A stretch of DNA of 64,000 nt from PVC group bacterium (lineage in GTDB: Bacteria > Omnitrophota > Gorgyraeia > B26-G9). A program made the position numbers and the translations under genes. Positions 1 through 64,000 of this stretch are shown here, piece by piece. The notes beneath the pieces are model-generated. The model made no database searches and was not told where the DNA came from. It saw only the letters and a list, made by a program, of their open reading frames with translations. Position 1 is the stretch's first letter; every line of letters begins with the position of its first letter. The DNA lies in contig JAAEQR010000072.1 in assembly GCA_024231215.1 (NCBI GenBank), positions 129,210 through 193,209 on the forward strand. The letters run 5' to 3'.

Positions 1-1
1 A

Positions 2-136
2 GAAAACGAAGAAGAGGATATAAAACGGATTACTGAACAGATCGCAAAAGTCATTGAATTGTATGTAAAAAAATATCCGCAGCAGTGGTTTATGTTTAGT
101 GAATTCTGGAATCCGGAAAAGGTGGAAATACTCTAA
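2..136 (+). CDS. 3' end of an LpxL/HtrB-family lipid A acyltransferase gene (5' truncated at window edge)
   Basis: Frame open from window edge to TAA at 134-136. The C-terminal peptide ...KYPQQWFMFSEFWNPEK resembles the conserved YPEQW-W C-terminus of lauroyl/myristoyl acyltransferases. Confidence 0.35.
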   Translation, partial: ENEEEDIKRITEQIAKVIELYVKKYPQQWFMFSEFWNPEKVEIL

Positions 137-139
137 GGG

Positions 140-808
140 ATGAAATACTGCGCGTTACTTCCCGCATATAATGAAGAGCAAACAATTGCCGAACTCGTAA
201 AAGATATCCGGGATTATGGACTGGATGTTATTGTGGTTGATGACGGATCGACTGATGATACGGTTGCGGTTGCACAAGAAAATAAAGCCGTTGTATTAAC
301 TCACAATAATAATTCGGGCAAAGGCAAAGCTTTACGTACGGGATTTGATCACATCATTGGCAAAGAATATGATGGTGTGATTATTATGGATGCTGATGGT
401 CAGCATTCTCCTTCGGAAATCAATGAATTCCTGAAGGCAGCAGGTGAATCTAAAGCGGGAATTATCCTCGGTAACCGTATGCAGCATCCAGAAGGCATGC
501 CGTTTGTAAGACGGATGACTAATAAACTTACTTCGTCTGTTGTATCTTCAATCCTTGGGTATGAAATTCCTGATAGTCAGTGCGGATTTAGGTTGATTAA
601 GACAGATGTGCTTAGGAAGCTTGATCTTTTTACGATAAAATATGATACAGAAACAGAAATTTTATTGGAAGCTAGCCGCAATGGATTTAATATTGAATCG
701 GTTCCGATAAGGACTGTTTATTTAAATCAAAAAAGCAAGATTAATCCGCTTATAGATACAATGCGTTTTTGGCTTTTAATTTTTAAGAACATACTTAGGA
801 AAAAATGA
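140..808 (+). CDS. family 2 glycosyltransferase (DPM1-like polyprenyl-phosphate glycosyltransferase)
   Basis: N-terminal LLPAYNEE...VIVVDDGSTDDT and a later DADGQH motif are typical of GT2 enzymes. 222 aa, no C-terminal transmembrane segments. Confidence 0.7.
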   Translation: MKYCALLPAYNEEQTIAELVKDIRDYGLDVIVVDDGSTDDTVAVAQENKAVVLTHNNNSGKGKALRTGFDHIIGKEYDGVIIMDADGQHSPSEINEFLKAAGESKAGIILGNRMQHPEGMPFVRRMTNKLTSSVVSSILGYEIPDSQCGFRLIKTDVLRKLDLFTIKYDTETEILLEASRNGFNIESVPIRTVYLNQKSKINPLIDTMRFWLLIFKNILRKK

Positions 809-1461
809 ATCTTAATTTTGAAACATTACGTAAGTCGATGGTTCAAGAACAAATTTGTAGACGTGGTATTACAGATGAACGTGTTCTGGATGCGTTTTCA
901 GATGTGGAAAGACACGAATTTGTCCCGGCTGAACTTGAAACTTCTGCTTATGAAGATTGTCCTCTTCCGATCGGTAGTGGACAGACTATTTCCCAGCCGT
1001 TTATGGTTGCATTGATGAGTGAACTGCTTGGTTTAAAAGGGTATGAGCGTGTATTGGAAATTGGTACGGGAAGTGGTTATCAGACGGCAATTTTAGCGCA
1101 TTTGGCCAAGGAGGTATATTCAATAGAAAGGATACCAAAGTTGGCATTAGCGGCAAAAGAACGTCTAAATGAGCGTGGATATTGTAATGTTTGGGTTGAA
1201 ACTGGTGATGGTACAGAGGGGCTTAATGTATATAGTCCGTATGATGCAATAATTGTTACGGCTGCGGCTCCGGATGTTCCGGCATCTTTATTAAGTCAGT
1301 TAAAACCTGGGGGGAAGATGGTGATTCCGGTGGGAGGCAGGCAGAGCCAGATGTTAACAATTTATGAAAAGAAAGAATCAGGTGTTTCAACCAGAGATGT
1401 ATGCGCTTGTGTTTTTGTGCCTCTATTGGGCAGGGAAGGATGGAAAGTTAACAATGAGTGA
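805..1461 (+). CDS. pcm: protein-L-isoaspartate O-methyltransferase
   Basis: ISQPFMVA...VLEIGTGSGYQTAILA SAM-binding motif. About 218 aa. Start overlaps the upstream stop. Confidence 0.85.
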   Translation: MNLNFETLRKSMVQEQICRRGITDERVLDAFSDVERHEFVPAELETSAYEDCPLPIGSGQTISQPFMVALMSELLGLKGYERVLEIGTGSGYQTAILAHLAKEVYSIERIPKLALAAKERLNERGYCNVWVETGDGTEGLNVYSPYDAIIVTAAAPDVPASLLSQLKPGGKMVIPVGGRQSQMLTIYEKKESGVSTRDVCACVFVPLLGREGWKVNNE

Positions 1462-1939
1462 AGTAATTATTGAGTTTTTTAAGACGCTTTTACCTCCTGA
1501 AGGGATGATCGTTGCGATTTCCGCAATGCCGGTTGTTGAGTTAAGATTAGCTATTCCCGTGGGGATTGTGATGGGGATGATTCCGTTAAAAGTTTTTTTT
1601 CTTTCAATTATCGGGAATCTAATACCGGTCTTGCCGTTATTATATATGCTTGAGCCTCTTTCAAATAAACTGCGTAAAATAGGAATATTTAAGAAGTTTT
1701 TTGACTGGTTGTTTGAGCGTACAAAAAAGCGGGCTAAGCTTGTGGAAAAGTATGAGTTATTGGGGCTTATTGCGCTTGTGGCTATTCCGTTGCCGATGAC
1801 CGGAGCCTGGACTGGATGTATGGCTGCTTCGTTGTTCGGCTTAGATAAAAAGCTTTCCTTTTTTGCGGTCACGGTTGGGGTTCTTATTGCCGGGGTGATC
1901 GTTTCTATTATTACTTTGGGGGTTAGGGGGATTTTTTAA
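1454..1939 (+). CDS. small multidrug-export-like (COG2426) membrane protein
   Basis: Internal ATG at 1454 overlaps the pcm stop. Multi-TM hydrophobic protein with an AIPLPMTGAWTG motif. The longer 1364 start would sit inside pcm. Confidence 0.45.
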   Translation: MSEVIIEFFKTLLPPEGMIVAISAMPVVELRLAIPVGIVMGMIPLKVFFLSIIGNLIPVLPLLYMLEPLSNKLRKIGIFKKFFDWLFERTKKRAKLVEKYELLGLIALVAIPLPMTGAWTGCMAASLFGLDKKLSFFAVTVGVLIAGVIVSIITLGVRGIF

Positions 1940-1948
1940 TTTTTTATT

Positions 1949-3961
1949 ATGTTTGTTCAAGTCACGGTAAATTTACCTTTAAAGAATATATTTGATTACT
2001 CTGTTCCGCAACATTTGGAAGATTCAGTGGATGTTGGTAAACGGGTATGGGTTCCTTTCCGTAATCGTGTTATTGTCGGCTGTATAATTAATATTAATTC
2101 CAACACAAATATTCGTAATACAAAAGCAATAAAAGAAGTTATTGATGAGACTCCACTTCTATCCGATGATATTCTGAGGTTAACTCATTGGATGGCTGAT
2201 TACTATTTTTGTTCCTGGGGAGAGGCGATAGAAGCGGCAATCCCCAGTCCGTTTAAAAAGGGAAAAACTTCAATCCGGACCAAGATAGCAGAATCTGATT
2301 TTTTAACTTCTGAACATCCAGATGATTTGGTGCGTGAGGATATGTTAACTCTGCATCAGAATAAAGCGCTTACCGAGATTATTAACCATATTAAGACCGG
2401 AGAGTACGGAGCATATCTTTTGCACGGGATCACAGCGAGCGGAAAAACAGAGGTGTATTTTCGGGCGATAGAGGCGGCATTAAAAAAAAATAAAACAGCA
2501 ATTGTTTTTGTGCCGGAAATAGCGCTTACCCCGCAGACGATCGAACGTTTTATTCACAGATTCGGCAAAGATGCAATTGCGATTACGCATAGCCGGTTAA
2601 GTAATAGTGAAAAATTCGTGGAATGGCAGAGGATAAAAAATGGTGAAGTAAAAATAATGATCGGGCCTCGTTCGGCTATTTTTAGTTCTTTGGAAAATAT
2701 CGGGGTGATTGTGGTGGACGAAGAGCATGAGAACACTTATAAACAGGAAGATGTTCCTCGTTATAATTTGGTAACCACAGCGATTAAACGTGCGCAGATC
2801 ACAAAAGCGGTAGTGATCTTAGGAAGTGCTACCCCTTCTTTGGAATCAACATATAAAGCTCAAACAGGAATCATTAAACGAATTGAACTTCCCGAACGGA
2901 TAAAGGGTAGTGATTTACCAACTGTGCAAATTGTTGATATGCGGGAGCAGTCCAGGATATTAAAACGCCGGCCGATAATCTCCAAGGTTATGGAAGATAA
3001 TATTAATCGCTCTTTACAGAAAAAAGAGCAGGTTATTCTTTTTCTTAATCGGAGGGGGTTTTCCACGTTTATACACTGTTCCAAGTGCGGCTATGTAGTG
3101 CATTGTAAACGCTGTAGCACAGCTTTGGTACATCATTTTGATAGAGAGAGTTTGATTTGTCATCATTGTGATTATAAAACATCTTTACCCAAGATGTGTC
3201 CGGAATGTAATGGCGATTATCTGCGTTATTTTGGGACAGGAACCCAAAAAGTAGAAAGTGAACTGCATCGCTTATTTCCAAATGCCAGGATTGGGCGTAT
3301 GGACTCAGATACCTTGGCGAAAAAAACAGCGCATTTTGAAGCATTTAAAGATTTTAAATCCAGAAAAATAGATGTTATGGTTGGGACTCAGGTGCTGGCC
3401 AAAGGACTTGATTTTCCTAATGTTACTCTGGTGGGTGTAATTTCTGCGGATGTAACTTTAAATATTCCTGATTTCAGAGCATCAGAGCGTACTTTTTCTT
3501 TGCTTACACAGGTGGCTGGAAGAGCGGGAAGAGGTAAAGCCCCGGGAAAAGTTATAATTCAAACATATACACCCGAGCATTATGCGATCCAGTGCGCACT
3601 TAAGCATGACTATGATAGTTTTTATGAGCAGGAAATGGTTTTTAGAAAACAATTGAAACTTCCACCGTATATCAATATGGCAGCTTTGAATTTGCGTTCG
3701 AAAAAAGAGCAGAGTGTAATAAAAACAGCTGAAGTCTTAGCAAATATGTTACGCAAGCATAATAAAGCGGATAAAATGATTATTATGGGGCCGTCACCGT
3801 TACCTATTTATAAATTGCGTGGTTATTTTCGCTGGTCGATAGTTGTTAAACATAGTGATGCTTTAACAATAAATAAATTTTTAAGAATGTGTCTTGGGCG
3901 ATGGAAGGTTCCGGCGCAGGTTAAGCTGGCGGTGGATGTAGATCCGAGAATGATTATGTAG
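1949..3961 (+). CDS. priA: primosomal protein N' (replication restart helicase)
   Basis: Walker A GITASGKTEV, DEEH box (VVDEEHE), double Cys4 zinc-binding cluster CSKCG...CKRCS...CHHCD...CPECN, and a C-terminal helicase domain. 670 aa. Confidence 0.85.
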   Translation: MFVQVTVNLPLKNIFDYSVPQHLEDSVDVGKRVWVPFRNRVIVGCIININSNTNIRNTKAIKEVIDETPLLSDDILRLTHWMADYYFCSWGEAIEAAIPSPFKKGKTSIRTKIAESDFLTSEHPDDLVREDMLTLHQNKALTEIINHIKTGEYGAYLLHGITASGKTEVYFRAIEAALKKNKTAIVFVPEIALTPQTIERFIHRFGKDAIAITHSRLSNSEKFVEWQRIKNGEVKIMIGPRSAIFSSLENIGVIVVDEEHENTYKQEDVPRYNLVTTAIKRAQITKAVVILGSATPSLESTYKAQTGIIKRIELPERIKGSDLPTVQIVDMREQSRILKRRPIISKVMEDNINRSLQKKEQVILFLNRRGFSTFIHCSKCGYVVHCKRCSTALVHHFDRESLICHHCDYKTSLPKMCPECNGDYLRYFGTGTQKVESELHRLFPNARIGRMDSDTLAKKTAHFEAFKDFKSRKIDVMVGTQVLAKGLDFPNVTLVGVISADVTLNIPDFRASERTFSLLTQVAGRAGRGKAPGKVIIQTYTPEHYAIQCALKHDYDSFYEQEMVFRKQLKLPPYINMAALNLRSKKEQSVIKTAEVLANMLRKHNKADKMIIMGPSPLPIYKLRGYFRWSIVVKHSDALTINKFLRMCLGRWKVPAQVKLAVDVDPRMIM

Positions 3962-4604
3962 CGGGTCTGATGTTGTTGAATCCTTCTTCTATTACACCCA
4001 GAGCCGCAATGTCTTTGAGAATATTTTCCGCTTGGAGATTGTTGGGAGTGATTTCTAAAATCATTCTTGCTGTAAGTGTAGCTTTTGAATAGTCTTTTTC
4101 TGAAAAATAGATGTTGGCAAGTAATATTAGGGTTTTGAGATGATTTCTATTAATAAGCATGACTTCTTCAAGCGCAGTTTTTGCATGTTTTGTTTTATTC
4201 TGTTGCATGAAAAATGTTGCTAATTTATAGAAAGCTGATGTATTATCAGGATTAAGCAGTATGATTTGTTCCTGAATGGAAATAATAGATTTTTTTTTGC
4301 TTAATAAGATAGCATAAGTAACTTCTACGTTTAAAATAAAGGTTTGGATTATTTCCTTTATAAACGTTATTATCGAGAAAGAAGAAGATTTCTTTTTTTC
4401 TCTGGCAGTTGTCCAGAGGTTATGCAGGCAGGGAGTGTAGTCAGGATTAGTTGATAAAACCTGTTGAAATAACTCAAGAGCATAAGCATAATTTTTTTTC
4501 TTTAAGGCGGAAATGCCTTTTTCGTAGAACTGATTATCCTGTGCAGAAAGCATAGTATTATTCATGATATATAGTATTGTAGAGGAAACAGCGGTAGTTG
4601 TCAA
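3954..4604 (-). CDS. TPR-repeat protein
   Basis: Only substantial minus-strand ORF in this region. Contains repeated A-x-x-x-F/Y...NP TPR-like units. No catalytic motif. Confidence 0.45.
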   Translation of the reverse strand: MTTTAVSSTILYIMNNTMLSAQDNQFYEKGISALKKKNYAYALELFQQVLSTNPDYTPCLHNLWTTAREKKKSSSFSIITFIKEIIQTFILNVEVTYAILLSKKKSIISIQEQIILLNPDNTSAFYKLATFFMQQNKTKHAKTALEEVMLINRNHLKTLILLANIYFSEKDYSKATLTARMILEITPNNLQAENILKDIAALGVIEEGFNNIRPAT

Positions 4605-4626
4605 TTAGATAGCAATAAGGATTATT

Positions 4627-5571
4627 ATGAAAATTGTTTTTTTTGGGTCTTCGGAATTTGCCGTAGCCAGTTTGAATATGTTATTTAAATCACATGATGT
4701 CATGGCTATTGTTACTCAGCCGGACCGGGAAAAAGGCCGTAAACTACAGTTAAGTAAAACCCCGGTTAAAATTTGTGCGCAAAAAAATGACATAGAGATA
4801 TATCAGCCGGAAGATATTTGTGCAGAAGAAGCAATATCTAAACTTAAGAGCTATAATGCCGATTTATTTGTGGTGGTAAGTTTTGGCAGGATTTTAACTA
4901 AAGAAGTTTTAGAAATTCCTAAACTCTATTGTATTAATGTTCATGCTTCTTTGCTGCCGCGTTGGCGGGGCGCTTCTCCAGTCAACCGGGCAATCATAAA
5001 TAAAGACCAGACCACCGGCGTTAGTATTATCAGAATGAATGAACTTATGGATGCTGGGGATATATTGCTAACTAAGAGCTTGGAGATTGACCCGGAAGAT
5101 GATGCGGTTATTCTTATGCAAAAACTAGGAGGGCTAGGGGCAGAGGCGCTTTTAGAGGCGGTTAAAGTAATAGAAGGTGAGAAGGTTAGTTTTATCCAGC
5201 AGGATGAGACTTTAGTTACTATTGCTCATAAATTAAAAAAAACAGATGGGTTGATTGATTGGCAGGAAGAAGCTGAGTGTATTCATAATAAAGTTCGTGG
5301 GTTACTTCCTTGGCCGTGTGCTTATACATATTATAAAGGAAAGTTTCTTAAAATTCTTAAAACAAGGGTTGTTTGTCCTACTTCTGAACAGAAAGAGTAT
5401 TCTTCGGGAGAAATAATAGTCGCGGATCAGAAAGAGGGGATAAGTGTGGCTACGGGTAAAGAAATAATTGTGATTGAAATGTTACAACCAGAAGGTAAAC
5501 GAGTTATGTCTGCACAGGATTTTTTATTGGGGCATAAGGTTATAGTAGGAGATAAATTATGCCAGAGTTAA
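4627..5571 (+). CDS. fmt: methionyl-tRNA formyltransferase
   Basis: N-terminal MKIVFFGS...F formyltransferase fold, a HASLLPRWRG motif, and a C-terminal Fmt domain. Confidence 0.85.
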   Translation: MKIVFFGSSEFAVASLNMLFKSHDVMAIVTQPDREKGRKLQLSKTPVKICAQKNDIEIYQPEDICAEEAISKLKSYNADLFVVVSFGRILTKEVLEIPKLYCINVHASLLPRWRGASPVNRAIINKDQTTGVSIIRMNELMDAGDILLTKSLEIDPEDDAVILMQKLGGLGAEALLEAVKVIEGEKVSFIQQDETLVTIAHKLKKTDGLIDWQEEAECIHNKVRGLLPWPCAYTYYKGKFLKILKTRVVCPTSEQKEYSSGEIIVADQKEGISVATGKEIIVIEMLQPEGKRVMSAQDFLLGHKVIVGDKLCQS

Positions 5572-6584
5572 GAAAAGATCCTGTGATCGGGCGCTGGGTA
5601 ATAATATCTACAGAACGCGCTAAAAGGCCGCATGATTTTGTAACCAAAAATGAGGAGGCAGAATCGTCGCAAGATGACTGTCCTTTTTGTGAGGGAAAAG
5701 AAGATAAAACTCCTTTGGAGATAACTGCCCTTAGAGATGCCGAGAGTTCTTCAAATGGTCCAGGGTGGAAGGTTCGAGTTGTTCCGAGCCTGGCACCGCT
5801 TTTACAGATTGAAGGAGATATGGGCCGTCGAGGTAAGGGGATGTATGATCTTATGAACGGAATTGGGGCGCATGAGATTATTATTGATACTCCTGAGCAT
5901 ATTGCGAATATCGCGAATTTAGAAGAAGAGCAGATTGCACGTGTTTTTGGTGTATATACTAAACGCATGGAAGATTTAAAAGGGGATGATCGAATAAAAT
6001 ATGTCCTTATTTTTAAAAACCACGGGATTATTGCTGGGGCTAGTTCGATCAAGCATTCACGAACTCAGCTTATCGCAATGCCGGTTAATCCACGCCGGGT
6101 AAAAGAAGAATTGATTGGAGCGCGGCGGTACTATGAATATAAAAAGCGTTGTATTTTTTGTGATATGATACAGCAAGAAATAAAGACAAATGCCCGAATT
6201 ATTGCCAGAGAGGGAGGGTTTATTGCTTTAACTCCGTTTGCTTCCCGTTTTCCTTTTGAGATCATGGTATTACCCGAAGAGCATTCCTGTGATTTTTATC
6301 AATTGAAAAATACAAAGGGATTGGCAAAAGTAATGCGATCAGTGCTAAAAAAGTTATCAATTGGACTTAAGAACCCGCCGTATAATTATATTATTCATAC
6401 TGCTCCGTTTAGGAGAATGGCCTCAGCTGGGTATTGGAAGACGATTGATCAGGATTATCATTGGCATATTGAAATTATGCCGCGGCTTACAAAAATGGCT
6501 GGATTTGAATGGGGCAGTGGATTTTATATTAATCCGACATCGCCGGAAGCTGCGGCGGATTACTTGAAAGGCGTGGAGATATAA
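5559..6584 (+). CDS. GalT-like HIT-superfamily nucleotidyltransferase (galactose-1-phosphate uridylyltransferase family), paralog 1
   Basis: CPFCEGKEDKTP zinc/HIT-like N-terminal motif and an HWHIEI histidine motif. Both motifs are shared with the downstream paralog. Confidence 0.55.
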   Translation: MPELRKDPVIGRWVIISTERAKRPHDFVTKNEEAESSQDDCPFCEGKEDKTPLEITALRDAESSSNGPGWKVRVVPSLAPLLQIEGDMGRRGKGMYDLMNGIGAHEIIIDTPEHIANIANLEEEQIARVFGVYTKRMEDLKGDDRIKYVLIFKNHGIIAGASSIKHSRTQLIAMPVNPRRVKEELIGARRYYEYKKRCIFCDMIQQEIKTNARIIAREGGFIALTPFASRFPFEIMVLPEEHSCDFYQLKNTKGLAKVMRSVLKKLSIGLKNPPYNYIIHTAPFRRMASAGYWKTIDQDYHWHIEIMPRLTKMAGFEWGSGFYINPTSPEAAADYLKGVEI

Positions 6585-7591
6585 TGCAGCAATTTCGAAG
6601 GGATCCTATTCTTGGTAGATGGATTATAGTTCAATACGATAGGGAACAGGGGCCACAAAATTATCAATCACAAGCAATACAAAAGCAGAACAACCAAAAA
6701 GTATGTCCTTTTTGTGTTGGACACGAAGATAAAACCCCGGATGAAATATATATAGATCGTACTCCTCAGGTTAATTCCGAGGGGGAGGCTTGGAGCTTAC
6801 GGGTTATTGAAAATAAATTCCCTGCTTTACGGACAGAGGGAATTCCCAGCCGGCAGGGGTTGGGTATTTATGATCAAATTAATGGAGTTGGTGCGCATGA
6901 AGTAATAATTGAAACAGCTAATCATGATAAAGATATCTCAGATTTGACCATAGAGGAAGTAAAAAGGATAATTCTGGCTTATAAACATAGATGTATAGAG
7001 TTAAAGCAAGACAAGCGCCTGGAGTATGTTCTGATATTTAAAAATCACGGCAAAGGTGCGGGGGCATCTTTAGAACATGCACATTCTCAGTTAATTGCTT
7101 TACCGATTGTTCCGAAAAAGGTAAAGGAGGCGATGCTTGGGGCACAGAAATATTATGAATATAAAGAAAGGTGTGTGTTTTGTGACATTATTCAACAGGA
7201 GATCGAGTCAAAAGAGCGTATAGTTTTGGAAAATGATCTTTTTATTGCTTTTGCACCGTTTGCTTCAAGTTCACCGTTTGAAACTTGGATTATTCCTAAA
7301 AAACATAGCTCTCATTTTCATGATATTTCTGAGCAAAGTATTGGATCTGCAGCAGATATGTTAAGAGAGGTTTTAATAAGATTAAAAAAAGTATTGACAG
7401 ACCCGCCATTTAATTTTATTATTAACACTGCTCCTATTCAGCATGATGAGGAGCTTAATTTTTATCATTGGCATATAGAGATAGTGCCAAAGTTGACTAG
7501 GGCTGCTGGGTTTGAATGGGGAACTGGTTTTTATATCAACCCCAGCCCGCCGGAAAAGACCGCAAAATGGTTGCGGGATGTGAGGATTTGA
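6584..7591 (+). CDS. GalT-like HIT-superfamily nucleotidyltransferase, paralog 2
   Basis: [12 protein letters not shown] and HWHIEI motifs, collinear with the upstream gene. Start overlaps the upstream stop. Confidence 0.55.
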
Positions 7592-7605
7592 AAGGAGGAA
7601 GTGTA

Positions 7606-8613
7606 ATGGGAGTACGTATTGGTATTAATGGTTTTGGAAGAATCGGTCGTCATGTATTTAAAGTAGCACTTGAAAAGGGTGATCTTGAGGTTGTTGGAAT
7701 TAATGATCTTACAGATGCTAAAACATTAGCGCATCTTTTAAAATATGATTCTATTTTTGGTAGATATTCTAAATCTGTCAGTGTTGACGGTGATGCGATT
7801 GTGGTTGACGGTAAGAAAATCAAGATTACCGCAGAAAGAGATCCGAAGAAACTGCCTTGGAAAGATCTGAAAGTAGATGTTGTTATTGAGTCTACAGGCG
7901 TATTTAGAACTAAAGAGCAGTGTATGTGGCATATCGAAGCCGGTGCAAAAAAAGTTATCTTGACTGTACCGTCAAAAGATAAAGTAGATAATACAATTGT
8001 ACTTGGTGTTAATGATGATGATTTAAAGGCAGAAGACATTGTTGTATCTAATGCTTCTTGTACAACTAACTGTTTGGCCCCGGTTGCTAAAGTACTTAAT
8101 GACAGCTTTGGTGTTATTGAGGGGTTAATGACGACAATCCATTCTTATACCAATGATCAGAAGATTTTGGATTTTCCGCATCCTGATTTAAGAAGAGCAC
8201 GTGCAGCAGCGCTTTCTATGATTCCTACGACAACTGGAGCAGCAAAGGCAGTAGGTCTGGTTATTCCGGAGCTTAATGGAAAGTTAAACGGTATGGCCAT
8301 ACGCGTTCCGACACCGACTGGTTCTTTGGTTGATTTGGTGGTGAGATTGGAAAAAGATGCTTCAGTAGAAGAGATCAATGCAGCAGTGAAGAAAGCTGCA
8401 GATGGTCCGATGAAGGGGATTCTTAGCTACTGCGAAGATCCGATTGTATCTGCTGATGTAATCGGTGATACGCATTCTTCGGTTTTTGATGCACTGAGCA
8501 CTATGAAATTGGGTAATGGGTTTGTTAAAGTGCTTTCTTGGTACGATAATGAATGGGGATATTCCAATCGCGTAGTTGATTTGATTGGGCTTATTGCCAA
8601 AAAAGGATTGTAA
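7606..8613 (+). CDS. gap: glyceraldehyde-3-phosphate dehydrogenase
   Basis: [18 protein letters not shown]-binding N-terminus and active-site [23 protein letters not shown] lies upstream of the ATG at 7606. Confidence 0.9.
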
Positions 8614-8635
8614 TATTAAGAAACTATAAATATCA

Positions 8636-8673
8636 AGCGGGGAGAAGATTTTAACTTTTCCCCGCTTTTTTTA
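8636..8673 (+). terminator. rho-independent terminator after gap
   Basis: Stem AGCGGGGA / TCCCCGCT followed by a T-run (TTTTTTT). Confidence 0.6.
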
Positions 8674-8737
8674 TTTAAATTTTACTGATCCAGAACCTAA
8701 CGTGTAATTCAACATACAGTTACCTCCCATATATTAC

Positions 8738-8766
8738 TTGACAACAATTACAATATATGCTATCGT
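8738..8766 (+). promoter_or_regulatory. candidate sigma70-type promoter for the secretin-assembly operon
   Basis: TTGACA, 17-nt spacer, TATCGT (or overlapping TATATG) located upstream of the 8890 ORF. Confidence 0.35.
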
Positions 8767-8889
8767 AAAATTGTTTAAAATGGGGGAGTACTATAGGCTC
8801 TTCCATAGGAAAAATTCTTGCCTTTTCCAGGGAAGGAACGTGTTTTATTTTTAAAAGGAGTTACTGTCTTAAATATTGAAGAGGTGAAC

Positions 8890-9135
8890 ATGGATGATAT
8901 TATGACCGCAATGGATGTGGTGAAAGAATTCAATATTTCTTATCAAACTTTAAATCACTATACCAATTTTGGTCTGCTTAATGCGGTTAAAAAAAGAGGC
9001 TTAGGGAATAAGCGCTTATATGCCGCATCCGAAGTAAAGAATAATCTTCAAAGAATCGATCAATTGAAAGAAAAAGGATATCCGTTAAAAATTATTGTCG
9101 AGATTCTAAAAGAGAATCATTCTGTTACTGTTTAG
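8890..9135 (+). CDS. MerR-like helix-turn-helix small protein
   Basis: MTAMDVVKEFNISYQTLNHYTNFGLL... matches the MerR-family HTH pattern (hydrophobic, x, E/K, x, x, G/N, I/V, S, x, x, T, L, R/N, x, Y). RBS GAGGTG lies before the ATG at 8890. Confidence 0.4.
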   Translation: MDDIMTAMDVVKEFNISYQTLNHYTNFGLLNAVKKRGLGNKRLYAASEVKNNLQRIDQLKEKGYPLKIIVEILKENHSVTV

Positions 9136-9171
9136 GGAGTTTATTTAAAGACCTTTTAAAAGGGGTAAATT

Positions 9172-10032
9172 ATGAGTTATTACAAAATTCTAGGTTTTGA
9201 TAAGGAACCGTTTTCCACAAGTCCTGATCCGTCATTTTTTTATGAATCACGTGAGCATGAGAGGGCGTTAACTAATTTGATGATTGAATTACGGCTTAAG
9301 CGTGGTTTGTCTGTGATTTTAGGAGACGTTGGGACGGGAAAAACTACTTTGAGCCGTAAACTCTATCAGCTTATCCAATCACAGGATGCATTCATCTGTC
9401 ATATGATTCTTGATCCGGTATATAATGACGAAGAGATATTTTTGACTTCTCTGGTAAGGAATTTTGAGGTGGAGCCGAATAATTTCGGGCCGGCAATCTT
9501 AAATCTAAAAGAAGCATTGGAGAAATTTCTTTATCAGAAAGGCGTTGAGCAAAATCAGACCGTTGTTTTAATTATCGATGAAGCACAAAAGCTTAATGAA
9601 GTAAGCTTAGAATGCTTGCGTGTTTTATTGAATTATGAAACAAACGAGTTTAAACTCTTGCAATTGGTTTTGCTCGGTCAAATGGAATTACATTCCAAAA
9701 TAATAAACATTCCTAATTTTATAGACAGAATTAGTTTTAAATATACTCTAAATCCTTTGGATGTAGAAGAAGTAAGAAGGATGATTGAATTTCGAATACG
9801 ACAGGCTGGTTATCAGTCTAATATTCAACTGTTTTTAGACCGGGCGATTAAGGAGATCCATCGTAATACCGGGGGATATCCGCGTCGTATCAACATGTTA
9901 TGTCATAAACTTCTTAAACAGTTGGTGATGAAAAATCAGTTTGTAGTTGATGAAGCATTGGTTAAAGAAGTAGTAGAAGAAGAATTGCGGCAGGGACTGC
10001 ACTGGGTAAGACAGCCTTCGGTAGTGGCTTAA
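9172..10032 (+). CDS. ExeA/GspA/MshM-family AAA ATPase (secretin assembly)
   Basis: Walker A GDVGTGKTTL, Walker B LIIDEAQ, and collinear with the AAA portion of ExeA/MshM. 286 aa. Confidence 0.7.
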   Translation: MSYYKILGFDKEPFSTSPDPSFFYESREHERALTNLMIELRLKRGLSVILGDVGTGKTTLSRKLYQLIQSQDAFICHMILDPVYNDEEIFLTSLVRNFEVEPNNFGPAILNLKEALEKFLYQKGVEQNQTVVLIIDEAQKLNEVSLECLRVLLNYETNEFKLLQLVLLGQMELHSKIINIPNFIDRISFKYTLNPLDVEEVRRMIEFRIRQAGYQSNIQLFLDRAIKEIHRNTGGYPRRINMLCHKLLKQLVMKNQFVVDEALVKEVVEEELRQGLHWVRQPSVVA

Positions 10033-10046
10033 ATAGGAAATGCGTT

Positions 10047-10724
10047 ATGGCCGATAAAAATGTTTCTCCGGAAAAACGTTTATTAAAGATAATTGAAGGG
10101 CAGCAGGATGAAGGGGCTGTGGCCTCAACGTTGAGGACCGGCAAGAAATATATGGCTCCTAGCAGTCTGAAGGGACGCTGGGCTTTTTTTAAAGAAAAAT
10201 TTAAAAAAGGCAACAAGACGGCAAAGAGGAAGTCTGCGCCTTGGGATATAAAAAAGGTTAATCAGGTCTTAAGTTTTAGTGTGGCATTGCTGTTTATAGG
10301 GTTTATATCTAGTATGCTTGTGGACTATTTTAATCTGAACAGCGATGATTTTGCAGTACCACAGATGGACTCAACTGCTCAGGCTACACCGATAAAGGGG
10401 CTTTCTTTGTTACAGCCTGAGGATCATTATTTACAGAAAGTAAGCGGACGCGATTTGTTCAAGTTTGGAGATATTGTAGTTGAGACGCCGGCTTTTCGTG
10501 AGGAGGATAAACCTCAGGTTTCGCGATTGCAAAGTTTAATGAAAGGGTTGAAACTAGTCGGGGTTTCCTGGGGGAAAGTTCCAGATGCGATTGTCGAGAA
10601 TGAAAGTGCAAATAAAACTTATTTTGTTAAAGCTGGATCGATGATTGAAGAAGCCACAGTAAAAAATATTTTTAAAGATAAAGTTGTTTTAGAACTTGAA
10701 GGAGAAGAGGCAGAGATAAGGTGA
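10047..10724 (+). CDS. bitopic membrane protein, GspC/PilP/GspB-like secretin-interacting component
   Basis: One TM segment (VLSFSVALLFIGFISSMLV). C-terminal ...LKLVGVSWGKVPDAIVEN...YFVKAGSMIEE..VKNIFKDKVVLE fits the PilP/GspC HR-domain beta-sandwich pattern. Position between the ExeA-like gene and the secretin. Confidence 0.4.
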   Translation: MADKNVSPEKRLLKIIEGQQDEGAVASTLRTGKKYMAPSSLKGRWAFFKEKFKKGNKTAKRKSAPWDIKKVNQVLSFSVALLFIGFISSMLVDYFNLNSDDFAVPQMDSTAQATPIKGLSLLQPEDHYLQKVSGRDLFKFGDIVVETPAFREEDKPQVSRLQSLMKGLKLVGVSWGKVPDAIVENESANKTYFVKAGSMIEEATVKNIFKDKVVLELEGEEAEIR

Positions 10725-12505
10725 AGCAGATCATCGGGGGGTTGATTATTGTTAGCATCTTATGTGCAACGGTTAGTTTGTTTGCGGAAGAGTTAGCGCA
10801 AGCTATATTGCCGCCACAGGCTACGACGGCACAGGTTGCTTTTTTACAAGAAGGTATATACGGTAGAATTTCTTTAGATCTGCGCCAGATTGATATCCAT
10901 GATGCATTGAAATACTTTTCATTAAAAAGTGGGTTGAATATTGTTACGTCAAAATCTGTAAGCGGAAGGGTCACTTTGATAGTGGAAGATGTTCCGGTTA
11001 AAGATGTATTTGACATAATGTTGAGATCTACGGGCTTGGCGTATGACAAAGTTGGCAGTATCTACAATGTAATGACTCAAGAAGAATATAAGATTCTTTA
11101 TGGTAAACGCTTTGCCGATATTCGTAAGGTTAAGGTTTTTCGTTTACAATATGCGGTTCCGGAACAGGCTTTTAGTTTGCTGGATACGATCAAAAGTGAA
11201 GTTGGACGTATCTTGGTTGATCCTGAGTCTGGTACTGTATTGTGTATGGATTCTCCGGAAAAAATAGAACAGATGCAGTCGGCACTGGATCAGTTTGAAC
11301 GAAAGGGAGTAACCCGGGTTTTTGATTTAAATTATGCGTTAGCTTCAGACATAGAAGAACATCTTAAAAGCAGGCTTGATGATAAAAAAGTAGGTTCAAT
11401 AAAAGCTGATGTAAGAGCAAACCAGGTTGTAGTTCATGCTTTGCCTAAAAGGATAGAAGAAATAGCAGAGCTGATAGAAATTTTGGATAAAAAAACAAAA
11501 GAAGTTTTGATTGAGGCCAAAATTTTAAAAATAAAATTGGGAAATAATTCAGAAGCCGGCGTAGAATGGGAAGGTATATTTAATGCTTCGGAAAATAATG
11601 GGTTGACTTATGTGGGGTCGTATCCTTTTAGCGCGGTGCAGGCGACGACTGATGAATGGAGATCAAGAAGTCAAGTTTGGAAGGATACAGGATATGTGGG
11701 GTCATATCCTTTTAGCGGAACAAGTTCTAACTATTCCGGAGGACGCTCATCTATTGGATTTGACAAAATGCATGTTGGGGTTGTAGGTTCCCATGATTTT
11801 GATTTTTTATTGAAATATTTGACAATTGAGAATGAAGCTAAGATTCTGTCTAATCCGAAAATTGCTGTGGTTAATAAGCAAGAAGCCAGGATTCATGTCG
11901 GAGAAAAACAGGCATATGTTACCACAACCACCACTAGCGGACAATCAACAAGTACTATTTCAGAAAACGTTACATTTATAGATATCGGGATTCAGCTTAA
12001 TGTGACTCCGACGATAAATGAAGATGATTTTGTGCGGTTACAGCTTAAGACAGAAGTAAGTAGTGTGGTGGATGTCTTACTTACTCCTACGGAGAATAAA
12101 ATCCCGATTGTGGACACATCGCTGGCTGAGACTGTAGTTTTAATCAAAGGAGGCAAAACAATTATTATTGCGGGGCTGCGGAAAGATGAAAAGTCAAAGA
12201 TAGTACGCCGAGTGCCGATCTTTAGTAAGATTCCGCTTTTAGGAAAACTATTTCAAACAAAAATAGATATTGTAAATCGCACAGAATTACTGATTATGGT
12301 CACTCCGCAGATTATTACCGGGGATGCTTTAGAAATGATGGATAGTAAGCCGATTGGAGCTCCGGATGTAAAAGATATTAAGGAGTATGGAGAACTGGAA
12401 AAAAGAAGAAAAGAATTAGAAACATATCAGCCGGTTGTAGAGGAATTAGGGGGTATGAAATTTAAAAATTTTAAAGTGTATGAAAAGATGCGGAATAAGG
12501 ATTAA
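10721..12505 (+). CDS. secretin (T2SS/T4P GspD/PilQ/MshL family)
   Basis: N0/N1-like N-terminal domains. C-terminal secretin signature NPKIAVVNKQEARIHVGEKQAYV...VVLIKGGKTIIIAGLRKDE...VPIFSKIPLLGKLFQTK...ELLIMVTPQII. Signal peptide present. Confidence 0.85.
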   Translation: MKQIIGGLIIVSILCATVSLFAEELAQAILPPQATTAQVAFLQEGIYGRISLDLRQIDIHDALKYFSLKSGLNIVTSKSVSGRVTLIVEDVPVKDVFDIMLRSTGLAYDKVGSIYNVMTQEEYKILYGKRFADIRKVKVFRLQYAVPEQAFSLLDTIKSEVGRILVDPESGTVLCMDSPEKIEQMQSALDQFERKGVTRVFDLNYALASDIEEHLKSRLDDKKVGSIKADVRANQVVVHALPKRIEEIAELIEILDKKTKEVLIEAKILKIKLGNNSEAGVEWEGIFNASENNGLTYVGSYPFSAVQATTDEWRSRSQVWKDTGYVGSYPFSGTSSNYSGGRSSIGFDKMHVGVVGSHDFDFLLKYLTIENEAKILSNPKIAVVNKQEARIHVGEKQAYVTTTTTSGQSTSTISENVTFIDIGIQLNVTPTINEDDFVRLQLKTEVSSVVDVLLTPTENKIPIVDTSLAETVVLIKGGKTIIIAGLRKDEKSKIVRRVPIFSKIPLLGKLFQTKIDIVNRTELLIMVTPQIITGDALEMMDSKPIGAPDVKDIKEYGELEKRRKELETYQPVVEELGGMKFKNFKVYEKMRNKD

Positions 12506-12509
12506 AAAT

Positions 12510-14894
12510 ATGAAAAGGAAAAGTATGCTTTATCAGAAAAAAATATGGGGAATAAGAATAGCGTGTGTAATTGTCATGTTTATTCTGGGGGGAAGTATTG
12601 CTGTCCAATCTGCGCCGGATTCTTATGTTACAAGTATTGTGGAAAAAATTGAACAGGATATGAATGCTTTGTCTAAAGAGTTGGAATTAAATAAGCAGGC
12701 TTACGAAAAATTGAAATCTGAACATGCGCAGAAACAACAGACATTGGTCGTTCGGGATAGAGAGATTGAAGTTTTGCATAAGAAAATTACGCAATCAAAG
12801 AAAGAGTTTTCAGAGAAACAACAGGCATTGGTCGTTCGGGATAGAGAGATTGAAGTTTTGCATAAGAAAATTACGCAATCAAAGAAAGAGTTTTCAGAGA
12901 AACAATATAAATTGAACCGGAAAGATGATGAAATTGCGAAGATTAAACAAGAGGCGAGTAGTTTAAAAAAAGAGGCACTGCAAAAAAACAAGATGGTGGC
13001 AAGCAAAGATGAAGAAATTACGGATTTGCAGGAACAGCTTAAAGATTTTGATGTTCTTCTGAAAAGTGCGCATGAAACTATAAATAAGTTGAGACATGAT
13101 GATTCTAATAAAGATATAGCTATAGAATCAGTTCGCGAAGAATTGCAAAAAACAGAAGATTCATTTTTGGATAAGATTCAGTCAGAGAGGGATTCTTTTG
13201 ATGAAAGGCTGGCTAAAGCTAATGAAGTAGCTGAAAAACTCAGGAATCAAAATAAAAAACAAGCACTTGAATATATACAGCAAATTCAGGAGAAAGAGGG
13301 ACAGATAAAAGTTTCTCAGAAAACTATTAATCAGAAGAATGAGATAGTAACAGGACTGAATAGTGAGCTGGATAAAGAAAGGTTGGCAAATGAAAATTTG
13401 CGTAGTCAGTATAATATCTCAGGAGACGAGAAGAAACAACTGTTGGCAACAATACATGAGTTGGAAACAGAGATAAGCAAGCAGTCTTTAAAGCTAAAAG
13501 CAAATCAGCAAAACCTGAGCAATGCAAATAAAGACCAGAGCACACTGAAACAGGATTATGATAAACTTCAAGAGGAACATGAAAAGATTCGTAATGAAAA
13601 GGAATTGTATTTAAGTAAAGTCTATTATTATGAAAAACAGCTAGAAGAAAAAGATAAGAAACTACAGGCATTACGTGACGATATACAGAGACAGGTGTCT
13701 TTATTGCATCATCAGCTGGGTGGGGTAGTTCAGGTTTCCCAGGAGACTGATTCTCAGGGGCAGCAGCTTAAGGATAAAAAAGCTGAGCTTGAACAGGTTA
13801 AATTGCAAACAAGACAGGCTGAACGTGATTTTCAGGAACAATTAGGAAAGATGAGCAAGGAAAATAAAAAATTGCTGGAACAGAGTAATAAGCTAGTTGA
13901 AGAAAAATTACAGATTCTAGCACATATGTTGCAGCTGGAAGAAGAGCAGACAATAGAAAGTGAGGCAGGGATTGCTCCGGATATAGAGCATGAGCTAGTG
14001 TATATAAAGAATGAGTTAATAAATCTAAGTGCGTCTTTAGATCAGAAAGGGCTTGAATTAACTAAACTACAAGAGGAAAATTATAAATTATTTAAAGAAA
14101 AAAATGAGCTGCGTAATATTCTTCATGAATATAATGAACAGCTGTTGGCCAAAGATAAAAAGTTTAAGCATGCACAGCAGATAATGAAACAGAAAGAAAA
14201 GTCTCAGGGTTCAAGATCTAAGGAAATTAAAAGAGATCTTGATGTCCAGATGCGGAAATTCAGAAAGGTCAATGCTGATTTTGAGAAAAAAAATGTTTTA
14301 TATGAAAAAGATATGAAGAAATATTTATCTCAGCTGAATGATTTAAGGGATAAATTAGCTATTTCTAGAGATCAATATGAGAGTGCGAAAAAGGATCGTG
14401 ATTCTTATGCTAAGCGTTTGAAGGATATTTACGCGGATGAGAGAGATTGGCAGAAAAAAGATGCACAACAATTAACGCTGTTAAGCAGTTATTCCAAAAA
14501 CATAGATGAATTGAATGCAAAGATACATACTCTTAATACGGATAATAAACGACTTAGTTTACTGCTTAAGACTATGCCGGAAAAATTGCAGACATTGGAA
14601 AATGACGTTGGTAATCTACGTAAGCAGAATGCCACATTGCATTATAATTTAGGTGTATTTCATACCCAGCGACAGGAATATACACAGTCTATAGCTGAGT
14701 TTAGTCAGGCTTTGAAGTTTAACTCTAGTGATGCTAGCACACATTATAATCTGGGTGTTATATATTCTCAATATTTAATTGATGAATCAAAGGCAGTAGT
14801 ACATTTTAAACATTACCTTGTTTTGGCTCCAAATGATAAGGATATACAAAGGGCAAAAGAGTATATTCTGCTTTGGGGGAATAGAGGTAGGTAA
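12510..14894 (+). CDS. long coiled-coil protein with signal-anchor N-terminus and C-terminal TPR repeats (MshN-like?)
   Basis: N-terminal hydrophobic segment, about 650 aa of heptad-rich K/E/Q sequence, then a C-terminal YNLGVFHT...YNLGVIY TPR pair. ATG at 12510 is preferred over the 12480 start, which overlaps the secretin. Confidence 0.6.
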   Translation: MKRKSMLYQKKIWGIRIACVIVMFILGGSIAVQSAPDSYVTSIVEKIEQDMNALSKELELNKQAYEKLKSEHAQKQQTLVVRDREIEVLHKKITQSKKEFSEKQQALVVRDREIEVLHKKITQSKKEFSEKQYKLNRKDDEIAKIKQEASSLKKEALQKNKMVASKDEEITDLQEQLKDFDVLLKSAHETINKLRHDDSNKDIAIESVREELQKTEDSFLDKIQSERDSFDERLAKANEVAEKLRNQNKKQALEYIQQIQEKEGQIKVSQKTINQKNEIVTGLNSELDKERLANENLRSQYNISGDEKKQLLATIHELETEISKQSLKLKANQQNLSNANKDQSTLKQDYDKLQEEHEKIRNEKELYLSKVYYYEKQLEEKDKKLQALRDDIQRQVSLLHHQLGGVVQVSQETDSQGQQLKDKKAELEQVKLQTRQAERDFQEQLGKMSKENKKLLEQSNKLVEEKLQILAHMLQLEEEQTIESEAGIAPDIEHELVYIKNELINLSASLDQKGLELTKLQEENYKLFKEKNELRNILHEYNEQLLAKDKKFKHAQQIMKQKEKSQGSRSKEIKRDLDVQMRKFRKVNADFEKKNVLYEKDMKKYLSQLNDLRDKLAISRDQYESAKKDRDSYAKRLKDIYADERDWQKKDAQQLTLLSSYSKNIDELNAKIHTLNTDNKRLSLLLKTMPEKLQTLENDVGNLRKQNATLHYNLGVFHTQRQEYTQSIAEFSQALKFNSSDASTHYNLGVIYSQYLIDESKAVVHFKHYLVLAPNDKDIQRAKEYILLWGNRGR
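12731..12898 (+). repeat. perfect in-frame 84-bp tandem duplication (2 units) inside the coiled-coil gene
   Basis: GAAACAACAG(A/G)CATTGGTCGTTCGGGATAGAGAGATTGAAGTTTTGCATAAGAAAATTACGCAATCAAAGAAAGAGTTTTCAGA occurs twice back to back, encoding ...LVVRDREIEVLHKKITQSKKEFSEKQQ twice. Confidence 0.85.
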
Positions 14895-14903
14895 AAAATC
14901 GAA

Positions 14904-16730
14904 ATGCAAAAGTCAAAAATGAAAAAAATAGAGATAGCTATTACCTTAATGATTCTTTTTGCGAGTGGTAGTTTTGTATGCGCCGAAGATGTTCAGCAAT
15001 ATGCGGCTTTGTCTTCTTCTGCTCCTACTCAAGGGGTAATATCTAATTTAGCTATTTCCAGAGAATGTATGTCGTTAGATTTAAGGGATATTGATGTGAA
15101 AGACGCTTTGAAATATTTAGCTTCAAGGGCAAATATGAATATTGTCCCGACTAATGATGTTTCCGGTCGGATTACGTTGATGATCAAAAATGCGCCTTTG
15201 TCAGATATTTTTGATATTGTTATCCGTTCTAATGGATTGGCATACGAGAAAATAGGTAGCATTTACAATGTTATGACAGATCAGGAATATGTAGATCGGT
15301 ATGGAAAAAAATTTGATGATATTCGTCAGCTTAAAGTGTTTCATTTAACATATGTGGTTCCTGAGCAGGCATTTGCGATTATTGATTCTATAAAGAGTAA
15401 TATTGGTACAGTATTGTTAAACTCAGAGTCTGGAACGATTGTAGTGTTGGATACTCCTGATATTATAGCGGAAATTGATATTGCTTTGCAATCGTTAGAA
15501 CGTAAAAACAGTATTCAGATATTTGATTTGAAATATGCAAACGCAAAAGATATCGCGAAACAGCTGAAAACACAACTGGATAAAAAGAAAGCGGGAAAGA
15601 TCAGAGCTGATCTTCGGACTAATCAGGTTGTTGTTGAGACATTGCCTGAAAGGATGAAGGATATCGCGCGTCTTATTAAGGGGCTGGATAAAAAAACCAA
15701 AGCGGTATTAATTGACGCGCGAATTATTCAGGTGAAGTTAAGTGATGATTTAAGTAGTGGGGTAGAGTGGGAAGGTTTGTTTGATGTTACTACTGCAGGT
15801 GGGGCGACTACTTATTTTGGCAGTACTCCAGTTGCTTCTATGCAAAGTCAGGTTGGCACTTGGCGTTCTCGGCAAACAGTACTTAGTGATACCGGGTATA
15901 TAGGTTCATATCCTTTTAGCGGGACGAGTACTGATTACGATTCTGGTACAAAAAAAGTACTTAGTGAAGAAATGCATGTCGGAGTTGTTGGTGAAAATGA
16001 CTTTGATGTTCTTATTACATATCTTAAGACCTTGGGTAAAGTGAAAATATTATCTAATCCTAAGTTATCGGTGACTAATAATCAGGAAGCACGAATACAT
16101 GTGGGAGAACGACAGGCATATATAACCTCTATTACTACTGCGGGGCAAACCACAACTACAGTGTCAGAAGAGGTGACTTTTCTTGATGTAGGTTTGCAGC
16201 TATTTCTCACGCCGTGCATAAACGATGAAGGATATGTAACTTTAAATATAAAACCGGAGATAAGCAGTGTGGTGGGATATTTGACTACTGCTCAGGAGAA
16301 TAAAATTCCGATAATTGATACTTCTACGGCTGAAACAACAGTTCTGGTAAAAGATGGGTCGACTGTGGCTGTGGGAGGATTGCGTCGGGATGAAAAAACA
16401 ATAAATTCAAAAGAAGTTCCTTTGTTAGGTAGAATTCCTTTTTTAGGAACTCTTTTTAAGTCAGAAGAAAATAAAAATAAACGCAGTGAATTATTAATTA
16501 TGGTTACAGCTCATATTGTAGAAGGTGATGAATTAACTACAGGAAGATCCAGCGAGTTTAAACATAAATTAGATAAGGAATATCAGGATTATCAATCGAT
16601 TAATAGGGAGTCCGGATTGACTGAATATGAAAAAGAAAAAAATATAACTATTCAACAAAAAATGTATCAAAAATATCCGGGGTATGATGAGGAAGAAGAA
16701 CTTCAGCCAACCATAAAACCATTAAGGTAG
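14904..16730 (+). CDS. secretin, paralog of the 10721 gene
   Basis: Same architecture and collinear similarity: DIDVKDALKYLASRANMNIV..., NPKLSVTNNQEARIHVGERQAYI..., TTVLVKDGSTVAVGGLRRDE..., VPLLGRIPFLGTLFKSE..., ELLIMVTAHIV. Confidence 0.85.
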   Translation: MQKSKMKKIEIAITLMILFASGSFVCAEDVQQYAALSSSAPTQGVISNLAISRECMSLDLRDIDVKDALKYLASRANMNIVPTNDVSGRITLMIKNAPLSDIFDIVIRSNGLAYEKIGSIYNVMTDQEYVDRYGKKFDDIRQLKVFHLTYVVPEQAFAIIDSIKSNIGTVLLNSESGTIVVLDTPDIIAEIDIALQSLERKNSIQIFDLKYANAKDIAKQLKTQLDKKKAGKIRADLRTNQVVVETLPERMKDIARLIKGLDKKTKAVLIDARIIQVKLSDDLSSGVEWEGLFDVTTAGGATTYFGSTPVASMQSQVGTWRSRQTVLSDTGYIGSYPFSGTSTDYDSGTKKVLSEEMHVGVVGENDFDVLITYLKTLGKVKILSNPKLSVTNNQEARIHVGERQAYITSITTAGQTTTTVSEEVTFLDVGLQLFLTPCINDEGYVTLNIKPEISSVVGYLTTAQENKIPIIDTSTAETTVLVKDGSTVAVGGLRRDEKTINSKEVPLLGRIPFLGTLFKSEENKNKRSELLIMVTAHIVEGDELTTGRSSEFKHKLDKEYQDYQSINRESGLTEYEKEKNITIQQKMYQKYPGYDEEEELQPTIKPLR

Positions 16731-16735
16731 AGAAG

Positions 16736-17719
16736 GTGAATAAAGTGAAATCAATAAAAGTTATAATTTTTATTTTGTTGACGGTGATGTTGATCCCGGG
16801 GTTTTTGCGAGCTCAAACGGCAGGAGATACTCCTACGTTAAAGGCGGAATACGAGAAACTATCTAAGGAATATGAGGCTATGGCAAAAGATAGGGATAAT
16901 TTGCGAGCACAGACAAAAATTCTTTTAAAGTATAAAAGTCAAATTGTAAAAGCAGAAGAACAGACTAATAAAATTGACATTGAGCGTAGTCAGTGGCAGA
17001 TTGAGAAGAAAGTATTGAGACACGAAAATGAGAAACTAAAAGGAGAGATTTCGCAGTTAAACGGTATGGTGGAAATGACAGAAAAATATCGGATGCAGTT
17101 AGAAGAAGAAAAAGATAAAATAAGAAAATCTTTGTCTAAGTCTAAGTCTGGATATATAATAGTAGAGGATTTAAAGCGAAAGGTTTCGAACGAAAAAAAA
17201 GAAAAAAATTATCTCAAAAAAGAGGCTGTACGGTTCCGAAGTAAAATAAAGAAGCTTGATAATTCATTGGCGAAAGCCGAGACCGTCGAAGAAGTTTTAC
17301 GCGATCAGATAACTGAGCTGAAAGAAAAGTATAAGGAAGCACAGAGAAGCAACGAGTTATTAGAGAAGAAGTTAAATGAAGAACCTAAACGCTATGCTGA
17401 AGTTGCTAGGGAAAACAAGGTTTTGCTTAAGCGTACTGCTTTAATGCATTATAATTTGGGGGTATTTTATACTAAGAATAAAGAATATCCTCGGGCGATA
17501 TCGGAATTCGAAAAAGCAATTGAATTAAATCCAAAAGATACTTATGCGTATTTTAACTTGGGTTACATCTATTCTGAATATTATGTGGATCGTCCGAAAG
17601 CAATTGAAAATTTTCGTAAGTATTTGTCTCTGGCAAAACAAGAGGACAATGATGTAGACTGGGTCAAAAGATATATACTTACTTGGCAGACATGGGAAGG
17701 TAAAGAGGTAATTAAATAA
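16736..17719 (+). CDS. coiled-coil protein with signal-anchor and C-terminal TPR repeats (paralog of the C-terminus of the 12510 gene)
   Basis: Hydrophobic N-terminus, K/E-rich heptads, and C-terminal HYNLGVFYTKNKEY...YFNLGYIYSEY TPR units similar to the end of the 804-aa protein. Confidence 0.55.
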   Translation: MNKVKSIKVIIFILLTVMLIPGFLRAQTAGDTPTLKAEYEKLSKEYEAMAKDRDNLRAQTKILLKYKSQIVKAEEQTNKIDIERSQWQIEKKVLRHENEKLKGEISQLNGMVEMTEKYRMQLEEEKDKIRKSLSKSKSGYIIVEDLKRKVSNEKKEKNYLKKEAVRFRSKIKKLDNSLAKAETVEEVLRDQITELKEKYKEAQRSNELLEKKLNEEPKRYAEVARENKVLLKRTALMHYNLGVFYTKNKEYPRAISEFEKAIELNPKDTYAYFNLGYIYSEYYVDRPKAIENFRKYLSLAKQEDNDVDWVKRYILTWQTWEGKEVIK

Positions 17720-17763
17720 TAGTAGGCTCTGCAAGGGCTGGAGTATTGAAGAGAGGAGAAAGT

Positions 17764-18348
17764 ATGAAGAAGGTTATTGGTGTTGTGCTTGTGATAATGA
17801 CTATTTTTGTTTTTTCTTTACAAGAAGGATATGCATTTTTTGGCAATAAAAAGAAGGCTGCTGATACTACTGAAGAAGAAACTATCCAGGAAGTAAGTAA
17901 AGCTCCGGAAAAAGAAGTCGAGAAACAGCCGGAGGTTAAAGTTGAAGAAAAAGCCCCAGCGATTGACAAGAAAATAGTTCAGATGAAAGCTATGAAGAAA
18001 AAGAAACGGGCACAGTTAAATAATACAATGTGGGATATTGAAGTTATCGATTTATCCTCTAAAACTAAGCAGAAAGCTGACGTGCTTGTTTTTGGAAAAG
18101 ATGGTTTTTATTCAGAAAATAAATCTGCAATTGATTTTGCTGCAACAAATTACACTTTAAATTTGCAAGACGATGGAAGTGTTACATGGGAAACAATGCA
18201 AAGCGGCAAAGACGGAGCAGTATTATTCTGGAAAGGTGAACTTGATAAGAAAATGACCAGCATGCGTGGTATTTTTAGTCATCAAGTTGCGGGGAAAACA
18301 GAAAATTATTCTTTTAACAGCACGGGGAAGAGACCTTTGAGAAAATAA
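17764..18348 (+). CDS. secreted hypothetical protein
   Basis: RBS GAGAGGAG, then an ATG. N-terminal signal peptide MKKVIGVVLVIMTIFVFSLQEGYA. No recognisable domain. Confidence 0.4.
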   Translation: MKKVIGVVLVIMTIFVFSLQEGYAFFGNKKKAADTTEEETIQEVSKAPEKEVEKQPEVKVEEKAPAIDKKIVQMKAMKKKKRAQLNNTMWDIEVIDLSSKTKQKADVLVFGKDGFYSENKSAIDFAATNYTLNLQDDGSVTWETMQSGKDGAVLFWKGELDKKMTSMRGIFSHQVAGKTENYSFNSTGKRPLRK

Positions 18349-18376
18349 AGACTAATAGTTATTAGAGGAATAGGTG

Positions 18377-19483
18377 ATGTTAAAGATATCTGATATTTTG
18401 AAAAAGGCAAGAGGCCAAGGCCGCCAGAAAAATAAGAAAAAAGCGGAAAAAACAAAACAAAATGAAACGCCAAAGCCTATATCTGAAACACCCCAATCGA
18501 AAGAAAAAAAACGGGATATTCCACCGGTTGATTTAGAAATAAAAAGTTCTAAAAATGAAGAAGAAATTGAGCCTGTTGTAAATTCCAAAGTTGCTCTGGG
18601 GGAAATAGCCAGCCTTTATCAGCAGGCAGTTGCTTTAGTTAAAGAGATATTGTCTCCGTTAGCTAAAAAAAAGAACTTGATTAGTAAAGCAGAGGAATTG
18701 GTCGATAAATTTGTAGACATAATTAAAAAAGATAGTACTACGTTATTAAAGTTCTTTTTTTGTGATTACGAGGTTTTGAATGAATATATGTATCAACATG
18801 CTGTTAATGTTTGTATTTTTTCTTTGGCGCTGGGGATCGGAATGCGTTATGATAATGCCCATCTTAAAAAACTAGGGGTGGGAGCATTGCTTCACGATGC
18901 TGGATTAGGAAAATTCGATTCTATTATTAATAAACCAAGGAAGCTTGAGCCGGGTGAGCTTGAAGAAGTAAAAAGACATCCTGCCGAAGGGAAAGAAGTA
19001 TTAAAAAAATATGCAAAATATCTGGATTTTAAAATATTCGATATTGTGTATCAGGAACATGAACGCATTAATGGCAGTGGATATCCTCAAGGGTTAAAAA
19101 ACGATATGATTGATGAGGATGCTAAGCTTATCGGCTTAGTAGATGTATATGAAGCAATTATCCATTCTCGGCCACATAGACCAAAGTTTAGTTGTCAGGA
19201 CGCTATACAGCTTATTTTGAACGAAAAGAAAGCATTTGAATATAAATTCATAAAAAATTTGATTGATACCATTGGGATTTATCCTATAGGGACATTGGTT
19301 GAATTAAATACTCGGGAAGTAGGTGTGGTTCTAAAACAGACCCCCAAAATGCCGTTTAGGCCGAGTATTGATATAACGCATAATAGTAATAGACAAAAAA
19401 TGACAGAGTCTAAACACGTTGATTTATCAAGCAATTTTTCAATATATATTAAACATTGTTTTAGTGAATTTCAAAAACAGTAA
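18377..19483 (+). CDS. HD-GYP domain protein (c-di-GMP phosphodiesterase family)
   Basis: ALLHDAGLGK ... HHERINGSGYPQGL matches the HD-GYP signature (HD ... HHE ... GYP). Confidence 0.7.
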   Translation: MLKISDILKKARGQGRQKNKKKAEKTKQNETPKPISETPQSKEKKRDIPPVDLEIKSSKNEEEIEPVVNSKVALGEIASLYQQAVALVKEILSPLAKKKNLISKAEELVDKFVDIIKKDSTTLLKFFFCDYEVLNEYMYQHAVNVCIFSLALGIGMRYDNAHLKKLGVGALLHDAGLGKFDSIINKPRKLEPGELEEVKRHPAEGKEVLKKYAKYLDFKIFDIVYQEHERINGSGYPQGLKNDMIDEDAKLIGLVDVYEAIIHSRPHRPKFSCQDAIQLILNEKKAFEYKFIKNLIDTIGIYPIGTLVELNTREVGVVLKQTPKMPFRPSIDITHNSNRQKMTESKHVDLSSNFSIYIKHCFSEFQKQ

Positions 19484-19515
19484 TTAGGGATAACCCAGTC
19501 TGAAGATTAAGGATA

Positions 19516-21357
19516 ATGCTAAAATTCAATAAAATACTTATTGTTTTGTTTTGTGGACTACTGGTCTCAAGCGGATATATTGTCTACCGTTTTAGAGCAA
19601 CGATAAAAGAGGTAGGCGAATTAAAAACCTATAACAGAACGTTGTCTAAGAAAAAGGATATGTTGGAAGGGCAACTGACAACAGAAAAAAAGAACAAAAA
19701 TGTGGAAATCGAGAAACTTAAGGAGAAGCTTACAGGGCTAAAGGATACCCGGAAAATACAGGAATTATTTACGGATGCTCAAGGCAAAATCAAAAATTTT
19801 GATGCAAAATTTCAAGAATTGCAAAAAGAAAATATATATTTAGAGCAAACAAATAGAGCGATTAATGGACGTTTTAATAATTTAACGAAAGATTTTATTA
19901 AGACACTTGATATTTTAAAACAGACCCGTCAACATCTTACTGAAGCACGTAATAGTAAAGCGTTGCGTTTACATGAAAAAGAAACAAAGAAGTTGAATTC
20001 TAATCTAAAAAAGAAGGAAAACTTAGTTGTTAAGCTGAGTAAAGATATTAAACGGTTGCAGAAGGATAATGATAACTCATCAAAGAATAATAAATTATTA
20101 GTCGATGAAATTGGTAAATTAAAAAAGAATAAACAGTCTTTAGAATTGCGTTATGAAAAGATTAGAGAAAAGCTGAAACAAAGTGAGCAGGAAATAAAAG
20201 AGACAAGCAATAAATTTGTTAAAGAGAAATCAGTTGAGAAGAAACCAGTTAGACAAAAAGATGATGGATTAAGAAGGCAGCTGAAGGAACTCAAAGGGGA
20301 ACTGGCAGACAAAGAAAAACAACAGCGCACATTAAAGCGTTTTCTTGAACAGGAAAAACAGCGCCGAAAGATTACAGAAAATAAGCTTGAGCAATATCAG
20401 AAACGATTAAAAGTAGTAAGTGAACAGACAAGGGATGACCTTGCTTCAGCCAGGAAAGCAATTAGAAAATATGATATGGTTAAGTCCGAAAGAGATTCTC
20501 TTGAAAAGGCACTTAAGAAGGCCGAAGAAGAAATAAAAGAGAAGGCTGAGTTTGTTAAGGGGTTGGAAAAAAAAGTAGATGATATTAATAAAAAGCTGAC
20601 TAAAAGAGAAGAAGAAAAGGAGGCAATGTCAAAGGATATTGCCAAACTTAAGAAGACAAGAATCCCGATAGGTTCCGGCCTAGCCTCAGATATGGCACAG
20701 ATTGACGAAGGAGCGGGGGTAGAAGCCCCTGATGCAAGGAAGATGCAGGATAATTTAAATAAGGTATATGCGCTTTATGACACAGCTAAGGCTCAAGTTG
20801 TGAAATTTTCCGAACTTTTAATGCAAAAGGAGTTAAAGTTAGAAAAGAGTAAACAGAAGCTAGACTCTTTAGAGCAGGAAATAAAGATGCTTAGGGGCGG
20901 GGTAATTACTCCCGGATCGGGCGAGGTTCCAGGCCAAGTTGCGGTATTAAATATGAAAAAATTAAAAATTGAAGAAAAGTTTAAATATGAAAAACAAAAA
21001 TATGAAGATATAAATGAGTTATATGTTAATTTAAAGAGCCAAGTGGTTCAGGTAACTTCTCTTTTGACCAGACGAGAGACTGAATTAGAGGATAAAACTA
21101 GAGAAATTATAAATCTAAAGAGAGAATTAGCAAAGGCGCAGCAGCAGTATTCTTTGGCTCAGCAGGAATTGAATGATGTTCGACAGAGACAGAGAAGAAC
21201 TTTGGATGATTTGTCTCGTACTACACGGTTGAATGCTACGTTACAGGAAAATATGATGTATAATGAACATAGTAATGATAATACACGGAAAGAACAGAAA
21301 AAGGCGGAAGAACTAAAGAAAGAGCTTGAGGCTTTCTTAGGAAATAGAATAGAATGA
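19516..21357 (+). CDS. N-terminally membrane-anchored long coiled-coil protein
   Basis: TM segment ILIVLFCGLLVSSGYIVY, then about 580 aa of K/E/Q-rich heptad sequence. Its stop overlaps the start of the Wza-like gene (ATGA). Confidence 0.5.
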   Translation: MLKFNKILIVLFCGLLVSSGYIVYRFRATIKEVGELKTYNRTLSKKKDMLEGQLTTEKKNKNVEIEKLKEKLTGLKDTRKIQELFTDAQGKIKNFDAKFQELQKENIYLEQTNRAINGRFNNLTKDFIKTLDILKQTRQHLTEARNSKALRLHEKETKKLNSNLKKKENLVVKLSKDIKRLQKDNDNSSKNNKLLVDEIGKLKKNKQSLELRYEKIREKLKQSEQEIKETSNKFVKEKSVEKKPVRQKDDGLRRQLKELKGELADKEKQQRTLKRFLEQEKQRRKITENKLEQYQKRLKVVSEQTRDDLASARKAIRKYDMVKSERDSLEKALKKAEEEIKEKAEFVKGLEKKVDDINKKLTKREEEKEAMSKDIAKLKKTRIPIGSGLASDMAQIDEGAGVEAPDARKMQDNLNKVYALYDTAKAQVVKFSELLMQKELKLEKSKQKLDSLEQEIKMLRGGVITPGSGEVPGQVAVLNMKKLKIEEKFKYEKQKYEDINELYVNLKSQVVQVTSLLTRRETELEDKTREIINLKRELAKAQQQYSLAQQELNDVRQRQRRTLDDLSRTTRLNATLQENMMYNEHSNDNTRKEQKKAEELKKELEAFLGNRIE

Positions 21358-22514
21358 CATTTTTTAGAAAATATCTAACCCACATTATTATGAGTGCGGT
21401 TATTTTTTTATCCATAATGAATCTCTCTTACGCGCAAGCAGAAATAAAACAAAAAGCCGATGAACATTATAAGAAGGGATTATTGCTGTACCATGATGGG
21501 GAATACGAAAAGGCGCAGGCAGAATTCTTGAAAGCAAAGAAGTTGATCGACAAGGTAAAAAAACAGAAGGTTGATCCTAAGAAGACAATGGCTGTTGTCA
21601 ATGAACACTATCAAAAAGGATTGACTGAACATTATAAGAAGGGATTATTGCTGTACCATGATGGGGAATACGAAAAGGCGCAGGCAGAATTCTTGAAAGC
21701 AAAGAAGTTGATCGCTGAGGTAAAAAAACAGAAGGCTGATCCTGAGAAAACAAAGGCTGTTGCCAATGAACACTATCAAAAAGGATTGACTTTATATTAC
21801 CAAGGTGAATATGAAAAAGCTAAAGAAGAATTTTTAAAGGCAAAAGTCTTAGCTGGGGCAAGTGTGCATAAAGAACAAACAGTTATTAGTAAAGAAGTAA
21901 AGCCGGAGAAAAAGAAAAAATCTTTTGAATATATTATTGGCGAAGGCGATGTCTTGGCTGTTTCGGTATGGGAAAATGACGACCTTGATGCTGAAGTTAT
22001 GGTTCGTCCAGATGGGAAAGTTTCTTTTGCTTTAGTAGGAGATGTTCTGGCTGTTGGTTTTACTATTGAGCAATTTCGTCAGGACTTGACAGCGCTTTTA
22101 AAAGAATATATACGTTATCCTCAGGTGTCTGTTTCTATTAAGGTAGTCGGAGGAGAAAAAGTAATTGTCTTAGGCCATGTAAGAAGTCCGGGTGTGTATG
22201 AAATAACCGGAAGGAAAACTATTTTAGAAGCTATTGGGAAAGCAGGAGGTTTTACGCGTGATGCAGTGCTTAAGAGTATTATCGTTGTCAAGGGAGGCCT
22301 TGAGACTCCGGTGCCTAAAAAGCTTAATCTAACCAGAGCTTTGAAAAAAGGAGAGGTTATTGAGAATATTGTCTTAGAATCAGAAGATATTATATATGTA
22401 CCCAGCCGGGTTATTGCCGATGTCAGCTACTTTATGCGTACTATTCTTTCCCCAATAACACAAAGTGTTTCTACAACACAGGATATTAACGATATCCGTG
22501 ACTGGAACAACTAA
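21354..22514 (+). CDS. Wza/KpsD-like polysaccharide export protein (Poly_export + SLBB) with N-terminal TPR-like repeats
   Basis: Signal peptide. C-terminal FEYIIGEGDVLAVSVWENDDL...VRPDGKVSFALVGDVLAVGFT..QFRQDL and VIVLGHVRSPGVYEI...ILEAIGKAGG match the Poly_export/SLBB pattern. The N-terminus carries a duplicated 55-aa unit. Confidence 0.65.
   Translation: MTFFRKYLTHIIMSAVIFLSIMNLSYAQAEIKQKADEHYKKGLLLYHDGEYEKAQAEFLKAKKLIDKVKKQKVDPKKTMAVVNEHYQKGLTEHYKKGLLLYHDGEYEKAQAEFLKAKKLIAEVKKQKADPEKTKAVANEHYQKGLTLYYQGEYEKAKEEFLKAKVLAGASVHKEQTVISKEVKPEKKKKSFEYIIGEGDVLAVSVWENDDLDAEVMVRPDGKVSFALVGDVLAVGFTIEQFRQDLTALLKEYIRYPQVSVSIKVVGGEKVIVLGHVRSPGVYEITGRKTILEAIGKAGGFTRDAVLKSIIVVKGGLETPVPKKLNLTRALKKGEVIENIVLESEDIIYVPSRVIADVSYFMRTILSPITQSVSTTQDINDIRDWNN
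21462..21791 (+). repeat. in-frame 165-bp tandem repeat (2 units) in the Wza-like gene
   Basis: GAACATTATAAGAAGGGATTATTGCTGTACCATGATGGGGAATACGAAAAGGCGCAGGCAGAATTCTTGAAAGCAAAGAAGTTGATCG is identical at 21462 and 21627. The remainder of each unit diverges by a few substitutions. Confidence 0.8.
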
Positions 22515-22547
22515 CCAGAATACTAATTCTAGGAGGATGTAAGGAAT

Positions 22548-23846
22548 ATGGAAGATATGAAACTTATAACCAACAATATGCGTAATTTTGTATCTAAAAA
22601 AGAGATGGATGATGTTTTTCGTCCGATGAAGCTTATTCACGGAGCGTTAAAGAAAAAAGAATGTCCGGGTAATGACTTTGTTGGTTGGTTGGACTTACCA
22701 TCTACAATACCGTTAGCTTTGGTCAAAGACATTGAACAGACAGCAGCTAAAATACGTAAGCAGGCAGATGTATTCATAAGTTTGGGTATTGGTGGTTCAT
22801 ATCTGGGGGCAAAAGCGACAATAGAGTTTTTGAAACCAGCGTTTGCTAATGAATTAAAAAGTGAAAAACCAAAGGTTTACTTTGCCGGACATAACTTAAG
22901 CGCGGATTATCTGACGGATTTATTTGCTGTGTGTAAAAATAAAAAAGTTGTAATTAACGTAATATCTAAATCAGGTACAACTACAGAAACCGCTGTAGTT
23001 TTTAGAATTATTAAACAGTATTTAGAAAAGATATATGGTAAGAAAAAAATAAAAGATAAGATTGTTTGCACTACGGATGAATCCAGAGGGGCATTGCGTA
23101 AGATGGCGGATGAAGAAGGGTATAAAACTTTTATTATCCCGGATGATGTTGGGGGAAGATTTTCCGTACTTACTCCGGTTGGCCTCTTACCGATTGCGGT
23201 AGCTGGGATTGATATTCGTGCTCTTATAAAAGGTGCGGCTGATTTTGAGAAGAAATGTAACAATGTAACTTTAAATTCTAACCCAGCTTACAAATACGCG
23301 GCGATTCGGCATCTATTGTATAAAAAAGGTAAAGTTATTGAAATATTGTCTTCGTTTCATCCTTCATTACAATATGTTAGTGAATGGTGGAAACAGCTAT
23401 ATGGAGAGAGTGAAGGAAAAAATAAAAAAGGGGTATTTCCTGCATCGTGTAACTTTACTACAGATTTACATTCTTTGGGTCAGATTATCCAGGACGGAAG
23501 ACGAAATATGTTTGAGACATTTTTGGTAGTTGATAAGTCTGCTTCCCGGCAAAGCGTTCCGAAAGTCAAAGATAATCTTGACGGATTAAACTATTTGGCC
23601 GGTAAAGACATGGAATTTATAAATCGTAAAGCATATGAAGCTACATCTAGCGCACATTATGAGGGTGGAGTTCCTAATATGACCATTTTCATTCCGAAAC
23701 GAAATCCCTATTATCTTGGACAACTGTTTTATTTTTTTGAGAAGGCAGTAGCTATGTCTGGATTGCTTTTAGGGGTTAATCCGTTCAACCAACCGGGAGT
23801 AGAAGCTTATAAAAAGAAAATGTTTAAGCTCTTGGGTAAACCTTGA
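22548..23846 (+). CDS. pgi: glucose-6-phosphate isomerase
   Basis: SLGIGGSYLGAKA and FxGESEGKN-type motifs of the PGI family. 432 aa. Confidence 0.8.
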   Translation: MEDMKLITNNMRNFVSKKEMDDVFRPMKLIHGALKKKECPGNDFVGWLDLPSTIPLALVKDIEQTAAKIRKQADVFISLGIGGSYLGAKATIEFLKPAFANELKSEKPKVYFAGHNLSADYLTDLFAVCKNKKVVINVISKSGTTTETAVVFRIIKQYLEKIYGKKKIKDKIVCTTDESRGALRKMADEEGYKTFIIPDDVGGRFSVLTPVGLLPIAVAGIDIRALIKGAADFEKKCNNVTLNSNPAYKYAAIRHLLYKKGKVIEILSSFHPSLQYVSEWWKQLYGESEGKNKKGVFPASCNFTTDLHSLGQIIQDGRRNMFETFLVVDKSASRQSVPKVKDNLDGLNYLAGKDMEFINRKAYEATSSAHYEGGVPNMTIFIPKRNPYYLGQLFYFFEKAVAMSGLLLGVNPFNQPGVEAYKKKMFKLLGKP

Positions 23847-23893
23847 GAGATTCCATGAACGAAGTGAAGTGCAACCCCGGTGTCTGTTAAAGT

Positions 23894-24058
23894 ATGGATT
23901 GTAAAGAATGCAAGAAATTAATAGCCAAATTTTTGGATGAACAATTAGATCCAAAACAGCAGGAATTGATGGAAAAACATCTAAGCAGTTGTCCTAACTG
24001 TGTGCGTGGACTTGAGTCTCTGGACAAAATGGTTGCTTTAATGCGCAACTTATCTTAA
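23894..24058 (+). CDS. 54-aa zf-HC2 (anti-sigma-factor-type zinc finger) mini-protein, not in the ORF track
   Basis: MDCKECKKLIAKFLDEQLDPKQQELMEKHLSSCPNCVRGLESLDKMVALMRNLS fits the C-x-E-x4-L-x2-[FY]-[LV]-D-x-x-L ... HL-x2-C-x2-C pattern of RsrA/ChrR-type anti-sigma N-domains. Confidence 0.45.
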   Translation: MDCKECKKLIAKFLDEQLDPKQQELMEKHLSSCPNCVRGLESLDKMVALMRNLS

Positions 24059-24086
24059 AGAGTAAACCCTTCTTTATAAATATTCC

Positions 24087-24116
24087 TTGACATTCCACAC
24101 GTTTGTGTGGTATTAT
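24087..24116 (+). promoter_or_regulatory. lexA promoter (TTGACA ... TATTAT) carrying the candidate operator
   Basis: TTGACA at 24087-24092 and TATTAT at 24111-24116. The spacer contains the palindrome CCACAC-GTTT-GTGTGG. Confidence 0.5.
24095..24110. promoter_or_regulatory. candidate LexA operator (inverted repeat CCACAC N4 GTGTGG)
   Basis: Perfect 6-bp inverted-repeat arms sit exactly between the -35 and -10 hexamers of lexA's own promoter, the usual position of an autoregulatory SOS box. Confidence 0.45.
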
Positions 24117-24170
24117 GTTATTCGACGTAGTATTTCTATATACATTTGTTATTTTGAGAGGGGGAAAGAT

Positions 24171-24755
24171 ATGCTTACCGCGAAGCAGAAAAATGTGTTG
24201 ATATTTTTAAGGCAAAGGATTCGTAGCGGCTTACCACCAACAATCAGAGAAATTGCTCAGGAATTCAAAGTATCTTCGACCGGAACAGTCAGAGACTATC
24301 TTAAGGCTTTATGTACCAAGGGATATATTATTTTATCTGAGAAGAAGTCGCGTGCTATTGAATTAACTGAAAAGGCAATGTTAAATATTCCGATAATTGG
24401 CCAAGTTCCTGCAGGTGTTCCGGTATTAGCTGTGGAAAATGTGGAAGATTATTTTAATGTAGATAAGTTATTTGCTCAACAGGATGAGTTGTTTTTTCTA
24501 CGGGTAAAAGGGGATAGTATGATCGGAGTGGGAATTATGCCGGATGACTTGGTTCTGGTTAAAAAACAGCCGATTGCCCGGGACGGAGATATGGTGGTTT
24601 GTCGGATAGACGGAGAAGTTACTGTAAAAACCCTGAGAAATAAAGATAAATGTTTTTATTTACAGCCGGAGAATAAGAATTATTCGATCATACCTTTAAC
24701 TGAAAACTCACAGATAGTTGGCAAGGTTATTACTGCGGTTAGAAAATATGTTTAG
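24171..24755 (+). CDS. lexA: LexA repressor
   Basis: N-terminal winged HTH (TIREIAQEFKVSSTGTVRDYLKALCTKGYI). C-terminal S24 peptidase with Ser (GDSM) and Lys (VTVKTL) catalytic dyad. RBS GAGGGGGAAAG lies before the ATG at 24171. The 24087 start from the ORF track is rejected. Confidence 0.85.
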   Translation: MLTAKQKNVLIFLRQRIRSGLPPTIREIAQEFKVSSTGTVRDYLKALCTKGYIILSEKKSRAIELTEKAMLNIPIIGQVPAGVPVLAVENVEDYFNVDKLFAQQDELFFLRVKGDSMIGVGIMPDDLVLVKKQPIARDGDMVVCRIDGEVTVKTLRNKDKCFYLQPENKNYSIIPLTENSQIVGKVITAVRKYV

Positions 24756-26112
24756 GTTAATAGCATTAAACATTTTATTGATTGTTTTTGTTTTCAATGT
24801 TTGTAGTTATGCGCAACTGCCAGAGGATGCGGATGATTATGATCAGTTGATTGCTCAAGTTCAGGAAGCTCTCAAGATAAATCCTTATGATCCCAATTTG
24901 AAAGAGCAGTTAGCTGTTTTATATCATAATCAAGGGGTTAAATTATCAGAAAATGGACAATGGGCGGATGCGATTTTGATTTTGGAGCAGGCGTATGACT
25001 TGCGCCCACAAGAAGCCGTGATAAAAACAACCTTAGCTAGTTTATATAACGCTTATGGCTTGGAACTAAGAGATCAGAGAAGATTAACAGAAGCCTTAAG
25101 TAAATTGAAATCTGCGTTGGAGTATGCTCCGGAAGAATTGCAGATAAAAAAGAACCTTGCGGTTGTCTACCTTGATCTTGCGCACAAGGCTTTTGAAGAC
25201 CATGAATATGATAACTGTAGCAGATTTTTACACCAGGCGGTTTTTCTTGACGCAAATAATCCTTATGTACATATGCTTTTTGGCGAACTTGCCTATAAAA
25301 AAGATGATTATTTTCAGGCGGAAACAGCATGGAATAAAGCGTTGGACTTAGAACCTACATTATATGAATTACGTGTGCGTCTTGAGAAACTAAAAGCAGA
25401 AAAGCAACAAGAGCAAAATTTTAGTTATCGGGAAATTGATAATTTTAAACTAAAGTTTGAGGGACTTGATAAACAGGAATTAGCAGATTCTGCCGCACAG
25501 ATTCTTAGGGATGCTTACCGGGAGGTAGGACAGGATTTTAATTTATACCCTAATTCAGTTATTCCGGTAATTATTTATCCGATGACAACTTTAAAGAAAC
25601 TGGACTATTTTCCCGACTGGGCTGCAGGTGTGTATGATGGGAAAATAAGGATAGGCGATGGATTTAGCAAAAATAAAGCTTATATGAAGGCAGTACTTTA
25701 TCACGAGTATACCCATGTTTTGGTTCGTATTTTAGGCCATGATAATGTTCCTCTTTGGCTCAATGAGGGAATAGCTGAATATGAAGCTAAAAGAGTGAAA
25801 AAAGTTTGGCAGCGTAAAGCTAGGAAGCAAATGTTACTTAAGGCAGTAAGAAAAAATGTGCTTTTTTCATTTGATGATCTGGCAAATATGACTTTGGTCA
25901 GGATGAATCAGCTTTCTGCAGCTAGAATAGAATTGATATATGCACAGTCTGAATCTTTTGTCACCTATCTTATTGAGAGATATTCTGTATATGATATTAG
26001 AAATGTTTTGGTTGGGCTGGGAAAAGGTGCGAATATCTATAAATCGATAAAAAAATCTTTGTATGTCGATCTGGATGTACTAATAAAAGACTGGCAGAAC
26101 GAATTCAAATGA
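24748..26112 (+). CDS. TPR-repeat protein with C-terminal peptidase-MA-like (HExxH ... E) domain
   Basis: Signal or TM N-terminus, several TPR units, then YHEYTHVL (HExxH) and NEGIAEYEA (third Glu ligand). Confidence 0.5.
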   Translation: MFRLIALNILLIVFVFNVCSYAQLPEDADDYDQLIAQVQEALKINPYDPNLKEQLAVLYHNQGVKLSENGQWADAILILEQAYDLRPQEAVIKTTLASLYNAYGLELRDQRRLTEALSKLKSALEYAPEELQIKKNLAVVYLDLAHKAFEDHEYDNCSRFLHQAVFLDANNPYVHMLFGELAYKKDDYFQAETAWNKALDLEPTLYELRVRLEKLKAEKQQEQNFSYREIDNFKLKFEGLDKQELADSAAQILRDAYREVGQDFNLYPNSVIPVIIYPMTTLKKLDYFPDWAAGVYDGKIRIGDGFSKNKAYMKAVLYHEYTHVLVRILGHDNVPLWLNEGIAEYEAKRVKKVWQRKARKQMLLKAVRKNVLFSFDDLANMTLVRMNQLSAARIELIYAQSESFVTYLIERYSVYDIRNVLVGLGKGANIYKSIKKSLYVDLDVLIKDWQNEFK

Positions 26113-27248
26113 TCCCGCTAGGTATATATCTTCATATCCCTTTTTGTATCAAGAAATGTCTTTACTGTGATTTTAACTCTGTAGAGTTGAAGCAACGCAA
26201 GGAGATAGATCAATATATTGCTGCGTTGAAAGAGGAAATTTATTTTTGCAGTAAAGATGTTTTCTCCCGAACAGTAAAGAGTATATATTTTGGAGGAGGA
26301 ACGCCGTCTTTATTAACAGAGGAAGATGTAAATTGTCTTGTTGCTGCAATAAAAGAAAAATTTTCACTTTTACCGGAAGCAGAGATAACTTTAGAAGCTA
26401 ATCCAGCTACAATTTGCTATGAACAGCTTCTTGGATATAAAAATGCCGGGATAAACAGGATTAGTCTAGGGGTTCAGTCTTTCCAGGATAAATATTTAAA
26501 GATATTAGGACGAATTCATACCGGCAAAGATGCCCTGGAATCGATAGAGTTACTACGTCGGGCGGGTTTTTCCAATATTAGTATTGATCTTATGTATGGG
26601 TTACCTGGACAGGATTTAAAGGGCTGGACAGATGATTTGGCTCGATTTATATCTTTGGGGCTTGAACATATCTCTTTTTATGACCTAAAGATAGAAAAAA
26701 ACACACCGTTTTATCCTATGAGGGATGAATTATTTTTACCTAAGGATGAGCTTCAGATTGATATGTATAAAAGGGGGATTGAAAAACTAAAAAAAGCCGG
26801 GTATCGGCATTATGAAATATCTAGCTTTGCTAAAGAGGGGAAAGAGTCAAAGCATAATCTTGTTTATTGGGAAAACAAGGAATATTTGGGGATTGGGGCA
26901 GGGGCTTACTCCTATTTGAAAGGAACAAGATTCAGGAGGCATAAATCTATAAATACATACCTAGAAGAGGCAGCGAAAACTGATTTTAAGGGTTATGATC
27001 AGGAAAATTTAGATATAGGGAGGAGCATCAGGGAAACTATAGCTTTAAATCTCAGGATTTTAGATGGAGTCTCCTTGACTAAGATTGCGAAAGAAAGAGG
27101 AATAACAATAGATAATGGTCTTTTAGATAGATTTAACCATTTGCAAGCTCAAGGGTTAATTGATATAGAGGGGGAGCAATACCGGCTTACCCAGAGGGGT
27201 ATATTATTTTATGATACAGTGGCAGGGGAGATATTAGTGTTAGATTAA
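26109..27248 (+). CDS. hemW: radical SAM heme chaperone HemW / oxygen-independent coproporphyrinogen-III oxidase-like
   Basis: LYLHIPFCIKKCLYCDFNS radical-SAM CxxxCxxC N-terminus and HemN-like C-domain. 379 aa. Confidence 0.7.
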   Translation: MIPLGIYLHIPFCIKKCLYCDFNSVELKQRKEIDQYIAALKEEIYFCSKDVFSRTVKSIYFGGGTPSLLTEEDVNCLVAAIKEKFSLLPEAEITLEANPATICYEQLLGYKNAGINRISLGVQSFQDKYLKILGRIHTGKDALESIELLRRAGFSNISIDLMYGLPGQDLKGWTDDLARFISLGLEHISFYDLKIEKNTPFYPMRDELFLPKDELQIDMYKRGIEKLKKAGYRHYEISSFAKEGKESKHNLVYWENKEYLGIGAGAYSYLKGTRFRRHKSINTYLEEAAKTDFKGYDQENLDIGRSIRETIALNLRILDGVSLTKIAKERGITIDNGLLDRFNHLQAQGLIDIEGEQYRLTQRGILFYDTVAGEILVLD

Positions 27249-27290
27249 CCCTTGATATTTTTTTTAGTTCATGGTATAAAATAGCAGAAT

Positions 27291-27377
27291 GCGGAGATGG
27301 TGGAATTGGCAGACACGCTAGCTTGAGGGGCTAGTGGGAGCAATCTCATGAGGGTTCAAGTCCCTCTCTCCGCACCA
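27291..27377 (+). tRNA. tRNA-Leu (anticodon GAG)
   Basis: Acceptor stem GCGGAGA/TCTCCGC. Anticodon stem CTAGC/GCTAG with loop TTGAGGG. Long variable arm, T-loop GGTTCAAGTCC, encoded CCA. Confidence 0.85.
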
Positions 27378-27434
27378 AGTTCTTCTTTGATCCCCTCCAG
27401 ATACAAGTATTTTCCAGTTTTTTCCCTGTGCCCC

Positions 27435-27463
27435 TTGCAAAGTCAAAATAGTTGTGGTATATT
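27435..27463 (+). promoter_or_regulatory. candidate promoter upstream of repeat copy 1
   Basis: TTGCAA, 17-nt spacer, TG-extended TATATT. Confidence 0.4.
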
Positions 27464-27494
27464 TTATTTGTTTATCTTCTCTAAGGGGCAGCAT

Positions 27495-27606
27495 AAATAT
27501 TAAATATAAATTTGGGGATACGAAGTGAAACGTCCTTATTTCTCCATATAAGGCGTTAATAAGAAGACCCCTACTTCCCCCGTTCTTCGTATCCCCTTTT
27601 TTTTGT
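27495..27606 (+). repeat. structured terminator-like repeat element, copy 1
   Basis: AAATTTGGGGATACGAAG ... CCCCTACTTCCCCC ... CTTCGTATCCCC followed by TTTTTTTT. The 12-bp closing stem is perfect. Confidence 0.6.
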
Positions 27607-27610
27607 TAGA

Positions 27611-27639
27611 TTGAAAAATGGCTCAAGATATGATATAAT
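27611..27639 (+). promoter_or_regulatory. candidate promoter between the two repeat copies (leader of the 27854 gene)
   Basis: TTGAAA, 17-nt spacer, TGaTATAAT (extended -10). Confidence 0.5.
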
Positions 27640-27724
27640 TTCAATGTAATATGTATGGGCTGAAGCAAAAAAAGAGGGAGGAAGGGGTTTTTCTATTCTC
27701 TTAAAGTAAAGCAATTAAAAAAGT

Positions 27725-27826
27725 TATATAAAATTTTTAAATTTGGGATGCGAAGATTAGATTCGCCTTATCCCCTAAGGCGATTATTGGCCCCTACTTC
27801 CCCCTATCTTCGTATCCCCTTTTTTA
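27725..27826 (+). repeat. structured terminator-like repeat element, copy 2 (possible attenuator in the leader of the 27854 gene)
   Basis: AAATTTGGGATGCGAAGA ... CGCCTTATCCCCTAAGGCG ... CCCCTACTTCCCCC ... TCTTCGTATCCC followed by CTTTTTT. 12-bp stem with one G-U pair. Ends 28 nt before the RBS/TTG of the next gene. Confidence 0.6.
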
Positions 27827-27853
27827 TACCCATTTCTTTGGGGGGAGCTTAAT

Positions 27854-29494
27854 TTGACAGATTTTTATAAGAAATTACAATATGCCAGCCTAATTTTGAT
27901 CATCTTTTCATGTATTTCCCCCGTAAGTGCCCAAGAAGAGACATTTCTAAAAACCAAAATTGAAAAAATTGGTAATTCTAAGCGAAGTGAAATTAATCAG
28001 ATAAATCAGGTATTACGTAATCTGGATATTCCCAAAGAAATAGGTATGGTTAAAGAAACTTATATGCCTCGCAGTCCGAAGGCTAATCTTATTATTACAA
28101 TTCAGGATTTACATTGCCATTATCAAGCCCAAAAAAACATTGCTGCTATACTAAATTATCTTACTAATAATTTTGCGTTAAAACTTATCAGTATTGAAGG
28201 GGGCGCAGGTCCGATCGATACGGTGTTTTACCGTGAGTTGCCGGATGAAAGAATCAAAGAACAGGTAGCAGAATATTTTTTAAAAGAAGCTCGTATTAAC
28301 GGTACAGAGTATTTTGCGATAACGACAAATAAAGAAATTGCGCTTTATGGAGCTGAAGATTCTAAATATTATGATTGGAATTTAGAGGCGTTTTTAGATG
28401 CTTTGCCGAAACGGGAAAAAATACTTAAAGATGTTGCGGTTTTAGAAAATGCACTGAATATCTTGAAAGATCGTATATATAATAAGCGGTTAAAAGAATT
28501 AGATAATTATATAGTTGCTTATGAAAATAAAACGATATCATTTGAAGACTATATTTTAAATATAGAAAAACAGTATTCTAAGACTAAACTAATTAGAGAT
28601 TTTAAGCAGGTTGCTCAACTTGCCGAAAGTATTCATATAAAAAGAGAAGTTAATTTGGTAGCAGCAGAAAAACAACGAGGTGAATTAATTGATTATTTAT
28701 CAACAAAATTGCCCAGGAGAGAATTAGAAGAATTTTTACGAATCACTTTAGAGTTTAAGACCAAGACGGTAAAGGCATCGGAGTATCATAGTAAACTGAA
28801 AGAACTTTATGAGAAGACTATTGAAAAAACAAAGACTTTTGAACAGAATTGGCCGGATCTTAGTGAATATATCGTTTATTTGGATAAATATGAGACGTTG
28901 GATGATATTGAGCTTTTTAATGAAATAGATAAAGCTTTGGATGGAATAAAAAATAGTCTATATACAAGTTATACTCAAAAAAAGTTAGACCGAAATTTAA
29001 CAATAATACGCTTAGCGAGAAACCTTTTCTCCACAAAATTACTGCCACGGGATTTGCCGATAATCGATAAATATCGTAATGAGTTCAATGCGAAAAAAAT
29101 GGCTAAATTTATTAAACGTCAATCAAGAAGATTAACCCTTGATTTGCCGGTTCCAGCAGAATTAGAAGATATAGAAGATACTTTGCCGATGGTGGAAGAT
29201 TTTTATTATTATGCTTCACAGCGTAATGAAATTTTAGTAGACAATACTCTGGCATATATGAAGAAAGAAAACCAAGATGTGGGAATATTAATAACCGGTG
29301 GTTTTCATACCGATGGGATAACCGAGGATTTACGCGATAAACGTATTCCGTATGTTGTAGTAATTCCTCAAATAGATGCTCTTGAAGAGAATGATACTCG
29401 TTATATTGATGCCCTGAAGGGAAAAAAGACCCGTTTTGAAACAATGTTGGAAGGGGCAACTGATTCTGTACGAGATTTCTATTTTGGGAAGTAA
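27854..29494 (+). CDS. exported TraB/GumN/TIKI-family protein (putative)
   Basis: TTG start preceded by GGGGGAG. Signal peptide present. C-terminal VGILITGGFHTDGITEDLRDKRIPYVVV resembles the TraB/GumN GxxHLxG...V motif. Confidence 0.35.
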   Translation: MTDFYKKLQYASLILIIFSCISPVSAQEETFLKTKIEKIGNSKRSEINQINQVLRNLDIPKEIGMVKETYMPRSPKANLIITIQDLHCHYQAQKNIAAILNYLTNNFALKLISIEGGAGPIDTVFYRELPDERIKEQVAEYFLKEARINGTEYFAITTNKEIALYGAEDSKYYDWNLEAFLDALPKREKILKDVAVLENALNILKDRIYNKRLKELDNYIVAYENKTISFEDYILNIEKQYSKTKLIRDFKQVAQLAESIHIKREVNLVAAEKQRGELIDYLSTKLPRRELEEFLRITLEFKTKTVKASEYHSKLKELYEKTIEKTKTFEQNWPDLSEYIVYLDKYETLDDIELFNEIDKALDGIKNSLYTSYTQKKLDRNLTIIRLARNLFSTKLLPRDLPIIDKYRNEFNAKKMAKFIKRQSRRLTLDLPVPAELEDIEDTLPMVEDFYYYASQRNEILVDNTLAYMKKENQDVGILITGGFHTDGITEDLRDKRIPYVVVIPQIDALEENDTRYIDALKGKKTRFETMLEGATDSVRDFYFGK

Positions 29495-29704
29495 GTTCTG
29501 CGATAATCTGCTCAAAATTTGACCTATTAGTGTAACGAGTTGAAATAAAAAGAGTTACTGCCGAATTTTTTATTCAAAAACCTCCTGTATAGTATTGAAA
29601 ATAATATAAATATATGATATACTTTAATATCTTTTTTAACTTCGAAGAAAAAGTTCCTAACATGTTTATTTTATTTGAGTTAACTGTTTAGCAGAAATAA
29701 GGTT

Positions 29705-30451
29705 ATGAAATTAGTCCAAAATAGAAAATTTAGCTGGGTTCTCAGATTTAGCGTAATGCTGCTTATCCAGGCAGTGTTGACGGTAAATACTGTCTGGGCA
29801 AGTTTGGACAGTAATACCTTGGCACCTAGACTTGCGGTTAATATAGAAAGTTTTAAAGAGAAAATAGCAGTTTCTAGAATAACTTTAGATAAGTATTTAC
29901 AAAAAGAAGAGAAGCGAAGGGTACGGGCAGAAAAGCGTCAGAGAGAAAAGCTGGAGAGGAAAAAAGAAGCTGCCGAACTTAAAGGTGAGTATGAAAAATA
30001 TAAAAAATATACTATTGGTGATCTTAGAAAAAAACTTAAGCTGGGTAAGGAAATATTAGTATCGAATTTTCAGATAGTTCCGGGCATAGGTAATATTCGA
30101 GCAGCTGTTATTGGCAATGAAGTATTACTTAGAAGTCAGAATGCAACATTATGGCTTACATTTCGGTATGATGGGACAGAGATTTTTATCGGAGGTAAAA
30201 AGTTTTACAGAATTGAGAATGAAAATGTTTTGGTAGATGATGACAATTATGAAAATAGAATAAAACTGGAACAAGTTGGAAATCGACTTATTCTTGATTT
30301 AGATAAAATAACTGGGAATAAAGATATAGATAGATTTTTTGGACGAAAGAAACAAAAAGCAACAACTGAATTATCAGAAGGATTAATTAAAGATAGGATC
30401 CCGGATACACCTGAGGAGTTGTTAGGTTTATTGCTGGAACAGGCGATATAG
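29705..30451 (+). CDS. exported hypothetical protein
   Basis: Signal peptide ...VMLLIQAVLTVNTVWAS shares the MLIQ..T.NTVWA core with the next gene. No known domain. Confidence 0.4.
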   Translation: MKLVQNRKFSWVLRFSVMLLIQAVLTVNTVWASLDSNTLAPRLAVNIESFKEKIAVSRITLDKYLQKEEKRRVRAEKRQREKLERKKEAAELKGEYEKYKKYTIGDLRKKLKLGKEILVSNFQIVPGIGNIRAAVIGNEVLLRSQNATLWLTFRYDGTEIFIGGKKFYRIENENVLVDDDNYENRIKLEQVGNRLILDLDKITGNKDIDRFFGRKKQKATTELSEGLIKDRIPDTPEELLGLLLEQAI

Positions 30452-30471
30452 TTGGTTAATAGTGAGAGTAG

Positions 30472-32652
30472 TTGATAGTTATGAATAGAAATTCCAGAAT
30501 AATAGTTAAATTAGTGATTATCATGCTTATACAGATGATGATGACGGGGAATACTGTCTGGGCTTTGTCTCCTCATATACAAGTGCAAAATGCAGAGATG
30601 AGAAATGTATTTACTGACTCTGCTATTGATCAGGCACTTGAATATGAAAGAAAAATTCATGAAGAACTCAAACAAGAATTTGACAAGTCAAGAATTTGCA
30701 ATTTACCTAATAGGCAAAGATTTTTAGAAGATTTAGTCGAGGATCTGGATCAGGGGAAAAAGATTCAGGCGGTATATCTTAATATTCAAAATTTCAAGGG
30801 GGAATTTAATGATTTTGGGGATGCTTTGGATGAACTGGCAAAGTGGTATAAACAGGATAAAATGAGTGTTATTGGACATGAATTTGGCGATTTTGGGATT
30901 CAGGCTGTTGCTGAGTATTTGACAACATCGTTAAGGCAGATGCTGGGACAGACAGGGAATAGTAATGTCACATTCAAGATTTATAATGATGCAAAAAGTT
31001 TCTGGGTTATATTTGAGGATTTACCGGACTGGTTTGATGCTAAAGAAATTTTAGTTAAACTTCTGTCAGATGATTTTGCTTTTAAAAGTAATGTGGTTAA
31101 GAGAATTAAACAACGTATGGAAGAAAGAATTCAAAACAAAGAGCAAACAGGAGAAGTTGATTTAGTAAAAGCTAAAAAATTGAGAAATAGAATGAAAGAA
31201 TTTAATGAAAATAATTTTAATATCTATGCAGGTGTTTCCCAATTATTTACTCGCCAGAAAAATCAGAGTATTATTGCTACAGCTCATACTATAGATTCAC
31301 AGGTTCTTTTAGCTGCAAAATTTGCGCAGTTTAATTTGATAAATCATGATTTGGCAGCTGAGCAGAAAAAAAGGGTTAATGATGAAGAAGGACTGAAACA
31401 GTGGTTGAGGGGGGTTGTAGCAGAGTGTCGTGAGGCAAGAAAAAGCCGGGTAGAATCGTTTAACTTGGACTTGAGAAAGAAAGTGAGATTATACAAAAAA
31501 TATGGTCAAAGAGAAGAGTTGGAATCGATTTATACCCCTATTAAACAAGTATACGATGATGCCAATACTTATAAAAAACTTATGCAGAGATATGAAGCAG
31601 CATTGGAGACTAAAGATATTAATTTGATAAAAGAAGTTAAAAAAAATGCTTTCTGGAAGATGGTTGTATATCCTTTGGGTGATTTTTTAGATGGAATTGC
31701 AGCCAGACCAATATTCTCAGGAAATCAGAGAGTTGCGGATATGATAAATCATATAGTATTAAATCAGCCAGACCGGAATTGGTCAGGTACGTTTAAAATT
31801 GGTGGGGATGAATTTGTTAAGATAGTATGGGAAGCTGGAGAAGATAGATTATATAGTTATATTTACAGTTTTGATGTGAATAATTTAGGTCGAACTAATA
31901 TTCAATGGGGGGTAAGAGTTGGCGATATGCTTTTAGATACTATGGTCTGGCTGTTTGATGAACTGGAAAACCCAGATATGGAATATATCTATAAGTTTTT
32001 CCGGAACGAGAATAAAAAAGTAAAGAATTTTCGTGATTTAAATGTAGAGATTACAGCGAATGACTATGCATATCTTAGGGTGATGATGTCGGAAAATGGC
32101 AGAGATATTGAGGACTATACTTATACTAGAGATGGTAAGTACTATTTAGAACAAATACCTCCGGTACGGGTAGAAGTAGAAGATGAAAAGACAGGTGAAA
32201 TGACAGAGTATTATTCTACGCCTTTTGCGGCAATAGGTATGGTTCATGTTGATACGAAAGTAGTGCACAGGGCAAAATTAAGTAATGCTGAACCATTTAA
32301 TATCTACAGAAATTACGGTCCGGTACGTGGTCGTGCTGATAGTGCTTCATTAAGGGTAAAGGAATTTATAAAAAAATATCAACTTTATAATGGCGGAAAT
32401 GTTTCTCCTGATGCTCTTAAGAAAGCGAAAAGAAGGATGGAAGCTGACGCTTTGGAAGAAAAAGCTATTATTACGTTTAAAGAAGAAAAAATGTCGTTAT
32501 TGCAAAGAGAATTAGCAGAGTTTATTTTTGCACATTATGTTGAGCTTTCTGACCCGAGCAATAGTTCAAGAGATCAGGATGCGAATATTATTACCCAGGA
32601 TCATTTAAACGGGATGGAAGTGTCGTCTGAGTTGTGTGAACAGGCGATTTAA
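30472..32652 (+). CDS. large exported or membrane-anchored hypothetical protein containing a literal GGDEF motif
   Basis: Signal/anchor ...IIMLIQMMMTGNTVWAL. Internal ...GNQRVADMINHIV...FKIGGDEFVKIV and an earlier NIQNFKGEFNDFGDALDEL segment weakly resemble GGDEF-domain blocks. Confidence 0.35.
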   Translation: MIVMNRNSRIIVKLVIIMLIQMMMTGNTVWALSPHIQVQNAEMRNVFTDSAIDQALEYERKIHEELKQEFDKSRICNLPNRQRFLEDLVEDLDQGKKIQAVYLNIQNFKGEFNDFGDALDELAKWYKQDKMSVIGHEFGDFGIQAVAEYLTTSLRQMLGQTGNSNVTFKIYNDAKSFWVIFEDLPDWFDAKEILVKLLSDDFAFKSNVVKRIKQRMEERIQNKEQTGEVDLVKAKKLRNRMKEFNENNFNIYAGVSQLFTRQKNQSIIATAHTIDSQVLLAAKFAQFNLINHDLAAEQKKRVNDEEGLKQWLRGVVAECREARKSRVESFNLDLRKKVRLYKKYGQREELESIYTPIKQVYDDANTYKKLMQRYEAALETKDINLIKEVKKNAFWKMVVYPLGDFLDGIAARPIFSGNQRVADMINHIVLNQPDRNWSGTFKIGGDEFVKIVWEAGEDRLYSYIYSFDVNNLGRTNIQWGVRVGDMLLDTMVWLFDELENPDMEYIYKFFRNENKKVKNFRDLNVEITANDYAYLRVMMSENGRDIEDYTYTRDGKYYLEQIPPVRVEVEDEKTGEMTEYYSTPFAAIGMVHVDTKVVHRAKLSNAEPFNIYRNYGPVRGRADSASLRVKEFIKKYQLYNGGNVSPDALKKAKRRMEADALEEKAIITFKEEKMSLLQRELAEFIFAHYVELSDPSNSSRDQDANIITQDHLNGMEVSSELCEQAI

Positions 32653-32768
32653 TGCTTCGACAAACTCACCACTAGAATATCTATGATTAATCAATCCATA
32701 TAACACATATATTTGTCTTGCCTTATGATTTCTAAATGTTAGAATATGTTTTGTAAGGGGGAAAGTAT

Positions 32769-34931
32769 ATGCCTATTTATAATTCTAGACAGAAAATAAA
32801 ATCAGGAATGACGCTTGGCGGTATTGGTGCAGGCAAGCTGGAAATCACTCCTTACGGAACCATAGATTATCTGACTCTCCAGAACAATTGGACTAATCCG
32901 CTAAAAAATCAAACCAATCAGGAAAAAGCAAAAGCACAGGGAGTGGCTGGTTTTCATTTTGCGTTGCATGTTAATACGCAGGCTGCGGTTGTCTGTAAGC
33001 TCTTACAGACAGAAAAAATCCAGGATTACAATACAATTAAACATATAGATTTTAATGCAAAGTTTCCGTTTGCCAATCTTACTTATAAAGATGATAATCT
33101 TCCGGTGGAGATATCCCTTTGTGCATATTCTTTTTTAATCCCCGGAGATGTTAAACATTCCAGCCTTCCGGCCGTGGTATTTGAATTCCAGATAAAAAAT
33201 AAGATTCATAAGGAAATAGAAGTAGGATTATTATCTATAGGCAGAAATATTATAAGCTGTAATTCGGTAGGTCGTTTTAATGCTTTGCGGAAGGAAGGTA
33301 AGCTTATAGGCATAGAATTTTCTCATGAAAAACCTTTGGCACATGATACAACTGCGGGAGATATGTTTATGGCTGTGCCTAAGAAGAGTGGAGAGATTAG
33401 TTTTTGGAGCCAGTGGAATATGCAGCGTGAGAAGTTTTGTTTTGAGCCGAATGTTGGGCTTGATGCTTTCGAGTATTTTGAAAAAGAAGGTTGTTTGCCG
33501 AATATAACTTCACATAAACCGACAGAAAGTCAGAGTGTTGAGCTCGGTGCTGCTTTGGCGGTAAATTCTACCCTTAAACCGCATGAACAGAAAAAAATAC
33601 CCTTTATTCTAACCTGGAATTTTCCGCGGCATTTTCAGGGACATTTTTATGAACGCGGTTTTAATAAAAGTCGGGATACTGCAGTTTATATATCAAAAAA
33701 CTTAGATAATTTAAAAGGTTCTACGACACAGCTGCCGATGATTTTAAATGAAATGGAGACTCCTGACTGGCTTAATGATGCTTTGATGAATAATTTATAT
33801 CCATTATTTTCTTCTACATGGTTTACCCGAAAGTCTGATTTTACGATGTATGAAGCACCGTTGTGTTGTCCTTTGATGGGAACTCTGGATGTGTATTTTT
33901 ATGCTTCTGTAGCTGTGGGATTTCTTTTCCCGGGGTTAGATAAACGTGCGCTTATGCTTTTTAAAAAGAATATGCGTAAATCAGGATATGTGCCGCACGA
34001 TATTGGCTATGAACGTATTGATTTACCGTCTAACGGGACAACTACTCCATTGTGGAAGGATCTTAATTCTAAACTTATTTTGCTTGTATATAAGGCGTAT
34101 TTAGGTTCAGGAGATCTAAAGTTTTTAAAAGAAATGTATCCAGCCCTTAAGAGAGCATTTGTATTCAGTCTGACGTATGATAAAAACGGAGATGGGTTAC
34201 CTGATAATGAAGGATTTGATACAACGTTTGATACTTGGGGCTTTACCGGAGCTAGTTCCTATAATGGCGGGGTGTTTTTAGTCGGACTTTTGGCGCTTAA
34301 ACGTATTGCAGAGATATTGAATGATAAAAAAACAGCTTTAAAATGTGTGCAGAGCTTTATGCGGGGAAGAAAGACAATGGAAGAAACGCTTTGGAACGGA
34401 AAATACTATATTACTGCTCTAAGCGATAATAAGAAATATGATTCATGCATGGTTGCCCAGCTTTTCGGGCAATGGTACGCATATCTTTTAGGATTGGGTC
34501 GAATGTTTCCGGAAGAAAATATCAAAAATTCAATTAGTTGGATATTTAAGTTAAATAATAACGATTCTCCGTTTGGAGCTACGAATTCTGTGTTTTTAAA
34601 CCGAAAGCGTGATGAACAGTACTATCACTCACGTAATATCTGGCCTGGAGTATGTTATTCTTTTGCCGCACTGGCTATCCATGAAGGTTTTGTAAAAGAA
34701 GGACTGAAATTAACGAAGAAAGTCTGGGATACTTTGAGTGTGAAAAATAAGAATCCCTGGAATCAGCCGGATGTAATAATTGCAAAAGACGGGAGTTTTG
34801 GGTTTGGTGATTATTATATGAGAAATATGGTGATCTGGGCGGTTCTTTTGGCTTTAGCGGAAAAAGATAAAAAAGTCAGAAGAGGGTTGGAAAAGATAAA
34901 AGAATTAGTGAATTCTCACATCACGCCTTAA
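32769..34931 (+). CDS. glycoside hydrolase family 116 (GBA2-type beta-glucosidase/glucosylceramidase family)
   Basis: N-terminal ...GMTLGGIGAGKLEITPYGTI...NNW matches the GH116 N-domain start. C-terminal (alpha/alpha)6-like region with DGLPDNEGFDTTFDTWGFTGASSYNGG. Confidence 0.65.
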   Translation: MPIYNSRQKIKSGMTLGGIGAGKLEITPYGTIDYLTLQNNWTNPLKNQTNQEKAKAQGVAGFHFALHVNTQAAVVCKLLQTEKIQDYNTIKHIDFNAKFPFANLTYKDDNLPVEISLCAYSFLIPGDVKHSSLPAVVFEFQIKNKIHKEIEVGLLSIGRNIISCNSVGRFNALRKEGKLIGIEFSHEKPLAHDTTAGDMFMAVPKKSGEISFWSQWNMQREKFCFEPNVGLDAFEYFEKEGCLPNITSHKPTESQSVELGAALAVNSTLKPHEQKKIPFILTWNFPRHFQGHFYERGFNKSRDTAVYISKNLDNLKGSTTQLPMILNEMETPDWLNDALMNNLYPLFSSTWFTRKSDFTMYEAPLCCPLMGTLDVYFYASVAVGFLFPGLDKRALMLFKKNMRKSGYVPHDIGYERIDLPSNGTTTPLWKDLNSKLILLVYKAYLGSGDLKFLKEMYPALKRAFVFSLTYDKNGDGLPDNEGFDTTFDTWGFTGASSYNGGVFLVGLLALKRIAEILNDKKTALKCVQSFMRGRKTMEETLWNGKYYITALSDNKKYDSCMVAQLFGQWYAYLLGLGRMFPEENIKNSISWIFKLNNNDSPFGATNSVFLNRKRDEQYYHSRNIWPGVCYSFAALAIHEGFVKEGLKLTKKVWDTLSVKNKNPWNQPDVIIAKDGSFGFGDYYMRNMVIWAVLLALAEKDKKVRRGLEKIKELVNSHITP

Positions 34932-34943
34932 AATGGGGTTAAA

Positions 34944-34972
34944 TTGCAAATCCTGCCTGTATATGCTATACT
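34944..34972 (+). promoter_or_regulatory. candidate smpB promoter
   Basis: TTGCAA, 17-nt spacer, TATACT, 9 nt upstream of the smpB ATG. Confidence 0.4.
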
Positions 34973-34980
34973 AACAAGCT

Positions 34981-35436
34981 ATGGAAAATAAGGTTATTGC
35001 GAGGAATAAAACGGCATTCCATCGCTACGATATCATTGAAAAAATCGAAGCAGGTATTGCTCTTAAAGGCACGGAAGTGAAGTCGCTTCGTAAGCATAAT
35101 GTTGATTTAAAAGACAGTTATGCCAGGGTCTCTAACGGTGAAGTATTTATTCACAATATGTATATAACTCCTTATGAAGAAGCTAGTTATAACAATGAAG
35201 AACCGCGACGTATTCGTAAGCTTTTATTGCATAAAAGAGAAATAGACAAACTCCTGGGTAAAGTACACCAGAAGAGCCTGACTATAATTCCGTTAAGCTT
35301 GTATTTTAATAATAAAGGAAAAGCTAAAATTGAACTGGCTGTGGCTAAAGGCCGGAAGATATATGACCAAAGGGAAAAGATAAAGAAGAAGGAAGTAGAA
35401 ATACAGTTACGCAAAGTCCAGAGTTTTAGAAAATAA
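34981..35436 (+). CDS. smpB: SsrA-binding protein
   Basis: Collinear with SmpB (…FHRYDIIEKIEAGIALKGTEVKSLR…). 151 aa. Immediately upstream of the tmRNA. Confidence 0.9.
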   Translation: MENKVIARNKTAFHRYDIIEKIEAGIALKGTEVKSLRKHNVDLKDSYARVSNGEVFIHNMYITPYEEASYNNEEPRRIRKLLLHKREIDKLLGKVHQKSLTIIPLSLYFNNKGKAKIELAVAKGRKIYDQREKIKKKEVEIQLRKVQSFRK

Positions 35437-35522
35437 TAGGTTCTTTGAAATCACAATACCTTTTTATATTAATTACGTTTTTTGGATTTTATTTTGTTGT
35501 TAATTTGTAATTTTTGTATTGG

Positions 35523-35954
35523 GGGGGTGAAAGGTTTCGACTTAGGTTAATTTAGTAAGAGCAGCATGTCGAGGTGGTCGGGAGGCCTCGTAAAACACCT
35601 GACAAACACATAAACGCTGAAAGTAAAATTCCAGCTAGCGTAGATTCACTCATTTCAAAAATTGGTGAGGGTATTTCTCATCCGGTTTTTGGAGGAATGG
35701 CTCTAAGCCCAAGTGTTGCTTTAAGATAAAGCAACCCGCTTTTTAGTGAGTGTCTGTGGCATTAAAAAGCGTCATAAGCAGGCTCGTTAAATATGGTTAG
35801 TTTTTGACATATTTGATTAAACATTTCAAAAGCTGCCTTTGCAAGTATCTTGTTTGTCGGAGACTTGTTGAGAAAGATTAAATGACAGACTAAACATGTA
35901 GATACTCTTATTGGTTTCTTAAGGACGCGGGTTCAATTCCCGCCACCTCCACCA
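35523..35954 (+). ncRNA. ssrA: tmRNA (ssrA)
   Basis: 5' GGGGGUG pairs with 3' CACCUCC-ACCA, with a G3-U70 wobble. 3' tRNA-like end GGACGCGGGTTCAATTCCCGCCACCTCCACCA. Candidate resume codon GCU at 35616. Confidence 0.85.
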
Positions 35955-36008
35955 TTCGACGTGGTTGCTCATGGTGAACCAGATTACAGTAGTTTTTGAA
36001 GGAATTTC

Positions 36009-37097
36009 ATGTTGGCTAGAAAACAGCGTTGCGATATAGTTATATGTTTTTTTATTTGTAGCCTGTTGATAAGCGGGTGTGCTTCATCAAAGGCGTTGAA
36101 GAGGACAGATGGAGCACAGCTTAGAATAGACAAAAAACATTATTTGAAACTTACTGATGTTTGTTCAGAACATGGGGTATCATGGCAATGGGACGGATTT
36201 TCTGATATTGTTATCGTTAAAAAGCTTAATCGAGAAATAAGATTATACCCCGGAAGTTCTTTGATACTGCATAACGGCCAGATTCAGGACATGTATATGC
36301 CGGTACAAATTAGTAAAGGGTTGATATTGGTCCCCATATCTTTTTTGAATTTGGTTGCAGATGGGCCTAAGGACTTCATTGATCAGGAAAAGGAATATAC
36401 TCTTGGCATAGAGAGAGTTGTTATTGACCCTGGCCACGGAGGTAAAGATCCTGGAGCAAGTAGTAATGGTATACAGGAAAAAAATATTGCTTTAGATGTT
36501 GCACAACGTTTAAAACAGGAGCTGGTTAAGCAGGGAATTCAGGTCATTATGACTCGTGATACAGATGTGTTCATTCCGTTACATGAACGCGCTGAGATTG
36601 CTAACCGGGCAAAGGCGGATTTTTTTATTAGTATACATGTGAATGCTTCTACTTCTAGTACTCCACATGGCTTTGAGGCGTTTTATTTATCAGATAAATA
36701 TGATAATTTTTCTAAAGCAGTACAAATAAGAGAAAATGCGGTTGTTAAATTAGAGAAAGGAAGCGAGCATAAATATACTACGGATTTAAATGCAACACTT
36801 TGGGATATGATTTTAGCTGAAAACCGGATTGAATCAATTGAAATGGCTTATGCGATTTCCGAAAAAATGGAAAGAATGTTACATTTAAAAACACGATATA
36901 TTAAAGGTGCTAATTTTTATGTATTAAAAGGCACTTGTGTCCCGGCAGTATTATTGGAAATCGGTTATCTGACAAATGGTACAGAAGGGGCAAGGCTTAA
37001 TAATGTTTATTATCGGCAGATGATTGCAGAAACAATTGCTGCGGGTATTGTTGGTTATAAAGAGCGTTTTGAACTAACGAATGGATTTAGCAGATGA
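36009..37097 (+). CDS. N-acetylmuramoyl-L-alanine amidase (Amidase_3 family)
   Basis: VVIDPGHGGKDPGA ... FISIHVNAS Amidase_3 zinc-site motifs, a lipoprotein-like N-terminus, and an upstream AMIN-like region. Confidence 0.75.
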   Translation: MLARKQRCDIVICFFICSLLISGCASSKALKRTDGAQLRIDKKHYLKLTDVCSEHGVSWQWDGFSDIVIVKKLNREIRLYPGSSLILHNGQIQDMYMPVQISKGLILVPISFLNLVADGPKDFIDQEKEYTLGIERVVIDPGHGGKDPGASSNGIQEKNIALDVAQRLKQELVKQGIQVIMTRDTDVFIPLHERAEIANRAKADFFISIHVNASTSSTPHGFEAFYLSDKYDNFSKAVQIRENAVVKLEKGSEHKYTTDLNATLWDMILAENRIESIEMAYAISEKMERMLHLKTRYIKGANFYVLKGTCVPAVLLEIGYLTNGTEGARLNNVYYRQMIAETIAAGIVGYKERFELTNGFSR

Positions 37098-37903
37098 AAA
37101 CTTCAAGACCGATTGGTATTTTTGATTCCGGGATGGGTGGGTTAACTGTTGTTAAAGAGATTACCCGTATTTTACCGCAGGAAGACATTGTTTATTTTGG
37201 TGATACAGCAAGAGTTCCTTATGGGCCTAAGTCTGAGGAAACAGTAATTCGTTTTTCTATCGAAAATATTCTTTTTCTATTAAAATATAATGTTAAATTA
37301 ATTGTTGTAGCTTGTAACACTGCTTCGAGTGTTGCGTTACCTACACTGAAAAAACATTTTAAAATTCCGCTTTTAGGTGTGATTGAGCCAGGGGCGGAAA
37401 AGGCAGTTGGTATTACAAAAAATAGAAAAGTAGGAGTTATTGGTACCAAGACTACAATTAAAAGTGGAGCGTATAAGCGGAATATAAAAGAAAATGCTGC
37501 GGATGTGAATGTGTACAGTGCTTCTTGTCCGCTTTTTGTGCCATTGGTGGAGGAGGGCTGGTTTAATCATCCGATAACAAAGAAGATTGCTTATGAATAT
37601 CTGGATCCGCTTAAGGCTAAAGGCATAGATAGTGTTGTTTTAGGATGTACGCATTATCCTTTGCTTAAACCAGTGATCAGGCAGGTATTGGGTAAGAATG
37701 TTGCTTTGATTGATTCTGCGAAGCAGGTTGCTCAGCAGTCAAGGTTGATCTTGGAGCAGAATAACTTAATTAGAAAGAGGAATAAATCTCAAGTAGCTAA
37801 GGTTAGATTTTTTGTTAGTGATGAACCGGAAAACTTTGCCCGACAGGGGAGTAAATTTCTCGGGGTTCCATTGCACGATGTGAGGAAGGTGTCTAATGTT
37901 TGA
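37094..37903 (+). CDS. murI: glutamate racemase
   Basis: IGIFDSGMGGLTV ... VVACNTAS ... LGCTHYP catalytic Cys motifs. Confidence 0.85.
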   Translation: MKTSRPIGIFDSGMGGLTVVKEITRILPQEDIVYFGDTARVPYGPKSEETVIRFSIENILFLLKYNVKLIVVACNTASSVALPTLKKHFKIPLLGVIEPGAEKAVGITKNRKVGVIGTKTTIKSGAYKRNIKENAADVNVYSASCPLFVPLVEEGWFNHPITKKIAYEYLDPLKAKGIDSVVLGCTHYPLLKPVIRQVLGKNVALIDSAKQVAQQSRLILEQNNLIRKRNKSQVAKVRFFVSDEPENFARQGSKFLGVPLHDVRKVSNV

Positions 37904-38264
37904 AATAAGTGTTGTCTCAAATTTTAGTGCGGCACATAATTTGCTTAATTATAAGGGTAAGTGTGAGAATTTACACGGTCATAATTGGCAGGTCGAAGCA
38001 GTGTTTGGCGCAGAAGAGTTGGATAAAAGTGAAATGGTTATGGATTTCAAAGATGCCAAAAAGATCTTGAAAAATATTTTAAGATCTTTTGATCATAGTT
38101 ATATAAATGATACAGAGCATTTTAAAAAGATGAGTCCTACTTCGGAAAACATTGCTCGCTTTATTTTTAAGTGTTTGGTTGAAAAAACAAAACATCGTAA
38201 ATATCGGGTATTAAGAGTTAGTGTTTGGGAAACCCCTGGAAGTAAGGCTACTTACTATGAATGA
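37896..38264 (+). CDS. queD: 6-carboxy-5,6,7,8-tetrahydropterin synthase
   Basis: FSAAHNL...CENLHGHNWQVE PTPS/QueD motif. 122 aa. Confidence 0.85.
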   Translation: MFEISVVSNFSAAHNLLNYKGKCENLHGHNWQVEAVFGAEELDKSEMVMDFKDAKKILKNILRSFDHSYINDTEHFKKMSPTSENIARFIFKCLVEKTKHRKYRVLRVSVWETPGSKATYYE

Positions 38265-39004
38265 ACAAAGGGGGTTCCGCGAACGAAGTGAAGCGCTACT
38301 TCCGGGCAATAAAGCAACATATTATGAATAAGAAATTAGGAATGAAGAAGCGGGCAGTGGTGTTATTGTCGGGAGGGTTGGATTCGGCAACAACACTCTA
38401 CTTTGCCCGAAAAAAAGGGTATGAAATATTCTGTCTTTGCTTTGATTATGGGCAGCGGCATAAGAAAGAAATAAAATTAGCGCAGAAGTTAGCGTGTGTT
38501 TCAGGAAGTAAATGGCAAATGGTTAAGTTTAGTATGCCCTGGACAAGTTCTTCGTTATTGGATAAAAAAAGATTGGTACCTAAAGATCGTGATTTTAATG
38601 GAGAAATTCCATCGACATATGTGCCGGCAAGAAATATTGTGTTTTTAAGTTTCGCTGCATCTTTTGCCGAAGCTGTTGGTGCAAGAGTTGTTTTTATCGG
38701 AGCAAATCAAATTGATTATTCCGGATATCCAGACTGTAGGGATGATTTCCTGAAAGCTTTTGAGCAAGCTTTACGCAAAGGAACGAAGAGCGGGGTGGAA
38801 GGCCGGAAGAAGATATCGATTATAGCGCCTTTGGTAAATAAAAATAAAGCCCAGATAATAAAAATGGCAAAAAAATTAGGAGTACCTCTTGAGCTTACGT
38901 GGTCTTGCTATAATGGCGGTAAATCACCTTGCGGTGTTTGTGATAGCTGTCGTCTTCGCAGTCATGGTTTTGAAAAAGCAAAAAGTAAAGATCCTGTGCA
39001 ATGA
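38261..39004 (+). CDS. queC: 7-cyano-7-deazaguanine synthase
   Basis: VVLLSGGLDSATT PP-loop and C-terminal CGVCDSCRLR zinc cluster. ATGA overlap with queD. The true start may be the internal ATG near 38339. Confidence 0.85.
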   Translation: MNKGGSANEVKRYFRAIKQHIMNKKLGMKKRAVVLLSGGLDSATTLYFARKKGYEIFCLCFDYGQRHKKEIKLAQKLACVSGSKWQMVKFSMPWTSSSLLDKKRLVPKDRDFNGEIPSTYVPARNIVFLSFAASFAEAVGARVVFIGANQIDYSGYPDCRDDFLKAFEQALRKGTKSGVEGRKKISIIAPLVNKNKAQIIKMAKKLGVPLELTWSCYNGGKSPCGVCDSCRLRSHGFEKAKSKDPVQ

Positions 39005-39687
39005 AGCTAACTGAGGGTAAAATTTCTGAGGTTTTTTTTAGTATACAAGGGGAAGGTCTTTATACTGGTACGCCGCATATTTTTGTTCGTTTTTTTGGCT
39101 GTAATATAGATTGTTCTTATTGCGACACGAAATTAACCAAATATAATATATATAATATCCGTTCATTGAAAAAGGCGGTAGATGCTTTAAAGCAAAGGTA
39201 TAACGCCAGATATATAAGTTTGACTGGTGGTGAGCCGTTGTTGCAGAACGACTTTATTTATAAGTTTTTAGGTCAAGTGGGTTTTAAAAAACAGTTTGTT
39301 TATCTGGAGACAAATGGTATACTATATCACAATTTCCAACTGATAAAAGACAGGGTTGATATAGTGGCTATGGATATAAAACTTCCGGATGCTGTAAATA
39401 AACAGGAGTTTTGGCCGGAGCATAAGAAGTTCTTAAAGTTGTGTTTAGATAAAGAAGTATTTGTGAAAATAGTAGTTACAGTATCAACTAAGCTGGCAGA
39501 TATAAAAAAGGCAGTTACGCTGATTAAAGAGGTTGATGAAAATATTCCATTAGTACTGCAGCCTAATTACTCAGAATGGACAGAAAAATTAATACGCAAA
39601 TGTAAGGAATTGCAAACAACAGCTTTGCATGATTTAAAAGATGTGAGGGTAATCCCTCAGATGCATAAAATAATGGGGTTAAGATAA
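39001..39687 (+). CDS. queE: 7-carboxy-7-deazaguanine synthase (radical SAM)
   Basis: IFFSIQGEGLYTGTPHIFVRFFGCNIDCSYCDT matches the QueE CxxxCxxC N-terminus. Confidence 0.85.
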   Translation: MKLTEGKISEVFFSIQGEGLYTGTPHIFVRFFGCNIDCSYCDTKLTKYNIYNIRSLKKAVDALKQRYNARYISLTGGEPLLQNDFIYKFLGQVGFKKQFVYLETNGILYHNFQLIKDRVDIVAMDIKLPDAVNKQEFWPEHKKFLKLCLDKEVFVKIVVTVSTKLADIKKAVTLIKEVDENIPLVLQPNYSEWTEKLIRKCKELQTTALHDLKDVRVIPQMHKIMGLR

Positions 39688-40100
39688 TGAGCCAAAAAGC
39701 TAAGAAAAAAAAGACAAATAGTGACTACGAAGGGTTGCAGAAATCAATTCGAAAATTAAAAACTCCGGAAATCGAAGTGTGGGAAAACCAGTATTGTGAT
39801 AAAGATTACTGGATAGAAATGGATGTCCCGGAATTTACCTGTATTTGTCCAAAGACAGGCTTGCCTGATTTTGCGATTATAAACATCGACTATCGTCCAA
39901 ATAAATACTGTATTGAGCTGAAATCATTCAAGTACTACATAAATAGCTATCGTAGTGTAGGAGTATTTCATGAACATGTTATAAATAAAATATTGGAAGA
40001 TTTTATAAAGGCAAGTAAGCCTCGGCAGGTGGTAATTACCGGCGAATTCAACTTGCGCGGAGGAATAAAAACTACAGTTTGCGCGGAATATAAAAAATAA
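39687..40100 (+). CDS. queF: NADPH-dependent 7-cyano-7-deazaguanine reductase (type I)
   Basis: EFTCICPKTGLPDF and SFKYYINSY motifs. 137 aa. Confidence 0.85.
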   Translation: MSQKAKKKKTNSDYEGLQKSIRKLKTPEIEVWENQYCDKDYWIEMDVPEFTCICPKTGLPDFAIINIDYRPNKYCIELKSFKYYINSYRSVGVFHEHVINKILEDFIKASKPRQVVITGEFNLRGGIKTTVCAEYKK

Positions 40101-40939
40101 TGAGAAAAATATCAGCAAAATTAATAAGTGAAACAGTTGATAAACTTGTGATTAAAGCAAATATGTCTTTAAGGCCGGATGTGCTTAAGGCCCTAAAGAC
40201 AGCTTTATCTCAGGAGAAAACAAATGCTGCGCGAAATGCTTTATCTGCTATTATTAAAAATGCATCAATTGCAAAAAAAGAAAAACTTGCTATCTGCCAG
40301 GATACCGGGATACCGATTATATTTGTAGAAATAGGTAATCGGGTGGTTGTAGGCGGTAATATTAGCGATATTATAAATGTTGCGATTGCGAAATCATACA
40401 GCAAAGCTTATTTAAGAGCTTCGATTCAGGCAGACCCTGTGTTTAGAAGTAAGAAACCTTCGTATACTCCAGGTATTGTGCATACAGATATTGTTGCAGG
40501 GGATAAGATGAGAATTACTATTTTACCCAAAGGTTTTGGTAGTGAAAATAAAGCCAGGGTAAAAATGCTGAATCCTACGGCTTCAATAAAGCAGATTGAG
40601 GATTTTATTGTTGATTCAGTAAGGATTGCCGGAGCCAATGCTTGTCCTCCATATATTATTGGAGTGGGGATAGGAGGAACACAGGATTTGGCCGGGTTAT
40701 TGGCTAAGAAGGCATTATTGCGTTCTATTGCAAAGGGAAACAGGGATAAAAAAATAGCATTATTAGAAAAGGGAATATTAGAAAAAATAAACGCGTTAAA
40801 AATTGGGCCGTTTGGGCTAGGCGGGAAGAATACTGCTTTAGCGGTAAATATACAGACTTATCCAACCCATATTGCCGGGTTACCAATAGCTGTGAATATT
40901 AGCTGTCATGCTTTGCGCAGTGCAAGCGAGATATTATGA
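40100..40939 (+). CDS. class I Fe-S fumarate hydratase (tartrate/fumarate hydro-lyase), alpha/N-terminal subunit
   Basis: ICQDTGIPIIFVEIG catalytic-region motif. Pairs with the downstream beta subunit. Confidence 0.75.
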   Translation: MRKISAKLISETVDKLVIKANMSLRPDVLKALKTALSQEKTNAARNALSAIIKNASIAKKEKLAICQDTGIPIIFVEIGNRVVVGGNISDIINVAIAKSYSKAYLRASIQADPVFRSKKPSYTPGIVHTDIVAGDKMRITILPKGFGSENKARVKMLNPTASIKQIEDFIVDSVRIAGANACPPYIIGVGIGGTQDLAGLLAKKALLRSIAKGNRDKKIALLEKGILEKINALKIGPFGLGGKNTALAVNIQTYPTHIAGLPIAVNISCHALRSASEIL

Positions 40940-41460
40940 AAAAACTGAACGGAATATTAGCAAAAAATAAAATTAAAGATTTGCGTTGTGGGCAGGAAGT
41001 ATTATATACAGGGATGATATATACAGCTCGTGATCAGGCACACAAACGTTTTAGTGAGATGTTGCGTAAAGGTAAAAAGTTGCCGGTGGATATAAAGGAA
41101 CAAATCATTTATTATTGCGGACCGAATCCTGCTGCAAAGGGAAAGGTTATTGGATCTTGCGGGCCGACAACATCAAGTCGCATGGATGAATTAACTCCGG
41201 TATTATTGAAAAACGGATTAAGAGCAATGATTGGCAAGGGGGAGCGTTCTAAAGAAGTAGTTGCGGCAATAAAACAATATAAAGCAGTTTATTTTACGAC
41301 CTATGCAGGGTGTGGAGCATTACTATCTGGCCGTGTGAAAAAGAAAAAAACTGTTTGTTTTAAAGATTTGGGAGCAGAGGCAGTATTTGCTTTAGAAGTC
41401 GAAGATTTTCCGTTGATTGTAGCGATTGATGCTTGTGGAGGTAACATTTATGACAAATAG
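40936..41460 (+). CDS. class I fumarate hydratase, beta/C-terminal subunit
   Basis: [15 protein letters not shown] ... YYCGPNPA pattern of FumA C-domain / TtdB. 174 aa. Stop overlaps the alpha-subunit gene. Confidence 0.75.
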
Positions 41461-42172
41461 AAGTTCAGATACATTAAGAGAAGTAAAAATCACCAGAAAT
41501 TTCATGAAACATGCTGATGGATCATGTTTAATTGAGATAGGTGATACCCGGGTAATTTGTACCGCAACTTGTGAAAATAAAGTCCCGCCTTTTTTAAAGG
41601 ATCAGGGAGTTGGATGGGTTACTGCAGAATATGGAATGTTACCAGGATCTTGTAAGGGCCGAATTCCTCGAGAATCAAGCCGGGGTAAAGTAGGAGGCAG
41701 AACGCAGGAAATTCAAAGGTTGATTGGCAGGTCATTGCGGGCGGTGATTGACTTTGAGAAATTAGGAGAAAGAACAGTTTGGATAGATTGTGATGTGATC
41801 CAGGCTGATGGCGGGACTCGTACGGCATCGATAACTGGCAGTTTTATTGCCTTAGTTGATGCTTTAGTTTCTTTGCAGCAAAATGGTAAGATAACTGTTT
41901 TGCCGGTGAAAGAATTTGTAGCTGCAACTAGCGTGGGTATTGTAAAGGGAGAGCCGGTGTTAGATCTGGATTATTCCCTTGATTCAACTGCTGATGTTGA
42001 TATGAATATAGTTATGACTTCGACCGGAAAGTTTATAGAAATTCAGGGGACGGCTGAAAAAGAACCTTTTGACCAAAAGCGTTTAAGGGAATTATTAGAC
42101 TTGGCCCAAAAAGGTATCAGCGAATTAATAGAGCAGCAGAGAAAAGTTTTAGACGGTATAAAGATAGGTTAA
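41450..42172 (+). CDS. rph: ribonuclease PH
   Basis: [31 protein letters not shown], collinear with RNase PH. ATG at 41450 overlaps the fumB stop. Confidence 0.85.
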
Positions 42173-42175
42173 ATT

Positions 42176-42778
42176 ATGGAAGTTGTTGTTTCCACTAGAA
42201 ATAAAGATAAGTTTAGAGAAATTAGCGAGATATTAGAGGACTCAAGTATTAAAACCGTAAGTCTTGAAGATTTTCCAGATGCTCCGATGGTAGAAGAAGA
42301 TGGTGATACCTTTGCGGATAACGCGGCTAAAAAAGCATTGGTGTTGGCTCGTTTTACTAAACGTTTTACTGTAGCAGATGATTCTGGACTTGAAGTTGAT
42401 TATTTAAACGGAGCTCCCGGAGTATATTCAGCTCGTTTCTCAGGAGTTGGGGCAACTTATCAAAGTAATAATGAGAAACTATTGCAAAGTTTAGAAGGAG
42501 TATCTGAGGAACAAAGAAAAGCTCGTTTTGTCTGCTGTGTTGCAATTGCAGATGAGCATGGTATAGTGGGGATTGTGGAAGGGGAGTCTCGCGGGATTAT
42601 AGATACGCAGCAAAGGGGAGATAACGGATTTGGATACGACCCTTTATTTATTAGTTTTGATTATAATCGGACATTTGCTGAATTGGATCCTTCCGAAAAA
42701 AACAAAATAAGTCATAGAGCAAAAGCTTTTGCCAAGGCAAAAGATGTTATTTTAAAATATATTAAGGAGAATTCATGA
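42176..42778 (+). CDS. rdgB: dITP/XTP pyrophosphatase (Ham1/RdgB)
   Basis: VVVSTRNKDKFREI ... DDSGLEVDYLNGAPGVYSARF ... FGYDPLF motifs. Confidence 0.85.
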   Translation: MEVVVSTRNKDKFREISEILEDSSIKTVSLEDFPDAPMVEEDGDTFADNAAKKALVLARFTKRFTVADDSGLEVDYLNGAPGVYSARFSGVGATYQSNNEKLLQSLEGVSEEQRKARFVCCVAIADEHGIVGIVEGESRGIIDTQQRGDNGFGYDPLFISFDYNRTFAELDPSEKNKISHRAKAFAKAKDVILKYIKENS

Positions 42779-44562
42779 AGCTTTACTTCAGATTGATTTC
42801 ATTTTTAAAACCTCATGCATTTGTTTTATTTCTGGCCGTGATTTTCATGCTTTTAGCTGCAGTTTTTGATAGTGTTTCTTTTACGGTACTTGTTCCTTTG
42901 AGTGATATTGTGCTTGGTCAGAATAAAATCATTTTTAATAAGCAGCTTCCGGCAGGTATAACAGCTATAGTAGAGAAAATGAACGAAATTCCACCGTTAA
43001 CGATGTTGAATATTATTGTGCCTATTTTACTGGTGGCATTTGTGTTAAAAGGGCTGTTTTTCTTTGCTCGTACGTATTTAACGACTAAACTTAGCCAAAT
43101 TGTTATTCGTGATATAAGAGATAAATTATATAATAAGATTCAAAATTTTTCTCTGGATTATTTTACCCAGAGTGCTACCGGGCATCTGGTTTCCCGGATT
43201 ACATATGATGTAGAAGTAATAAAGGGAGCGATATCAGTTGGTTTAACAGATATTGTATATCAAACATCTCTTTTAGTTTGTTTTTCGGTAATAGTTTTTT
43301 ACATAAACTGGAAGTGGGCATTGATGTCTATTGGGATATTGCCCTTAGTTATATACCCGATTTATAGTATTGGTAGAGTTATAAAAAAAATTAGTACTCA
43401 GGCTCAGGAAAAGATGGCTGAGTTAAACCGTAAATTGTTTGAGACGATTTCCGGAGTACGGATTGTAAAAGCTTTTTCCATGGAAGATTCGGAAATTAAA
43501 AAAGTAGCTGAACAGAATCATAGCTTTTACAAGATTATGATGCGTCTTCAGAAACGGGCGATAGTATTAGGTCCTCTTACACAGTTTATCGGGGCTTGCG
43601 GTGGAATACTGGTATTATATTACGGAGGCAGAGAGGTCATAAATCAACACATATCGTTTGGTATGTTTGTGCTTTTCTTAGGGGCATTGCTTTCATTAGT
43701 ACGTCCTTGTCGACGGTTAAGTGAAGTTTACGGGATCAATCAACAGGCAATAGCTGCGGCAAAAAGAATTTTCAATGTACTTGATACTCCCATAAAGGTG
43801 GTGGAATCTGAAGGGGCGGTTGATATTCCATTACTTAAAGATAGGATTGTTTTTGAAAATGTTGGATTTGGTTATGGCGATGAACTTGTTTTAAAAGATA
43901 TAGATTTAAAAATTAAAAAAGGAGAAGTTGTTGCTTTAGTAGGTGCAAGCGGTGTAGGCAAAACTAGTTTAGTCAATTTGATTCCGCGTTTTTATGATCC
44001 TACGAGTGGAAAAGTAGAGATTGACGGAATAGACATAAAAGATGTTAGCTTCAAATCTTTAAGAAAGCAGATTGGAATAGTTACGCAGGATCTGGTGCTT
44101 TTTAATACTACAGTTAAAAAGAACATTGCCTATGGTCGGGAAGATGCAAATGATGAGGATATTATTAAGGCCGCAAAAACCGCGGAGGCGCATGAATTCA
44201 TCATGGATTTACCGGAAGGGTATGATACGATAATTGGTGATATGGGGATGAAACTCTCTGGCGGGCAGAAACAGCGTTTAGCCATTGCTAGGGCTATTTT
44301 AAATAATCCCCCGATATTGATTTTAGATGAAGCGACCTCTCAATTGGATGCTGAATCAACTCGATTAGTGCAGGAAGCTTTGGATCATTTACTCGTAAAT
44401 AGAACGGGTTTTATTATCGCCCATCGTTTGGCTACCGTAAAGAAAGTTTCCCGGATTGTTGTTCTAGAAGGAGGACGCATTGTTGATCAAGGGACCCACG
44501 AGGAACTTCTGGTAAAATGTGATTTGTATAAGAGGCTTTCTAAACTTGAATTTCTAATTTAA
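42775..44562 (+). CDS. ABC transporter permease/ATPase fusion, MsbA-like lipid exporter
   Basis: Six-TM N-domain. Walker A GASGVGKTS, ABC signature LSGGQKQR, Walker B ILILDEATS. Confidence 0.8.
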   Translation: MKLYFRLISFLKPHAFVLFLAVIFMLLAAVFDSVSFTVLVPLSDIVLGQNKIIFNKQLPAGITAIVEKMNEIPPLTMLNIIVPILLVAFVLKGLFFFARTYLTTKLSQIVIRDIRDKLYNKIQNFSLDYFTQSATGHLVSRITYDVEVIKGAISVGLTDIVYQTSLLVCFSVIVFYINWKWALMSIGILPLVIYPIYSIGRVIKKISTQAQEKMAELNRKLFETISGVRIVKAFSMEDSEIKKVAEQNHSFYKIMMRLQKRAIVLGPLTQFIGACGGILVLYYGGREVINQHISFGMFVLFLGALLSLVRPCRRLSEVYGINQQAIAAAKRIFNVLDTPIKVVESEGAVDIPLLKDRIVFENVGFGYGDELVLKDIDLKIKKGEVVALVGASGVGKTSLVNLIPRFYDPTSGKVEIDGIDIKDVSFKSLRKQIGIVTQDLVLFNTTVKKNIAYGREDANDEDIIKAAKTAEAHEFIMDLPEGYDTIIGDMGMKLSGGQKQRLAIARAILNNPPILILDEATSQLDAESTRLVQEALDHLLVNRTGFIIAHRLATVKKVSRIVVLEGGRIVDQGTHEELLVKCDLYKRLSKLEFLI

Positions 44563-44582
44563 TCCTTTTTTATAAAAAACAC

Positions 44583-44610
44583 TTGAAATATAAAAATAGT
44601 ATGGTATATT
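44583..44610 (+). promoter_or_regulatory. candidate rpsB promoter
   Basis: TTGAAA, 16-nt spacer, TGgTATATT. Confidence 0.35.
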
Positions 44611-44628
44611 ATTATGATAATTTTATAT

Positions 44629-44653
44629 ATGGGCGGACGCACGGTCCGCCCAT
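44629..44653 (+). promoter_or_regulatory. GC-rich 10-bp hairpin in the rpsB leader
   Basis: ATGGGCGGAC-gcacg-GTCCGCCCAT. No following U-tract. Lies about 40 nt upstream of the rpsB start. Confidence 0.35.
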
Positions 44654-44694
44654 ACAATAAATAATAATGAATTGTTTTCGAAAGGAGGACAAAA

Positions 44695-45555
44695 TTGACA
44701 GTGGTTTCCATTAAACAGCTATTAGAAGCGGGGGTTCATTTTGGTCACCAGACAAGGCGCTGGAATCCGAAAATGGCGAAGTATATTTTTGGTGAGCGTA
44801 ACGGTATTTATATCATAGACTTGGAAAGGACAGAGCAGGAACTTGATCAGGCGTACCAGTTCTTAAGCAAAACTGTTTCCAAAGGCGGATATGCACTATT
44901 TGTCGGGACTAAAAAACAAGCACAACAAGCAATTGTTAACGAGGCTACCCGCTGTGAAATGTTCTATGTTGAACAGCGCTGGTTAGGAGGGACCCTGACC
45001 AATTTTGAAACTATACGTAAGAGTGTTAAACGTCTTGATGAACTAGAAAAGATGAGAGATGACGGCACTTTTGATAAGTTGACTAAAAAGGAAGTGACTT
45101 TACTCAAGAAAGAAATGTCTAAATTAATAAAGAATTTGGGCGGGATAAGAAAAATGAATAAACTTCCCGGGGCTGTCTTTGTTGTTGATGTAAAGAAAGA
45201 AGAGACAGCGGTAAAAGAAGCTCGCAGACTGAAAATTCCGGTTATTGGAATTGTTGATACCAATTCTGATCCGGACGTCATTGATTATGTAATACCAGGT
45301 AATGATGATGCAATTAAATCCATTAGATTGATTTGTTCGGCTATGGCTGAAGCAGTGCTTACTGGAAAGAAAAATATTAAAGCGCCAGAACCGGCAGCAG
45401 AAGAGAAAGCAGTGGCACCGGCAGTAACTGATGCAAAGAAAGATAAGGTTACCAAGGAAACTAAAAAACCTGTAATTAAGGCTAAAAGTAATAAGGAAGA
45501 AAAAAGTACGGATGCTAAAAAAGCATCAAAAAGCAAACGAAAGGAAGTAAAATGA
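44695..45555 (+). CDS. rpsB: 30S ribosomal protein S2
   Basis: [29 protein letters not shown] start, 6 nt after AAAGGAGG. Confidence 0.9.
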
Positions 45556-46145
45556 CGGTTTCTGCGGAACTTGTAAAACAATTAAGAGATAAAACAAATG
45601 CTGGATTTATGGATTGTAAAAAAGCTTTGGCTGAGACCAAAGGTGATCTGGACAAAGCAGTTGATATTTTGCGTAAAAGAGGAGTTGCGGTAGCGGCTAA
45701 AAAGTCAAGTCGTACAGCAAAAGATGGGTTGGTTCAGTCATATATCCATATGGGTGGTAAAATAGGAGTATTAGTTGAAATTAACTGTGAAACTGATTTT
45801 GTAGCTAGAAATGAAAGTTTTCAGCAGTTTGTAAAAGATGTTGCAATGCATGTAGCTGCAGCTAATCCACAGTATCTTAAGCCAGAAGATGTTCCGGCTG
45901 AAATCATCGAAAAAGAAAAAGAAATTATGGCGGGACAGGCTCCGGATAAACCAGCACACATTTTAGAAAAAATGCTTGTTGGGAAATTAAATAAATTTTA
46001 TGCGGAAGTTTGCCTTTTAGAGCAGCCGTTTGTTAAAGATGATAAGATGAAGATAAAAGATTATCTTAATTCTGTAATTGCCAATATCGGAGAAAATATT
46101 TTAATTAGAAGATTTACCCGTTATCAGTTAGGGGAGGAGCTTTAA
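45552..46145 (+). CDS. tsf: elongation factor Ts
   Basis: [23 protein letters not shown]-like N-terminus of EF-Ts. 197 aa. Confidence 0.9.
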
Positions 46146-46147
46146 TC

Positions 46148-46867
46148 TTGAAGAAGAAACCGGCTTACCGTCGTGTAGTTTTAAAACTTAGTGGTGAGGC
46201 TCTTCAGAATGTAAAAACAGGATTTGGTATAGACGCTGGCGTTCTTTTATCTATTGGAAAACAGCTTAAAGAAATCAAGGAATTGGGTTTAGAAATCGCC
46301 ATTGTTGTTGGCGGAGGTAATATATTTCGCGGGACCTCAACTATAGGTAGAGCAATTGACCGTTCCACAGCAGATTATATGGGAATGCTGGCGACAGTTA
46401 TTAATAGTTTAGCATTACAGGATGCATTAGAAAAACTTGGTGTTCGTACCCGAGTGCAAACAGCGATTGAATTGAAAGCATTAGCAGAACCGTATATTCG
46501 CAGACGCGCAGTACGACACTTGGAAAAAGGCAGGATAATAATTTTTGCTGCAGGGACGGGTAACCCTTATTTTACGACAGATACAGCTGCGGCTCTAAGG
46601 GCAGTAGAAATTAATGCTGACGTAATTTTGAAGGCAACTAAGGTTGATGGTGTGTATTCGGACGACCCGATAAAGAATAAAAAAGCAAAAAAATTCAAAA
46701 AGCTTAATTACATTGATGTTTTACATAAGAATTTAAAAGTTATGGATGGGACAGCAATTGCGCTGTGCCGGGATAACAATTTGCCGATTATTGTGTTTAA
46801 CCTGTTTAAAAAAGATAATATTAAAAAAGTTATCTTAGGTGACCACATCGGTACATTAGTCGAATAA
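46148..46867 (+). CDS. pyrH: UMP kinase
   Basis: [13 protein letters not shown] ... [11 protein letters not shown] motifs. TTG start. Confidence 0.9.
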
Positions 46868-46886
46868 GATATAGGAGATTAGTGGA

Positions 46887-47447
46887 ATGAGTGCAAAAGA
46901 GATACTTACTAAGTCAGAAGATAAGATGGGGAAATCTGTTGAAGTATCAACCAGGGAGTTTAGTACTATAAGAACCGGCAGGGCAAGTGCGGCGTTGGTA
47001 GAAGGTATTCGAGTGGATTATTATGGAACTCCGACTCCTTTAAAACAGCTAGCTGGTGTTTCTACTCCGGAAGCGCGTTTGATTGTAATTCAGCCATGGG
47101 ATCCATCTTGTATTGGCGATATTGAGAAAGCTATTTTAAAGTCAGAATTGGGTATTACTCCATCTAATGATGGGAAAGTAATTCGTTTAAGTGTACCGCC
47201 CTTGACTAAAGAACGCAGAGCGGAGCTGGTTAAGGTTGTTCATAAGCTAACTGAGGAAGGCCGTATTTCGATACGTGGTGTTAGACGAGAGGCAAATGAA
47301 CAGATAAAGCAGGAAGAAAAAAAGAGTAGTATTACCGAAGACGAAAGTTTTAAAGCTCAGGAAGATGTCCAAAAGCTTACGGATAAATATATAAAGCAGT
47401 TAGAAGATTTTTCAAAGAAAAAAGAATCTGAAATAATGGAAGTTTAA
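46887..47447 (+). CDS. frr: ribosome recycling factor
   Basis: Collinear with RRF (…EFSTIRTGRASAALVEGIRVDYYG…). 186 aa. Confidence 0.9.
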   Translation: MSAKEILTKSEDKMGKSVEVSTREFSTIRTGRASAALVEGIRVDYYGTPTPLKQLAGVSTPEARLIVIQPWDPSCIGDIEKAILKSELGITPSNDGKVIRLSVPPLTKERRAELVKVVHKLTEEGRISIRGVRREANEQIKQEEKKSSITEDESFKAQEDVQKLTDKYIKQLEDFSKKKESEIMEV

Positions 47448-47453
47448 ATGTGT

Positions 47454-47529
47454 GGGCCGCTAGCTCAGTTGGCAGAGCATCGCCCTTTTAAGGCGGGTGT
47501 CGAAGGTTCGAGCCCTTCGCGGCTCACCA
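47454..47529 (+). tRNA. tRNA-Lys (anticodon TTT)
   Basis: Acceptor GGGCCGC/GCGGCTC. Anticodon stem TCGCC/GGCGG with loop CTTTTAA. T-loop TTCGAGC. Encoded CCA. Confidence 0.85.
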
Positions 47530-47683
47530 TATTAATACTTCCAAGGGTTCGAATCGAAGTTGAACGCCGAGCAAGTGCGAGGAAAAGCGAGCAGGACTGT
47601 GAGCGGCAGTGAAACGAGGCGGGCCTGCGCAGCTCTCAACAGGAAGTTGTGAGCGTAGTAGGCGAGCCCTTCGCGGCTCACCA
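47530..47683 (+). repeat. tRNA-associated GC-rich element X (copy 1, ~133 nt) plus 21-nt duplicate of the tRNA-Lys 3' end (positions 56-76)
   Basis: CGAGCCCTTCGCGGCTCACCA(TA) occurs at the end of tRNA-Lys and again at 47663-47683. The intervening sequence is about 90% identical to the element after tRNA-Val. Confidence 0.8.
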
Positions 47684-47696
47684 TACATTCTGTTGC

Positions 47697-47774
47697 GTCC
47701 CCATCGTCTAGCCAGGTCTAGGACAGTAGATTTTCGATCTACCGACAGGGGTTCAAATCCCCTTGGGGACGCCA
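47697..47774 (+). tRNA. tRNA-Glu (anticodon TTC)
   Basis: Acceptor GTCCCCA/TGGGGAC + G. Anticodon stem GTAGA/TCTAC with loop TTTTCGA. T-loop TTCAAATCC. Collinear with typical bacterial tRNA-Glu. Confidence 0.8.
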
Positions 47775-47782
47775 AAAAATTA

Positions 47783-47812
47783 AGGTCACTCGAAAGAGTG
47801 GCCTAATTTTTT
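47783..47812 (+). terminator. rho-independent terminator after the tRNA-Lys/tRNA-Glu cluster (A-tract upstream, possibly bidirectional)
   Basis: AGGTCACTC-gaaa-GAGTGGCCT followed by AATTTTTT. Confidence 0.6.
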
Positions 47813-47984
47813 GTTCGGACACAAGGGGATGGTCAAAAGGGTCTACGGGGAAAAGACTGTTTTTCCCGTTCGGCGTACTGGAGCCCAAAACGGAAAGAAA
47901 AGGAACAGCGACCGAAGGGAGCGATAGGGAAAAACCATAAGGGTTTTTCTCTATGGAGTGATCTCGCCAAAGGCGGGAGAACGA

Positions 47985-48062
47985 CTCCCCTGGGGACGTT
48001 GATTGCTTATTGCGAAATCACGACGTTCAAATCCCCTTGCGACACGACCCCCTGGGGACGTC
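47985..48062 (+). repeat. scattered partial duplicates of the tRNA-Glu 3' end
   Basis: CTCCCCTGGGGACG and GTTCAAATCCCCTT...CCCCTGGGGACGTCA match the tRNA-Glu T-arm/acceptor (GGGGTTCAAATCCCCTTGGGGACGCCA). Confidence 0.6.
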
Positions 48063-48301
48063 AAAATTACATGTGATGCTTTTAAGTTTCATCTTAACCA
48101 TTGACTTTTACGACGACTAATCATAAAATAAACTTAAATTATGTTAAACCCGAACTATGCATTAGGCTGCGGCGAATAGCATTAATCTTTGCCATACCAC
48201 AGAGGGGATGCCTGTATTTTTTGTAAGTATTTTATCTCAAAAATCTTAGCACTCTTCATCCGCCTTCTAATACATAATCCGGGTTAATAAAGAGGTAAGT
48301 T

Positions 48302-49258
48302 ATGGGTATTATGGACGAAAGTTATATAATGGATCAAATCCCCGTAAATATTACGCTTGCTTTAGGCGGGGGTGGTGTTCGCGGTCTTGCTCATATCGGA
48401 GTAATTAGAGCATTAGAAAAGATTACTCCAATTAATATGATTTCCGGGACAAGTATGGGCGCAATTGTTGGAGCGATGTATGCACTTAATCCGGACATTG
48501 AGAGGGTCGAAGAATTATTGATGACGCTTCTTGATAAAAAAGAGGTTAAGGAGATTGAACGATTGATTAGCGGGCATACTCCGGTAGAAGAGAAAAAACT
48601 AATTGTCCAGGGACTGCTTACCTTTGTAAAAAAGATGTATTTACTTAATTTGCGGGCGATAAAGAGATGGGTATTTAGTGGTAAAGAAATAACATCAATG
48701 TTTGGAGACCTGGGGCTGGATACTGATTTTAAACATGCTAAGATACCGATTTCCTGTGTAAGTGTGGATTTGCGTACCGGAGATGAAATAGTATTGAGTA
48801 AGGGGGCGATTATGGAGGCAGTACTAGCCTCGGTATCTTTACCCGGAGTTTTTCCTCCGGTGAAAAAAGGAAAACGTCTTTTAGTTGATGGTGGAATAAT
48901 CAGCAGTGTACCGGTAGATGCAGCAAGGAAGTTGGGAGGAGATATAGTTATTGCCATTGGGGTGGAAGCACAGGTTGATTATAATAAGAAGCTGGGGAAT
49001 GGATTTGATATAATGTTTCAGGCAGATGCGATAAGAGCTCGCAAATTAGCTGAAATAAAATTAGCTCAAGCGGATCTCGCTATCTGTCCCAAGGTGGGGG
49101 CGATTGGCTGGGCTAGTTTTTCGCGGGCAACTGAATGTATCGAGGCTGGGGAAAAAGCAGTTGAAAAAGCAAAGCCGAAAATCCTAGAGTTAATTAAGAA
49201 AAAGAGACGGGAAAAGTTTTGGAAAGGATTTTTCTCTTTTCCTAATTATAAAGAGTAG
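48302..49258 (+). CDS. patatin-like phospholipase
   Basis: LALGGGGVRGLAHIGV (Gly-rich oxyanion loop), GTSMGA (GxSxG serine) and DGG (catalytic Asp). Confidence 0.75.
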   Translation: MGIMDESYIMDQIPVNITLALGGGGVRGLAHIGVIRALEKITPINMISGTSMGAIVGAMYALNPDIERVEELLMTLLDKKEVKEIERLISGHTPVEEKKLIVQGLLTFVKKMYLLNLRAIKRWVFSGKEITSMFGDLGLDTDFKHAKIPISCVSVDLRTGDEIVLSKGAIMEAVLASVSLPGVFPPVKKGKRLLVDGGIISSVPVDAARKLGGDIVIAIGVEAQVDYNKKLGNGFDIMFQADAIRARKLAEIKLAQADLAICPKVGAIGWASFSRATECIEAGEKAVEKAKPKILELIKKKRREKFWKGFFSFPNYKE

Positions 49259-49264
49259 TTTTGA

Positions 49265-50953
49265 TTGCTGAGGGAGGAAATAATGATTAAAAAAATATTA
49301 CTAAGTATTTTAATACTGTGGATTATAGTTATTATTAGCGGATTTATCTATTTAAATAAAGTGTACATTCCTCAAAAACTTAAACCTCTTGTAATCGAAA
49401 ATGTGGAAAAAGCTTTAGATAAAAAGATGACGATTGACCATGCCCAGTATTATCCGATGAAAGGTGTTTCTTTTTCGGGAATTAATATAGTTAATCAGGA
49501 TGATTCCCAGTTTATAGCTGTTAAATCAGCTTCACTTAAACTTAGATCATTTCCGAAAATCAGTAAAGATAAAGTGGTTGTAAATGCAAAACTTATTGTT
49601 GATCAGGCCTATGTGCAGCAAGATCAGATTTTAGTTGAAGTTGAAGGGATGGCACTGGATATTAATGCTAATGTAAAGGGTAAAGAGGATGTTAGTTTAA
49701 AAGGAAATCTATCTTTAAAGGGCATTAATTTAAAAGGCCTGCCGGCAATTCAAGATATAATGACTTTAAAAGGAACTATAGATTTTACGCAAGATTCATT
49801 TAACTCTAATGACTTATCATTACAGATAAACAAGGAACCAATGACACTTGCTGTTAATGGTACTTTTAGTCCGGAAGATTTAAATATAGCAAAATTTTCA
49901 GCTGTTTACGGAAAGACAAATTTAGATTGTTCGGCTAAAGTTTTTGAGTTAAAAAATCCGCAGCTTGATGCGACAATATCCGGAGCGATTGATTTAGAAA
50001 GCATAGGTAAAATATTAAAAGATATAACTTTGCCGATAATGTCTGGAGTATGTAACTTTACGTTTAAAGCAGATGGAAGTGCGGGGGATTTAAGTGCCTT
50101 AAAGGCAAAAGGAAATATTAATTTTCCACAGGGTGAGATAGAGAAAATAAAGTTCTCCCAGCTTACGGCTGATATATTGCTGGAAAAAGGAATAGTTTAC
50201 TGTAATCCATTTAAATGTGTTTTTTATGAAGGCAGGATTGATGGTAATGCTGAGGCCGGGATTATTGATGTTCTTTTGCCGATAAAATGTGCAATAGATA
50301 TAGATGGAATTAATATCGAACCATTGATTACAGATGTAGCTGGTTACGATGTAGGTGGAGGAAAGCTTGCTGCGCATGCAGCTATATCTGGAAGTGCAAC
50401 AGATTTAAATTCTTTAGATGGCACCGGGTGGTTTAAACTTACTGAGGCAAAAGTGCAAATACCCTCAAAATTTGAGAAGCTAGCAACGATGTTTCAATTA
50501 AATCAACTCTCAAGTATGTTGATCAATGAAGCTTCGGCCAGTTTTACTATTGCAGAAGGAAAAATTGATACCCAGGATTTACAGATCCTGGCTGATTTAG
50601 CAACATTTACAGCCAAAGGATATGCCACATTTACACAGTATATAGATTTTATCATTGAAATAAGTGTTGCAGAAAGTTTTAAAGATAGTTTTGCTGGAAA
50701 TATAACTTCATTCATTCGTAAAGTTCAAGTTCATGGACAGGGGCCGAACGGTATAAAATATAAACCGCTGATTGAAGAATCTGTTAAAGCAGCAGTTGTC
50801 GAGCAGGTAAAGGAAAAAGGGCTAGATGCTTTAAAAGGTCTGTTGGGCGGCGGAGACAATAGCGGTGGGGCAGAAGGATCCGAACAGCCACAGGGTGATG
50901 GAGATATTAAGGATCAAATAAAAAAAGGTTTAGAAGGTTTGTTTGGTAGGTAG
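49265..50953 (+). CDS. AsmA-like/DUF-type envelope biogenesis protein (putative)
   Basis: N-terminal TM anchor, then a long beta-rich periplasmic-type region. Architecture resembles the AsmA family. Weak call. Confidence 0.3.
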   Translation: MLREEIMIKKILLSILILWIIVIISGFIYLNKVYIPQKLKPLVIENVEKALDKKMTIDHAQYYPMKGVSFSGINIVNQDDSQFIAVKSASLKLRSFPKISKDKVVVNAKLIVDQAYVQQDQILVEVEGMALDINANVKGKEDVSLKGNLSLKGINLKGLPAIQDIMTLKGTIDFTQDSFNSNDLSLQINKEPMTLAVNGTFSPEDLNIAKFSAVYGKTNLDCSAKVFELKNPQLDATISGAIDLESIGKILKDITLPIMSGVCNFTFKADGSAGDLSALKAKGNINFPQGEIEKIKFSQLTADILLEKGIVYCNPFKCVFYEGRIDGNAEAGIIDVLLPIKCAIDIDGINIEPLITDVAGYDVGGGKLAAHAAISGSATDLNSLDGTGWFKLTEAKVQIPSKFEKLATMFQLNQLSSMLINEASASFTIAEGKIDTQDLQILADLATFTAKGYATFTQYIDFIIEISVAESFKDSFAGNITSFIRKVQVHGQGPNGIKYKPLIEESVKAAVVEQVKEKGLDALKGLLGGGDNSGGAEGSEQPQGDGDIKDQIKKGLEGLFGR

Positions 50954-50956
50954 AGA

Positions 50957-52060
50957 ATGATTGCTAAAGATGAAAGAAGCCTTTTAATTTATAATACGCG
51001 CTTAATTGAGGGCGACAGGATTAAAAAAAAATCCTGGATTTTATTAAAAAACGGTAAAATAAAACAATACGGCGACGGGAAGAAGAAAGCACCTAAAGCC
51101 GTAAAATCTATAAATGCCCGCAATTGTTATCTTGCTCCCGGTTTTATTGATTTGCATATTCACGGAGAAATAGATACGATTTCCCGAAATCAGATTAAAT
51201 ATGGAACCACCGCATTTTTACATGCCTTGTATGCAAATAGACCTGCTAAGCTTTGCGAATTAATTAAGTTAAACAAACAAATAAAATTATCGGGTGCAAA
51301 ATGTTTAGGTTTTAATATCGAAGGGCCTTTTTTAAACCGACAGATGGCTGGAGCACAACCCAAAGCTGGGATTATTAAGCCGGATATTAGACAGTTAAGT
51401 AAGTTATTAAAATATGCAGGTAAAAATATAAAAATAATGACACTTGCCTGCGAATTAAACGGTAGTGATAAAGTTATAGGAATATTGAAAAAAAACAGGG
51501 TTATTCCGGCTTTAGGACATACGAAGGCTGATTTCGAACAGGCAATTGAGGCGATGAATGCTGGAGCAAATTACGGAACCCATGTGTTTAATCGCATGGG
51601 TGATTTATCGTCGAAGGATCCGGACATAATAACGGCAATGCTCATAAATGATTTAGTAACAATCGAAGTGATTGCTGACGGTAAACATGTACACCCCATG
51701 CTATTAAAGCTTTTAGTTAACAATAAACCGCAGGAACGTATTGTACTAGTAACAGATTCTGTGGCAGGGATGAAGACAATCAAAATGAAGAAAGAGGGAG
51801 GCGTATATACCCTGCTAGACGGTACAATTGCCGGAAGCAATCTTAATATGGCACAAGCAGTTAGAAATATGGTAAAATATTGCAATGTCAGTATCCCTGT
51901 GGCAGTAGGCATGGCTAGTACTAATCCAGCCAAGGTTTTAGGGATATGTAACCGTAAAGGTACTATAGCGGTAGGCAAGGATGCTGACTTAGTTATTTTT
52001 GATAATAAATTTAAGATAAAGTTTACGTTAATAAGCGGAAAAATCAAGTATAAGAATTAA
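50957..52060 (+). CDS. nagA: N-acetylglucosamine-6-phosphate deacetylase
   Basis: APGFIDLHIHG, NIEGPFLN, ALGHTKA and THVFNRM correspond to NagA metal/active-site motifs. Confidence 0.8.
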   Translation: MIAKDERSLLIYNTRLIEGDRIKKKSWILLKNGKIKQYGDGKKKAPKAVKSINARNCYLAPGFIDLHIHGEIDTISRNQIKYGTTAFLHALYANRPAKLCELIKLNKQIKLSGAKCLGFNIEGPFLNRQMAGAQPKAGIIKPDIRQLSKLLKYAGKNIKIMTLACELNGSDKVIGILKKNRVIPALGHTKADFEQAIEAMNAGANYGTHVFNRMGDLSSKDPDIITAMLINDLVTIEVIADGKHVHPMLLKLLVNNKPQERIVLVTDSVAGMKTIKMKKEGGVYTLLDGTIAGSNLNMAQAVRNMVKYCNVSIPVAVGMASTNPAKVLGICNRKGTIAVGKDADLVIFDNKFKIKFTLISGKIKYKN

Positions 52061-52077
52061 ACAATAGAGGTGAGAGT

Positions 52078-54048
52078 ATGTGTGGAATAGTTGGATATAT
52101 TGGAAAAAAGAATGCAGTGCCGATTTTAATGGATGGTTTAAGCAGCCTTGAATATCGAGGATATGATTCAGCTGGCATAGCTGCAATGGATAAAGGCCAG
52201 CTTTGCATGTCAAAACGAGCAGGTAAGTTAAAGATTTTAGCCGAATGCCTTAAGAAAAATCCGGTAAAAGGAGCGATTGGGATAGGTCATACGCGCTGGG
52301 CTACGCATGGTGAGCCCAACGAAATAAATTCACATCCCCACTATAGCTGTAAGAGTGATTTTGTAATCGTGCACAACGGGATTATTGAAAACCATCATGA
52401 ACTAAGAGAAAAGCTAAAAAAAGAAGGGCATAAATTTCGTTCTCAAACAGATACTGAAGTTGTTGTCCATTTGATTGAAAAGCTTTATAAAGGTAATTTG
52501 CTCAAAGCAGTTTGTGCGGCAATTCGGCAGCTGCACGGTAGCTTTGCTTTGGGAGTAATCAGTACGCATCACCCGGATATGCTGGTTGCTGCACGTAAAG
52601 ATAGTCCGCTTATTGTGGGCGTAGGTAAAGGAGAGAATTATATAGCTTCTGATGTGCCGGCAATATTGAAATATACAAGAGAAGTTATTTATCTTGATAA
52701 TAACGAAGTTGCGGTTTTAACACGTGACAAGGTTGCTTTATATAACACTAAAGAAGCGCCGATAAAGAAAAAAACGGCAAAGATTAAATGGGATTCAGCT
52801 AGTGCTGAAAAAGCCGGATATCCTCATTTCATGATCAAGGAAATCAACGAACAGCCGCAAGTATTAAAAACCATCTTAAATCACAGGATAAAAGGTAATC
52901 GTGTAGTTTTCGAGAAATTCAATATCTCAGAAGCAAAATTAAAAAAAATTAATAATATTCAGATTGTTGCTTGTGGCACAGCTTATCACGCGGGCTTATG
53001 CGGTAAATATATTTTAGAAAAATTGCTTAGGTTACCTATTAATGTGGATACATCAAGTGAATTTCGTTATCGTGATCAGATTATCACAAAAGGCAGGACA
53101 TTGATTATTGTGGTAAGCCAGTCAGGAGAAACAGCAGATACCTTAGCTAGTTTAAGAGAAGCGAAGAAAAAAGGCGCAGTAGTTGCTTCTATTTGCAATG
53201 TTGTAGGTAGTTCTATTGCTCGGGAATCAGATGGAGTGATTTATACCTTAGCTGGTCCGGAGATCGCCGTGGCGTCGACTAAAGCCTATACAGCTCAGTT
53301 AACTACATTTTATCTTCTAGGTATTTATCTAGGGCGTATTTATGGTACAGTTAGTGATAAAGCAACAAAGAAATTGTTGGGGGAACTGGCCAAAGTTCCT
53401 GGACTGATGACCCAGAGTCTTAAAGAACATAAAAAAGTCAAAAAAGTTGCTGATCAGTATATTAGAAGGTATGACTATAGATTAGCTGAGCAGTTAATGT
53501 TTTTAGGGGATGAAATTTGGCGGTTTAAAGATCCTAAAAAAGCGCTTGCATTTGCTCAACAATGTGCTAAAAAATCACATTCTGCTTATGGTAAGCGGTT
53601 CGGAGATTTTCCTTTCTTGTACCTTGGACGGAACGTTAACTATCCTAGTGCCTTAGAAGGAGCCTTAAAACTTAAAGAAATAACCTATATTAGTGCAGAA
53701 GGCTATGCTGCCGGAGAGATGAAGCATGGACCGATTGCACTTATCGACGAATTTCCACTGGTTGTATGTATTACTCCTCAGTCTGCAGTTTATGAAAAGA
53801 TGCTTTCGAACATTAAAGAGATTCGGGCGAGAAAAGGTGTAGTTTTATCTGTAGCCACAGAAGGGGATAAGGAAATCAGGAAAAAAGAATACTCTGATTA
53901 TGTTATAGAGATTCCAAAAATTGATGAATTCTTCTCCCCGTTGCTAGTAGCATTACCGTTACAGTTATTGTCCTATTATATTGCGGTGGGTTTAAAATGT
54001 GACGTAGACCAGCCGCGAAATCTAGCTAAGAGCGTTACTGTAGAATAG
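52078..54048 (+). CDS. glmS: glutamine--fructose-6-phosphate aminotransferase
   Basis: MCGIVGYIG Ntn-amidotransferase start, two SIS domains, and a C-terminal ...KSVTVE. Confidence 0.9.
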   Translation: MCGIVGYIGKKNAVPILMDGLSSLEYRGYDSAGIAAMDKGQLCMSKRAGKLKILAECLKKNPVKGAIGIGHTRWATHGEPNEINSHPHYSCKSDFVIVHNGIIENHHELREKLKKEGHKFRSQTDTEVVVHLIEKLYKGNLLKAVCAAIRQLHGSFALGVISTHHPDMLVAARKDSPLIVGVGKGENYIASDVPAILKYTREVIYLDNNEVAVLTRDKVALYNTKEAPIKKKTAKIKWDSASAEKAGYPHFMIKEINEQPQVLKTILNHRIKGNRVVFEKFNISEAKLKKINNIQIVACGTAYHAGLCGKYILEKLLRLPINVDTSSEFRYRDQIITKGRTLIIVVSQSGETADTLASLREAKKKGAVVASICNVVGSSIARESDGVIYTLAGPEIAVASTKAYTAQLTTFYLLGIYLGRIYGTVSDKATKKLLGELAKVPGLMTQSLKEHKKVKKVADQYIRRYDYRLAEQLMFLGDEIWRFKDPKKALAFAQQCAKKSHSAYGKRFGDFPFLYLGRNVNYPSALEGALKLKEITYISAEGYAAGEMKHGPIALIDEFPLVVCITPQSAVYEKMLSNIKEIRARKGVVLSVATEGDKEIRKKEYSDYVIEIPKIDEFFSPLLVALPLQLLSYYIAVGLKCDVDQPRNLAKSVTVE

Positions 54049-54097
54049 GGGTTGACAAACAAAAAGAAATATTGTAAACTTTAAACTCTAACTACAA

Positions 54098-54174
54098 GGG
54101 CGCGTGGCACAGTTGGTTAGAGCACCTCCCTTACAAGGAGGGGGTCGTAGGTTCGAGTCCTACCGCGCCCACCA
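54098..54174 (+). tRNA. tRNA-Val (anticodon TAC)
   Basis: Acceptor GGGCGCG/CGCGCCC. Anticodon stem CCTCC/GGAGG with loop CTTACAA. T-loop TTCGAGT. Encoded CCA. Confidence 0.8.
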
Positions 54175-54326
54175 TGAGTTTACCTGACGGACTCGAATCG
54201 AGTTGAGCGCCGAGCAGGTGCGAGGAAAAGCGAGCAGGACTGTGAGCGAAAGCGAAACGAGGCGGGCCTGCGCAGCGAACAACAGGAAGTTGTGAGTGTA
54301 GTAGGCGAGTCCTACCGCGCCCACCA
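54175..54326 (+). repeat. tRNA-associated GC-rich element X (copy 2) plus 21-nt duplicate of the tRNA-Val 3' end (positions 56-76)
   Basis: CGAGTCCTACCGCGCCCACCA(T) occurs at the end of tRNA-Val and again at 54306-54326. The core ...TCGAATCGAGTTGAGCGCCGAGCAGGTGCGAGGAAAAGCGAGCAGGACTGTGAGCG... is shared with copy 1. Confidence 0.8.
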
Positions 54327-54376
54327 TTTTCCCAGTAAGGGGAAATAGTTCGATACAAATATAAGACTAAATTTTT

Positions 54377-54454
54377 GGAGCCGTAGTTCAGCTGGTTTAG
54401 AACGTCGGACTGTCGATCCGAAGGTCGCGGGTTCGAACCCCGTCGGCTCCGCCA
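54377..54454 (+). tRNA. tRNA-Asp (anticodon GTC)
   Basis: Acceptor GGAGCCG/CGGCTCC. Anticodon stem TCGGA/TCCGA with loop CTGTCGA. T-loop TTCGAAC. Encoded CCA. Confidence 0.8.
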
Positions 54455-54462
54455 TAAATATA

Positions 54463-54491
54463 CCTTCATCCGAAAGGATGAGGGTTTTTTC
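54463..54491 (+). terminator. rho-independent terminator after tRNA-Asp
   Basis: CCTTCATCC-gaaa-GGATGAGGG followed by TTTTTT. Confidence 0.65.
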
Positions 54492-54497
54492 TTATTA

Positions 54498-54526
54498 TTG
54501 ACAGTAGCTATTGTCCATAGTATTAT
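54498..54526 (+). promoter_or_regulatory. candidate promoter of the aldolase gene (with ~140-nt leader)
   Basis: TTGACA, 17-nt spacer, TATTAT. Confidence 0.5.
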
Positions 54527-54669
54527 CTATAGTATCTTATTTAAAAGGAAGTTCGGGCACAAAAAGAGTAAGGGGGTACCCTACAGTGCTACGGACATAA
54601 TTCGCAGACGGTCTAATGGCCTATAATTTACGTAACCGTAAATTATCTGCTTATTGAAGGAGAATTATT

Positions 54670-55464
54670 ATGGACTGGGGAATGAAAAACCGCTTAAGCC
54701 AGCTTTTCAAAAAAGACGGACATTGTTTTTTCTTACCGATTGATCACGGATATTTTCAGGGTCCGACTCGCTGTTTAGAAAAACCAGCAGAAACAATTAA
54801 GCCTTTATTACCTTATTGTGATGCATTGTTTGTTACCAGGGGTGTTTTGCGTGCATGTGTAAAGCCGATCGGTAGTAAGCCAATTATCCTGAGAGTTTCA
54901 GGCGGCACGAGCATGGTGGGCAATGACTTGGCGAATGAGGTTCTTACTACAGCTATCGAAGATATCATCAGGCTTAATGCTTCGGCAGTCGGGGTGTCTG
55001 TTTTTATCGGTAGTGATTATGAAAAGCAAACTTTATCTAATCTAGCTGATTTAGTTAATGAATGTGAAGATTACGGGATTCCGGTGATGGCAGTTACTGC
55101 GGTAGGTAAGGAAATAGAGAAAAGAGAGGCACGTTATTTAGGTTTGTGCTGTCGTATCGCAGCTGAATTAGGTGCTAAAGTAGTAAAGACATACTGGTGT
55201 GATAAAGATTTCGATAAGGTAGTCAAAGGATGCCCTGTGCCGGTAGTTATGGCTGGTGGTCCTAAATGTAAAACAGAGAAGGAAGTATTTGAGTTTGTTT
55301 ATTCTGGTATGCAGGATGGAGCTGTAGGTATAAATTTAGGCAGGAATGTATGGCAGAGTCCTTATCCGGTGGCTGTAGCGGCCGCATTACAGGCGATCAT
55401 CCATAAGAAAGCGAATGTAAAAGATGCTTGTAAAATATTTGATGAAATGAAAAAAAAGATTTAA
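54670..55464 (+). CDS. class I aldolase of the DhnA/FbaB (DeoC/LacD-superfamily) type
   Basis: FFLPIDHG ... AVGVSVFIGS ... KVVKTYW (Schiff-base Lys region), collinear with archaeal-type class I FBP aldolase / ADH synthase. Confidence 0.55.
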   Translation: MDWGMKNRLSQLFKKDGHCFFLPIDHGYFQGPTRCLEKPAETIKPLLPYCDALFVTRGVLRACVKPIGSKPIILRVSGGTSMVGNDLANEVLTTAIEDIIRLNASAVGVSVFIGSDYEKQTLSNLADLVNECEDYGIPVMAVTAVGKEIEKREARYLGLCCRIAAELGAKVVKTYWCDKDFDKVVKGCPVPVVMAGGPKCKTEKEVFEFVYSGMQDGAVGINLGRNVWQSPYPVAVAAALQAIIHKKANVKDACKIFDEMKKKI

Positions 55465-55533
55465 GATTAACACAAAAGAGAATTTTTGTGAGCTATACAA
55501 AGAACAGTATATTAAAGGGATGGTTTTATTAAC

Positions 55534-56511
55534 ATGCAAGTAGCAGTTTATTATAGTAATGATGATATTCGCTTGGAAGAGCGACCGGTTCCTGAGATAG
55601 AAGAGGGAGAGATATTGATTAAGGTACTGGCTAGTGGTATTTGCGGTACAGATGTTATGGAATGGTACCGGATAAAAAAAGCACCGCGTATATTAGGACA
55701 TGAGATTACAGGTGAGATTGTCGAGTCTAAATCTGATAAATATAAAGTTGGGCAAAGAGTTTTTGTAAGTCATCACGTACCTTGTAATAAATGCAAATAT
55801 TGTTTAGCTGATAATCATACTGCCTGTGAAACTTTGCATAAAGGTAATTATGATCCGGGTGGATATAGTGAATTTATCCGTGTGCCTAAAATAAATGTAG
55901 ATATTGGTACATACATATTGCCGGCTAATGTTTCTTTGGAAGAGGGGACTATGATCGAGCCCTTAGCTTGTGTTGTAAGAGGGCAGAGGCTTATTAACCT
56001 AAAAGAAGGCCAGACAGTTTTAATTTTAGGTAGTGGGGTTTCCGGATTATTGAATATTAAGATGGCAAAATTGCATGGAGCAAAAGTTATTGCTACAGAT
56101 GTTAACGAATACAGATTGAACAAAGCCAAAGAATACGGAGCAGACCAGGTAATAAACGCAAAAGAAGGTGTTTATTTAACGGCAGATAAAGTAATTGTTT
56201 GTACCGGAGCAATGTCTGCTATAGAGCAAGCATTTGAATGTGTAGACAGAAAAGGCATCATTTTATTTTTTGCTATTCCCCATAGAGATATCCCTGTGCC
56301 TACAGTTGATTTCTGGCGTAATGAGATTACAATGATCTCTTCTTACGGAGCTGCGCCAGCTGATCTGGTTGAGGCTCTGGATATTATAACCCGCAAACAA
56401 GTCGATATAAAATCACTTATAACTCATACCCTTCCTTTAACGGACATTCAAAAAGGATTCAAGCTGGTTGCTGAAGCTAGAGAATCTTTAAAAGTTGTTC
56501 TAACCGCCTGA
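55534..56511 (+). CDS. zinc-dependent alcohol dehydrogenase, MDR family (threonine/sorbitol dehydrogenase-like)
   Basis: GICGTDV catalytic zinc motif, structural zinc Cys cluster CNKCKYCLADNHTAC, and GSGVSGL NAD-binding motif. Confidence 0.75.
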   Translation: MQVAVYYSNDDIRLEERPVPEIEEGEILIKVLASGICGTDVMEWYRIKKAPRILGHEITGEIVESKSDKYKVGQRVFVSHHVPCNKCKYCLADNHTACETLHKGNYDPGGYSEFIRVPKINVDIGTYILPANVSLEEGTMIEPLACVVRGQRLINLKEGQTVLILGSGVSGLLNIKMAKLHGAKVIATDVNEYRLNKAKEYGADQVINAKEGVYLTADKVIVCTGAMSAIEQAFECVDRKGIILFFAIPHRDIPVPTVDFWRNEITMISSYGAAPADLVEALDIITRKQVDIKSLITHTLPLTDIQKGFKLVAEARESLKVVLTA

Positions 56512-56618
56512 TATCAAATAAGATATATTCCGCATCCAGACTTGCATTATCTTATCGATCATGGTATACTTAATTACCTTTTTTAACCATAACACTTTCA
56601 AAGTAAAAGAGATCGAAG

Positions 56619-59090
56619 ATGAAGACTGTTTCAGACAGTAAAAAATCAATTAAAATAATAGCATTTGTGCTCATACAAACGATTCTATTTTCTAATGGAG
56701 CATTTTGTCTGGAATCTATTTCTAGCCAAAGAGAGTCTAATGATTTATTATCTCCATCGGTACATATCAGTATAGAATCAATTAAAAGCTCTTTTCAAGG
56801 AATGGATACATCACCCCACATTATTTTCAATAAAAAGCAGATGCAGGAATTAAAAGATTACTTAAAAACTATTCCTTTGGCAGCAGAATCATCGATAAAG
56901 CTAGTTATCTTTGATTGGGGAAATGTGATTCATAATTTTACCTATGAAATTCCTGCTCAACGGTTAGCTGAAGATTTTAAGGTTGAGCCGCAAAAAGCGT
57001 TTAATTTTTTTAAGAAAAGAAATGAAGATCCCAATAATCCTGTGTATAGATATGAAAATGGGATGATTAATCAGAATGAATTGCTATTTGAGATGCGCAG
57101 GTGGTTAAAATCTAATAGCTATGTAAATGAAAATAATTTAACTCATAAAAAATTAGAAGACTTGTTAAACAGTATCTGGATACAACAGATACCCGAAACC
57201 GTAGCTTTAATTCAAGAGTTATATAAAAAGGGATATAAGGTTCGTGTTTTATCAACCACAAATGATATACATTATCGGTTTTTTAGAGATGTGTTGAACC
57301 GACCGGGCAAGGATCAGATACTGGTTGATCCTGATAAGAATTTTTATGGTTCTCATATGATGGAAGATCCGAAGCCGCATCCGAAAAGTTATTTACAGGT
57401 GATCAAAGAGGCGGGAGAGGTTTCTGAAAGTGCAGTATTTATTGATGATAGAGTAGATTCCTGCAATGGAGCAATAAAAGCTGGCGTGGGAGCAGCGGTG
57501 TTATTTGATCCCATATATGCTCTTGAGAGCATTAGGACAACAATGCAGATATTATTAGAAGCTGCATCCGAGAATAAGTTAAGAAAATTACAAGCAAGAG
57601 ATATGATCAATCCCCAAGAGAGTAAGGCATCTATTCAACAAGAAATAACCCGGATGGTTACTCCTTTGCCAGAACAGGATAAACACACTAGTCTATTAAA
57701 TGAAAGTATAAAACGATATCATAATATAACTATTGATCAAAAAGCCTTGGATCGATTTAAAGATATTTGGCAGGTAGACACATTGGATATCGGTACGATG
57801 TGGAAATTGATGCTGGAGCTTACAAACTTACCACTTTTGTCTAAGATAGAAAAGATAGTGGGAGGAGAAAAGCATCATCAGTTATTACATGTAAAAGGGA
57901 CGGTTGATTCGTTAGCCGAGATAAATAAATATAGAAAGGGCACTGCTACAGAAGATGATGTAATTGAGTTTTTAAAGCCAGGATATAAAAATAATCATAT
58001 TTCTCCGGGATGTATTCAGCCGATGTTAGAGCGCTATAATCAGATTGATTCGAAAAAATTAAAAGTTTTAGCTTTGGCTGTGATTTTGCACGATTATGGT
58101 AAGCTGATAGCCTGGTCGAATGAGGGGATAGCGGGAGAAGCCATAGTTTATCATTTTCTGGATAAATTCAGGGAAGCTGGAGTTATTACAGCAGAAGAAA
58201 TGTATTTGACCTTATGTATAACCGTATTACATCTGGATCTTGGCATATTACATTTTATGGAGAGTGTTCCGACAGATATATTGCCCTATCTTGAAAAACA
58301 AAAGACAAAGTTAAAAATATTGAATCCTGAATTTGATGGAAAATCTTTTGAAAGAGATTATTTTCAGCTAGCTTCGATTTTGTATTTTGTTGATTTTTCT
58401 AATATTGGGATGCCAGTAGCAACAGATAATCATATTCGAGATGCGGATTTTTTAGGAGTTAGAGAGAATGTAGAGAAATTACTAAATCCGGAATTATTTG
58501 GACCAGCCAGATTATGGCTAGGTATTTTAGGCGCAGGTCGAGAAGTGGTTGTTTTAGAGGACATGGATAAACAATATGAGAGGAATTTTATAGCTGAGAC
58601 AGAATTGCAAAAGTTCACCTTAGAAGAAAAAGACTATTTATATAATACATTTTTAAAATATGCTGGATTACGAGGTCTTTTGATTTATATATTCAGGCAG
58701 ATGAAAGAGACAAATCCGGAGAATGTGATTAAGTTTGTATATTTATTAATGAAGTTATATGAAAAATGCGGGGCCGAAGAAGTAATAAAAATAGTAGATT
58801 CTTTCCCTGTTAATTTTGTAGAAGATGCTGAATTTATGAATAACTGCATTAATTCTAATTCCGATAAATTAAATATTCCAGCGTTAAGGGAACTATTTGA
58901 AACAAGGTTAACAGAGGAAAAAATGATTAAAGTGATTAACTCCTTAGGCATCCCTATTGTTCGAAATGGAAAAAAGATAACAATTAATTTCAAGTCTCGT
59001 CAGCAGCATTCTCAAGTTGACTTACTAGGGGGTGGGGAGTTGCAGCAGTCTTCTTTTTCAAATGTTACAATTCTAGAACATTCTATTTGA
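56619..59090 (+). CDS. exported HAD-hydrolase-like / HD-domain-like fusion protein (hypothetical)
   Basis: Signal peptide. HAD motifs LVIFDWGNVIHNF (motif I-like) and VFIDDRVDSCNGAIKAGV (motif IV). A later LALAVILHDYGKL resembles an HD-domain metal site. Confidence 0.35.
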   Translation: MKTVSDSKKSIKIIAFVLIQTILFSNGAFCLESISSQRESNDLLSPSVHISIESIKSSFQGMDTSPHIIFNKKQMQELKDYLKTIPLAAESSIKLVIFDWGNVIHNFTYEIPAQRLAEDFKVEPQKAFNFFKKRNEDPNNPVYRYENGMINQNELLFEMRRWLKSNSYVNENNLTHKKLEDLLNSIWIQQIPETVALIQELYKKGYKVRVLSTTNDIHYRFFRDVLNRPGKDQILVDPDKNFYGSHMMEDPKPHPKSYLQVIKEAGEVSESAVFIDDRVDSCNGAIKAGVGAAVLFDPIYALESIRTTMQILLEAASENKLRKLQARDMINPQESKASIQQEITRMVTPLPEQDKHTSLLNESIKRYHNITIDQKALDRFKDIWQVDTLDIGTMWKLMLELTNLPLLSKIEKIVGGEKHHQLLHVKGTVDSLAEINKYRKGTATEDDVIEFLKPGYKNNHISPGCIQPMLERYNQIDSKKLKVLALAVILHDYGKLIAWSNEGIAGEAIVYHFLDKFREAGVITAEEMYLTLCITVLHLDLGILHFMESVPTDILPYLEKQKTKLKILNPEFDGKSFERDYFQLASILYFVDFSNIGMPVATDNHIRDADFLGVRENVEKLLNPELFGPARLWLGILGAGREVVVLEDMDKQYERNFIAETELQKFTLEEKDYLYNTFLKYAGLRGLLIYIFRQMKETNPENVIKFVYLLMKLYEKCGAEEVIKIVDSFPVNFVEDAEFMNNCINSNSDKLNIPALRELFETRLTEEKMIKVINSLGIPIVRNGKKITINFKSRQQHSQVDLLGGGELQQSSFSNVTILEHSI

Positions 59091-59189
59091 CCCCCCTAGC
59101 AATGGATGCCTAATGCGGCCTGAGAAGTCTGATTTACCGACGAGAAATACAATTTCTTCGACCCCTCTAAAATCACTTTAGATATATAC

Positions 59190-59218
59190 TTGCAATGCAA
59201 TGGGTATTTTGCTATAAT
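59190..59218 (+). promoter_or_regulatory. candidate pckG promoter
   Basis: TTGCAA, 17-nt spacer, TATAAT. Confidence 0.55.
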
Positions 59219-59267
59219 CAGGGACTAATATATGAAAAACAATTAACAGAAAGATAGGGAGGGATTT

Positions 59268-61142
59268 ATGTCAGAAACGATAATGTCTTTATTACAGGAT
59301 AAGTGTGGACAAGATAATTTCAAGAAATTAGCTGATCTTAATAATCCAGCTGTTTTAGAGTTTCTTGGTCAATATGTTGAATTATGCAATCCTGATTCAA
59401 TTTTTGTGAGAACTGATGCTGCTGAAGATATTGCTTATTTAAGAAATAGAGCAATTGAGTTAAGGGAAGAAACTTCTCTTAATATAGAAGGTCATACTTA
59501 TCACTTTGACGGAATGAAAGATCAGGCTAGAGACAAGGCGAACACTAAATTCTTAGCAACTGCGGATATGAAGTTTGGTGCCGGGATTAATACTACCGAA
59601 AGAGAAGCTGGTTTAGCAGAGGTTAAAGATATTTTAAAAGGTAGCATGACTGGTAAACAGATGTATGTAATGTTTATGTGTTTAGGACCGGTTAACTCTG
59701 AATTTTCTGTTTATGCGGTACAAATAACAGATTCTACTTATGTAGCACATTCCGAGGATATCCTTTATCGTCCGGCATATGAGGCTTTTAAGAGTAAAGG
59801 ACAAGCTATTGAGTTTTTTAAATATGTCCATTCTGCGGGAGAGCTCCAGAGCAATGTTAGTAAGAATGTGGATAAACGTAGAGTATATATGGATTTGATT
59901 GATGGTATTGTTTTTAGTACAAATACTCAGTATGCAGGAAATACGGTTGGTCTTAAGAAATTGTCTTTACGGTTGGCTATTCAGAAAGCTGACAAAGAAG
60001 GCTGGTTAGCAGAGCATATGTTTGTAATGAGAGTTAATGGGCCGCAAAACAGAGCTACATATTTTACCGGAGCATATCCTAGTTCATGCGGAAAAACTTC
60101 TACCTGTATGGTAAAAGGTGAAAACATTGTTGGCGATGATATTGCTTATTTAAGAAAAAGAGACGGTGTTGTCTATGCGGCAAATGTAGAGCGCGGAATT
60201 TTTGGTATTATCAAAGATGTAAATCCTGATGATGATCCTTTGATCTGGGAACTTCTTAATACTCCGGGTGAAGTTATCCGGTCAAATATCTTAATTAAAG
60301 ATGGCGAGGGGTATTGGCTGGGAAGTGGACAGGATGTGCCGGAAAGCGGAATTAATTATTCAGGAGAATGGCAAAAAGGCAAGACAGATGAAAATGGTAA
60401 GCCGATAAGCTTTGCTCATAATAATGCCCGTTATACAATTCCAATAGCACCATTGAAAAATTGTGACCCAGCTTTGGAAGATCCGAAAGGTGTTCCAGTT
60501 GACGGTATTATTTATGGCGGACGTGATTCAGATACTTGGCCTCCGGTTTTTCAGACTTTGGATTGGGCGCATGGAGTTGTTACAACAGCATGCTCTTTAG
60601 AATCTGAAACTACTGCGGCAACTTTAGGCCAGCAGGGGGTTAGAGTATTCAATCTTATGGCTAACATTGATTTTCTTTCTATTCCAGTTGGTAAATATAT
60701 CCAAAATCATTTAGGCTTTACTGATGATTTAAAGAAAAAGCCGCTTATTTTTGGAGCTAATTACTTTTTGAAAGACAGCGAAGGTAATTATTTAACCGAT
60801 AAGCAAGATAAAAGAGTTTGGCTTAAATGGATGGAGCTTAAGGTTCATGGTGATGTTGAAACTATAGAAACTCCAATAGGTTTATTACCTAAATATGAAG
60901 ATATTAAAAAATTATTTAAAGATGTTATGGATAAAGATTACTCGGAAGAACGATATGTTAAGGAGTTTTCAATAAGAGTAAAAGAAAACATAGCTAAAAT
61001 AGATAGAATTGTTGAGGTCTATAAAACTAAAGTAACTGATACTCCGGCAATTTTGTTTGAGATTTTGGAGCAGCAAAAAGTTCGCCTTACTGAAGCTCAG
61101 GCAAAATTAGGGGATGTTATTGCTCCTTCACAATTTGTTTAA
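59268..61142 (+). CDS. pckG: phosphoenolpyruvate carboxykinase (GTP)
   Basis: AYPSSCGKTSTCM (kinase-1a) and GDDIAYL motifs. About 620 aa, typical of GTP-dependent PEPCK. Confidence 0.85.
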   Translation: MSETIMSLLQDKCGQDNFKKLADLNNPAVLEFLGQYVELCNPDSIFVRTDAAEDIAYLRNRAIELREETSLNIEGHTYHFDGMKDQARDKANTKFLATADMKFGAGINTTEREAGLAEVKDILKGSMTGKQMYVMFMCLGPVNSEFSVYAVQITDSTYVAHSEDILYRPAYEAFKSKGQAIEFFKYVHSAGELQSNVSKNVDKRRVYMDLIDGIVFSTNTQYAGNTVGLKKLSLRLAIQKADKEGWLAEHMFVMRVNGPQNRATYFTGAYPSSCGKTSTCMVKGENIVGDDIAYLRKRDGVVYAANVERGIFGIIKDVNPDDDPLIWELLNTPGEVIRSNILIKDGEGYWLGSGQDVPESGINYSGEWQKGKTDENGKPISFAHNNARYTIPIAPLKNCDPALEDPKGVPVDGIIYGGRDSDTWPPVFQTLDWAHGVVTTACSLESETTAATLGQQGVRVFNLMANIDFLSIPVGKYIQNHLGFTDDLKKKPLIFGANYFLKDSEGNYLTDKQDKRVWLKWMELKVHGDVETIETPIGLLPKYEDIKKLFKDVMDKDYSEERYVKEFSIRVKENIAKIDRIVEVYKTKVTDTPAILFEILEQQKVRLTEAQAKLGDVIAPSQFV

Positions 61143-61155
61143 AAATTAAGGGAGG

Positions 61156-62049
61156 ATGATTATGACTAATAATATAATTTCAACAATAGAATTACCGGGA
61201 ATTAAATTTTTCAAGCGGGGAAAAGTAAGAGAGATATATTACATAGATGATGATAAGCTGCTTATTATCTCATCGGATAGAATATCCTGTTTTGATGTAA
61301 TATTGCCTACACCAATTCCGGCTAAAGGGGAAGTATTGACCCAAATTTCCGGATTTTGGTTTGACTTTACTAAAGATATTATCGGAAATCATCTGATTAC
61401 TTCGGACGTGGATCAATATCCGGAACAGCTACAGCCGTTTAAAGATAAATTGCGTGGTCGGTCTATGCTGGTAAAAAAGACAGAGCCTTTACCGGTTGAG
61501 TGTGTTGTGAGAGGTTATCTGTCTGGATCCGGATGGAAAGATTATGGCAAGACACAGTTAGTGTGTGGGATAAAGCTTCCGGAAGGTTTAAAACAGTCTG
61601 ATAAATTGCCAGAGATTATATTTACTCCGTCGACTAAAGCAGATGTTGGCCATGATGAGAATGTAACTCAAGAATACATAGAAAACTTAATTGGTAAAGA
61701 AACAGCGGATCGTTTAAAAGAAGTAAGTATTGCTATTTATAAAAAAGCAAGTGATTATGCCCGGGAAAAAGGGATTATAATCGCGGATACAAAATTTGAG
61801 TTTGGTAAAATCGGTGATGATATTATCCTAATTGACGAGGTTCTTACGCCTGATTCTTCACGTTTCTGGCCAGAGTCAGAGTATGCTCCCGGCGGGGCAC
61901 AGCCAAGCTTTGATAAGCAGTTTGTAAGAGATTATCTGGAAACACTAGACTGGGATAAAACACCACCTGGGCCGGAATTACCACAGGAAATTACAGAAAA
62001 GACAACTCAAAAATATAAGCAGGCATTGGAAATAATTACTCAAAGCTAA
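61156..62049 (+). CDS. purC: phosphoribosylaminoimidazole-succinocarboxamide synthase (long form)
   Basis: GKVREIYYIDDDKLLIISSDRISCFDV ... SAICAR synthetase motifs. Confidence 0.8.
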   Translation: MIMTNNIISTIELPGIKFFKRGKVREIYYIDDDKLLIISSDRISCFDVILPTPIPAKGEVLTQISGFWFDFTKDIIGNHLITSDVDQYPEQLQPFKDKLRGRSMLVKKTEPLPVECVVRGYLSGSGWKDYGKTQLVCGIKLPEGLKQSDKLPEIIFTPSTKADVGHDENVTQEYIENLIGKETADRLKEVSIAIYKKASDYAREKGIIIADTKFEFGKIGDDIILIDEVLTPDSSRFWPESEYAPGGAQPSFDKQFVRDYLETLDWDKTPPGPELPQEITEKTTQKYKQALEIITQS

Positions 62050-62080
62050 ATATCCTGACATAATGTTGTGTTAAAATCAA

Positions 62081-62113
62081 AATACTACCGTTTTTTAACG
62101 GTAGTATTTTTTT
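62081..62113 (+). terminator. rho-independent terminator after purC
   Basis: AATACTACCGTT-tttt-AACGGTAGTATT followed by TTTTT. Confidence 0.7.
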
Positions 62114-62174
62114 ATGCAGGCATTTTGTGTTTAGTATGATATAATATAATACAAATTATAATCTTTAATAGGAG

Positions 62175-62519
62175 TTGCTGGAAGTGAGACATAAATTACG
62201 GGATAGATGTTGGGAATATATGCGTTGTGGGGAGGAGAAGGCATGTCCGGCCTATCCGGATCATGGCGAAGAATGCTGGTTTCATGCGGGAACGATGAGC
62301 ACCTCAACTGCAGAAAGAAGGTTGGATTTTATACGCAAACGCGCTATGGAAGAAGGAAAAGACATGGATTCTCCGGATTTAATGTATCTTCAACCAATGA
62401 AAAAAAAGAAACGGTGTAAATTTATAGAACGCTATGGAATGTGTCAGTGTTGTCCATATTACCAGTATATGGAGAGAATGAAAAGGCAAATGGGTGGCAG
62501 TAAAAATGTGCAATTTTAG
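62175..62519 (+). CDS. small Cys-rich hypothetical protein (8 Cys, 2 His clusters)
   Basis: RCWEYMRCGEEKACPAYPDHGEECWFHAG ... RCKFIERYGMCQCCPYY. Start ambiguous: TTG 62175, GTG 62184 or ATG 62220. Own promoter-like AT-rich region and the upstream purC terminator. Confidence 0.35.
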   Translation: MLEVRHKLRDRCWEYMRCGEEKACPAYPDHGEECWFHAGTMSTSTAERRLDFIRKRAMEEGKDMDSPDLMYLQPMKKKKRCKFIERYGMCQCCPYYQYMERMKRQMGGSKNVQF

Positions 62520-63073
62520 TTAAAGATTCGCAGGATGTTTTTCAGTTTATCTAAAGGTAATCCTACCACGTTGTAATAATCTCCTACTATTTTTTTTACT
62601 AGTATATCATTACTGTCTTGAACCGCATATGCGCCGGCTTTATCATGATTTTTTTGTGCCAGCATAGTTATTTGGGAAGAAGTAAGTTTGCGGGCAAATA
62701 TGGTAGATTTATCGATATCCACTATTCTTTTACCGGTTTTTGCATTGACTACTGCGATTGCTGTATATACATGGTGTACTGTGTTACTTAACGTAGATAA
62801 GATGTGTTTTGCATCAGCATGATTTTTAGGCTTGCCGAAAATTTTGTTTTGGAATACGACAATAGTGTCTGCTCCGATAACCAGCCCTTGTTTAAGATTT
62901 TTGGCGACTGCTTCTGCTTTAGCTAAGGCGAGTAGGAGGGCATATTGTGCTGGCGAATGATGATTTTTTAAGGACTCAGATATGTTGCTGGGGATTACTT
63001 TGCAGGTAATCCCCAGTTTTTTTAGTAATTGTATTCTTCTTGGAGAACGCGATGCTAAGATTACTGTTTTCAC
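62516..63073 (-). CDS. maf: Maf-like nucleoside-triphosphate pyrophosphatase / septum formation protein
   Basis: VILASRSPRRIQLL ... IGADTIVV motifs of the Maf family. 185 aa. Confidence 0.8.
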   Translation of the reverse strand: MKTVILASRSPRRIQLLKKLGITCKVIPSNISESLKNHHSPAQYALLLALAKAEAVAKNLKQGLVIGADTIVVFQNKIFGKPKNHADAKHILSTLSNTVHHVYTAIAVVNAKTGKRIVDIDKSTIFARKLTSSQITMLAQKNHDKAGAYAVQDSNDILVKKIVGDYYNVVGLPLDKLKNILRIFN

Positions 63074-64000
63074 GGGAGTTTGTTTTTCTCCTCATAGCTG
63101 ACTGGATTAGCTGTCTGTTTTAGTTTTTCAAACCACTTATTTAGATATTCATTACGTTTTTTAGCTAGTATTTTTTCCCGGTATTTTTCTTTTTCAGTTT
63201 CGAATAATGCTTCATCAATAGGGGTAATTGTTTTTAAACTTAAGATACAAAAGCCACGGGAAGTATTAACAAGTTCGGAAACTTTCTGAGGAGGGAGGCT
63301 AAATGCTGTTTTAGTAAAATCCTCGGCAAATCCCAGCTCTTTAATGTATCCGTTTCGGGTGAAATTTTCTGCGGTTTTTAAATCGAGTTTTAGTTGTTTT
63401 GCTGCGTCTTCAAAACTTAAACTTTTGTTTTGCATCGAATCTTTCAGGTTTTTCAGAATTTCTCCAGCTTCTTTTTCCGCTAAAACTTTAGATTCTGTTT
63501 GTTGATATGCTTGCTTGACCTGATCTTTGACAACAGAATATTCGGCAACATATGGCTCTATTTTTTTAATTGGTTTTAAAATATAATAAGCACTGGGAGA
63601 TTTTATTATCTCGCTTATATCTCCTGTTTGCAGAGAAAAAGCAGTTTTTAAAAACTGGAAGTTTAATCCTATGCCGGGAATTTCTTTGGCCATGGAAAAA
63701 GGGCCGGTTTGTTGAACAGTTAATCCGTTTTGCTGCGCTGCTTTGCCAAGATTGGCATCAGCATAAAGTGCATGCAATATCTTACGGGCTTTTTCAGAGG
63801 CAAGATTATTCATCTCTTTTTCTACTAACTTATTTTTTATCGAATCTTTTACCTCTGCCAACAGTTTGTATTTTGTTTTTGGTTCTTCTTTGGGCGTTTC
63901 GGCTGATTCATCATCTTTATCTTTTTTCTCTTCGGCGGCGATAACATAATCTTCTTTATTATTTTCATAATATCTGTCTATGCGTTCGTCATTTATTACA
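63070..64000 (-). CDS. periplasmic chaperone of the PpiD/SurA type (C-terminal part; gene continues beyond the window edge)
   Basis: Minus-strand frame stays open from 63070 to the window end (no upstream stop found by manual translation). K/E-rich chaperone-like sequence. Weak similarity only. Confidence 0.4.
   Translation of the reverse strand, partial: VINDERIDRYYENNKEDYVIAAEEKKDKDDESAETPKEEPKTKYKLLAEVKDSIKNKLVEKEMNNLASEKARKILHALYADANLGKAAQQNGLTVQQTGPFSMAKEIPGIGLNFQFLKTAFSLQTGDISEIIKSPSAYYILKPIKKIEPYVAEYSVVKDQVKQAYQQTESKVLAEKEAGEILKNLKDSMQNKSLSFEDAAKQLKLDLKTAENFTRNGYIKELGFAEDFTKTAFSLPPQKVSELVNTSRGFCILSLKTITPIDEALFETEKEKYREKILAKKRNEYLNKWFEKLKQTANPVSYEEKNKLP

Follow-up and report, generated by a model that had tools for sequence, protein, structure and literature searches.

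A small non-coding repeat in tRNA-operon spacers of an Omnitrophota bacterium carries its host tRNA's tail at its end and resembles E. coli RtT in design

In E. coli MG1655, 159 nt separate each tRNA-Tyr from a 19-nt copy of its own tail starting in the T-loop, an arrangement with a 178-nt period; the annotated rttR begins 8 nt behind the tRNA, and its last nucleotides are precisely the duplicated CCA. In the Rfam consensus of this RNA (RtT), an upstream motif, GGGGAAGGAU, pairs with the T-stem part of the tRNA copy in a helix that closes the RNA, and a ...CCACCACCA tail is left over. RtT has for long been regarded as an isolated peculiarity of tyrT, its origin and function unsettled. In tRNA-integrating elements, the classical T-loop-type att footprint is likewise a direct repeat that spans a tRNA from the T-loop to its 3' end. 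In addition, 3'ETS-leuZ of E. coli is a small RNA derived from a tRNA spacer (reviewed in PMC8166272; RNase E maps in PMC5222698).

The stretch of DNA analyzed here (the window) comprises 64,000 nt of contig JAAEQR010000072.1 (GCA_024231215.1), positions 129,210-193,209 of the + strand, and stems from the MAG of a PVC group bacterium of Candidatus Omnitrophota. A first-pass annotation of the window had pointed to a tRNA-Lys whose tail recurs behind a GC-rich insert, and had considered a miniature integrative element, a deletion remnant or a structured small RNA co-transcribed with the tRNAs; it had proposed an Rfam scan, a covariance analysis and searches for further copies, a cognate integrase and unoccupied tRNA-Lys alleles. 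The tRNA genes in the window were called with ARAGORN and Rfam, and the features of the locus are as follows.

47409-47437, + strand: promoter-like site TTTTCA-17-AATAAT with TG, 16 nt 5' of tRNA-Lys (consensus match only)
47454-47529, + strand: tRNA-Lys (UUU), CCA encoded (ARAGORN, Rfam; 62.3 bits)
47509-47531, + strand: direct repeat copy 1, tRNA-Lys positions 56-76 plus TA (exact repeat)
47530-47567, + strand: AT-rich trailer and left part of the element, aligning with the Lys-Glu spacer of the relative L095
47543-47553, + strand: AAGGGTTCGAA, antisense to the T-loop and T-stem 3' strand of tRNA-Lys, with equivalents at the Val and L088-Gly copies
47545-47550, + strand: 5' strand of the proposed closing helix P1 (three-sequence alignment)
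47568-47662, + strand: family-1 core (by homology), G+A-rich and GC-rich (60% GC, 67% purine), ending in GTAGTAGG
47623-47663, + strand: predicted 3' hairpin, P3 (47623-47628 / 47658-47663) around P4 (47637-47640 / 47646-47649), all cells paired in 3 sequences
47663-47685, + strand: direct repeat copy 2, tRNA-Lys C56-CCA plus TA (exact repeat), with T54/T55 missing before it
47664-47669, + strand: 3' strand of the proposed P1, inside direct repeat copy 2
47697-47774, + strand: tRNA-Glu (UUC), operon gene 2, 13 nt after repeat copy 2 (ARAGORN)
47783-47804, + strand: predicted terminator-like hairpin with T run, end of the Lys-Glu unit
47815-48066, + strand: second, different element 3' of tRNA-Glu, with homologues in L002, L003, L099, L103 and L105

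The results showed that the 21-mer CGAGCCCTTCGCGGCTCACCA, which corresponds to tRNA-Lys positions 56-76, occurs exactly twice in the 64-kb window (47509-47529 and 47663-47683), with no third match even at 3 mismatches, and that 0 of 100 dinucleotide shuffles gave a match when 3 mismatches were permitted. Since TA follows both copies, the exact direct repeat is 23 nt and not 21 nt long (47509-47531 / 47663-47685), and the recurrence of the tRNA tail that had been reported is thus both exact and longer than described. The insert between the copies (47530-47662, 133 nt) was likewise correctly described as richer in GC than its surroundings (54% versus 37.1% for the whole window), and its final 95 nt reach 60% GC and 67% purine. 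As also stated earlier, the insert contains no ORF of note: there is no coding signal, the sole ORF of at least 80 aa being a TTG-start, minus-strand frame that overlaps the tRNAs, and no conserved reading frame is open throughout the three copies of the family described below. The first ~38 nt of the insert (47531-47567) match the short Lys-Glu spacer of L095, the closest relative obtained (GlmS 83% identical), at 30 of 34 aligned positions, so that the lineage-specific extra is mainly the ~95-nt core and the tRNA copy. An empty Lys-Glu allele would read tRNA-Lys directly onto TACATTCTGTTGC-tRNA-Glu.

The genetic context spans rpsB, tsf, pyrH, frr, tRNA-Lys, tRNA-Glu, genes for a patatin-like protein and an AsmA-family protein, nagA, glmS, tRNA-Val, tRNA-Asp and a gene for a DeoC-family aldolase, and the neighboring protein genes are of housekeeping type by Pfam scan. 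The tRNA genes here encode CCA. RNase PH, an enzyme that trims tRNA 3' ends, is encoded in the window at 41426-42172. Among 59 ORFs that cover the 64-kb window, Pfam scans detected neither an integrase or other recombinase nor a transposase or reverse transcriptase; the cognate integrase whose search had been proposed is thus not among them.

For all tRNAs of the window and of related loci, the downstream DNA was searched for a copy of the tRNA's own 3' end, and this revealed a second copy of the element in the window, located behind tRNA-Val.

54052-54080, + strand: predicted promoter-like site TTGACA-17-TAAACT, 5' of tRNA-Val
54098-54174, + strand: tRNA-Val (UAC), host of family-1 copy 2 (ARAGORN, Rfam)
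54175-54305, + strand: family-1 copy 2, insert of 131 nt, with 91% identity to the Lys copy over a 113-nt core
54189-54197, + strand: antisense motif GGACTCGAA of the Val copy, exact against tRNA-Val
54306-54327, + strand: tRNA-Val C56-CCA plus T, 22 nt exact, CGAGTCCTACCGCGCCCACCAT (host-tail search)
54377-54454, + strand: tRNA-Asp (GUC), gene 2 of the Val operon (ARAGORN)
54462-54485, + strand: predicted terminator-like hairpin after tRNA-Asp

From TCGAATCGA through GTAGTAGG, the Lys and Val inserts are identical at 103 of 113 positions, and this high identity begins only at the antisense T-loop and not at the tRNA end. A single-shot scan of metagenome contigs with an exact 19-mer from the core, which would miss diverged copies, returned 11 loci, of which only L088 is a true family-1 member; this copy adjoins tRNA-Gly(UCC) and its core is 75-79% identical to those of the window copies. 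The genome collection was also scanned in a single shot, and a covariance model of the three copies detected no further family-1 member in 437 kb of Omnitrophota loci. The family-1 sequence set consists of these three copies (the window Lys and Val copies and the L088 Gly copy), and the two additional ones answer the proposed search for further copies. Together, these data identify the insert with its 21-nt repeat as a member of a family of small repeats, non-coding and non-autonomous, in tRNA-operon spacers, and family 1 has clearly spread among tRNA operons.

All family-1 copies have the same layout, that is, an AT-rich trailer, a motif of 9-11 nt antisense to the host tRNA, a G+A-rich core of ~95 nt ending in GTAGTAGG and, finally, the host tRNA from C56 to CCA. 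The right junction is common to 3 of 3 copies, with ...GAG(C/T)GTAGTAGG followed directly by C56 of the 3' end of the own host, and in all three both T residues of the T-loop (TT) are missing before the distal tail. The flanking repeats match the host: each copy has the version of its own tRNA (Lys, Val or Gly), all three share no more than CGA and CCA, and the duplicated length differs from copy to copy (23 nt in Lys, 22 nt in Val and 18 nt in the L088 Gly copy). At L088, the functional tRNA-Gly lacks an encoded CCA and the distal tail copy has one. All three copies are oriented as their tRNA and there is one unit per locus, with no tandem family-1 units in the window. Both window copies lie between a promoter-like site, the weaker of the two being that of Lys, and a terminator-like hairpin, with no terminator between the two tRNAs of an operon. 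Since these sites bracket both tRNA pairs, both copies are predicted to be sense internal transcribed spacers of two-tRNA operons.

Each family-1 copy carries, ~11-75 nt after the tRNA, a short reverse complement of the T-loop and T-stem 3' strand of its own host. The motif is exact in the Val copy (GGACTCGAA) and in the L088 Gly copy (GGGATCGAA, against its own tRNA-Gly), and the Lys motif GGGTTCGAA matches the window tRNA-Lys at 8 of 9 positions and the T-arm variant of L095 exactly. In the predicted helix P1, it would pair with the opening 6-9 nt of the distal tRNA copy; 6 pairs of P1 are kept in 3 of 3 members, and its two variable positions track the host tRNA (GC/AU/GU and UG/CG/AU). In the three-sequence alignment, P1, P3 and P4 together account for 16 pairs with 48 of 48 cells paired, 4 of the 16 having changed on both sides, whereas partners slid by 1-3 columns leave only 29-52% of cells paired. 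Of 500 column shuffles of these same three sequences, 14 reached the observed covariation. In any single copy the 7-9-bp closing helix is not significant, 19-71% of shuffles equaling it, and predicted folding is only weakly better than that of shuffled sequences (z -1.2 to -2.1). Since the host tRNA is the source of the two P1 strands, their pairing could come from a DNA-level origin without selection on an RNA. A purine-rich core is unusual for a compact structured RNA. The antisense helix was not supported as a general feature of tail-copy elements, no significant helix having been found in the family at L037, L040 and L042 or in L012. The motif also stands by itself, with neither core nor tRNA copy, in the Lys-Glu spacer of L095 (45 nt) and in the Val-Asp spacer of L103 (GGACTCGA); either the antisense motif is older than the core or these are remnants of lost elements. 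Such bare motifs are not predicted by an RtT-like model.

Synteny around the locus is kept in related Omnitrophota, and the family-1 element is absent there. Unoccupied alleles of the kind proposed earlier were present in seven related loci (L001, L003, L095, L099, L100, L103 and L105), where the Lys-Glu spacers measure 15-95 nt and hold no tRNA-Lys copy; in L098 the Val-Asp spacer is empty as well (35 nt), and that of L100 is occupied by something else, namely an ORF whose product belongs to the 23S rRNA intervening-sequence protein family. Other tail-copy elements occur in the phylum. In L037, L040 and L042, tRNA-Lys is followed by a GC-rich insert of ~150 nt belonging to a second family, with tail copies of 24-26 nt that are identical to each species' own tRNA-Lys, although these tRNAs differ from one another and the cores have diverged. 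Exact own-tRNA tails beside diverged cores require continuous conversion or selection. L012 has yet another core, followed by a 16-nt tail copy. The element behind tRNA-Glu in the window begins antisense to the tRNA-Glu T-arm and ends in sense copies of the tRNA-Glu 3' end, which are degenerate in the window (47987-47999, 48025-48039 and 48048-48066); the antisense match in its L105 homologue covers 24 of 25 nt. Successive units, two in L042 and two in L099, have other cores than family 1. One L099 unit has GTGAGTGGACCGCAGTGAAACGA in common with family 1, and this shared sequence suggests that the element types are related. With annotated tRNA genes masked and an exact match of at least 14 nt to the own 3' 26 nt counted within 450 nt downstream, cognate tail copies were found for 8 of 127 tRNAs against 0.28 expected from a control with non-cognate tRNA ends, and antisense T-arm 9-mers numbered 8 against 1.55 expected, counts that do not represent independent events because the loci are orthologous sets. 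Partial copies of tRNAs, derived from either end, are frequent in the tRNA flanks of Omnitrophota, as are palindromic spacers, introns and genes for homing endonucleases.

The proposed Rfam scan returned no family for the element, at gathering score or at E<=10, and matches to ylbH, sR17 and Clostridiales-2 were rejected as far below their thresholds. The element had no match in phage and plasmid collections (blastn), and the core 19-mer returned nothing from viral contigs; GC-rich 20-mer matches to two phage capsid genes of 68% GC were judged to be chance. The marks of a MITE or IS-derived element are not seen: there are no intrinsic terminal inverted repeats (only the host-derived motif of 7-9 nt), and the duplications are 18-23 nt long rather than short and of fixed length. 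In L001, a gene for a RAYT-like Y1 transposase (PF01797, E=2e-15; NF047646, 71.5 bits, below the 80-bit cutoff) lies directly 3' of tRNA-Glu and is associated with 13-bp inverted repeats, TAGGGACAGCGAC. The 64-kb window has no RAYT gene, and GGAACAGCGAC occurs in it once, at 47902 within the tRNA-Glu element; this sequence is not enriched and is absent from family 1. The common motif ACAGCGAC is too short, and not enriched, to tie the element to RAYT, and this connection was kept as a lead only.

With about even confidence, we favor reading the element as an RtT-like tRNA trailer that is co-transcribed with the tRNAs and whose family has spread among tRNA operons. This is the small-RNA option among those first proposed, and it is preferred for the predicted operon position and the RtT/RttR-like layout. 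What follows on transcription of the element, its processing, any function of its RNA and the route of its spread is inferred. The element would be transcribed together with tRNA-Lys and tRNA-Glu as the internal spacer of their operon. The antisense motif would pair with the first 6-9 nt of the tail copy and so close the element, and the rest of the acceptor strand with the CCA would make up a 3' tail resembling that of a tRNA. Nucleases active in tRNA 3'-end trimming, RNase PH of the window being one, could free an RNA of ~145 nt ending in CCA, and this release would leave a normal leader for tRNA-Glu. With regard to spread, the junction falls in the conserved T-loop in every copy, which points to T-loop-seeded recombination or template switching. 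Weak folding, the lack of significance of the helix in single copies and the lack of similarity to RtT in sequence or model speak against the RtT-like reading.

Four other explanations were weighed. The identical 3' junction at three different tRNAs, next to duplications of 23, 22 and 18 nt, is what would be left by a mobile DNA or RNA element that used a nick in the T-loop, duplicated its target and relied on an enzyme acting in trans, its transcription being incidental. One cut would be fixed at 55/56, the other would fall 18-23 nt downstream, and gap repair would duplicate the tRNA 3' end; the enzyme might be a reverse transcriptase (target-primed), a Cas1-like integrase or an HUH/Y1 transposase. 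We consider this unlikely, although several observations agree with it: the L088 CCA is present only in the distal copy, as if insertion had occurred just after the discriminator base, the left side before the conserved part varies from 11 to 75 nt, relatives have empty sites, L042 and L099 contain successive units, and L001 has its RAYT-like Y1 transposase directly 3' of tRNA-Glu. However, the 59 window ORFs include no reverse transcriptase, transposase or integrase, and terminal inverted repeats are absent beyond the short host-derived motif. The antisense motif is host-specific and yet internal, not at the edge, and the mobile-element model would therefore need a later correction. In addition, a Lys/Val identity that starts at the antisense T-loop fits gene conversion of older copies equally well, and a connection to RAYT is seen just once, in a different genome, through a motif of 8-11 nt that family 1 lacks. 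If the element is neutral spacer debris, to which we give a rather low probability, the tail would have been duplicated by slippage or unequal exchange at the T-loop, conversion from the neighboring tRNA would have kept the tails identical, ectopic conversion would have homogenized the cores between loci, and the RNA would have no role. The tRNA flanks of the phylum are indeed cluttered with partial tRNA copies, palindromes, introns and homing-endonuclease genes, the tRNA-Glu copies downstream in the window are decaying, the evidence for structure is modest, and the elements are easily lost in relatives. On the other hand, the tails in L037, L040 and L042 match their own, differing tRNA-Lys despite diverged cores, the same junction and a conserved core recur at three tRNA species in two samples, and the parallel case in E. 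coli gives an annotated RNA.

The two remaining explanations start from the att-like geometry. A CIME-like miniature integrative element, mobilized by a tyrosine or serine integrase encoded elsewhere through recombination of a circle's attP with the tRNA T-loop into attL and attR, would account for the direct repeat from T-loop to tRNA 3' end and for the empty sites in relatives. The first-pass annotation had read the geometry correctly, and the view of the insert as a miniature mobile element stands insofar as there is a repeat family at three tRNAs with empty sites; integrase-driven behavior does not stand, and neither does attL/attR, with no shared attP, TT absent and 0 of 59 ORFs encoding an integrase. 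The distal T-loop lacks TT in 3 of 3 copies, which would leave a 5-nt "overlap", and with flanks that differ between the Lys, Val and Gly copies, the members lack an attP identity block in common. The window likewise has no integrase, there is no phage or plasmid match, the matches on viral contigs are due to chance, and the antisense motif goes unexplained, which makes this explanation very improbable. Single-crossover circle models, worked through by hand with exchange in the T-loop or at the CCA, predict either a tRNA that is part Lys and part Val or a distal copy taken from a non-cognate tRNA; neither was seen. Apart from the attL/attR-like geometry, nothing recommends a deletion remnant of a large island or prophage in tRNA-Lys, another option considered at first. 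The same unit, with inserts of 133 and 131 nt, a core that is 91% identical and the same junctions, is found at two loci, a third copy occurs in another sample, and no remnant of a phage or island gene is present; since independent random deletions would not converge on one discrete unit, this origin is effectively refuted.

A broader proposal, which we regard as doubtful, is that RtT and the Omnitrophota elements form one unrecognized, phylum-spanning class of non-autonomous "tRNA-trailer hitchhikers". Such elements would place new copies of themselves behind different tRNA genes by a T-loop-targeted route, with a nick at 55/56 and target-primed or Cas1-like insertion; every insertion would make a fresh cognate tail, and expression would yield an RNA whose CCA end resembles that of a tRNA. 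The RtT architecture is now seen with unrelated sequence in a distant uncultured phylum and at no fewer than four tRNA species, and this turns a curiosity into a workable comparative problem, namely whether the tail is a signal for processing or stability, whether it is an insertion footprint, and which enzyme, if any, goes along with it. In practical terms, short repeats of tRNA tails should not automatically be annotated as att sites of degraded islands.

Compared with known systems, the element shares with phage and island T-loop att sites the direct repeat from the T-loop to the tRNA 3' end and an intact tRNA on one side, but its insert is ~100x smaller, has no integrase, and has repeats that vary by member and a truncated distal T-loop. 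As in eukaryotic SINE insertions, the 3' junction is precise and the target duplication is of variable length; unlike SINEs, no reverse transcriptase (in the window) or A-rich tail was found. Like REP/RAYT repeats, it is short, non-autonomous and intergenic, with a Y1 transposase nearby in one relative, but it contains no REP-type palindrome of fixed sequence and the RAYT link is limited to one genome. RNAs of the 3'ETS-leuZ type are also non-coding by-products of tRNA maturation, made from the transcribed spacers or trailers of tRNA operons, as the RNA proposed here would be; in contrast to the element, they are ordinary spacer, act as base-pairing sponges, have no tRNA 3' copy and form no repeat family. 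The closest system is RtT of the E. coli tyrT/tyrV operons (rttR, RF00391). The covariance model of RF00391, at a match threshold of 45 bits, gave four matches of 133-138 bits in E. coli as positive control, and no match in the window at gathering score or, on 47300-48300, at E<=10. Homology to E. coli RtT was not supported, with local alignment scores within the shuffled range; because RF00391 gives no match and the alignments are no better than those of shuffles, the element is not filed as an RtT member. Family-1 units are single and located at three tRNA species, whereas in E. coli units of 178 nt follow one another in tandem at one tRNA species only; the junction lies at C56 here and at A58 in E. 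coli, the Omnitrophota element has no conserved small ORF like tpr, and its host is very distant from Enterobacteria. The likeness to RtT is a resemblance of design, homology not being demonstrated. Both are located directly 3' of a tRNA inside a tRNA operon, whose transcription is predicted here, both are GC- and purine-rich units of ~130-160 nt, both have an upstream motif that is antisense to the T-stem part of the tail copy and forms a closing helix (predicted here), and both end in the tail of the upstream tRNA, from T-loop to CCA, over 19 nt in E. coli and 21 nt here.

Downstream of tRNA-Glu, the second gene of the predicted Lys-Glu operon, the window holds a further element, which is distinct from the GC-rich one that follows tRNA-Lys:

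Window 47815-48066: second, distinct element, 3′ of the tRNA-Glu terminator.

At its 5′ start is a motif antisense to the T-arm of tRNA-Glu, and a conserved hairpin (ATAGGGAAAAACC...GGTTTTTCTCTAT) lies within the element. After the element, the 3′ end of tRNA-Glu recurs in three degenerate copies, which read CCCCTGGGG as against CCCCTTGGGG in tRNA-Glu itself. Homologues of the element were found at five loci of related Omnitrophota (L002, L003, L099, L103 and L105), and the one-T variant of the window copies is also present in the copies at L099 and L105. At another related locus, L001, the position directly 3′ of tRNA-Glu is taken by a transposase gene:

L001 5026-5697 (on one contig with L102 1547-2221): gene for a RAYT-like transposase of the Y1 (IS200-like) type.

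This gene is bracketed by exact 13-bp inverted repeats (TAGGGACAGCGAC), and the ACAGCGAC motif of the locus recurs both in the cores of the second element family (L037/L040/L042), which lies after tRNA-Lys, and at window 47902-47912.

Three of the compared loci showed other changes at tRNA-Lys:

L021 5491-5746 and L036 5536-5802: tRNA-Lys(UUU) with a group I intron (RF00028, 92.5 and 79 bits, respectively).
L021 4572-5420 and L036 4627-5490: ORF with a LAGLIDADG domain (PF14528), just 5′ of the intron-split tRNA-Lys.
L042, about 4631-4766: two 68-nt units in tandem, directly 5′ of tRNA-Lys.

The intron splits the anticodon loop in the Omnitrophota genomes of both L021 and L036, and in L036 a duplicate of a 5′ fragment of tRNA-Lys (about 4565-4593) lies ahead of the LAGLIDADG-domain ORF. 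Since the 5′-terminal 17 nt of tRNA-Lys open each of the L042 units, fragments of the tRNA 5′ end are duplicated besides those of the 3′ end.

In relatives, small insertions of other kinds were located at the same tRNA flanks, which appear to be insertion hot spots:

L100 12134-12616: ORF of the 23S rRNA intervening-sequence protein family, between tRNA-Val and tRNA-Asp.
L105 5599-5862: 87-aa GIY-YIG ORF, 3′ of the tRNA-Glu element.

Many inter-tRNA spacers in Omnitrophota (L002, L029, L036, L099, L100) are long AT-rich near-palindromes composed of short repeated words, as in L100 (AGTAGTAAGTTTTAAGTC...GACTTAAAACT), and L029 carries a tandem 29-nt repeat, broken by a run of N, 3′ of tRNA-Glu. 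The L097 contig, which belongs to the second-closest relative (GlmS 82%), stops within the tRNA-Val T-stem (2785-2838; …GGTCGTAGG), just 5′ of the T-loop; this end might be an assembly break at a repeat, counting neither for nor against.

Two further window loci were considered:

Window 27854-32652: three consecutive ORFs of 546, 248 and 726 aa, 3′ of tRNA-Leu(GAG) (27291-27377).
Window 34981-35954: smpB, directly followed by a full-length tmRNA gene (RF00023, 182.8 bits).

The three ORFs gave no significant Pfam match, and their surroundings yielded no copy of the 3′ end of tRNA-Leu. No tRNA-tail copy follows the tmRNA gene, and the smpB-tmRNA order is the ordinary arrangement.

Follow-up and report, generated by a model that had tools for sequence, protein, structure and literature searches.

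Two families of small folded elements adjoin tRNA genes and carry copies of the tRNA 3' end in Omnitrophota

Introduction

Why should the 3' end of an intact tRNA-Glu gene recur, in pieces, a short distance downstream of the gene itself, and what is the structured DNA that lies between? The question is raised by a locus in a 64-kb stretch of an Omnitrophota genome, the whole of which is referred to here as the window. A preliminary description of this DNA had reported hairpins and partial copies of the tRNA-Glu 3' end in a structured, ORF-free segment beyond the tRNA-Glu terminator, and had proposed that the locus is either a hotspot at which recombination or integration recurs or the site of a family of structured RNAs adjoining tRNA genes. 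We find support for both proposals, refined to two families rather than one. The segment 3' of tRNA-Glu proves to be a genuine folded element that is conserved, encodes no protein and has tRNA 3'-end copies at its flanks (termed here type 2); together with the elements behind tRNA-Lys and tRNA-Val (type 1), it represents one of two families of small tRNA-adjoining elements in Omnitrophota that are undescribed in the literature we found.

Results

Fragments of the tRNA-Glu 3' end

Downstream of the gene, fragments of the tRNA-Glu 3' end are present at 47987-47999, 48025-48039 (15/15 identities) and 48049-48063, as the preliminary description had claimed, and the exact match of 15 exceeds the 12 contiguous identities below which it had been prepared to abandon the claim. 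The sequence GTTCAAATCCCCTTG, at 47751-47765 within tRNA-Glu, has an exact second copy at 48025-48039, with 0.01 matches expected per 64-kb window and two or more found in 0/100 shuffles. The sequence CCCCTGGGGACG occurs at 47987-47998 and 48049-48060, with a third copy in tRNA-Glu carrying one mismatch (expected 0.03; three or more occurrences in 0/100 shuffles), and 48048-48066 matches the tRNA-Glu end at 17/19 positions. A chance origin of these repeats is ruled out by the shuffle tests.

The fragments belong to a series of right junctions (Table 1). The fragment in copy 1, TCCCCTGGGGACGT, is the tRNA-Glu 3' fragment minus one T and with C74 changed to T, and the junction at locus L027 (CGACACGAC followed by CCCCTGGGGACGCCA) has the same form. 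Copy 2, in which CACGAC precedes a 15/15 match to tRNA-Glu, has as its counterpart at L009 GCGACACGAC followed by GTTCAATTCCCC. The 14-nt insert then interrupts the tRNA-Glu duplicate; the combined reading gives junction copy 3 (CGACACGAC followed by CCCCTGGGGACGTCA), and when the insert is taken out the result is GTTCAAATCCCCTTGGGGACGTCA, with one difference from the tRNA-Glu 3' end. Since fragments 1 and 3 have derived changes in common, they are copies of each other and not independent copies of the tRNA. The several fragments in the window reflect a right junction that has become nested and decayed, and the window copy of type 2 is an old one, with a shortened arm and three nested junction copies at its right end.

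Table 1. Coordinates of tRNA genes and element parts in the window
Feature	Position	Strand	Basis
tRNA-Lys(UUU), intact, type-1 host	47454..47529	+	ARAGORN; Rfam tRNA 62.3 bits
Type-1 element behind tRNA-Lys	47533..47685	+	covariance model R1, 161.7 bits, E = 3.5e-43; repeat D3
Parts of tRNA-Lys type-1 element	arm AAGGGTTCGAA 47543-47553; core end GTAGTAGG 47655-47662; duplicate 47663-47685
tRNA-Glu(UUC), intact, host of type-2 element	47697..47774	+	ARAGORN; Rfam
Terminator-like hairpin (47783-47804), then T run	47783..47813	+	terminator scan; inverted repeat I1
Shortened arm AAGGGGAT, complementary to tRNA-Glu ATCCCCTT	47823..47830	+	sequence; homologues; arm table
Type-2 core	47831..47980	+	nhmmer match 47820-47999 with L009/L010, L027, L024; three-sequence consensus
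Parts of type-2 core	hairpin 1 47845-47869; hairpin 2 47924-47954; hairpin 3 47962-47980
Other stretches of type-2 core	conserved unpaired TCGGCGTACTGGA 47870-47882; GGAGTGA 47955-47961
Right junction copy 1: ACGAC + TCCCCTGGGGACGT	47981..47999	+	repeats, coordinates; same form in L027
Window-specific hairpin (48000-48020), then right junction copy 2	48000..48039	+	repeats, fold, coordinates
14-nt insert CGACACGACCCCCT (48040-48053) and remaining tRNA-Glu 3' end GGGACGTCA	48040..48063	+	sequence, repeats, coordinates
tRNA-Val(UAC), intact, second type-1 host	54098..54174	+	ARAGORN
Type-1 element behind tRNA-Val	54177..54328	+	R1, 167.6 bits, E = 8.6e-45; coordinates
Parts of tRNA-Val type-1 element	arm GGACTCGAA 54189-54197; GTAGTAGG 54298-54305; 22-nt duplicate 54306-54327

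The type-2 element

The type-2 copy spans 47815-48063, of which 47815-47980 is the ORF-free folded stretch. The 252-nt segment folds with an energy of -92.6 kcal/mol (z = -3.46 against shuffles), and the two hairpins quoted in the preliminary description, hairpin 1 (GGGGAAAA/TTTTTCCC) and hairpin 2 (ATAGGGAAAAACC/GGTTTTTCTCTAT), are both real. In the three-sequence type-2 consensus, 5/10 pairs of hairpin 1 and 6/13 pairs of hairpin 2 are compensated, hairpin 2 being 100% paired. There is no conserved reading frame in type 2, the L009 homologue having stops in all six frames; fold, compensatory changes and lack of a conserved frame together bear out the earlier account of a structured, ORF-free segment. 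An imperfect palindrome (inverted repeat I1; 47757-47791 and 47796-47830, 35-nt arms, 74% complementary) pairs the tRNA-Glu 3' end with the arm and has the terminator-like hairpin as its apex.

Homologues of type 2 are present in three other Omnitrophota assemblies (L009/L010, L027 and, in part, L024), and comparison of the locus, which had been suggested as a check, places the element at the same tRNA-Glu site in other assemblies. The nhmmer E-values for the window (1.5e-47) and L009/L010 (1.3e-58) are matches by construction, the profile having been built from both; the independent matches are L027 (1.7e-17) and L024 (3e-5). Type 2, known from three full homologues only, all at tRNA-Glu, was defined by hairpins 1-3 in a homologous core, by an arm antisense to the T-loop of tRNA-Glu, by GCGAC(AC)GAC at the right end and by a tRNA-Glu 3' fragment, and the window segment falls within this definition. 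A fuller arm is found in the homologues (GGGATTTGAAC in L009, AAGGGGATTTGAA in L027). In type 2, every copy of which is at tRNA-Glu, the conserved GGCGU could form 5 bp with the tail ACGCC.

We considered whether the tRNA-Glu segment might be a divergent type-1 copy and rejected this. With filters off, the type-1 covariance model R1 found nothing at E < 10 in 47775-48070 except the tRNA T-arm itself, and similarity to type 1 by blastn-short was limited to tRNA fragments. The segment therefore represents a separate family, having only its architecture and short end motifs in common with type 1; more specifically, when type 2 is set beside type-1 copies located at tRNA-Glu, the arm GGGGATTTGAAG and the right-end motif (A)AGATGCGAC are all that they share.

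Type-1 elements

Exact repeats of the tRNA 3' end flank the type-1 elements of the window, 23 nt at tRNA-Lys (47509-47531 and 47663-47685) and 22 nt at tRNA-Val (54154-54175 and 54306-54327), and tRNA-Asp has no 3'-end duplication, so that three of the four tRNAs in the two clusters (Lys, Val and Glu) carry one, as had been counted previously. The Lys and Val inserts are 88% identical overall and 91% across the core; this homology, like the T-loop-complementary arm, had gone unnoticed in the preliminary description. The L007 orthologue of the tRNA-Val copy has 96% core identity. Behind tRNA-Val a decayed second arm is possible at 54346-54356.

Covariation in type 1 is strong, with 94.7% of cells paired, 22/35 pairs compensated and 0/500 shuffles equally good; in controls where the pairing partner was moved by 1-3 columns the value was 31-40%. 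G:U pairs are common and A:C pairs rare, so that the folding strand is the tRNA-sense strand. The elements have a G+C content of 57-59% in a genome of 37%. Both window copies lie between co-oriented tRNA genes (Lys-element-Glu and Val-element-Asp) with no intervening terminator, that is, within tRNA operons, and are therefore almost certainly transcribed. For the single-stranded tail of type 1, no pairing partner that varies with the tRNA was found. A small protein was considered for type 1 and rejected, as its 30-aa ORF is disrupted by frameshifting 1-nt indels between copies.

Arms, duplicates and junctions

The same layout is common to both types, namely an intact tRNA followed by a spacer or terminator, then an arm that is complementary to the T-loop of that tRNA, a conserved G+C-rich folded core and a duplicate of the tRNA 3' end, with an overall size of 130-250 nt (type 1 approximately 130 nt, its core approximately 110 nt). 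From T54 on, arms show complementarity to their own tRNA over 8-19 nt (mean 10.8; arm table), and mispairs are exclusively of the G:T type. Type-1 duplicates are exact, starting at C56, directly 3' of the universal GGTT, and extending to N73-A76; where the tRNA reads GGTT the element junction reads TAGG, with GG in place of TT, and this GG pairs inside the core. Type-2 duplicates start at G53 or C61, not C56. Duplicates often reach a few nucleotides into the trailer, or 79-100 nt in L009 and L001, and their length ranges from about 20 to 79 nt or more; duplication at the DNA level of such variable length fits insertion by recombination better than selection on RNA.

Where the tRNA copy and the downstream duplicate are mismatched (L017, L009 and L027), the arm matches the tRNA copy, as is expected if the arm and the upstream copy travel together. 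The duplicate tracks base changes in its tRNA between orthologues (L001 versus L022), even where arm pairing is thereby weakened, and its positions 56-73 are conserved between the window and L007. At three loci (window, L013 and L004) duplicates are split by insertions. The elements have no terminal inverted repeats, the left end being the arm and the right end GTAGTAGG or GCGAC(AC)GAC, and no target duplication of fixed length was found.

Distribution across Omnitrophota

Type-1 elements occur behind at least 10 tRNA species (Lys, Val(UAC), Val(CAC), Met, Ala, Glu, Tyr, Gly, Gln and Leu), and truncated arm-plus-stub relics are found behind Thr, Lys and Val. Occupancy differs between orthologous loci. 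At tRNA-Lys there is a full element in the window, an arm stub in L011 and none in L001, L013 and L022; tRNA-Glu has type 2 in the window, L009 and L027, type 1 in L001, L006, L013 and L022, and none in L011; and at tRNA-Val(UAC) the element is full in the window and L007 and a stub in L021. L013 has a type-1 element with another terminator, arm and stub behind it, and L009 and L027 have an A-B-A' order, the core (B) lying between the full (A) and repeated (A') tRNA 3' end plus terminator. These stacked and truncated copies are consistent with repeated events at one site.

Cores behind different tRNAs within one genome are 90-91% identical, compared with 75% for tRNA-Tyr copies across genomes, and orthologous cores are 96-97% identical, compared with approximately 72-74% for the neighbouring patatin protein. 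Conservation of the core, together with a duplicate that tracks its tRNA, indicates purifying selection and hence function, not just a selfish insert. A metagenome scan gave seven loci, two of which (L016 and L019) are chance matches in high-GC coding DNA.

Neighbouring genes and database searches

The neighbours in the window are housekeeping genes only (rpsB, tsf, pyrH and frr on one side; patatin, AsmA and amidohydrolase genes on the other). No recombinase, transposase or reverse transcriptase gene lies inside or adjoining any copy, and cas12k, tnpB/tnpA, tnsB/C and tniQ are absent from the ORF map of the 64-kb window and from the flanks of about 30 loci. One IS200-like Y1 transposase is present at L025, its sequence unrelated to the elements. 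Among the approximately 20 type-1 and four type-2 loci inspected there was no autonomous parent with a gene between the ends, and neither a circular junction of the elements nor filled/empty polymorphism among near-identical strains was seen. At Rfam 15 gathering thresholds only tRNA and tmRNA pass in the window, and a permissive scan of 47440-48300 (E up to 10) gave as the best other matches ylbH (21.1 bits; threshold 50) and sR17 (13.1; threshold 36). Viral contigs searched with two type-1 patterns, and phage and plasmid collections searched by blastn with both types, gave no matches, and the literature searched for tRNA-linked RNAs or elements of Omnitrophota yielded no relevant report.

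Discussion

How did copies of the tRNA 3' end come to bracket conserved folded cores? We put at about even the chance that the elements are a non-autonomous insertion family that homes to the T-loop and 3' end of tRNA genes and regenerates that 3' end. The recurrence of one layout at many tRNAs, the arms matched to each tRNA, the exact duplicates, the presence or absence of copies at orthologous loci, the stacked copies and the similarity of paralogues all argue for insertion, as do the different interiors with shared ends and the absence of ORFs among housekeeping neighbours. Against it stand the lack of a recombinase, transposase or reverse transcriptase gene at any copy, of terminal inverted repeats and of a circular junction, as well as the signs of purifying selection and the small number of type-2 homologues. 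In addition, core similarity within a genome could stem from gene conversion rather than movement, and no model that we built accounts for how a newly arrived copy gains a matching arm and 3' end.

The comparison shows directly the architecture, its conservation and covariation, the arms and duplicates matched to each tRNA, the differing occupancy between genomes and the stacked and truncated copies; mobility, the insertion point, a single-stranded intermediate and a trans-acting enzyme are inferred. The mobile unit would begin with the tRNA copy from T-loop to 3' end, continue through the native spacer or terminator into the arm, which is complementary both to the T-loop and to the T-stem's 3' strand, and end with the folded core. 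The T-loop would be entered at position 55/56 by type 1 and at approximately 52/53 by type 2, with the tRNA left intact and the original 3' end shifted downstream as a direct repeat. In a single-stranded form, whether RNA or ssDNA, the arm would pair with T-loop positions 57-64 to give a short duplex replica of the target beside the core helices, and this replica is the suspected recognition feature. Since the elements encode no recombinase, movement would have to rely on an enzyme supplied in trans.

Several known systems resemble such a family in part. It is established that a tRNA gene can be regenerated by an integrating element, with a piece of its 3' end left displaced (PMC4383910; PMC9897764). 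Islands and prophages that target tRNAs through tyrosine integrases (with Islander-type attL/attR) likewise insert in the 3' part, bring a replacement 3' end and displace a repeat, and repeated use of one tRNA gives stacked copies, which are also seen here; an intact tRNA with a displaced 3' repeat was found at Lys (23 nt), Val (22 nt), Glu (15 nt plus 17/19) and other loci. Known islands, however, measure kilobases (9-121 kb; PMC9897764) and bring an integrase of their own, whereas the elements described here are gene-less, are 130-250 nt in size and do not qualify as islands; they also possess an arm antisense to the T-loop and a folded core that is conserved. The type-1 right junction lacks the two T residues of the T-loop and is thus hard to square with the identical overlap that tyrosine recombinases need, although a crossover 3' of C56 would be possible on the junction sequences of type 1.

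Enzyme-less sites that fold as a single strand are exemplified by integron attC and the CTX-phi attP(+) hairpin used by XerCD, in which an imperfect inverted repeat mimics the duplex target. The likeness is formal only: a strand-specific imperfect hairpin that copies a target duplex, tolerance of mispairs and tandem products. Here a tRNA T-loop takes the place of attI or dif as target, GTTRRRY, the core site of integrons, is not matched, and the large conserved multi-helix core has no counterpart in attC. MITEs, REP/REPIN, Correia and RPE sequences are small, gene-less, multi-copy, structured, intergenic and lineage-specific repeats, all of which is true of the present elements, but these have no terminal inverted repeats or short fixed target duplication, so that they are not MITEs, and they differ in their strict tie to the tRNA 3' end and in an arm and duplicate tailored to their own tRNA.

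A serious rival to insertion, although we think it somewhat unlikely to be correct, is a functional non-coding RNA family made from tRNA operon transcripts and not currently mobile, the core being released by tRNA-processing enzymes. The arm would pair with T-loop sequence and the 3' tail, identical to the acceptor 3' strand of the tRNA, would act as mimic, decoy or guide, for example by competing for the tRNA 5' half or for a 3'-end-binding protein, or by sensing T-loop fragments. The type-1 covariation, the compensatory changes that keep the type-2 hairpins, the bias towards G:U over A:C pairs and the high G+C content all favour such an RNA, and so do the identity of orthologous cores, the conservation of duplicate positions 56-73 between the window and L007, the duplicate that follows substitutions in its tRNA (L022 versus L001) and the placement of window copies between co-oriented tRNA genes without a terminator. 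Yet operon-final copies (Glu and Gly) lie 3' of T-run terminator hairpins with no promoter-like site seen, duplicates run into non-functional trailer and are split in the window, L013 and L004, and stubs, stacked copies and variable presence among relatives resemble the turnover of inserts. Moreover, the same site and the same ends hold two unrelated cores, and there is no Rfam family match from which a function might be borrowed. More tentatively still, we suggest that the elements may constitute a new class of tRNA-homing elements, each copy with a programmable two-part module for the T-loop region of one tRNA gene (an arm antisense to positions 54-64 plus a sense copy of 56-76). In a folded single strand this module would replicate the target duplex next to a conserved scaffold and serve nucleic-acid-guided insertion by a trans-acting enzyme, or else it could act in RNA form as a sensor or mimic specific to its tRNA.

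It is improbable that the elements are guide RNAs of an RNA-guided homing system, with the core as scaffold and the 3' duplicate as a spacer-like guide against the tRNA gene. The scaffold-5'/guide-3' layout is like that of TnpB and Cas12 guide RNAs, and TnpB omega RNA/reRNA (from IS200/IS605 right ends) and type V-K delocalized crRNA likewise join a scaffold to about 20 nt identical to adjacent or target DNA. In every tRNA the target is preceded by G53-T54-T55, the type-1 duplicate always running from C56 after GGTT, a scaffold/guide junction without TT whose GG pairs in the core, and the duplicate varies along with its tRNA; V-K tRNA-homing crRNAs similarly have their target in the 3' part of the tRNA beside GGTT. 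Type V-K and I-F CRISPR-associated transposons have been reported to home beside tRNA genes by means of delocalized crRNAs (PMC11656645). Against this, no TnpA, TnpB, Cas12k or Tn7-like genes (including tnsB/C and tniQ) are present at any of the approximately 30 loci, the first 8 nt of the putative guide are already paired with the arm, the length of identity is variable and extends into the trailer, and type-2 duplicates start from G53 or C61. In addition, the element adjoins its own target, a placement that known guides have only within a much larger transposon, and neither IS605-orfB nor any other Rfam family matches, so that the elements belong neither with V-K CAST delocalized crRNAs nor with TnpB omega RNAs.

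Very improbable, and already disfavoured, is the scar of one large integrative element, a prophage or genomic island whose interior was deleted to leave attachment sites about 250 nt apart. A regenerated tRNA with a displaced 3' fragment is its classic signature, as published accounts describe (PMC4383910; PMC9897764), but the interior is conserved in sequence and structure in at least four assemblies, the layout with a common core of about 110 nt is repeated at more than 10 tRNAs, phage and plasmid collections and viral contigs show no similarity, and independent deletions would not yield the same 130-nt product each time. Least probable of all is a 5' leader or riboswitch controlling the patatin-like gene (48302-49258), upstream of which the structured ORF-free segment lies with a weak match to the ylbH leader that stays below threshold (21.1 bits; gathering score 50), because the best promoter-like site for that gene (48101-48129) is 3' of the segment, a GIY-YIG gene separates the two in L027 while the element stays with tRNA-Glu, sequence or genes intervene between element relic and patatin gene in L024 and L025, and at orthologous loci the same gene is preceded by a different element or by none.

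If the elements do move, none smaller would be known among those that insert into tRNA genes and repair them, and, having no enzyme of their own and a part tailored to each tRNA, they would point to an unrecognised form of targeting, with a folded strand or RNA as its guide, in a phylum that has been little studied. Should they instead be functional RNAs, they would form a new and abundant class in one-to-one correspondence with individual tRNAs. Their duplicates are liable to be miscalled as tRNA fragments or pseudogenes, and the elements account for the unusually long G+C-rich spacers of Omnitrophota tRNA operons.

tRNA 3'-end repeats and two element families

The preliminary description placed hairpins and partial copies of the tRNA 3' end beyond the tRNA-Glu terminator, and both are present. 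The tRNA-Glu 15-mer GTTCAAATCCCCTTG has an exact second copy at 48025-48039 (0.01 expected window-wide), CCCCTGGGGACG is found at 47987 and 48049 (expectation 0.03), and the tRNA-Glu end matches 48048-48066 at 17 of 19 positions. The two hairpins quoted lie at 47845-47869 and 47924-47954, between the terminator and the fragments, and the stretch downstream of tRNA-Glu is more stably folded than its shuffled versions (z = -3.46). The further claim that other tRNAs carry 3'-end duplications also held; these are exact, over 23 nt for tRNA-Lys and 22 nt for tRNA-Val. The finding is real and part of a larger phenomenon than was seen at first: structured elements without genes, in two families designated here type 1 and type 2, are tied to tRNA 3' ends.

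Features of the two tRNA clusters and their downstream elements (window positions)
Feature	Position	Strand	Remarks
tRNA-Lys	47454-47529	+	ARAGORN
Type-1 copy after tRNA-Lys	47533-47685		Arm antisense to T-loop; exact 3'-end duplicate
tRNA-Glu	47697-47774	+	ARAGORN
Terminator-like hairpin, then T run	47783-47804		After tRNA-Glu
Type-2 core	~47831-47980
Junction 1	47981-47999		ACGAC, then TCCCCTGGGGACGT
Window-specific hairpin	48000-48020
Junction 2	48019-48039		CACGAC, then GTTCAAATCCCCTTG, identical to present tRNA
14-nt insert	48040-48053		CGACACGACCCCCT
Remainder of tRNA-Glu end	up to 48063
tRNA-Val	54098-54174	+	ARAGORN
Type-1 copy after tRNA-Val	54177-54328		Arm antisense to T-loop; exact 3'-end duplicate
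tRNA-Asp	54377-54454	+	ARAGORN

Distribution, layout and fold of type 1

The inserts of ~130 nt between tRNA and duplicate at tRNA-Lys and tRNA-Val are 88% identical and are one element, type 1. Within the window a 31-mer from its core occurs only at these two sites, and a core 20-mer was found at eight loci in 185,579 species-representative genomes, all eight in Candidatus Omnitrophota metagenome-assembled genomes (MAGs) and seven directly 3' of a tRNA gene, the exception (L003) being without a tRNA. Scanning metagenomes and searching with a covariance model brought further copies. Hosts of full copies comprise tRNA-Lys, Val(UAC), Val(CAC), Met, Ala, Glu, Tyr, Gly, Gln and Leu. The order in every copy is intact tRNA, spacer or terminator, arm, core, GTAGTAGG and duplicate. 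The spacer is variable, and is replaced by the tRNA's own terminator where the tRNA is the last gene of its operon. The arm has GAA at its end, is complementary to its own tRNA from T54 on over 8-19 nt (mean 10.8), and contains only G:T-type mispairs; the conserved core of ~110 nt is followed by GTAGTAGG and by a duplicate spanning tRNA C56 to about position 76. The elements have 57-59% G+C vs 37% for the genome, and a coding frame is ruled out by 1-nt indels from copy to copy.

In a consensus fold of 17 distinct copies, whose alignment had been fitted to the model, 94.7% of cells were paired and 22 of 35 pairs showed compensatory changes; no column shuffle out of 500 was as good, and shifting the partner by 1-3 columns left 31-40% paired. 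RNAalifold, applied independently to nine copies, returned the identical structure with 15 compensated pairs. In the predicted fold the arm would pair with duplicate positions 57-64, this helix stacking on a core helix GGCCTGC:GTAGTAGG-C56, which covaries in the tRNA-Glu copies (GGTTAC:GTGAC-C and GGCTAC:GTAGC-C). G:U pairs occur often and A:C pairs seldom, so the folding strand is the tRNA-sense strand.

Several variants and relics were also seen. In L015 (tRNA-Gln, 1032-1275) the second small hairpin contains an insertion of ~100 nt, L003 (191-342+), without an upstream tRNA, has an additional hairpin of ~40 nt, and L004 (2917-3140) has its central hairpins replaced and its duplicate split by ~75 nt. 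Arm-plus-stub relics (L011 2238-2275; L013 ~2255-2290; the tRNA-Thr flank in L018; the tRNA-Val flank, minus strand, in L021) keep the T-loop-antisense arm and only the first ~7-27 nt of the core, without a duplicate, and three of the four break at a similar core position. L002 and L005 have GAACCACTCACT(G)ATGTTCGGG in common immediately after their type-1 duplicates.

Identity and structure of type 2

The tRNA-Glu segment is not a type-1 copy, as the type-1 covariance model built in this analysis (R1), run on 47775-48070 with filters off, gave no match and short-word BLAST against type-1 copies found similarity limited to the tRNA fragments. It is a different element, type 2, sharing the type-1 architecture. 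Relatives of the locus were sought through the downstream patatin-like protein and the genomic contexts of its homologues were compared; L009/L010 (patatin 77% identical) carry a clear homologue of the segment within an frr - tRNA-Lys - tRNA-Glu - patatin locus. An nhmmer profile built from the window and L009 copies found another full copy in L027 (E = 1.7e-17) and the 3' half only in L024 (E = 3e-5); in L029 the element is reduced to a right-junction relic. In a three-sequence alignment hairpin 1 keeps 10 pairs (five via double changes) and hairpin 2 keeps 13 (six via double changes), all cells of hairpin 2 being paired; overall, 93% of cells are paired, vs 43-63% in shifted-partner controls. 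The L009 copy has stop codons in all six frames.

The order again runs terminator, arm, core, a GCGAC(AC)GAC right-end motif and tRNA-Glu 3' fragment. The arms antisense to the tRNA-Glu T-loop are AAGGGGATTTGAA in L027 (13/13), GGGATTTGAAC in L009 and a shortened AAGGGGAT in the window. Only the two ends are common to both types, for example the arm GGGGATTTGAAG; the right ends read AAGATGCGAC in type 2 (L009 and L024) and GGAAGATGCGAC in type 1 at tRNA-Glu (L001 and L022). Neither type matched an Rfam 15 family, whether at gathering thresholds or with E allowed up to 10.

The right end of the window copy is compound. Taking out the 14-nt insert restores the tRNA-Glu 3' end with a single mismatch, and a frame-shifted reading gives a third junction, CGACACGAC|CCCCTGGGGACGTCA. 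Junctions 1 and 3 have both lost one T and changed C74 to T relative to tRNA-Glu, a form also seen in L027; the shared derived differences mean that they were copied from each other and not independently from the tRNA. The right end thus records at least two layers of rearrangement. A duplicate split between the T-stem and acceptor strands, as in the window, also occurs in L013 (24 nt) and L004 (~75 nt).

The tRNA-Glu 3' end, terminator and arm together form a long imperfect palindrome (47757-47830; 35-nt arms, 74% complementary). In L013 its counterpart is close to perfect between T54 and position 72, and the terminator stem there is thus extended by the arm.

Insertion or function as RNA

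Beyond CCA, duplicates often continue into trailer sequence. A 79-nt unit in L009, consisting of T-loop, 3' end and terminator through to the arm, stands in near-perfect copies on either side of the core, and L027 and L001 show a similar, more diverged pattern. Such variable-length duplication at the DNA level fits recombinational insertion better than fixed target duplication or selection on RNA. Orthologous sites differ in state: after tRNA-Lys the window has the full element, L011 an arm-only stub, and L001, L013 and L022 no element; tRNA-Glu is followed by type 2, type 1 or neither, according to genome; after tRNA-Val(UAC) there is a full copy in the window and L007, and the arm with a 24-nt stub in L021. 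Elements may be stacked: in L013 a second terminator, arm and stub come after a full type-1 copy. Core identity is highest between orthologues (96-97%), and is greater between different tRNAs of one genome (90-91%) than between the same tRNA (Tyr) of different genomes (75%), reflecting either within-genome spread or gene conversion. Where the tRNA copy and its downstream duplicate differ (L017, L009 and L027), the arm matches the tRNA copy. Taken together, these facts fit a unit entering at the T-loop. The inserting unit would consist of tRNA positions 56-76, spacer or terminator, arm and core, and its entry would leave the tRNA gene intact with the old 3' end displaced; it would have to rely on an enzyme encoded outside the element. 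If the unit were circular or single-stranded, we infer, the arm and positions 57-64 might form a hairpin copying the target duplex beside the core helices. No model that we constructed accounts for the matching arm and 3' end in a copy at a new tRNA.

Other observations suggest function at the RNA level, possibly as a resident RNA or a guide RNA. Conservation of the cores between orthologues far exceeds that of the neighbouring protein, duplicate positions 56-73 are retained between the window and L007, and between L022 and L001 the duplicate tracks two tRNA substitutions although one weakens arm pairing. The window type-1 copies lie within tRNA operons in which no terminator separates them from the following tRNA, and are thus almost certainly transcribed. 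The type-1 duplicate begins exactly after the universal T-loop GGTT, which is reminiscent of the tRNA-homing guides of type V-K CRISPR transposons (PMC11656645). Against both RNA readings, however, those copies that stand behind strong terminators show no visible promoter, certain duplicates are split or trailer-extended, and a partner gene is absent at all loci inspected.

Neighbouring features

Two copies of an unrelated ~100-nt hairpin repeat (TTTGGGGATACGAAG...CTTCGTATCCCCTTTTTT; + strand, 27504-27610 and 27734-27833) lie between tRNA-Leu (27291-27377) and an ORF beginning at 27854, and score weakly with R1 (11.2 and 8.1 bits) only because of their hairpin shape. A third conserved non-coding module, CCATA[AG]G[GT]GAAAACG[TA]AGTTT[TC]CCCC ... 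CCCCTAAAAA[TG]G[AT]GTGAC..GTCAC, occurs behind tRNA terminators in L007 (~870-1060), L008 (~3085-3200) and L024 (~20-190). The tmRNA gene (35523-35954) measures 432 nt against a 374-position model; the next 30 nt are TTCGACGTGGTTGCTCATGGTGAACCAG, and a motif TTCGAC..GCTCATGG..A[AG]CCA is common to this flank and the tRNA-Met flank in L002 (2268-2310). L025, which shares its MAG with L002, contains an IS200-like Y1 transposase gene (PF01797; 399-797) with CCCGGGCTTTAGCCCGTGGG hairpins either side, inserted upstream of the patatin gene beside a tRNA-Glu 3' end/terminator relic; in sequence this gene is unrelated to either type. Just upstream of the tRNA-Val/Asp cluster (54098-54454), the ORF at 52078-54048 looks like glmS by its N-terminal sequence. 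The region downstream of glmS is favoured by Tn7-like elements, and the Val type-1 copy would thus lie in such a region, which is probably a coincidence.

Relation to known systems

Integron attC and CTX-phi attP are folded sites, and the predicted arm/57-64 hairpin is formally alike. Lacking both terminal inverted repeats and a fixed target duplication, the two types are not MITEs as strictly defined. Closest in working are tRNA-integrating elements; islands of this kind keep the gene intact and displace the old 3' end, as is established (PMC4383910; PMC9897764). Types 1 and 2 follow the same gene-preserving logic, but are gene-less, at 130-250 nt, and do not carry the integrase that defines such elements. 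Neither was found in the phage, plasmid or viral collections examined, and literature searches returned no account of either family. In this survey both turned up in Omnitrophota only, where they may possibly, though we think it rather unlikely, represent either a targeting system of a new, nucleic-acid-guided kind or a new tRNA-specific class of RNA.

Follow-up and report, generated by a model that had tools for sequence, protein, structure and literature searches.

The region behind the tRNA-Val gene examined here raises the question of what kind of short noncoding element can end in the 3' part of whichever tRNA it follows, and of how it came by that end. In the 64-kb stretch of Omnitrophota DNA that was analyzed (the window), tRNA-Val and tRNA-Lys are each followed by a leader of approximately 13 nt, a G/A-rich element of approximately 110 nt, and an exact copy of their own nucleotides (nt) 56 to 76 (Table 1). 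The two units contain a 127-nt direct repeat with 88% identity (positions 47558 to 47684 versus 54201 to 54327). On alignment, the element is 88 to 90% identical between them, and the scaffold alone is 90 to 91% identical. This bears out an earlier note on the sequence, which had estimated an identity of about 90% and had described the duplicate after each copy. The same note placed the tRNA-Val element at 54175 to 54305; the end is correct, but the conserved unit starts at approximately 54176 if the leader is counted, or at 54189 with helix P1. The duplicate does comprise nt 56 to 76, as claimed there, but it usually extends 1 to 4 nt beyond CCA.

The predicted operon order is promoter, tRNA-Val, unit, tRNA-Asp, and terminator, and the units are embedded in tRNA operons. 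A G/A-rich stretch after tRNA-Glu in the window was considered as a further copy and rejected, as it gave no match to the covariance model R1 even with filters off.

Table 1. Features of the two units and of their surroundings (positions in the window)
Feature	Position	Strand	Evidence or remark
tRNA-Lys(ttt)	47454..47529	+	ARAGORN; left copy of the repeat, CGAGCCCTTCGCGGCTCACCA(TA), at 47509-47531
Sister unit behind tRNA-Lys	47532..47662	+	R1, 143 bits; leader 47532-47542, scaffold 47552-47662
P1 5' strand of Lys unit, AAGGGUUCG	47543-47551	+	
Copy of tRNA-Lys nt 56-76 plus TA	47663..47685	+	Second occurrence of CGAGCCCTTCGCGGCTCACCA(TA)
tRNA-Glu, 11 nt past the tRNA copy of the Lys unit	47697-47774		
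Sigma-70-like promoter TTGACA-17-TAAACT	54052..54080	+	Consensus scan; a consensus match alone, which is no evidence of function
tRNA-Val(tac)	54098..54174	+	ARAGORN, Rfam; nt 56-76 plus one base, CGAGTCCTACCGCGCCCACCA(T), at 54154-54175 form the left copy of the repeat
Leader behind tRNA-Val, 13 nt, A/T-rich	54176..54188	+	Between tRNA end (CCA+1) and helix P1
P1 5' strand GGACUCG, complement of tRNA-Val nt 56-62	54189..54195	+	Covariation with tRNA identity, specificity test
Conserved scaffold, tRNA-Val unit	54196..54305	+	Covariance model R1, 148 bits
J1/2 of Val scaffold	54196-54201	+	
P2 of Val scaffold	54202-54208 with 54252-54258	+	
Hairpin A, Val scaffold	54210-54225	+	
Hairpin B, Val scaffold	54230-54247	+	Loop GGAC; AGGAC including closing A
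Px of Val scaffold	54267-54271 with 54301-54305	+	
Hairpin C, Val scaffold	54275-54297	+	Loop AGGAA
Copy of tRNA-Val nt 56-76 plus T	54306..54327	+	Second occurrence of CGAGTCCTACCGCGCCCACCA(T); P1 3' strand at 54306-54312; unpaired tail at 54313-54326 with the end of the T-stem 3' strand, the acceptor 3' strand, the discriminator, and CCA
tRNA-Asp(gtc), next gene in the operon of tRNA-Val	54377..54454	+	ARAGORN
Intrinsic-terminator-like hairpin plus T-run, operon end	54462..54485	+	

A family of tRNA-associated units in Omnitrophota

The units belong to a family of which 15 intact, 1 contig-truncated, and 3 degenerate copies were found, all in Candidatus Omnitrophota MAGs or in unassigned metagenome contigs. 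A scan of 185,579 species genomes with a core 20-mer gave eight further loci, all in Omnitrophota and all but one directly behind a tRNA, each with the 3' end of its own tRNA. A metagenome scan added two true copies, its other 10 loci being chance 19-mer matches. With 15 intact copies the sample is small, and it is biased in that most were found through exact 19- and 20-mers. The copies score 86 to 152 bits with the covariance model. A unit spans approximately 135 to 150 nt and consists of an A/U-rich leader of 13 to 15 nt, a scaffold of approximately 110 nt, and nt 56 to 76 of the upstream tRNA. At least nine tRNA species stand upstream of the copies and the flanks are unrelated, showing that these are independent units at different tRNAs rather than segmental duplications, in agreement with what the earlier note had proposed from the two window copies.

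Searches for relatives covered several collections. Phage and plasmid collections gave no match by blastn, and exact-pattern scans of viral contigs returned nothing or chance matches; the only covariance-model match among the viral contigs (L033, 26 bits) was seeded by a 17-mer and is not credible. With Rfam 15, only tRNAs and the transfer-messenger RNA (tmRNA) pass the gathering score in the whole window, and a permissive search of positions 54050 to 54500 retrieved nothing relevant inside the element. With no Rfam family and no paper found that describes it, the element is indeed not assignable to a described family, as first judged. Group I and group II introns and retron noncoding RNAs were rejected because Rfam gives no match, the element falls short of their size with 110 nt, and no open reading frame (ORF) adjoins it.

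The stop-free antisense frame of the element, searched against a protein database for spuriously called ORFs, gave zero hits, which argues against a conserved peptide. No linked protein gene was found either: the ORFs of the window (Pfam, NCBIfam, and PADLOC) and the neighborhoods of the eight genome loci comprise only housekeeping genes. There is no reverse transcriptase, transposase, or integrase in the window or within approximately 3.5 kb of these eight loci, and no tnpB, cas12, Tn7-like, or IS gene in the window or adjacent at the loci examined. The associated recombinase for which the earlier note had recommended a search is absent from both settings, the window being 64 kb of a 708-kb contig. 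The units are best read as an undescribed family of operon-embedded RNA genes or elements.

A covarying RNA fold closed by a tRNA-specific helix

Single-sequence folding gave weak z-scores (approximately −1.5), and the structure emerged only through comparative analysis. Alignment of the copies, proposed earlier as a way to find conserved pairing, yielded a fold of 35 pairs in which 95.0% of cells are paired across the 15 copies and 21 of the 35 pairs show double-sided, compensatory changes (95.9% and 17 of 35 on 12 copies). When the fold was slid along the alignment, at most 41% of cells were paired, and none of 500 shuffles reached the observed values. The G·U pairs place the fold on the + strand, which is that of the tRNA.

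The scaffold consists of two three-way junctions, one formed by P1, P2, and Px and the other by P2 with hairpins A and B. A tandem G·A/A·G step occurs in P2 and in each of hairpins A, B, and C (four motifs) and is replaced by Watson-Crick pairs in some copies; the scaffold also has conserved GGA loops. GGA is present in loop B of 15/15 copies and in loop C of 11/15, and the linker between hairpins A and B reads AGGA. Hairpin B is invariant, with a GGA loop that is kept despite complete replacement of the stem. This survival of the loop suggests a protein contact there. In Px, GUAGG of GTAGTAGG pairs with an upstream CCUGC and covaries as GUUAC/GUGAC in the tRNA-Glu copies. The idea that GTAGTAGG recreates the 5' strand of a T-stem in front of the duplicate must therefore be abandoned, since GUAGG forms Px instead and it is the 5' end of the element that pairs with the T-stem 3' strand of the copy.

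This pairing belongs to a tRNA-specific module with two halves, the 3' half being the tRNA copy and the 5' half a strand of 7 to 10 nt that pairs with nt 56 to 64 of the copy (P1). The P1 5' strand varies with tRNA identity. The original picture of a conserved insert in which only the flank differs does not hold in full, as these 5' nucleotides complement the local tRNA and change with it. The number of contiguous pairs formed by this strand is 8.0 with the tRNA copy of the same unit and 5.1 with copies from other tRNA types (permutation P < 5e-5). A sense copy of the T-stem and T-loop was rejected as the source of this strand, as GGACUCG of the Val unit is the complement of nt 56 to 62 and not a copy of nt 49 to 57.

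The remainder of the tRNA copy, nt 65 to 76 including CCA, is single-stranded in the fold. Two possible partners for this tail were rejected: pairing with the scaffold linker GGUGGG shows no covariation with the discriminator base, and an acceptor-like helix between leader and tail lacks complementarity. A hammerhead or other self-cleaving ribozyme at the scaffold/tRNA junction was rejected as well, because both junction nucleotides are Watson-Crick paired and covarying and the core motif is absent. The tail may be dispensable, given that an old (gamma) copy at locus L004 (positions 2922 to 3057) lacks it while keeping P1. The unit is foremost a selected, structured RNA, a reading absent from the earlier note.

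Conservation, spread, and loss of units

The tRNA-Val unit of the window has an ortholog in another species (L007). Between the two, the scaffold is identical at 113 of 117 positions (97%) and the tRNA at 74 of 77, compared with 10 of 14 (71%) in the leader and 50% upstream; the downstream flank is full of indels. Each of the four scaffold differences lies in a loop or swaps G-C and G·U, and the tail stays identical though the flanks diverge by approximately 30%. Judged from these sequence comparisons, purifying selection constrains the fold as tightly as it does the tRNA, and conservation of this degree argues for a cellular function.

Scaffolds cluster by genome lineage and not by tRNA: identity is 90% between the Lys and Val scaffolds of the window and 90% between the Tyr and Gly scaffolds of L008, versus 66% between the Gly scaffolds of L008 and L011. 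At L047, a tandem pair stands behind one tRNA-Val; its members belong to different subfamilies (55% identical), and each starts right after CCA. Remnants of the 5' part or truncated copies occur at L021, L026, and L027, and empty sites are found in related MAGs. Across the family, new tRNAs acquire units, tandem stacking occurs, and loss or truncation of units is frequent.

Junctions of the duplicated tRNA segment

The left boundary of the duplicated segment invariably lies between tRNA nt 55 and 56, in the T-loop, which agrees with the earlier note, where this position was singled out for checking. On its right side, the left copy ends 1 to 4 nt after CCA, or past the terminator at tRNA-Glu, and the leader begins 0 to 4 nt after CCA. 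The shared segments measure 22, 22, 22, 23, 25, and 25 nt, and two copies have been secondarily shortened to 18 and 20 nt. With 18 to 25 nt in most copies and at least approximately 55 nt at tRNA-Glu, where the duplication runs through the terminator, a fixed-length duplication of the kind left by a transposase is improbable. In three independent copies (Val, Lys, and L008-Tyr), exactly 20 nt run from the first base of the leader to the G that pairs with C56, where the P1 5' strand ends.

The 3' segment invariably repeats the local tRNA, which makes it target-derived or target-matched; this supports the proposal that the tRNA end is taken from the local tRNA and not borne by the element. The companion proposal that the element recognizes the GGTTCGAG T-loop is not supported by any sign of a protein that does so, and homology of the element's tRNA-like 3' strand with any T-loop explains the constant junction equally well. 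At L011, the tRNA-Gly gene has no CCA and the copy in its unit has one; in this respect the copy agrees with the mature tRNA and not with its DNA target.

A proposed copy-choice route to new tRNAs

The best explanation, to which we give a probability of roughly 0.5, is that the family consists of tRNA-tailed RNA units that spread to new tRNAs by copy-choice. We infer the RNA-mediated route from the anatomy of the junctions and from the single CCA-less tRNA gene. By this route, tRNA end-processing would release the unit from the operon transcript, and copy-choice between unit RNAs and tRNA transcripts would produce new units. The first junction would arise where the tRNA-like 3' strand of the unit is homologous to the T-loop of the new tRNA, which would fix the nt 55/56 boundary, and the second would join the 5' end of the unit RNA to a processed tRNA 3' end (CCA plus 0 to 4 nt, or a terminated transcript). 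The hybrid copy would enter the chromosome through homologous recombination at the tRNA gene, and selection would re-match P1 afterwards. The tRNA end would then be target-derived, and the free tail would act as a recognition and homing device. Nearly the same anatomy would be expected of a DNA-level route, through either template switching during replication or the Campbell-type recombination of a small circle.

Copying of this kind has a parallel in the mitochondrial retroplasmids of Neurospora (Mauriceville and Varkud), which share with the units a tRNA-like 3' end with CCA, junctions at CCA, a head-to-tail arrangement, and a captured host tRNA. The retroplasmid reverse transcriptase starts at the 3' CCA and switches templates end to end, and tRNA-containing hybrids integrate by homologous recombination at the matching tRNA gene, without an integrase (bioRxiv 10.1101/792986). 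For the units, integration at the matching gene is a likeness that we infer. The retroplasmids, however, are autonomous plasmids of fungal mitochondria that encode their own reverse transcriptase, whereas the units have neither an ORF nor a known reverse transcriptase, have captured only nt 56 to 76, contain a 110-nt selected scaffold, and are chromosomal, within bacterial tRNA operons.

More tentatively, the unit may be a protein-less, RNA-mediated, SINE-like bacterial mobile element that is excised from tRNA operon transcripts, with a tail (the last 21 nt of a tRNA) that is captured by T-loop template switching and homes to the matching tRNA gene. Put in equivalent and equally tentative terms, it may be an RNA that is reprogrammable by nature, with a targeting module copied from its target. 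Like eukaryotic tRNA-derived SINEs, the units are short, noncoding, and tRNA-containing and multiply without coding capacity, and the copied piece (nt 56 to 76 with CCA) corresponds to the 3' class of tRNA fragments (tRFs). SINEs, in contrast, contain the promoter-bearing 5' part of a tRNA and use the LINE machinery, and tRFs are cleavage products, not genes. To our knowledge, there is no known bacterial counterpart of SINEs or of 3' CCA tRNA fragments.

Alternative explanations

Another reading of the scaffold and tail, which we regard as unlikely, is a guide RNA similar to TnpB omega-RNA or Cas12k CRISPR RNA (crRNA) that would serve an unlinked RNA-guided protein. The 3' guide of approximately 21 nt would be tRNA nt 56 to 76, the T-loop GGTT would serve as PAM or TAM, the unit's own DNA (...AGG before the guide) would be exempt, and the outcome would be homing or control at tRNA genes. 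In form the units resemble omega-RNAs and type V guide RNAs: behind a conserved structured scaffold comes a locus-specific 3' segment of approximately 20 nt, a fitting guide length (16 to 21 nt), and GGTT adjoins the match, while GG or AC precedes the self copy. The protein contact suggested by the invariant hairpin B, with its GGA loop that survives stem replacement, is consistent with this as well. In V-K systems, moreover, the locus-specific 3' segment matches a tRNA gene (PMC11406308). Those guide RNAs, however, lie within a transposon beside an effector gene and have an unpaired guide, whereas no transposon or effector was found with the units, whose neighbors are tRNAs and housekeeping genes, and the PAM-proximal 7 to 10 nt are locked in P1 with its covarying 5' strand. 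We know of no guide built in this way. The lack of an Rfam match and the CCA of the L011 copy, absent from the gene, also count against a guide RNA.

It is similarly doubtful that the unit is an ordinary host regulatory or spacer RNA, such as a CsrA/Rsm-type sponge or a tRNA operon processing element. The tRNA piece would then have arisen incidentally through local duplication and would serve only as the 3' strand of P1, without a part in targeting. Csr/Rsm sponge sRNAs are likewise approximately 110 to 130 nt long and purine-rich, with GGA in the loops of several hairpins, as in loops B and C and the A/B linker here. Predicted cotranscription with tRNAs, strong purifying selection on the scaffold, and the L004 copy with P1 and without the tail fit a host RNA too. 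This explanation nevertheless does not account for why every new copy bears the 3' end of the neighboring tRNA, or for the identical tail beside flanks that have diverged by approximately 30%. Furthermore, the units have no Rfam match, including to CsrB/Rsm, and an inconstant number of GGA sites, and known Rsm RNAs have no tRNA-specific module.

We assign only a small probability to a nonautonomous DNA element on which an unlinked transposase, casposase-like, or integrase-like enzyme acts by recognizing the T-loop box. Staggered cuts at nt 55/56 and just beyond the tRNA end would create a target-site duplication of 21 to 23 bp, in keeping with a leader and scaffold flanked by direct repeats of the tRNA 3' end, the constant left boundary, the shared length, which is 22 nt for three independent copies, 23 nt for another, and 25 nt for two more, and the patchy presence with empty sites in related MAGs. 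The constant terminal inverted repeats of MITE or IS-type elements are absent, however; the sole inverted repeat is P1, which varies with the tRNA and has its right arm in the tRNA copy. The long duplication through the terminator at tRNA-Glu does not fit such cuts. A covarying RNA fold with G·U pairs and tRNA-like conservation at an orthologous locus would be unexpected of a passive transposon remnant, and neither the window nor the surroundings of the eight other loci contain a transposase or integrase.

Scars of tRNA-targeting integrative elements (attL/attR around a heavily deleted island) or paralogous segmental duplications are highly improbable, and the data already contradict them. The 3' part of the tRNA does recur as a direct repeat at both ends, in spacers that often hold partial tRNA duplicates and further small inserts. 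The same 110-nt structured core, however, recurs behind at least nine tRNAs with unrelated flanks, and the repeat is always locus-specific, whereas an island would bring an att copy of its own. An integrase gene was found neither in the window nor next to the eight genome loci, and neither covariation nor ortholog conservation fits a scar. Integrative elements and CIMEs resemble the units in the tRNA 3' direct repeat that flanks the insert and in tandem accretion at one tRNA. They are, however, kilobases long, carry or need a tyrosine or serine recombinase, and bring their own att copy, whereas the insert of a unit, a structured RNA gene, measures approximately 125 nt and is flanked by a repeat of the local tRNA.

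Implications

If tRNA-tailed units do spread by copy-choice, they would constitute a new class of bacterial noncoding RNA, in which the closing helix and the free tail are copied from the neighboring tRNA and re-matched at each move, and a natural case of an RNA reprogramming itself with sequence from its target. They may then be the first SINE-like, RNA-mediated, noncoding mobile unit in bacteria. R1 and the anatomy of the family provide a handle for finding an enzyme partner by co-occurrence, be it a reverse transcriptase, an RNA-guided protein, or an RNA-binding regulator. The tRNA-like conservation of the scaffold points to a cellular role awaiting discovery, in a phylum without a cultured model. 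More generally, the tRNA operon spacers of Omnitrophota appear to offer an active niche to small structured inserts of several kinds; small inserts and partial tRNA duplicates are common in these spacers.

tRNA genes followed by a copy of their own 3' part

In the window, tRNA-Val(tac) and tRNA-Lys(ttt) are both followed 3' by a G/A-rich stretch, the two stretches making up a 127-nt direct repeat at 88% identity, and the conserved stretch in turn is followed by an exact copy of nt 56 to 76 of the local tRNA. The wider flanks are unrelated (frr upstream and tRNA-Glu downstream at the Lys locus, glmS upstream and tRNA-Asp downstream at the Val locus), so the segmental duplication that the earlier note named as a refutation does not apply, and its view of independent units at different tRNAs stands. 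With a promoter-like site ahead of tRNA-Val and a terminator after tRNA-Asp, the Val unit (leader, scaffold, and tRNA copy) is predicted to be part of the operon transcript.

Coordinates of the features discussed (L numbers are fetched Omnitrophota or metagenome loci)
Feature	Locus	Coordinates	Remark
tRNA-Lys(ttt)	window	47454-47529	ARAGORN + Rfam
tRNA-Val(tac)	window	54098-54174	ARAGORN + Rfam
Direct repeat	window	47558-47684, 54201-54327	
Copy of tRNA-Lys nt 56-76	window	47663-47683	CGAGCCCTTCGCGGCTCACCA
Copy of tRNA-Val nt 56-76	window	54306-54326	CGAGTCCTACCGCGCCCACCA
Gamma subfamily	L004	2922-3057	
Gamma subfamily	L047	9637-9771	
Second insert family	L001	2721-2772, 2940-3052	
Second insert family	L002	2268-2350, 2668-2734	
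Second insert family	L026	7757-7830	
Second insert family	L027	9482-9565	
Second insert family	L028	9508-9700	
Second insert family	L005, L006		after tRNA copy
G/A-rich stretch	window	47810-48065	
Tandem hairpin units	window	27505-27830	
ORFs	window	27854-29494, 29705-30451, 30472-32652	
PF05635 genes/pseudogenes	L023	16893-17252	
PF05635 genes/pseudogenes	L008	about 2400-2700	
TAAG-rich repeats	L001	2550-2640	
TAAG-rich repeats	L023	10640-10730	
TAAG-rich repeats	L026	7545-7600	
TAAG-rich repeats	L028	9890-9960	
tRNA-Val(cac) fragment	L027	9637-9720	
smpB and tmRNA	window	34981-35954	
In-frame repeats	window	21461-21790	2 x 165 nt
In-frame repeats	window	12730-12897	2 x 84 nt

When 185,579 species, each represented by one genome, were scanned with a 20-mer from the core, eight loci in six MAGs matched, all Candidatus Omnitrophota; the source contig is annotated "PVC group bacterium". 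Together with a metagenome scan, a covariance model of the unit (R1), and syntenic loci reached through homologues of Frr and a Zn-ribbon protein, this yielded 15 intact copies, a further one truncated by a contig end, and three that are degenerate. The tRNAs ahead of intact copies are Lys-ttt, Val-tac, Val-cac, Met-cat, Glu-ttc, Ala-ggc, Tyr-gta, Gly-tcc, and Leu-gag, and one copy has a His-like tail, with no tRNA in the 195 nt of contig upstream. In intact copies the scaffold ends in ...GUAGUAGG, or in GUAGUGAC behind tRNA-Glu, and the local tRNA follows from nt 56 onward in all of them. Nothing similar to the unit was found in the viral contigs, phage genomes, and plasmids searched, no Rfam family matches it, and neither Rfam nor the literature searched describes this RNA. 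The census is small and started from exact words of the core, with a single exact pattern for each of the two scans (genomes and metagenomes); it covered about 0.6 Mb of Omnitrophota sequence and, of the source genome, the 64-kb window.

A selected RNA fold closed by a tRNA-matched helix

Selection maintains the unit as an RNA fold, closed by a helix matched to its tRNA and ending in a free tRNA 3' tail. Folding of single sequences is unimpressive; the alignment of copies yields six helices, namely the closing helix P1, P2 enclosing hairpins A and B, and Px enclosing hairpin C. A tandem G.A/A.G step occurs in P2 and in each of hairpins A, B, and C, and some copies have Watson-Crick pairs in its place. 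Hand alignment of 12 copies gives 95.9% paired cells, with both-sided changes in 17 of 35 pairs, and in 15 model-aligned copies the values are 95.0% and 21 of 35; sliding the partners by 1 to 3 columns leaves 29 to 41% paired, and none of 500 shuffles reaches the observed values. The G.U pairs assign the fold to the tRNA strand. Gamma-subfamily copies keep the AGGA loop of hairpin B on a wholly different stem.

P1, first seen with RNAalifold, joins the 5' end of the element to the start of the tRNA copy: GGACUCG with CGAGUCC for Val, AAGGGUUCG with CGAGCCCUU for Lys, GGGGAUUUG with CAAAUCCCC for Glu, and GGGGAAUCG with CGAUUCCCU for Gly. Contiguous pairs between the 5' strand and the tRNA copy average 8.0 within a unit and 5.1 when the copy comes from another tRNA type (permutation p < 5e-5). 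A reading of this strand as a sense copy of the T-stem 5' strand was rejected, as it fits the complement of nt 56-62/65 instead. The earlier note had the scaffold end rebuild a T-stem; GUAGG pairs instead with upstream CCUGC (Px), covarying to GUGAC with GUUAC in Glu copies, and thus rebuilds none. One continuous 3' strand runs through Px and P1, and nt ~65 to 76 of the tRNA copy (acceptor 3' strand, discriminator, and CCA) have no partner within the unit.

Conservation, gain, and loss

The window Val unit has an orthologue at L007, in a different species whose Frr protein is 84% identical. Identity is 113/117 in the scaffold, 74/77 in tRNA-Val, 10/14 in the leader, and 50% in the upstream region, and the downstream spacer is full of indels. 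All four scaffold differences lie in a loop or exchange G-C and G.U, and the tail has no substitution in either lineage, with CCA lost in L007. The RNA of the unit is therefore maintained by selection.

The unit spreads duplicatively to new tRNAs. Scaffolds group by lineage and not by tRNA, with 90% identity between window Lys and window Val and between the Tyr and Gly copies of L008, and 66% between the Gly copies of L008 and L011. At L047, two tandem units of different subfamilies (55% identical) stand behind one tRNA-Val. Among orthologous sites, L021, from the same MAG as L007 and L008, retains a 5' remnant only, L026 and L027 hold truncated copies, and L023, L025, L028, L046, L048, and L049 have no unit. 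New tRNAs thus acquire units, units are stacked, and their loss is frequent.

Junctions and proposed route of spread

Every copy has its tRNA-side boundary at nt 55/56. Three independent units have 22 nt in common between the upstream tRNA and the copy, one has 23, and two have 25; secondary shortening has left 18 and 20 nt in two copies. At tRNA-Glu, similarity resumes past a later insert and runs through the terminator for at least ~55 nt. In window Lys, window Val/L007, and L008 Tyr, the distance between the end of the shared segment and the G paired with C56 is exactly 20 nt. Both leaders of L047 start directly after a CCA, and the L011 copy carries a CCA that its tRNA-Gly gene does not encode.

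A guide RNA of the omega-RNA or Cas12k kind would fit the layout and the GGTT adjoining the target, and tRNA genes are indeed targets of type V-K transposons, which use truncated repeat-spacer units (PMC11406308); it is nevertheless unlikely, given that base-pairing in P1 ties up the seed of the putative guide, that no linked effector occurs in the 64-kb window or around the eight genome loci, and that the L011 copy matches the mature tRNA and not the gene. We consider an Rsm/CsrA-type sponge or processing element equally improbable, which accounts for the GGA loops and the conservation but leaves the tRNA-matched module unexplained. Slightly less probable still is a fixed-stagger DNA transposon, which would give the target-derived duplication of the earlier note; it is disfavoured in that duplication lengths vary, constant terminal repeats are absent, the RNA fold is under selection, and no enzyme gene was found in the 64-kb window or around the eight genome loci. 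Integrase scars and segmental paralogy have a negligible probability, both being excluded by the data. Of the nearest known systems, retroplasmid hybrids, omega-RNAs/CAST homing guides, tRNA-targeting islands, SINEs, and Rsm RNAs each fail at least one defining test.

In the reading we prefer, the unit would be an RNA between two "CCA|" processing sites. A copying enzyme would pass from the 3' part of a tRNA (or pre-tRNA) into the unit at its CGA(G/A)(U/C)CC strand, whose homology to any T-loop would set the nt 56 junction without a sequence-specific nuclease. It would continue to the 5' end of the unit RNA and next jump to the processed 3' end of a tRNA transcript, which would yield the CCA plus 0 to 4 nt, the terminator-length Glu duplication, the constant leader length, and the tandem arrays. 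Homologous recombination would fix the hybrid at the tRNA gene, and compensatory change under selection would later restore P1. A documented analogue is the reverse transcriptase of the Neurospora mitochondrial retroplasmid, which starts at a 3' CCA, switches templates end to end, and yields hybrids with tRNA sequence in them, which enter the matching gene through homologous recombination (10.1101/792986). We put the overall description at a probability of about 0.5 and hold the RNA-mediated step as possible but doubtful: no reverse transcriptase was found in the 64-kb window or in ~3.5 kb around the eight genome loci, which counts against it, and a footprint much like this one would be expected from a template switch at the DNA level, or from a small circle undergoing Campbell-type recombination.

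Other inserts and features

A second family of small inserts starts directly after the CCA of a tRNA, or of a tRNA copy behind the scaffold, and holds the palindrome CATGGCA(A/G)GCCATG; several members carry a hairpin, CCCGAGCAAAGUCGAGGG, resembling hairpin A of the main scaffold. In the window, a ~250-nt G/A-rich stretch past the tRNA-Glu terminator ends in two imperfect tRNA-Glu 3'-end pieces (GTTCAAATCCCCTTG, CCCCTGGGGACGTCA); it matches neither R1 nor Rfam and could be a different or decayed tRNA-end-bearing element. Downstream of tRNA-Leu(gag) lie two tandem ~110-nt hairpin units (GGGGATACGAAG...CTTCGTATCCCCTTTTTT), 223 nt apart, followed by three ORFs without a Pfam, NCBIfam, or PADLOC match.

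tRNA operon spacers of related MAGs contain 23S_rRNA_IVP/Avd-like four-helix-bundle (PF05635) genes or pseudogenes flanked by TAAG-rich inverted repeats, as in intervening-sequence cassettes. L027 holds a partial tRNA-Val(cac) 5' fragment (GGGCGATTAGCTCAGTT ... GGTTAGAG) with a D-loop broken by two hairpins, one consisting of CCCACCA and its complement TGGTGGG. In the window, smpB is directly followed by an ordinary, standard one-piece tmRNA (Rfam, 182.8 bits) with no unit behind it. Large ORFs in a secretin/TPR gene cluster of the window contain near-perfect in-frame tandem repeats, which probably reflect ordinary expansion of repeat proteins.
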